NCBI GenBank assembly: GCA_033442325.1
Contig: JAWQFM010000003.1
Coordinates: 1,899,490-1,963,489 of the forward strand
DNA from: Salpingoeca rosetta
Lineage: Eukaryota; Protista; Choanoflagellata
DNA length: 64,000 nt
Direction of reading: 5' to 3'
The position numbers and the translations under genes were made by a program. Shown here piece by piece: positions 1-64,000 of the stretch. The notes below the pieces were generated by a model. That model worked only from the letters and a program-made list of their open reading frames with translations, had not been told where the DNA came from and ran no database searches. The stretch's first letter is position 1. The number at the start of each line of letters is the position of its first letter.

Positions 1-31385: not shown

Positions 31386-33681
31386 AACCTTCCTTGCAGT
31401 GTGCTACGTTGTCTTTGCAACTCAGGGTGCTTTGCTTGCAAGCAAGGCGTCCTGTATTTGTTGCGCTCATGGCGTACTTTTTTTGTTCACGTACTCCCAC
31501 TCGCACGTACCAACCCCCATCCCACCACCTCCTTGGTCAACAGACGGTGATGGACGTGCTTGAAGCGGTGCCCAAGAGCAAGACCCAGCACGTACGCGCA
31601 CTCCTCAGCAACGTTGTCAAGACAGCACATGACAGCGTTCCAAAGGTGTGTGCTCCTGTGTGATCCCCTGACCACACACTCTCTTGGTCGCACATGCACC
31701 CCCTAGTCTTCCCCTTTTGTCACCACCCCCTTCCCAGTCCCTAATCACTCACCCCTTGCAACTGTGCAGGCGCGCGCGGTGATGGATTACGTGCCGAGCG
31801 TTTACGACGAGAATGCACTCGCGCTGAAGAAAGGAGATGTGGTTGTTCTGTTGGACAACAACACCAAGGGCTGGTGGCGGGGACAGGTTGGCACACGTGT
31901 CGGCGTGTTCCCCCACACTTACGTCGGTACGTATTACCTGCACAGTGGAAAGTGGTTTGAATATGCACACACGCACGCACACACACACGCACACAGAGAA
32001 CTGCATACACGCACACACGCACACGCACACACACACACACACACAACTGCATACACACACAACTGCATACACACACAACTGCATACACACACACATACTT
32101 TCTCGCTCACACCTCCTCCCTCCTCACCATGAACATCTGTAGAACTGCTGCAGTCGCCCGAATCAGATGACAGCGAACACGGCGGTGATGACGAGGATCG
32201 TGCTGATGCTGAACGTACGAGCAGTGCACAGACGACAGCAGCCACAACTACAGCAACCGCTGGCAGTCCACGAAGGTATGGGACCGCTTTGCACTGCACT
32301 GCGCTGGTGTTGCACATGTCTCTCACAAAGCACACATTGACAGGCACACATTATGTACACATGCACACTAAATGGCAGCCACATTTTCATGCTTCTCATG
32401 TCAATTCTGCACCTGCTCACGTGTGCGTGTGTATGTATGTATATGTGTGTGTGTGTGCACAGAAGACTTGATCGGACGCACACAAATCCATTCCTGGCAA
32501 GCGACAGCGTTGAGATTGACACAACGCTGGCAGAGGCGGCCGCGCAGCTGTTCTTCACGGGCGGCGACGGTGGTGATGATGATGAGGAGCAGGGGGGAGA
32601 GCGAGCGAGCGACGAAGACAACCGAGGAGAAGAAGATGAAGGAGAAGAGATGAGCGAAGAGGAGCAGCTGCACCATGATGGCGATGAAGACCACGAGCAG
32701 GCGGAGGACGCGTTCATGGTCAACGGCGACAATGGCGATGGTGAAGAAGAAGCAGAGGCGGTGAGTGGCGGAGAGGACGAAGAAGAGGAGGAAGCACGTG
32801 TGGACACGGAAGACAAACCTGGCGATGACGACGTTGAGGAAGCAAGCAGCGAACAGAACCATGAAGCGAAACAAGACGACGAGGAAGACGAAGAGGAAGA
32901 CCATCAGGAGGAGAAGGAAGAACACACGAAAGAGGAGGAGGAAGAAGAAGAAGACGAGGAGGGAGAGGAACAGCAAGATGCGCCCACCGCCGATGGCCCG
33001 ACCAAACAGCAGCAGGAGGCGGAACACGTTGGGGGTGCAATGGCCAATGGCCGAGAGGAGGAGCAGCCAGAGCCAACACAGCGTGACGACGAAGAAGGAC
33101 ATGATGATGATGATGATGATGAGCACCTGGGCCGTGGGCAACAAGAAGACACGCAGCTCTCATCGTCACCACCATCTCCACCACAACAGCAGCAGCGGCA
33201 GGAGCAGGGGGAAGAAGAGCAGGCACCGCAAGGGCGAGCGGGTGCACATGGCGATGTGGCGGAAGCGGCGAAAGAGGAGCCGGTTGTGTTCACGGCGCAG
33301 TACATGGGGAGCAAATCCTGCAGTCATGCGACGGAGGCCGGGGCAGCCAAGGCGCTGGCCAAGATGCGCAAGTCTGGCAAGTTCCTGGTGGACAAGCCGC
33401 CCATCAGACTGGTGATCACCCGCGAGAGCGTGAGCTTCGTTGACGCGGACACGGGGATGGTGATTGTGGCGCACGAACAGCCAACGGTGGTGTGCACGAC
33501 CGTCGACCCGCAGGACGCGTGCATGTTCGCGTATGTGACGGCGGCGGCCGCCGCAGCTGCTGGTGATGGCGACGAGGACGTGAAGACCAAGCCGTACTGT
33601 CATGCGTTCAGACTGCAGACCGAGGCCGACGCAGCCGCGTGCACCGCCACCGTCCGCTCTCTCGTCCTCGCAACGCCGTGA
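29620..33681 (+). CDS. Ankyrin-repeat / SH3 / acidic linker / PTB scaffold (ANKS1- and CASKIN-related)
   Basis: MGREDELMKAAQSGN; RRGPTV..QDDVGYTALHHAALHGH; KGCCPLHLAAWSGH; ETALHMAAQHGNTEV; ETALDLAAQYGR; HTPLHLAACNGH; GTALHEAALYGR. SH3 ARAVMDY...GWWRGQVGTRVGVFPHTYV (about 31769-31925). PTB FTAQYMGS...VDPQDACMFAYVT...YCHAF (about 33285-33681). Confidence 0.9.
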
Positions 33682-33710
33682 CGTGACGGTGGTGCTGTTA
33701 CTGTGTGTGT

Positions 33711-33793
<83 letters not shown>

Positions 33794-34534
33794 CGTGCGT
33801 GCGTGTGTGTGTGTGTGTGTGTATGTGTGTGCGTGTGGCACGCATTGACCTGCTTGCGTTGCGTGCGCACGCGTGTGTGCCCTGTATGTCAATTAGCTTG
33901 TGTATGGATGTGTGTGTGTGTGTGTGCATGCTGATTAGCTTGTGTGCTGGCGTGTGAGATTGCTTGTTTTGGTTCTTCCTGAACGTGCGTGCGTGTGTGT
34001 ATGTCGTCTGTTGCCAGCACGTTACACTTCTGCTGAGCTGTGAGTTGGCCTTGGGAAATTACAAAACGTAAAGGCGTCTATGGGATTGTGAACAACTGAA
34101 CAACTGAACAAATGGAGAGCAAGCAAAGAGAAAGAAGCGGAGGGAAGCAGAAAGGCAACAATTGCTGCTCAAACATGTGTACAGGTGGACTTGGATGTGT
34201 GCAAGTGAACAGCGCAAGCATTGGAGGGGGGGGTCGGCAGCCACGGGAGCGAACACACAACAAACTCAAAACAAAAGGAAGAATACGCGAAACACGCTGA
34301 ACAACGAGAACGCATGGAGCAAGCACACAGCCCAACACGACACGATGGAACGGCAACTACGACTTGAGGGGCACCAGAGGCACCACGTTTGCATGCCATG
34401 GTTGTGTGGTTGTGTGACGTGTGGTTGTGTGCAGAGGGTGGAGATAGAGACGGGGTGGGAAAAGGGTCAACTAATTTGAGTAGAGAATGCGCAGATCATC
34501 AGCAGCAAGAAGATGTGCTTTCCCACGCAGCACT

Positions 34535-34636
34535 TTACGCCAAACCACCGTGTGGACCGCGAATCCGTCTCGCCAACTGTGTGTGTGTGAGTGTGTGTGA
34601 GTGTGTGTGTGTGAGTGTGTGTGAGTGTGTGTGTGT

Positions 34637-34716
<80 letters not shown>

Positions 34717-35699
34717 ACACGTGAGATGGGAGCCGCGCAATGGTTGATGCTAAGCATGCAAATGCCATTTCGTCGCCAGCCACCACCTCCCCACGCCATC
34801 TGAGTAAACAAACAAGCTTCGTTGCACCAGCACCACCGACCTGAATGTCCTTGACCATGATGGTGACGCGTTTGGCGTGGATGGCGCACAGGTTTGCGTC
34901 TTCAAATAGGTGGACGAGAAACGCCTCTGCCGCTTCTTGCAACGCAAGAATGGCCATGGCTTGCCATCTCAGGGGCTCGTTGCCTGTGTAAAAGTCCTGT
35001 GCAACCTCGCGCACCTTCACGATCGTGTGTGCGTGTGAGAGAGTGTGCGTGTGAGTGTGAGAGAGAGAGAGTGTGTGTGTGTGTGAGAGCGAGTGTGTGT
35101 GTGTGTGTGTGAGTGGGGAGTGAATGGGTGAATGGGCAGATGTGCGTGAATGTGTGTGTGTGTGTGTGTTGGTGAGTTGGATGCAGGTCATTTCGGGTGG
35201 GCACGTGCACCGGCCACGCGCCGCACCAGCTATGCGCAGCAGATAGCACGCCGAAACACGGCACGTGTGCATGATCGTCTGACTCACAACGCGTGCAAAG
35301 GGTAGTTTGCGGATGAGCAAGTCTGTGCTGCGCTGGTACTTCTTGATTTCTCGCAGAGCAACTGTGCCTGGTCGGAATCGCCGCTTGGTCAGCGGCATCG
35401 GATCACCGGCTGCAGTCACGGCGAAGTAAATGCAAACGATGTGAAGAGACGAAAGTGAGCATGAGAATAACGGGAGAGGCCAGCACACGACACACACGAG
35501 CCCATCCCCCTTTTCGCACACACATACACACACACACACATACATGCACACACACACACGCATGCACACACACATGCACACACACACACACACATGTGCA
35601 CACACATGTGCACACACATGCACACGCACGTTTGGAGCGTTGCGGCGTTGCTGGTTTGCGTCTGCTGGAGCTGCCTGAAGACACCTTGGTGCGAGCCAT
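34535..35699 (-). CDS. CENPA: Centromeric histone H3 variant (CenH3/CENP-A), about 135 aa
   Basis: Exons 35699-35630, 35409-35288, 35014-34841, 34576-34535. Divergent tail after MARTK; PFARV instead of PFQRL; longer loop 1 (DFYTGNEP); LRWQ instead of LRFQ; LVHLFED instead of LVGLFED. Confidence 0.9.
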
Positions 35700-36055
35700 G
35701 ATGGCACGTTCCTCCTTTGAATGTCGCTTTCACTCTCTCTCACACAGTCACACACACACACACACTCGCACTCACGCTCTCTCTTTTGGTCTTCCTCCAA
35801 CTGTTCTGCACACAGCGGCAGTGACACCTGGCTGTCCTTGGGTGGGTAGGTGGTGTGTTTCGTCTTTCGTCTTGTGAGCGGCGCGCAAAAATGCGGCACT
35901 CGCGTTTGTTTTGGTTGCGCGGGGAGTTGCCGAATATTCGCCATATTTCCAAACAAAACCACTACACATTTTTTATTCTGAGACGGCACAAGGAAAAAAA
36001 AAGCACGCCACGCTGATGGACGGGTGGTGGAGCAGACAGCGTGTGGTGGTCACAC

Positions 36056-36134
36056 TCATTCCTGCTTCTGCTCTTCAAGCTCCTTCTTCATCTCCTGTGT
36101 GTGTGTGTGTGTGCGTATGTGTGTGTGTGTGTGC

Positions 36135-36190
<56 letters not shown>

Positions 36191-36507
36191 GGAGAGGGAA
36201 AGAAGAGAGTGTGTGTGAATGTTTGTTGCTGACAAACAAACTGACACGGCTACACGCACACACGCCAACATACACAGACATACACACGCACATACACACA
36301 CATGCACAGACATGCTTCCACTGACCTCGAGCTGCTCCTTGGATGGCATGAGGTACATGAGCCCCAGCATTACAAACACAATCAGGAGCTGTGGCACGAG
36401 CATCAGGGTTGACAAAAGGTGAGAAGAAAAGAAGGTGACACGGCCGAGGGGAACACAAGCCCCTCGCTGGGTGTGCACGAATGATGTACAGAGAGAGGGG
36501 CGTGCAT

Positions 36508-36545
<38 letters not shown>

Positions 36546-37116
36546 TCACACTCACTCACTCACTCACTCACTCTCTCTCACTCTCTCTCACTCACTCACT
36601 CACTCTCACTCTCACTCTCTCACTCTCACTCACTCTCTCTCACTCACTCTCACTCTCTCACACACACACACACACACTCTCTCTCTCTCACTCACTCACT
36701 CACTCACTCTCACTCACTCACACACACACACACACACACACACACTCTCTCTCTCTCTTCCCTCGCCCTGCTTCTCAGCCTGGTTCACGAGGACAGTATG
36801 CACAGCCACATACGGATGGGTTGTAGAGGATGTCCTTGATGCTCCACGCCTTGCGCTCCTCAAAGTACTTGTGCTGCGCAATGTACGGCACCTCCAACCC
36901 ATGACCCGCCACGTACGGCACAGGCACAACCCGATCCACTGGCACGCATAGGGCATGGGTATACGACAGTGTGTGTGTGAGTGAGAGAGTGTGTGTGTTT
37001 GTGTGAGTGAGAATCAGGAGAGTTGACGGCCAAATGGCATGGAATGAAGGCGCAGAGAGCAACAACAAAATGCACGCATTCGGCCAGACAAACACACACG
37101 CACACACAAACGCAAA

Positions 37117-37200
<84 letters not shown>

Positions 37201-37542
37201 AACACGCACACACAAACGCAAACGTGCACACACACGTGCATACACATACACACAGAGCACCGGAGCACTTACTGCCAAGGAAATCTGCTTGAAACGCGCG
37301 CACGTTGTTGGAAAACTGTCGATCCACGTCCACCCGAATCGGCATGTAGTGATACTTTGGGTTGAACACCTGCAGCCACACAAACGTCGCGTAAGACCAA
37401 AACAGAGGGCGGTGGCCACACTTCCAACAACACCAGCAATCGTAGGGCGAGGGGAGCACCTCCATGCGCACGAGGAAGCACACGGCCCAAGATGCACGAA
37501 GAAGAATCACATGACCCAACGCGTCTCAAGAAGCTGCACACG

Positions 37543-37609
<67 letters not shown>

Positions 37610-38073
37610 CCAGCGTGTAGGAAGCACTTGGCACATCGTTGATGACGAAGCTGCCATCCTCCTTCACCAATCCCTGATGAATCAAAGCGTGATGACCACG
37701 ACATTGGTTGTGATGAAAAGAATGCAGTTGCTCATGCACACGCACACACACCACACGTCACACAACCCACAACACCACACGTCACACAACGCCAACGTCA
37801 CACAACACCACACGTCACAAAACACACAACACACACACACACACTCTCTCTCTCTCACACACACACACGCACGACAGCACATCACACCTGAACAACGCCG
37901 CCATCGAGCACCACGCGGGTTTGTGCAATGTACTCCTTGGTTGCCTCTGGTGGAATGTGAATCCTGCCTTGCACAGAGTACCGCTTTCCCTTTGCAGCTT
38001 CTGCATGTGGCAGCACGGCACCCACCACCACCGCTACCAGCGCCGCCAACAAAGCTGTCCTCATCACCGCCAT
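36056..38073 (-). CDS. EMC7: ER membrane protein complex subunit 7
   Basis: Signal peptide; TRVVLDGG..QGLVKEDGSFVINDVPSASYTLEVFNPKYHYMPIRVDV; YFEERKAWSIKDILYNP; TM helix LLIVFVMLGLMYLMP; ends EMKKELEEQKQE*. Confidence 0.9.
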
Positions 38074-38318
38074 CTTGTGCACACGTTGTTGTCGGTTGAT
38101 CTTTGAGGGGCTGCTGATTATTTGTGGGTGATATCGCTATTTCTCCACACCACACGAACGAAGGCAGCAGCCACCAGACACAGCACCGCTCAACTTGGCT
38201 TGCTTGCTTGCTTGCTTGTTGCTTGTGAACGTGCGCACACAACAGTGGACGACGCATTGGTTGTTTGTGAGTGTGCGTGTACGGGATTCGTTACTTGTGT
38301 CTGTGTGAGTGAGTGTGA

Positions 38319-43561
<5,243 letters not shown>

Positions 43562-43856
43562 TGATGGTGGTGGTTGTGGTGGTGATGCCTGCGTCGTGCG
43601 TGTGAGTGTGCATCATGCCTTCGGTGTGCATGTGTATGTGTGTCAGTTTGCTGTTTTGGTCTGAGATTAAACGTGCGTGCTTCAGAGGCAGCAAGGTTCG
43701 TGTATTCGCGAATGAAAGAAACGAAGATGGTGGTAAACAGAGGAAGATGACCCGAAACAAGCACAAAAACAAACACAATCAAACTCGCAAGCACATCCGA
43801 CAGCATGCACACACATGCAATCGTGTCTATTCGTCAACGCCGCGGCACTGCGCGTG

Positions 43857-44426
43857 CTAGAGCGAGTCGTAGGTGCCCTCGCTGCCGTGCGGTCTGCGAC
43901 AGGTGACGAACCGCACGCCATCGCCAACAGCACGCGGAAGCGTCTGGGTCCAGAACTCCGCGTGGGGCAACAGCTCAACCCCGGTCGCGTTGTGCACGAG
44001 CTTGTTGTAGATGACACCGCCCACGAAGTACGGCACGATGAATCCAAACACCAGACTGAACGGCGGTTGAGGCGGTGGCGGTGACATGAATGGGAGGGAG
44101 ACATAGATGAGGACATGAGGACAAGAACTCAACAATAACAACAAGCGCCGTGGTTGGTGGTGATGGTAGTTGTGGTGGTGGTGATGGTGATGGTTGTGGT
44201 GGTGGCGGCGGCGATCATGAGTGGCAAGTCGTGGCATGAGAGGCGAGCAGTTGCGCCAACACGCGTAATGGAGCAGTCATTACATGAGTAGGAAGACGCC
44301 ACCGCCCGAAATTGGTTTCTTGAAGTGTTTGTTCTTGAGAGGAACGCAAACGTCCGTGCATGTGTCCATCGTCGGATATGCGCCCGTGCGCTGCTGCTTG
44401 CACTCGCCTAAATTGATGAGCACGAG

Positions 44427-44498
<72 letters not shown>

Positions 44499-46478
44499 AT
44501 GTATGTGTGTGTGTGTGTGTGTGGATGCAAATACATGCGTGTGCATGCCAGTCTATGAGTGTACATGCAACGCACGAGTGTGCAACTTGTAGTCAAATGA
44601 GCACTTGGCGCGTGCCGCCGCGTCAACCACCACCAAGCCCACGTGAACAGCTCTCCGTCCCATCACGATCCTTGAGCACCAACTCGTTGCTCGTCAACCG
44701 TACCGCTATCGGTGCACACGTATCCGTTGGCAATGATGGGCTCATCGCAGCCAATGGAACAGGAGCTGTCGGTTGGAAATGCGCCCAAGTCCCTCGCCAC
44801 GCACCTGGTGTCCACAACACGAGGCAGGGTCAGGCGGCAGCACAGCACCACCCGCAAACAAACGAACAAAGGCAAATCGACGACAGCGGACCGCAGGAGC
44901 CGAGTCTAACAGCTGCATGCCAACTCACACAAACTGTGGAGCGCAGGCGCTGCCGCCATCAAACGCGTCCTGCCAGAGCGCATATGCGGCCTCGTACACG
45001 GGACGGGTGCACACCGCACAGCCATCGTTGCAGCGGAGGCCTGTCCACAGCACGACTGCCGACCCGTTGGCACGCATCACCTGCACATCGACGAGCACAT
45101 TGCAGAAGCCATCACGCGCGAGCTCTGTAGCGATGGTCACGTTTGTCAGTGGTGGTGACGCCTTTGCCTCTGATGGAAAACCAAAGAAGCCCCCGACAAT
45201 CTGCTTTGAATCCGGGGACACCGTACCAACTCCCTGAAGCACGTGATGGTGATGGCAGCGGCAGGTGGCGTGGTGGTGGTGGTGGTGGTGTTGTTGTTGT
45301 TGTTGTTTAAGTTGTTGTTTAAGTTGTTGTTGTTGTTTAAGTTGTTGTTTAAGTTGTTGTTGTTGTTGTTTAAGTTGTTGTTTAAGTTGTTGTTGTTGTT
45401 GTTTAAGTTGTTGTTTAAGTTGTTGTTGTTGTTTAAGTTGTTGTTTAAGTTGTTGTTTAAGTTGTTGTTGTTGTTGGTGTTGTTGTTGTTGTTGTTGTTG
45501 TTGTGAGAAACAGGCGGAGGGCGAGTGTAGGAAAGATGAGGTGAGCAAAGATGTGAGCACATGGACACAATGGGCTGAACATTTATTATGGGATCATCGT
45601 CACCACCGCCGCATTCGTGCACTGACCGCTGTGTATGCAATAGCGACGACGCTGGAGAAGCCCGCGATGTTGAGGTTGTCCGAGGGTGAGTCGGACGTGC
45701 GGGTGTTGAGCTGCAGCGGCGATGTGCACAGCACCGCGTCCAGCGTCACCTGTACCGTCGATCGTGATCATGGCGAAGATGGAGCACTGTTGGTCATTGA
45801 TCGCGAGCAGTGGTGGGTGTCCACTCTCTCGCACTGGACAGATGAGTGGAAGGGTCGTCACACACGACGCACAAACACACACACACACACATACAAGCAC
45901 ATACAAGCACATACACACACACACACATACACACACATACACATACACACGACGCACGCACCTGGCAGACGTATGACGTGTCTGTGTTGAGGTTTCGCTG
46001 CTGGAAGGCGATGGTGACGTCGCGGTTGTTTGTGATTGCGTGCTGCATGTTCACTATGTCCTCCCCGGCACCGGCCCGGTACACGAGGCCAAGCTCCCGC
46101 TGCCGCTGCGCATCAATATCATAGCGAACTACACGCACGCATGCACACGCACGCACATGCACACACGCACACACGCACGCACAAGCACGCACACACGGCG
46201 GTGTTGGGAGAGACGCAATGTCAGCTCGGTGCTGTGATGCCATGGAAAGAAAGGACGTATGCAACCCGCACGCAACCCGCACACACGCACACATGCATAC
46301 ACACTTCACATGCGTGCGCGCACATAATATGCGCAACACTGACCTGCGACGATGGTTGAGCCATTGTTGACGAGTGTGATGATGGTGTTGCCGGAGTCAA
46401 CAGCGGCAACAGAGACCTGCAGGCGCGGAAGGACACAAAATCACACAAAATAAGCTCGCGTACACACACACACACACA

Positions 46479-46554
<76 letters not shown>

Positions 46555-46950
46555 TGCACGCGCTCTCTCCGTGTCTTGCGTGCGCACACTGCAACCCGAG
46601 CAGCCAGTGTTGAGAGCCGGCGCAATGGCACACCTCTGCGGTGCCCGGAAGCGGGAGGGATGCGGTGTAGAGGGTGGTGGCGCCCGTGACAGCAACCGTC
46701 TTCAGCCGATACGAGGTCAGGTCGTCGTTGGCCACGACAAAGCTGGCAATCGCCGTGTTGCCAATGGCATCTGTGCCAACATCAAACGTGGCTGGCGAGG
46801 CAAAGGTGTGCAGACCGGGATCGCAGCAGATGTAGTTTGGAGACCACCCGTTGGCCGCGTCCCACGCAAGGTTGATCGCCTTGGCGTCGTTCGAGCCCGC
46901 GTCGGCTGTAGGCACACGGACATGTAGGGTAAGTGTGCGTGTGTGTGTGT

Positions 46951-46985
<35 letters not shown>

Positions 46986-47211
46986 CGAGCAAACCGATCA
47001 ATACGCATGACAAACGAATTGCGACAGAATGAACAAGTCAAACAAGACTTTGTCGGTTCAAGGGCTATGCGCGAAGTACAACAATGGTAACAGGATAGTG
47101 CGTGCAGTGGCCACATGGACAACGCACGTCGATATGCAAAGAGGGCGTTGACGGCGCTGCCATCGTCGGCAACCGTGACAGTCATGCTGTCAAGACCACA
47201 GGCCAGCTAAG

Positions 47212-47276
<65 letters not shown>

Positions 47277-48462
47277 ATAACCGTGCATGACACCAACACG
47301 CATGGTGTGAGCAAAAGATTGAGATAATGCGCCAGTGGAAGAACGTGTACACAAAGACAACAACTGCAGCAGTGACTGGCACACCTTGTCAGCGACACCC
47401 AAGCTGATGATGGTGGTGGGCAACTCAAACGTCCCTGCAGCGCGAAATGCATGCAAGCAAGCAAGAAGTGTTGAGGTAAGGCCAAAGCGTGCGTTTCAGA
47501 TAGGGTTTGCTGCTGTGCTTCGAGTGGCCAATGCATCAACGGTGGCAAACACACGAGTATGTCTCAATACACAGGTCTTATCGTAGAATGTGGGGCTTGA
47601 AGGTCTCACCTTCCCAGCGAATGGCACTGATGGTGCAGCGGGCGCCGCCGGCGACGACGGTGGCTTGTGACACGAGAATCCAGCCACTGTACCCGGCGTG
47701 GTTCATGTCAACAGTCACCGATCCACTCTGCGCCAAGGTCTTGTTGAAGACCTTGGACGGCGTGCCGAGATCCCCGTTCTTGACAGACTCTGCGTTCGAC
47801 ACGGCCGCATACACGCCATCATCCGCCATCCACGCCACTGCAACCAAGACATGAAGTGTCAAATTACGCGCAAATGGGGTGAGTGCGAGGGCTACGCACG
47901 CACGCACACACACACGCATACATACGGTCACACGCACATATACATACGCCCACATGCGCAAACATGCGCGCACGCACACACACGCACACACACACACAAC
48001 TCACGGAGAATGCGATCTCCATCGTCAGACGCAGACACTGTCGCAGTGTTGAGCCTGCAGTGAAGACAGCATCGAACAAATTGATTTGGTGTAAGGATTG
48101 AGTTCTTTAGATGGACATTCCAAAAGCGACGCCCTTCGTTAAGATTGGGACTGCGTGACAGGTTACACAGTGTCACAATTCTCACAGCTTGCACTCGATG
48201 TCATGTCACAACGAAACATCAGTACACAGCACGTGCCCTCCAAAGCCAGTGTTGTGTCGATCTGAAGAAAACGGGTCTCTCCGCGTAAATGCGCAATCGC
48301 CAGATCACCTTACCCTGTGAGGTACTGGGGCAGTTGGTATGGCCCCCAGAGCGGGCCGTCACTGCTGGCAATGGCACTGCACGTGGTCAAACCACAGCAT
48401 GCCGCAAGCACTGCCAGCGCAGCCAACAGTGGCACGACCACAGCAGCAGGACTTGTGCGCAT
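43857..48462 (-). CDS. Type I membrane protein with large ectodomain and CD-M6PR/ATG27-like TM and cytosolic tail
   Basis: Signal peptide MRTSPAAVVVPLLAALAVLAACC; about 13 exons; Cys-rich juxtamembrane part; GGGVFLL..VFGFIVPYFVGGVIYNKLVHNATGVELLPHAEFWTQTLPRAVGDGVRFV...YDSL*. Confidence 0.75.
45289..45503. repeat. Compound (TTG)n repeat punctuated by TTTAAG (intronic)
   Basis: Units such as TTTAAGTTGTTG separated by variable TTG runs. Confidence 0.9.
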
Positions 48463-48611
48463 CGTGCTGGTTGGGAGGTCGACAGCAAAAAATGTGTCGC
48501 AAGTCCTGAATATTGGGCACAACACCAACTACTTTTCCCCGTGTCTGCACCACCCAATATCGAGCCAAGCAAAAGACACGAAGCTCAGACCAACATCAAC
48601 ATACAACAACC
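48463..48611. promoter_or_regulatory. Probable bidirectional promoter (149 nt between divergent ATGs)
   Basis: ATGs at 48462(-) and 48612(+). Inverted pair ATATTGGG (48510-48517) / CCCAATAT (48553-48560), each containing a CCAAT box. Confidence 0.5.
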
Positions 48612-49301
48612 ATGTGGACTGAGTCGCTGCCTGCGTTTGCCATCCTCACTGCAGCCGTGGCTGGGTGTGGTCTGTTGATTCAAGGAACACAGCTCCTCTT
48701 TAACGGTGGCAAGGTTGGTGCGAACGTGTATGTGAACGTGTGTTAGTGCGAACGTGCGTGTCTGTGCGAACTTTTGTGTGCGAACGTGTGAGCGTGAACG
48801 TATGTGTCTGTGAACGTGTACATGTGCGAACGTGTCTGTGAACGTGAGCGTATGTGTCTGTGCGAACGTGTCTGTGAACGTGAGCGTATGTGTCTGTGCG
48901 AACGTGCGTGTACGTCTGCGAACGTGTCTGTGAATGTGAGCGTATGTGTCTGTGCGAACGTGCGTGTACGTCTGCGAACGTGTTAGTGCGAACGTGTGTG
49001 TACATGCGCGAACGTGTGTTCGTGTGAACGTGTGTTAGTGCGAACGTGTGCGGCCATATCTGTGAACGTATGCGTGCGAACGACGTGTGTTGCAACCGTT
49101 CATGCTGGAATATGCTCAACGACCTTCTTTGGCCAGCGGCAAAGTTGCTCACTCTTACTCACATGTGCATTTTCTCGTCGCCCTTTTCGTTTCGCCCACC
49201 GACGACGTGCCTGCATACAGCCAAGGAGGTATCGCCTGGACGGCTTCGAGACCGAGATGCTTGCACGGGACGACCGCATCAAGAAGGAGGCGCAAGCATG
49301 A
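48612..49301 (+). CDS. NDUFA1: NADH dehydrogenase 1 alpha subcomplex subunit 1 (MWFE-like), 60 aa
   Basis: Exon 48612-48713 MWTESLPAFAILTAAVAGCGLLIQGTQLLFNGGK plus exon 49221-49301 PRRYRLDGFETEMLARDDRIKKEAQA*. Matches the MW.E.LP...NGGK...M.RD.RI pattern. Not shown intact in the ORF track. Confidence 0.85.
48718..49085. repeat. GAACGT-core minisatellite in the NDUFA1 intron
   Basis: About 19 GAACGT cores, including a roughly 36-nt higher-order unit TGTGAACGTGAGCGTATGTGTCTGTGCGAACGTGTC. Confidence 0.9.
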
Positions 49302-49431
49302 GCGTGCCCTCATGTATGCATGTTGTGTCAGTGCAGTAACGCGTGTGTGTTGAAATGTGCTCGTTTGTTTGACCTGTATGTTCAACAGTGGTGCGTGTGT
49401 GTGTGTGTGTGTGTGCGTGTGTGTGTGTGTG

Positions 49432-49482
<51 letters not shown>

Positions 49483-49968
49483 TCGTCAGTCATTTTCAGT
49501 TGTCAGTTCGTCCATCTTATTGGACAGCGAATTCGTGATTTGTGCCGCCTTTGCTTTGCCTCGTTCTGGGCCTGTCAGTCCCGTGTGCCGTTTGCGTGAT
49601 GTCTTCGTGGCGTGCCCGCCCGGCATGTCGTTAAGCCATGTCATGTGACCTGTGCTGTTTGTATTCTCCTTTTGTGCATCGTGAACAACCAACGGCTGAA
49701 GGCAAATGTGCGTGTGCGTGTGCCTGTCTGTCTGTCTGTGGTTTACTTGCCAGGCTTTATTACACAAACTGAAACCTCCACAAAGCGCAACCATCGAATA
49801 TCGAACACATGTCGTGCAATTGCGAACCGAGTACCACCACGCAAATACGTCGCTTTGCTGTAACACAAGGCAGAAAGAAGGAAACAACAAACAATGCACA
49901 GGGGAAGCGAGCAGAAAGCGCTTTGGTGGACGTGTGCCGGTGATGCTGTGCGACGTCACATCCCAAGG

Positions 49969-50533
49969 TCACGCGTCAGTTGCCGCGGGTGTGGGCGCCT
50001 CGAGCGTGAACCATCGCGGCGTGCCCGTGCCCAAATCAAATGAAGGGTCAGACAGGTTCAGCTGCACCACACCCATACACGTCGCCTTGGAACCATAGTC
50101 GCGCGTCCACACGCCAACCTGCAACCAGAATGTGTGTGTGTGTGTGCGTGCATGTGTGTGTGCGTGCATGTGTGTGTGTGTGTGTGTGTTGTGTGTGCGT
50201 GTATGTGTGTGCATGTGTGTGTGTGTACACGTGAATTTGGCAATAAAGTGCGCAGTCCCATTCAAGGGCAGCCACACGACCACAACCGCATTGTTCACCA
50301 CCACGACCACCACGACCACAACGATGACCACCTCGAGGGCGGTGGATGCAATCTGCTCCACGTCGACGTCCTTGTAGGTGAGCGTCTCGTTGAATGTCGG
50401 GTTGACGGTGTTTTGTTGCGCGGACGTCTTGCGCTTCATGTCGCGGCTACGGCTCGGCAGCACGTGCACCTTCACATATGGGCCTGGTGTTGGTGAGTGG
50501 GCAGATGTGGGGTGAGAAAAGAGGGCAGAGGAA

Positions 50534-50587
<54 letters not shown>

Positions 50588-50806
50588 GGGCAGGACGAAG
50601 GGGAGGAGGAAGCAAACCAATCGTTTCGGACCAACGACAAATAGGCACACACACACACACACGCGCGCGCGCACGCGTGCGCAGCACCTGGTGACTGTGT
50701 GCCTGGCGGAGGGCGGAGGCCGCGCGCGTGGTGGACGTGGATGGTGAGCACGTGCTCGTCCGGATCGTAGCGCACCGTCAGCTGCACCTGCCCAAACTGG
50801 TGGTGC

Positions 50807-50896
<90 letters not shown>

Positions 50897-51612
50897 ATGG
50901 GGTTGAGGCGCGTGCACACAGCATGCACGACGAGAGTGATGCACCATCAACAAACGAAACGGCCAGCCCAAACGGCAACTCATGAGACAAGCAACGCAAC
51001 AATGCCAGGAAGACCGAACGTACGCCTGGAATGGCAGGAAGCGACGACGCATCGGCACCCTGATGTCACACGTCATGCCCACACGTTAGCTGAAGATCGA
51101 TTATGGATGTCAGACAAGCACACGTACAAAAAAAGCACAAACGCAAACACAAACACAAACACAGCGCAAGCACAAGCACAAACACAAACGCAAACGCAAA
51201 CACAAGCACAAACACAACAATAGTGCATGGCGACAGTCACTGCTACGCACGAGTTCGTCTGCGGCGTTGTGGTTGTCGACTTCATCGCGCGGGGTGGGGC
51301 AGAAGAAGGTGTACACGAGCGGCGTGTGCACCACAGCATCGTCCATGGCCAGGAGCACGCGCATGTACTGGTTCAGGTGCCGCATGCGCTTCAGGGCAAC
51401 CTGGCGCGTGTGAGAGCGACCAACATAGATCTTGGAGGGGAAGGAGGGGATGCTGCTCCGCTGCGTATCATCAACACTCGACAACAACTTCTGGTGCAGT
51501 TCGTTGAACTCGCTGTAACGGCGATACACAAACGTCACGCTGCCGTCCACACGCTCAACGCGGACCATGTACATGTAGAACTGCAGTGGTGCGTGTGTGT
51601 ATGTGTGTATGT

Positions 51613-51675
<63 letters not shown>

Positions 51676-53575
51676 TGTGTGGGTGTGTGTGCGTGAACAT
51701 GAGACATTGGGGTGTGAGTCGAGTCAACTGCATGCCTTGCGTTTGTTGCGTGAGGCGCAAACAAAGCAGTCATCACATGACGTGTTGCGCATTCATTCGC
51801 AAAAGCGCAAGAGTGCACGCATGCAAGCAAGAATAGCATGGCGGCCACACCTTGTTCTTGTCGAGGTCATATCGCTTCTGGAACTCAACAATTTCAGCAG
51901 AGACGATGCGCGCTTCCGTCTTTGGATCGCCCGTGTGCGGACTGCAGGTCACACACGTGCGCGTGTGCACAAGGAAAGAGGAGGTGGCAGGTGATGGTGG
52001 ACGTCATGTCATGTTTGCGCCAGCAAACAAACGAAGATGCTGCTTTGACTCCCAAAATGACACATGTGCAAGAAAACACACACAAGCACACACACACACA
52101 CTTTCACAAACAGGCACACACACAGGCACACACAAGCATACACACACACACAAACAAGCACACACACTTGTACAAACACACATACACACACACCTGAAGG
52201 AGAGGACGGGCCCTTTGCTTGCGTTGGACGATCGCATCTGGCCGAGATTGTGGAAGAAAAAGTTGATCTTGGTGAACTTGCTCGACAGCGATGTCTGGAT
52301 CATCTGTAGATGACAAGCAGCCGGATGTGCGAGGGAGCAGATGTGTCAGTCAAAGGGACATCAACAACACATGCACGCGAGTGACGCACACATCCCCACA
52401 ACCCCAATCGCCATCCCAACGACAATACCAACCACACTCACATATGCACCACACTCACCACCACAATCAATCACAATCGCAATCACACTCACAATCACAA
52501 TCACAATCACAATCACAATCACAATCACAATCACAACTTCCCCCAAACAATCTCCCCCCCATCCCCACCGCACCTTTGTGAAGTGGGCCATCGCAGCCTC
52601 GTCCGTGTCGTTGAGTTTCAGCGCGTCCTGCACGTGCACGAGATCGGATTTGCTCTGCAGCTCCGGGATGCCCGCCTGCAACATCAGCATCATCAGCGAC
52701 AGCAGCGTGTTGCCGTGTGCGCGTGCAATGTTGTAAGCCTGGCAGCACAGGTCCACAAACGTCTGGAAGTGGGGCGTGGGCTTGTCGCCCTCGTTGATGA
52801 CGTATGCCATGTCTGACGTCAGCACAAACGGCACGCGGTCGCGGTTGATGGGCCCAAACTTCTGCGCATGACGCAAGAAGCGGCCGAAGTCAATGTGGAA
52901 CAGCCGCCCGTCTCGCGTGATCATGATGTTGTCGTTGTGGCGATCACAAACACCGAGCAGATACGTGGCAACGCAGTACCCAGCGCACTGCATATGTGTG
53001 TGTGTGTGTTGGGTGAGGAGGAGATAGGGACAATGGGCAAGTGATGACAACGCAGCAGCAACGAACAAGAGGGACAAGAGGGACAAGGCATGCGTCTGTC
53101 AAAACACACGACCACAAGAACACAAACACACACAATCACACAATCACACAATCACACACAATCACACAATCACACACACACACACACACAAGAGCACAGG
53201 CACACCACGAAGCCAGATCCCAGTAGCAGTGACGTACCGATCGCATGAAGCGGTTGTGTGCGGCCCTCCACTGCTCTGGCGACGCGTTGTTCTGCCGCAG
53301 CCATTCGTGGAGCAAGCGATCGTTGAACGAGCCCGTCACACTGCCGTGACGCGTGTGAATCTCGCGCAGCGTCTTGGCATTCTTGATCATCTCAATGAAA
53401 CCGCTGGTGGCGTCTGTCGGTCGAATGCGGAATGTGATCATGTGCAAATTCAGACCGCTGTCCAGCCACGTGCGGTGCAGGAACTGCACGAGTTGCATCA
53501 CCAGCGTGTCCTGTCGCAGGTCGTCCCCGCACTTGAAGATGCACTCAACATCCCCGCCTGAAACGTTGGGTGCGG

Positions 53576-53606
<31 letters not shown>

Positions 53607-53611
53607 GTGTG

Positions 53612-53651
<40 letters not shown>

Positions 53652-54816
53652 GGTGTGTGTGAAACAGTGTGTGTGACATTCGAAACAGAGTGTTTGAAGA
53701 CGTTTGGGATACCAAATACCATTGTTCACACGCACTGGCACAATCACACCTACACATCCAACATCTACACCACACATCACACAATGGGCACAAACCAAAA
53801 CCACAGCTCTTCTCCTTCGCCAGCATCACAATGATCATCTGCTCAACGCACCGGCCTCGTCGGCGTTGTTGAAGACGAGGCGGAGTGGAATGGCATTGGA
53901 GGTGAAGAAACTGCACCGCTGCGCCTTGATGCCGCTCACTTGCATGCAGGCATCAAGTGGGAGATGGAAGCGTGCAGGCAGATCCCCGGCGAGATCCGTG
54001 AGCGCCGAGGAAAGCGCCTTCTTCCTCGCTTCACTACCGCTAATCGCAGCAATGCGCCGATGCACTGATTTCAGTCGGGCCACCAACGCCACCTGCCACG
54101 CCAGCTCACGCTGCACGCCCGTGGTCGCGTGTGCGAGCATCTGGTCGAGCAGCAGCTGGTACCGCGCGCCGCTGAGTTGGTTGTCGGCCTCGCACCGCAG
54201 CGTCCAGAACAGCTGCATGGCGATGCGCGGGCTGGTGCCGGCGCGGCGAACAAGCAGCATGCTCAGCTCGTTGCAGTGGAACAGCTCAAACTTCACCGCC
54301 TGCACCAGCTGCGGCAGGATGGCGGCAAATGCACTCGTGTCCATGCGCTCGATCCACGTGACGGCGGCTGCGCGGATGTTGCGGTCGGCAAACGACTGCT
54401 GCAGCAACTCCAGCGCCTGCAGCGGCGAAGGCGGCGCCCAGCTCAGGATGAGGGCCTCCAGCTCTTCAACCAGCGTCGGGGTGTGGCACACGGGGATGGC
54501 CTGCACCACACGCGGCAGTGCACGCGCGTCGCCCTGCAGGTCGCGCCGGAACATCCAGATCATCTTCCTGTCGGCCGGAGAGAGGCGATCGAGGGTGCTG
54601 TGGCGGATGATGGCCTGCGCCTGCGCCGCCACAGCCTTGAACGACGACCGCTCGGCAGCAGAGGACACGTCGATGGTCGCCGGGCGCACGTGGTTCGACG
54701 GGAACCAGCCCTCCCGGTCCTAATTGGACGATTTGGATTGGTTGGTGAGGAGGCAAGGGGAAGAGAAGGGGAAGGGGAGATGGTGAAAGGAACAAATCAG
54801 TGTTGTCATGGTGTGT

Positions 54817-54871
<55 letters not shown>

Positions 54872-56144
54872 GGGTCTCTCTCACTCTCACTCTCTCACAC
54901 TCTCACTCACTCACTCACTCACACACACACACACACTCTCTCTCTCTCTCTCTCTCTCACACTCTCTCACACTCACTCTCTCACTCACTCACACACACAC
55001 ACTCTCTCTGCCCCTCTGTGCCTGTGTGATGCAATTGCTTGCAGCATGTGAGCTGCGTGAAAGGTCTGGTGCGTTTGTTCGTACCTCGACGCGCCCGTAC
55101 CACCAGCCGCCATCTGGCTGCTTCACAACAACAATGGGCTGTCCGACATCAAACGAGAGCTCGTCCATGTTCCGCGCGGTGAAGCGGTACGAGGCCACCT
55201 GATGGTGCGCAGCCAGCATGTTTGGAGAACACACGCGCGTTTGGTACGTGAGCACGCAGACTTCGTCGACAACAGCGCTGCATACGCATGCAAGCACATG
55301 CCGACAAACGAACCCACGCACGCAGGTGAACGCGACAATGAACGCGCAAAGCAGCACACACACGCGCGGACACGAATCCTCGCACGCGCAGTTACACATG
55401 CACACGCACAAAATGGAGCGATCTGCTTGGGAGAGAGAGGGATGCTGGTTGCTGGGACGAGGAAGTGTTTGGTGGCGGCGGTTTTGGTGGTGGAACCTTC
55501 GTGGGCGTGGGCGCTTCAGCGGTGGAGGACATGGACACGCTGATTGAGGGCACAGACGTGGTGTCTGTGGCCGCGCTGGTGGTGCTCGCACGCTTGGCCG
55601 CGGTTGGTGAAGCCGACTCCTTTGGTTTGACGTAGTTGGATGGAAACCAGCCAATCCTGATGAAGTGAAGTGCATTGACACAGATGCACGTGAAGCCCCC
55701 GTGCAAGATTGACACTGACATGGTTCAAAACTCGCCATCTCACACACATGTGTAGACGTCTCGTCTCACAAACATGGATAGACTCGTCATCACACACACA
55801 CACACACAAACACACCCGCTGACATGCGTGCACCAACGCAAGCTGCCACCAGCTCACCTGTCGTTGCACTTGCCCTGCCACCACCCGCCCTCTGGCTGCT
55901 GCAGGATGAAGACGGTTGCCCCGAGCGACAGCGTGAGTTCGTCCTCATATTTCGCCTCGTAGTTGTACGTCGCCTCCTGTGCACACGCACACACACACAC
56001 ACGCATGCAGTTTGAGATTGGGCAATGGTACGTACGGCAAGGTGAGAGAGACATGGAATGCAGCAATGTTGATGTACATGTGTGTAGTGTAGTGTTGTAT
56101 GTGCGTGTGTGTGTATTTTGTGTGTGTGTATTTTGTGTGTGTAT

Positions 56145-56178
<34 letters not shown>

Positions 56179-56195
56179 TGTGGGTGTATATATGT

Positions 56196-56243
<48 letters not shown>

Positions 56244-56857
56244 TATATATGTATTTTGTGTGTGTGGTTTGTGTGTTGATGGGATGGCTTTTGAGAGTGC
56301 ACGCACGTATACGAGCGGGTCTTCTTCCTCGGGTTCAGACACGTGTGTCGCCGGAAACCAGCCCTCCTCATCGCCTTGTTGGCCTGTCGCAGTAAGGGAA
56401 GAAGTGAGTGTGTGTTGTGTGAGTGTGTGTTGAAATAGAATACTCGAGGTATTCCGTATGGAAACCAGTCATGCTGTCATCTGTGAATCACCACAAACAC
56501 GCAAACACACACACAAGCTATCGTCCATACCCCATCCATGGCTCAATCCCAGATGCAAGGACGCAATTGCCAACCCCTTCTCGTCCTCGTCCTCGTCATG
56601 CTCCTCCTCCCTCCCACCGCCCTCTCATTCATACCGTAGCACCAGCCGGCGTATTGGTGAATGACAACAACGTCCTCCCCCGTCTCCAGGTCGAGATCAT
56701 GGGACGATTTGCTTGCAAAGTCGTGCGTCACCACCTGCCATGGCGCAACGCAAGGGGTGCACACACAAGCACCACAACAACGTGTTAGCATAATTGATTT
56801 GGTGCGGCAATCATGCACACACACCTAACAAAAGCGAACCCCCCAACACACACCACA

Positions 56858-56925
<68 letters not shown>

Positions 56926-57243
56926 GCACGCACACACGCGCACGCGCACACACACACGCACACACACACACTCACACACACACACACGCACACACACACA
57001 CACACACACACGCACACACACACACACACAAAACATGCAACATGCCACGCAGCCAAACCTTTCGCTCGTTCATGGTTGGCTCCGGCTTCAACGCAGGCAT
57101 CATCTGCGGCGCAAAGGGCGTGCACATGGCGTGAGAACGAAAAAGCGAAAGGACAAAATCACCCAAACACACACACACACACAAAATACAGACAGAACAC
57201 ACACACACACACACACACACAAAATACAGACATGAACACATAT

Positions 57244-57290
<47 letters not shown>

Positions 57291-58752
57291 ACAGACATGA
57301 ACACATATGCACGTGCGCACGTGCAGCAGACACGACTGCAGGTGCACCACGCACTTCAACATATGAGGCCGGGAACCAGCCGGTGCGGTGCTCGATGTCT
57401 CCAAACCACCACACGCCCTCCTTGGCGCGGATGGCAATCACATCGTCCATCTCAAACGACAGCGCAGCGTCACCCTCCCCTAGCGTGGCGGTGGTGATGG
57501 TCGTGTCAGTGGGGTATCAAGAGATGGTTACATGCAGGCAACAATGAGTGGTGCAGGAAGAAGAATGCCAGCACAGACAGCACAGCACCCAACAACACCC
57601 AACAGCAAGGGCGGTGGGGGCACACCTGTGAAGCTGAACATGGCCCTGCAGTGGCCCAGGATCTGGTCTGTCTGCGGGGTGTGCTGTGGCGGTGCAAGCG
57701 GCTCTGGGGGTTTGGGCAGCGACGACAGGTGGCTCGACTGTACTTTTCCTTGCGTGTCGGGGCTGTCAGCGAGGCTGCCAGTCCAGATGTCACCATCTTG
57801 CGACAGAATCTGTGTGTGTGTGTATGTGCGTGCGTGCGTGCGTGTGTGTGTGCGTATGTGTGTGTGTGTGTGTGCGTATGTGTGTGTGTGTTTATGTGTG
57901 AGTGTGTGTGTTTATGTGTGAGTGTGTGTGTGTGTGTGTGTTCGTGGGAGCTTCGACGGGCACCTGAAGACAACGCTGACACATGCAGTACTTTTCCCAA
58001 AAAGCGCAATCACGCAGATGCACACAGATGCACGCGCGTTCGCAACCACACCCACATTCACACGCCCCCGCCCTACGTACGTGGACATCAGCGCCGCGGT
58101 AGAGACTGAGGAATCCAAGCGGAGGAGAGACGAGGTCGTACAAGCTGACATATGTCTGCAGCAGGGGAGATGTGATGGAGACATCCACGTCTTCAAGCAG
58201 TGCAGACGCAGGCGCCGGGAGATTTGAAATGCGGAATCCGCCTGTGGCGGCGCCGCTGGTGTTGCTCTGCTTACTCGCACGGCTGCTTCCTCTTGCGTCT
58301 TCCTCATCTTCCTCGTCGCCCTCAGCGATGGTCGACAGCGCGTGCTTGCGGGCGCTGTCGTCTGCTTCCAATGACGACGACGATGACCCAAGCGATGCGC
58401 GCTCACCATCACCATCACCATCACCATCACCATCACCACCATCACCAGCCGTGGCGTGCTTGCTGGGGCTGCTGCGGTCGGTGTGCGGGAGGGCGCGATA
58501 GAGGACGGGGCGGTCGAATTCGCGCAGGCGGAAGAGGAGGAACGGCGCCTGATTGGCGACGACGTCGTTGGAGCTCAGGTGCGGGCCCCGCTGCTCATTC
58601 TGGCATGGTGGAGGTGGTGGTGTTGGTGTAAACCACAGCAAGCAGCATGCATGACAAAAAAAAGTGTGTGTGGGGGGGGGGCAAAAGGACAGCAACAAAC
58701 AGCAATCATTTGGATTATGTCACAATGATGACAGCAACAAATTTTGTGTGTG

Positions 58753-58784
<32 letters not shown>

Positions 58785-58785
58785 C

Positions 58786-58863
<78 letters not shown>

Positions 58864-61800
58864 TGTCACCTCGTTGAGGCGCAGGAGAACGGGTCCGGTG
58901 GAGAGGACGCGGTGGTGGTCGTAAAGTGGAATCGACGCCCACCCAAGACTTTGCCACGTGATGCCCTGCATTGCGCGATGGATGTGGCAGAAACACACGC
59001 GGCAGTGGAGTATCAAGGAAGGATAAGGATAAAGTTGGACGACGCCAAAATCATACACGCCACCAACGCACACACGTGCAACAATAAAGAGGGCGTTACA
59101 GCAAGCACTGTGGCACGAGAATGCACCAACGCCTCACGTTGTCCGCTGTGGCGCCATCGACGAGGCAAACGATCCTGGTTTCGAGCGGGAGGTGGCGGTA
59201 GAGGAGGCTGTTGGTCTCAATCCAGTCATCGTGTTTCCAAAACACGGTGCGGAAGAACTGTCCGATTGGCTCGTGCGAGCACATGAGCGGGATCATGGGC
59301 GCAATCAGCGCATCGCCATAGTACAGCCCAACCTGGAGGGGAACGGGACAAACGGGAATAGTGAGGGTGTGTGTGTCTGTCTGTGTGTGTGTCTGTGTGT
59401 GTGTGTGTGTGTGTGTGTCTGTGTCTGTGTGTCTGTGTGTGCGTGTGTGTGTCTATGTGCGAGAGAGAGAGAGAGAACATGTGTGCCTGCCACGACGACA
59501 ATAAGTAACGTGGGCAGAAGCAGCGGCGCAGAAGCAGCGGCGCAGACGATCGAACATAGTCCACCGACCCACCCATCCATCTAATCAGGACAGCTCGTTC
59601 AACACCCCCTCCCTGCCTCCCTCCACACCCTGCGTGCTGGTAGAATCCCACGGCTCACCTGCACCCTGAAGAGCGGGAATGTGGCGAGCCACGCCTGCGG
59701 GAGCCGGTGCAGCGAGTCGACGCGGAAGGAGAAGCAGTCTGTCAGCTCTTCGGGAGCCATGGTGATCACTGTTGATCGCGTTGGCGGGCGTGGCGACGCC
59801 GCTTTGCGGAAAATGGCCACCATCTCCTCGCACAGCCGCAGCACATCGCTCAGCACAGCCTCAACCTTCATCATGTCGTGAACCGTGTTCTCCAGCGACG
59901 TCAGCGTCTGGATCGACCGGGAGAGCTGGTGAGAATAATGGTGTGAGGCCAATGGCGTGGAGGCGTGTGTGTGAGGGAGTGAGGGAGGGTGCAAAGAAAG
60001 GGAATGTGCGAAGAAAGAGACGGGACGTGGGGTGTGAGGAAAAGCTGGACAGGTGAGCCGAGCGCATCCACATCACATCGACTGGCCGAAACAGGATACG
60101 CTTCAGACAAGACGCGATGCACATTACGCGAAACTCCACACACCGCATGCATACACCACTGAAACCGCACAATGGCAACCACACACACACACACGTCCAC
60201 GCACGTCCACACACACGTCCACACACACACACGTCCACACACACACACACACACATGCAGACCTCCTTGAGTTCGAGCTCGCCGGCGGCAAAGGAGAGGG
60301 CACGCACGGCCTGTACAAACGGCTTCACGTTGGCCGACGCCGTGTCGATGCGAAGTTCATCCGCTTTCTCCCGCAGCGTGTGCAGAAGATCGTTCAGGTG
60401 CACTGTTTCCGGTGGCGCGACGATGGGCACAAACTTGGTGTCGGGGTGCACGGCGCCGGCAAAGGGGCGGGGCAGCGAGCTGACGGTGGTGACGATGGTG
60501 GTGATGAGGAGAGCGAGAAAGTGTGTGTGTGTGTGTGTGTGTGTGAGTGTGTGTGTGTGTATGTGTGTGTATGTGTGGAAGTTGGTGAGCAGAGGAGGCT
60601 GACAAGTGACCAGCACATCCACAGCAGCGCTGCATACACATATGCACATGAACCTGCACACACAAACACGCACACACAAACACACATACATAAACGAACA
60701 CACGTGCGTGGGCAACAACATCAACAACATGGTGCATGCGATGGCGTGACGCACTCCTTGGTGATGACGCGAAGAACGATGGGGATGCCCTGCTTGTCTG
60801 GTCCGAGGGCGACGTTGTTGAGAACAACGGCAAATGCACCAACATCGCACAGCTGCATGGTGCTGTTGAGGTCAAACGTCTCCGCCGCAGCCGCAAGCTT
60901 GAACACGTGCGTGTCCGCGTGCACATCCACGCCCATGTGGGATTGCACCTCTGCAGCAACCGTCGCAAACTGGGTGGGGGTGTATTGCGTGCAGGCAAGC
61001 AAATCAGACAACACAGCAGTCATGTGAGGTGACGGAGGCAGGGGTTTGTGTTGTGGCAGCTCAGCACATGGATTGTTCGCACAGTTGCATGTGCACACAC
61101 ACACACACGCACATATGCACACATACATACACACGCGCGCACACACACACGTACGGTGGCAGTGGCTGGTACGGTGAACATGGCGGATTGGTCGTTGACA
61201 CAGACGGTGATGCTGAGCGGCTGCTGCTCGTTGTCCGTCCACCGAAAGCGGTCCGTGTTGTTCTCCAGGCGCTCCGGCCTGTGGCGGGGCCCGCGTGTGC
61301 GTTTATGTGTGTGTATGTGTGTATGTGTGTGTGTGTGCATGTGCGTGCGTGCGTGTGAGGATGTGAAGATGTGTGTGTGTAAAGGAGCAAAAGGTGGAAG
61401 CTCACGTAAGGCACGCACAAAACACACGCACACGCACACACAAAACACACGCACACGCACCCACGCGCATGCAAACACACACGTTGCCAACTGAACATGC
61501 ATTGTCGTATACTACCGTGCAATGTCGTCTGTGGTGAGCTGGCGCTGCAGAGTGCGCTTGAGATCATGCACGTCTTGGTCTGCAGTGGTGAAATGCGACA
61601 CCGTTCGCTGTGGACGGAAATGGCCAACAAACAGAAGGACAGAAGGGGCGAGGGAGGGTGAGCGGGAGGTAGGCAGACGTCACGTCACACGTCACACGAC
61701 ACACACACACACACACACATGAATGTGACATGAATCACAGCAGACCTGCAAGATGAACGCTGCACAGAACGTAGGACGCACACGGGGACAAGGCACACAC

Positions 61801-62336
61801 ACACATACACGCAAACACACAAGCAAACACACACGCAAACACACACGCAAACAGACCTGGTGTACGCAATCACAACTCACTCGCTCACAGACAGAGTCCA
61901 TGCACGAACACAAAGCCCTGTCACCAAAACAGAAAGCACCTACGAAGGTTTGAAAGAGGCTGCGCAGGGTGTCCGCTGGCGGGGCGGAGAAGTCCTGGGT
62001 CTCTGCGGTGGCAGAGGACGCTGACGAGAGGGCGCGGGCAATCGAGCCAGGGTGCGTGTAACTGAGACGCACCTGCATCTTCCCAGTAGCATCCACAACA
62101 ATGGAGGCATCGTAGTTACTGTCATCTTCCGTGGCAGTGATGCCTTTGTAGACTGCACCGGTGGAACCTGTCTCGCCCCGTCCCCTTCCCACCTCTTCCT
62201 CCTCTTCCTCCTCCTCTTCTTCGCCAACCATGGAGATGGCTGGGTTGAAGCGCTGCCGCTGCTGTGGAGCGCGCAATGTCACCGCAGGTGCACGCTCCTG
62301 CACAGCTGCATTCGTCGGTGCACTGGGGCGAGCAGG

Positions 62337-62411
<75 letters not shown>

Positions 62412-63019
62412 GTGTGGCGCACCACTGCGTCCCGACGGAACTGCCGCGTTAAGCCATGCCACATCTTACATCCCTTGTCCTATGCTTTCTATTCTGGACA
62501 CGATGCACGGAACGCATCCCGCATATCTGGTGATATCAAAGAAACACTGCTGCAAGCGTAAGCCCGCAGCAAGACCGGAAGTGGACGAAGGTCCGGCTTT
62601 GGTGAGGGATTAGGCAATAGCTACTGATTTGGACTTTGAGCGATGGCGTGGTGGAACCCCTACAAACCGGAGATAACAGGAGCAACGGGTACCTATTTAA
62701 CGTATTGCTTGGCCACGTAGGCTTCAAACACAGGAGGAAGGTTATCTGGAGAACCAGTGCGGGGCGAGGGGGGCNNNNNNNNNNNNNNNNNNNNNNNNNN
62801 NNNNNNNNNNNNNNNNNNNNNNNNNNNNNNNNNNNNNNNNNNNNNNNNNNNNNNNNNNNNNNNNNNNNNNNNNNGTGGCGGTGGTGGTGATGTGGAAGAG
62901 GTGGTGGAGGGGCCTGCACCATCGTTGCAATCCTCACTGGCTGCCTGTGCGCATGAAGGCTTCAGCTTGGGCTTGCTCGACGGCGGAGGCGGCCGCGGCG
63001 GTGGTCGTGGCGGCGGCAT
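49969..63019 (-). CDS. Class II phosphoinositide 3-kinase (Pro-rich N-term, RBD-like, C2, 5x SH3, helical, kinase, PX, C2)
   Basis: Kinase motifs [10 protein letters not shown] and [65 protein letters not shown] (class II signature). [18 protein letters not shown]; C-terminal C2 PYVKVHVLP...KRKT...NPTFNETL. Start [13 protein letters not shown] at 63019, with an alternative in-frame ATG at 63100. Exon 1 spans the N gap. Confidence 0.93.
62431..62756. other. 326-nt compositionally foreign island apparently inserted in PI3K exon 1
   Basis: High-complexity sequence (about 52% GC, no TA depletion), flanked by GT on both sides. Deleting it restores PPRPAHAV followed by a GTGCGC donor, in phase with the next exon PARPSAP. 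The boundaries were chosen partly by this frame restoration. Confidence 0.65.
62775..62874. other. Assembly gap (100 N)
   Basis: Run of n characters inside PI3K exon 1. Confidence 1.
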
Positions 63020-63749
63020 TGTAGCTGCTGCTGCTTGTTTGTTGGTGTTTGTTGTTGGTGTTGGCTCGAACCAACTTTCATGCAATTTATGCTGTTGCAT
63101 GGAAGTTTTGTTTCCTTTGTTGGCTGCTGGCTGGCTTTGTTTGGCGGTCCTTTTACTTGCGAAGAGCAGAGCAACATGCCTCTATGCCTCGCGTACTTTC
63201 GTTTTCAACGCACACAGACACACAGACACACAGACACAAGACCAACACCGAGATACCGTCTCGCTGTCGCGTAAGGTCGAAACATCACATACACATCACA
63301 CAACATCACAAACACATCACATCACACAACACACATGCGTGCATTTCAGTACAATCAAGCAAGCAACAACTGAAGAATCAATAGAGAAACAAGGGGCGAC
63401 ACACAGCAGCCACGACGCGTGTTGACGCCTGACACGCGCATCTAAAAGGAAACATCACTCTCGCTCTGTTTTCACCGACTCTCTTCCCCCCCCCCCCCCA
63501 AAGCCAGCTCTCAATCAGAAAATCACAATACGGCAGCAGTGTCGAACGCAAATGGTGAATGCAGATGGTGGTTTAGACTGTACGTCGTGCTGGGGGAAGA
63601 GGGGGAACATCAACCCATTCCACCCGATTGTCACACGGCACCGGATGTCACATGACAGCGTTGTGTGCGTGCGTGTGTGACAAATGCCCAATGTCGTACA
63701 ACGGCACAACACCAGCATCATCATCAGCAGCACTAACACTGTCACCCTC

Positions 63750-63855
63750 TCAGTTCTTTTCGCCAGCTGGGTTTCCGACCCAGGGGAACTTCTTTGGGCA
63801 CTCCTCTGCGCACGTCTCGAGCGTGATGGGGTTGCCCGTGACAGGGTCTTGGAAC
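63750..63855 (-). CDS. Terminal exon of a gene extending beyond the window (weakly RluA pseudouridine-synthase-like C-terminus)
   Basis: CACAG acceptor at 63856, then FQDPVTGNPITLETCAEECPKKFPWVGNPAGEKN*. Codon usage resembles the other exons. The F.xPVTG..I pattern recalls RluA ends (weak). Confidence 0.5.
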
Positions 63856-64000
63856 CTGTGGTGAATCGACGGATAGAAGCAGGGAGGGGCGGCAGTGAGG
63901 GTGTGCACGGTTGAGGTCTCAAGTTGCACGCGATGGCAAGGAGAGGGAGGGACGGTATGTCGTGATTTGATGCATTCAACACACACACACACACACACAC

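Follow-up and report, generated by a model that had tools for sequence, protein, structure and literature searches.

Within the PI3K family, it is the class II enzymes whose regulation is least understood. In animals, disordered N-terminal regions that bind clathrin or SH3 scaffold proteins direct their targeting, and in class IA the regulatory subunit p85 touches p110 at its C2 and helical domains. Choanoflagellate signalling proteins are noted for promiscuous domain combinations and domain shuffling, so that a domain fusion alone tells little about pathway logic. Intersectin binds the proline-rich region of PI3K-C2beta (PMC6468456), a background fact that the initial annotation of this locus had given correctly. 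A survey of the domain make-up of PI3Ks, from 2015, reports no SH3 domain in the catalytic subunits, and Philippon et al. described an SH3 domain in a choanoflagellate p85-like protein.

We analysed a window of 64,000 nucleotides of Salpingoeca rosetta DNA, which carries on its minus strand a four-SH3 class II PI3K. It is a real variant of this class: new, expressed and conserved. The domain order C2-helical-kinase-PX-C2 is the same as in P0002, a protein of the animal class II PI3K type (1697 aa, RBD-C2-PI3Ka-kinase-PX-C2); identity to P0002 is 61% over the kinase C-lobe exon, and the animal type (PIK3C2A/B/G) falls in the same tree clade. The difference resides in the C2-helical linker, which has no SH3 in P0002, whereas in the window gene it holds four SH3 domains and one SH3-like module. 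Intersectin also has a multi-SH3 array of five modules attached functionally to a class II PI3K, but intersectin and PI3K-C2beta are separate proteins, while in the window gene the array is a covalent part of the kinase chain itself. Likewise, p85 (SH3-BH-SH2-iSH2-SH2) is an SH3-bearing adaptor serving a PI3K catalytic subunit, as the SH3 block may be; however, p85 is a separate polypeptide acting via SH2, and the window gene has no SH2 and bears its SH3s in cis. A PX domain and one to five SH3 domains in one chain are also found in Tks4/Tks5, p47phox and the SNX9 family, and the SH3s of p47phox and Tks5 are among the solved matches of the window SH3s. Those proteins are non-catalytic adaptors, whereas the window chain is also predicted to make 3-phosphoinositide.

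Ten exons on the minus strand (58599..53851) form one open frame that leads from the end of C2 through the SH3 block into the helical domain. All internal exon boundaries are AG/GT and the joined frame contains no stop codon. In window positions, the features are the following:

58828..59934, minus strand: PI3K-type C2 exons, upstream of the SH3 insertion
58599..58081, minus strand: exon 1, open frame with the last C2 strand (17 residues), an acidic/Ser-rich linker and the first half of SH3-1
57809..57626, minus strand: exon 2, second half of SH3-1 (from an 11-residue stretch to GKVQSSHL), PxxP linker and start of SH3-2; AG/GT boundaries
57479..57355, minus strand: exon 3, remainder of SH3-2; Pfam, junction reads on both sides
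57103..57059, minus strand: exon 4, mini-exon of 45 nt (15 codons, 15 residues) in the SH3-2/SH3-3 linker; RNA joints, both transcript contigs
56734..56635, minus strand: exon 5, first part of SH3-3; Pfam SH3_1, RNA joint
56383..56307, minus strand: exon 6, end of SH3-3 (EGWFPATHV) and acidic linker; frame, splice sites, loose end at 56306
55976..55858, minus strand: exon 7, first part of SH3-4; Pfam SH3_1
55656..55410, minus strand: exon 8, end of SH3-4 (IGWFPSNYV) and Ser/Thr/Pro linker with a 10-residue motif; RNA joints
55198..55085, minus strand: exon 9, first part of SH3-5; Pfam SH3_1, conserved in relatives L001 and L002
54719..53851, minus strand: exon 10, last strand of SH3-5 (12 residues) followed by the helical (PIK) domain in one open frame
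53561-53235 and 52990-52574, minus strand: kinase exons; Pfam PI3_PI4_kinase 8.6e-15 and 5.8e-38
51254..51613, minus strand: PX exon; Pfam PX 1.7e-14, profile positions 1003-1122
49999..50898, minus strand: C-terminal C2 exons; Pfam C2 9.5e-13, profile positions 1102-1255

The upstream C2 exons were matched collinearly by a profile of 44 PI3Ks (221-301 at 59934-59656, 295-350 at 59350-59159 and 344-408 at 59004-58828; best iE 2.2e-5), and RNA joints were present within them at 58964/59137 and 59330/59657. Exon 1 ends before a GT donor at 58080 and its SH3-1 part begins at about 58156. In exon 2, the PxxP-bearing linker (11 residues) precedes the start of SH3-2 (10 residues). The block is anchored at both ends, with SH3-1a in the exon that finishes C2 and SH3-5b in the exon of the helical domain (Pfam PI3Ka 3.8e-34), where SH3-5 ends about 10-15 residues ahead of the first helix. 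The in-frame passage from SH3-5 into the helical domain, as first annotated, is continuous on that single exon, and the kinase, PX and C2 exons follow downstream in the class II layout. All five modules quoted in the initial annotation were found on the minus strand at the positions assigned to them. Separately, two 326-nt islands compared in register were identical at 79 of 326 positions, and they are unrelated.

By domain content and tree placement, the gene is a predicted class II-type PI3K catalytic subunit, in agreement with its original classification. The order C2, helical (PIK) and kinase was collinear on the minus strand by profile, Pfam and tblastn, and PX and C2 lie C-terminally, downstream of the kinase (Pfam 1.7e-14 and 9.5e-13). 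In the tree of helical plus kinase domains, where classes were assigned by tail length and not by curated names, the window gene and L002 fell in a clade of 26 rows (SH-aLRT 100) that also takes in every one of the 17 rows having a class II tail, and the 62 class-I-like rows were outside it. The motifs GDDLRQD (53528), DRHNDN (52945) and HIDFG (52897) are intact, from which the lipid kinase is predicted to be catalytically intact. For the N-terminal half, neither Pfam PI3K_rbd on upstream exon-sized pieces nor the profile gave an RBD match; Pfam PI3K_C2 had no match on the upstream exon pieces and the C2 domain was located by profile and tblastn.

The insertion site was delimited from both sides. 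With tblastn, residues 801-824 of the P0002 C2 domain aligned at 58947-58876 and its helical residues from 893 onward aligned from 54599 onward. The profile mapping on either side agreed with this, and the location between C2 and helical domains that had been proposed for the SH3 block was thus confirmed. The C2-helical linker has about 70 residues in P0002 versus about 560 here, so the predicted structure is a surface linker enlarged by about 490 residues, which comprise an acidic disordered stretch, SH3-1 and four SH3 domains. Considering that the 44-sequence profile has just about 20 positions across the whole SH3 block, that SH3-1 is already degenerate, and that, in the sequences reachable, a single small lineage has the architecture, it could be that exon shuffling placed an SH3 cassette in a permissive surface loop, where it would be tolerated as a passenger with no specific role in the kinase. 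We regard this as quite improbable in view of the conservation described below.

The architecture is not widespread. A search with an SH3 profile found no SH3 in the other nearest PI3K representatives (0 of 149), Pfam found none in the 44 nearest (0/44), and we found no description of an SH3-bearing PI3K catalytic subunit in the literature.

The five tandem SH3 domains of the initial annotation are better described as four clear SH3 domains preceded by one degenerate module. Pfam was run on single exon pieces, with a cut-off of 22.9 bits for SH3_1. Above the cut-off were SH3-2 (SH3_9 5.7e-8, SH3_2 7e-8, SH3_1 2.4e-5 and 24.3 bits), SH3-4 (SH3_1 5e-11, 42.5 bits) and SH3-5 (SH3_1 1.6e-9), and the first exon of SH3-3 alone was slightly below it (SH3_1 4.6e-4, 20.2 bits). 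The two exon pieces of SH3-1 gave no Pfam match. Against a profile of SH3-2 to SH3-5 it showed a weak collinear match (hmmsearch 2.7 bits; hhalign E 4e-4 to 1e-3, probability 8-35%), and the ligand-binding Pro, Phe and Tyr are lost at its end (GKVQSSHL), which suggests a degenerate module that is only weakly SH3-like. As for the other four, the hallmarks predicted to bind ligand (ALYDY-type aromatics, Trp-Trp and GWFPxN(Y/H)V) are largely kept. By inspection, the set formed by the ALYDY-type aromatics, the first Trp, and the Pro and Tyr of FPxNYV is complete in SH3-2 and SH3-4. The conserved Tyr of NYV is replaced by His in SH3-5 and also in SH3-3, where WC takes the place of WW; the end of SH3-3, previously quoted as EGWFPATRV, reads EGWFPATHV.

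The SH3-block PI3K is expressed as one mRNA. In stranded RNA-seq, split reads crossed seven introns of the SH3 block in two runs: the joints 57479/57626, 55656/55858, 55198/55410 and 54719/55085 had supporting reads, 57103/57355 had 15-33 reads per run, 56383/56635 had 15-20 and 56734/57059 had 4-8. The mini-exon 57103..57059, located between SH3-2 and SH3-3, was missing from the initial annotation. Two studies yielded transcript contigs, 4212 and 4455 nt long, that span without a break the stretch from 58394, in the exon of the C2 end, to 53851, with all SH3 exons included, and extend into the kinase. A loose end at 53851 likewise leads into the kinase exon. It follows from the contigs and the split reads that the SH3 exons share an mRNA with the kinase, as had been supposed. 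No exon-skipping joint was present among the RNA-seq joints listed; short reads and RNA contigs may miss rare isoforms.

The data were also considered from the point of view of an artefact, in which the SH3 exons would come from another gene or from a minor isoform, or the locus would be misassembled. Junctions 58081/57809 and 56307/55976 adjoin CA repeats and have no read joints listed, their basis being the two transcript contigs and one loose end, and the two transcript contigs covering C2 and SH3 break in the GAC/GGC-rich linker exon (58081..58599), with pieces at 58453-58601 and 58081-58394. Nevertheless, both contigs join 58081 straight to 57809 and cross the two junctions with exactly the length expected from the model, the loose end at 56306 continues into exon 55976, and raw-read depth is continuous over the linker exon. 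Together with the seven split-read junctions in two runs and the independent contigs from other organisms that carry the same SH3-helical exon, this makes an artefact highly improbable, and we consider it largely refuted.

Contigs of three relatives (L001, L002 and L003), all of them short, were obtained from protein word-index searches; when metagenome contigs were scanned with the helical exon, 128 pattern matches came up and none was confirmed. SH3-1a, SH3-4b and SH3-5a/b occupy the same places across this set. The helical exon has the same SH3 tail in P0001/L001 and P0151/L002 (identity to the relatives 82% and 66%), and the first part of SH3-5 is identical at 30 of 38 residues in L001 and 28 of 38 in L002. 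The IGWFPS.. of SH3-4 is kept in L001 and L002, but neither the adjoining linker nor its PPPKPPPP motif is conserved there; L003 keeps the C2 end and SH3-1a but not the acidic linker. Over 91 SH3 codons, dN was 0.111 and dS 0.836 (dN/dS about 0.13), similar to the C2 end. Judging from these alignments, the SH3-kinase fusion is kept in at least two related species, under purifying selection. It is against the passenger explanation that the SH3 pieces retain this ratio while the linkers between them have diverged beyond alignment, that they persist in a relative with saturated synonymous sites and a contig GC of 38% versus 56% in the window, and that L003 is identical to the window gene at 24 of 27 positions of SH3-1a, degenerate as this module is.

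Regarding kinship, the SH3 domains resemble many SH3 families of endocytic and actin proteins to about the same degree, among them those of intersectin, beta-PIX, CIN85, myosin I, nostrin and sorbin. The best solved match of SH3-2 was intersectin-1 (4iim, 2.2e-9), with beta-PIX, p47phox, myosin I and Vav close behind; those of SH3-4 were CIN85, myosin I and nostrin, and those of SH3-5 were sorbin, LASP1 and myosin 1E. Other families are thus the better matches for SH3-4 and SH3-5, and the comparison does not establish that the array descends from intersectin. Among the features of the intersectin family the SH3 array alone is present, and Pfam scans of the larger exon pieces of the gene detected no EH, DH-PH or coiled coil. 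The Rosetta-stone fusion put forward for this locus holds for the presence of an SH3 array within the kinase chain and fails for a specific kinship with intersectin, and the link to intersectin is an analogy.

Taking into account the general behaviour of SH3 domains, we favour, with a probability of roughly 0.6, the reading that this is one expressed class II PI3K gene whose SH3 array serves as a built-in multivalent adaptor. The array would bind proline-rich partners of the PxxP type, most probably proteins of endocytosis or actin regulation, and would bring the kinase to partner assemblies, or the partners to the kinase. The dynamin, WASP and synaptojanin types named in the initial annotation may be among them. 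Synthesis of 3-phosphoinositide would then occur where the partners are, a job that in animals may be done by a separate SH3 scaffold, such as intersectin for the proline-rich N-terminus of PI3K-C2beta.

A different possibility, to which we give rather little weight, is that the block is a cis-regulatory module: the SH3s would bind proline-rich motifs of their own polypeptide or of a second copy, and the kinase would stay in a closed or oligomerised state as long as no outside PxxP ligand competes, as with a built-in regulatory subunit at the C2/helical interface. PxxP motifs do occur within the block, in the 11-residue stretch between SH3-1 and SH3-2 and the 10-residue stretch between SH3-4 and SH3-5, and a strongly proline-rich stretch of 13 residues lies in a candidate upstream first exon on the same strand (63181..62696). 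The proximity of SH3-5 to the first helix of the helical domain and the known contacts that p85 makes with p110 in class IA, at its C2 and helical domains, also point in this direction. However, the 10-residue motif is missing from the matching linker of both relatives, and the link of the proline-rich exon to this gene, which has a 100-N assembly gap in it, is a candidate one. We see as unlikely a related proposal, in which the array would act as a regulatory 'subunit' in cis at the C2/helical interface, and multivalent proline-rich ligands would switch the kinase on. If such a cis-switch were true, the protein would be a self-contained sensor-enzyme, it would illustrate how control by an adaptor can be built into a class II PI3K, and it could be a template for the control of PI3K-C2beta by intersectin.

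Returning to the built-in adaptor, a natural class II PI3K with an SH3 scaffold in cis offers a handle on what adaptor coupling contributes. The SH3 block may be deleted or transplanted in the choanoflagellate, a model organism with reported genome editing. The locus is a documented domain fusion that mirrors an animal protein-protein interaction: what is a separate adaptor protein in animals would here be wired into the enzyme.

Within the eukaryotic DNA of the window, in which introns are short and rich in CA/TG repeats, a single multi-exon gene runs on the minus strand from about 59934 to 49999. Ten minus-strand exons lie around the SH3 block (modules SH3-1 to SH3-5 in spliced order; a and b, first and second exon pieces). 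All their internal boundaries are AG/GT, and they join into one open frame.

Exons around the SH3 block
58599..58081, minus: last strand of the PI3K C2 domain, acidic/Ser-rich linker and first half of SH3-1
57809..57626, minus: second half of SH3-1, PxxP linker and start of SH3-2
57479..57355, minus: remainder of SH3-2
57103..57059, minus: 15-codon mini-exon (45 nt), the SH3-2/SH3-3 linker, with good split-read support
56734..56635 and 56383..56307, minus: SH3-3, two exons
55976..55858 and 55656..55410, minus: SH3-4 and Ser/Thr/Pro linker, two exons
55198..55085, minus: first part of SH3-5
54719..53851, minus: last strand of SH3-5 followed by the helical domain

The kinase is a class II PI3K, as the initial annotation had it. 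The exon 54719..53851, in which the block runs in frame into the helical domain, matched PI3Ka in Pfam (3.8e-34); downstream exons matched PI3_PI4_kinase (8.6e-15 and 5.8e-38), PX (1.7e-14) and C2 (9.5e-13), and the catalytic motifs GDDLRQD, DRHNDN and HIDFG are all intact. In a maximum-likelihood tree of the helical and kinase regions, the gene fell inside a fully supported clade holding 17/17 representatives with the long class II tail, separate from 62 class-I-like rows. The insertion site was bracketed with P0002, a standard class II PI3K of 1697 aa ordered RBD-C2-PI3Ka-kinase-PX-C2: its C2 residues 801-824 align to 58947-58876, and its helical residues from 893 onward to 54599 onward. Since about 20 positions cover the same gap in a profile of 44 PI3Ks, the block, located between C2 and helical domains as first read, is an expansion of the C2-helical linker by about 490 residues.

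Five tandem SH3 domains had been proposed, and all the peptides quoted for them are present, although SH3-3 ends in EGWFPATHV and not ATRV. Pfam, run on individual exon pieces and not on spliced domains, placed SH3-2 (5.7e-8), SH3-4 (5e-11) and SH3-5 (1.6e-9) above the cut-off of SH3 families, while the first exon of SH3-3 alone reached 20.2 bits against 22.9. No exon piece of SH3-1 was recognized by Pfam. Its match to a profile of SH3-2 to SH3-5 was weak, yet full-length and collinear, and of the GxFPxNYV motif the Pro, Phe and Tyr are all missing; we call it a degenerate, SH3-like module. Ligand-binding hallmarks are mostly retained in the other four.

Introns cut SH3-3, SH3-4 and SH3-5 in the distal loop, immediately ahead of GWFP (56635/56383, 55858/55656 and 55085/54719), at slightly different residues and in phases 1, 2 and 0, and elsewhere in SH3-1 and SH3-2. 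Such differences would be hard to explain if a two-exon unit had simply been duplicated in tandem.

The SH3 block and the kinase are expressed as one mRNA. Two stranded RNA-seq runs, taken as raw reads, gave split reads at 54719/55085, 55198/55410, 55656/55858, 56383/56635, 56734/57059, 57103/57355 and 57479/57626, all CT..AC on the plus strand, that is GT..AG on the minus. The joints 58081/57809 and 56307/55976, which adjoin CA repeats, were absent from the tabulated reads; transcript contigs of 4212 and 4455 nt, each from a further study, bridge them, their lengths agreeing exactly with the exon model, and a loose end at 56306 continues into exon 55976. Both contigs run from 58394 across all SH3 exons to 53851 and on into the kinase exon, and no joint that would skip an exon was frequent enough to pass the listing threshold. 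Two gene models cannot have been merged, because the C2 end and SH3-1a lie in one exon, as do SH3-5b and the helical domain. An artefact is essentially excluded. In both runs, depth over 55376-55572, in the Ser/Thr/Pro linker exon, was 2-3x that of neighbouring exons, which may reflect cross-mapping of low-complexity reads.

Relatives were sought with the exon that holds SH3-5b and the helical domain, as query in a full HMMER scan over 1.84 billion representatives. There was one close match, P0001 (82% identity; next best 35%), whose 2.1-kb metagenome contig L001 also encodes IGWFPSNYV, a shorter linker, SH3-5a and DREGWFPANHVR-helical. A word-index search added P0151 (66%) on L002 (4.5 kb, 38% GC), with the window's order of SH3-4b, SH3-5a, SH3-5b-helical, kinase and PX; the C2-end exon as query recovered P0152 on L003, in which conservation extends to the C2 end and to SH3-1a (24/27 identical) but not to the acidic linker. 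The SH3-4/5 linker motif PPPKPPPP is conserved in neither L001 nor L002. Over 91 SH3 codons, the window and the closer relative differ with dN 0.111 and dS 0.836, a ratio of about 0.13, the same as for the C2 end. This selection pattern on the SH3 pieces disfavours the view of the block as a neutral passenger.

Compared with window 55199-55409, L001:150-480 is without the 211-nt intron that separates the SH3-4/5 linker from SH3-5a, a gain or loss between close relatives; AT-rich L002 shows a frame break at that position. L002, from the more distant relative, has 38% GC vs about 56% in the window, with the kinase C-lobe exon protein about 93% identical by eye count; base composition has thus shifted strongly between these related genomes.

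In this lineage, proteins with unusual combinations of domains are common. The architecture is not widespread: SH3 was found in 0/149 other best representatives with a profile built from the block, and by Pfam in 0/44 nearest ones. A 2015 survey of PI3K domain composition gives class II catalytic subunits RBD, C2, PI3Ka, kinase, PX, C2 and two PfamB regions, and mentions SH3 for regulatory subunits only. Full-text literature searches on class II PI3K together with choanoflagellates turned up nothing relevant; automatic domain annotation may already list the arrangement. The initial observation is confirmed and its architectural reading supported.

Considering that SH3-2 to SH3-5 mostly keep their hallmarks and that selection maintains them, the default expectation is that they bind proline-rich ligands. 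We propose, with a probability of roughly 0.6, that the block is a built-in multivalent adaptor, through which the kinase's 3-phosphoinositide synthesis would be coupled to proline-rich endocytic or actin assemblies. Animal PI3K-C2beta is coupled to intersectin via its proline-rich region (PMC6468456), and the gene had been read as a "Rosetta stone" fusion of that pair. The nearest solved SH3s belong to endocytic/actin regulators: intersectin-1, beta-PIX, p47phox and myosin I for SH3-2, CIN85, myosin I and nostrin for SH3-4, and sorbin, LASP1 and myosin 1E for SH3-5. No one family is favoured, and the intersectin "Rosetta stone" is an attractive analogy rather than a demonstrated kinship.

The main rival, that the block acts in cis through the protein's own PxxP motifs, is rather unlikely; the motifs counted for it include a candidate proline-rich first exon, 63018-62958. 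This upstream minus-strand exon carries a strong SH3-ligand-like stretch and is interrupted by a 100-N assembly gap (62775-62874). Nearby, the 326-nt stretch 62431-62756 is unlike 42036-42361, with 79/326 and 77/326 identities when the two are compared in register on one strand or the other, and a 40-nt word from it occurs once in the window. If the 62958-63018 exon belongs to the PI3K gene, the protein would combine its SH3 domains with the ligand that they probably bind.
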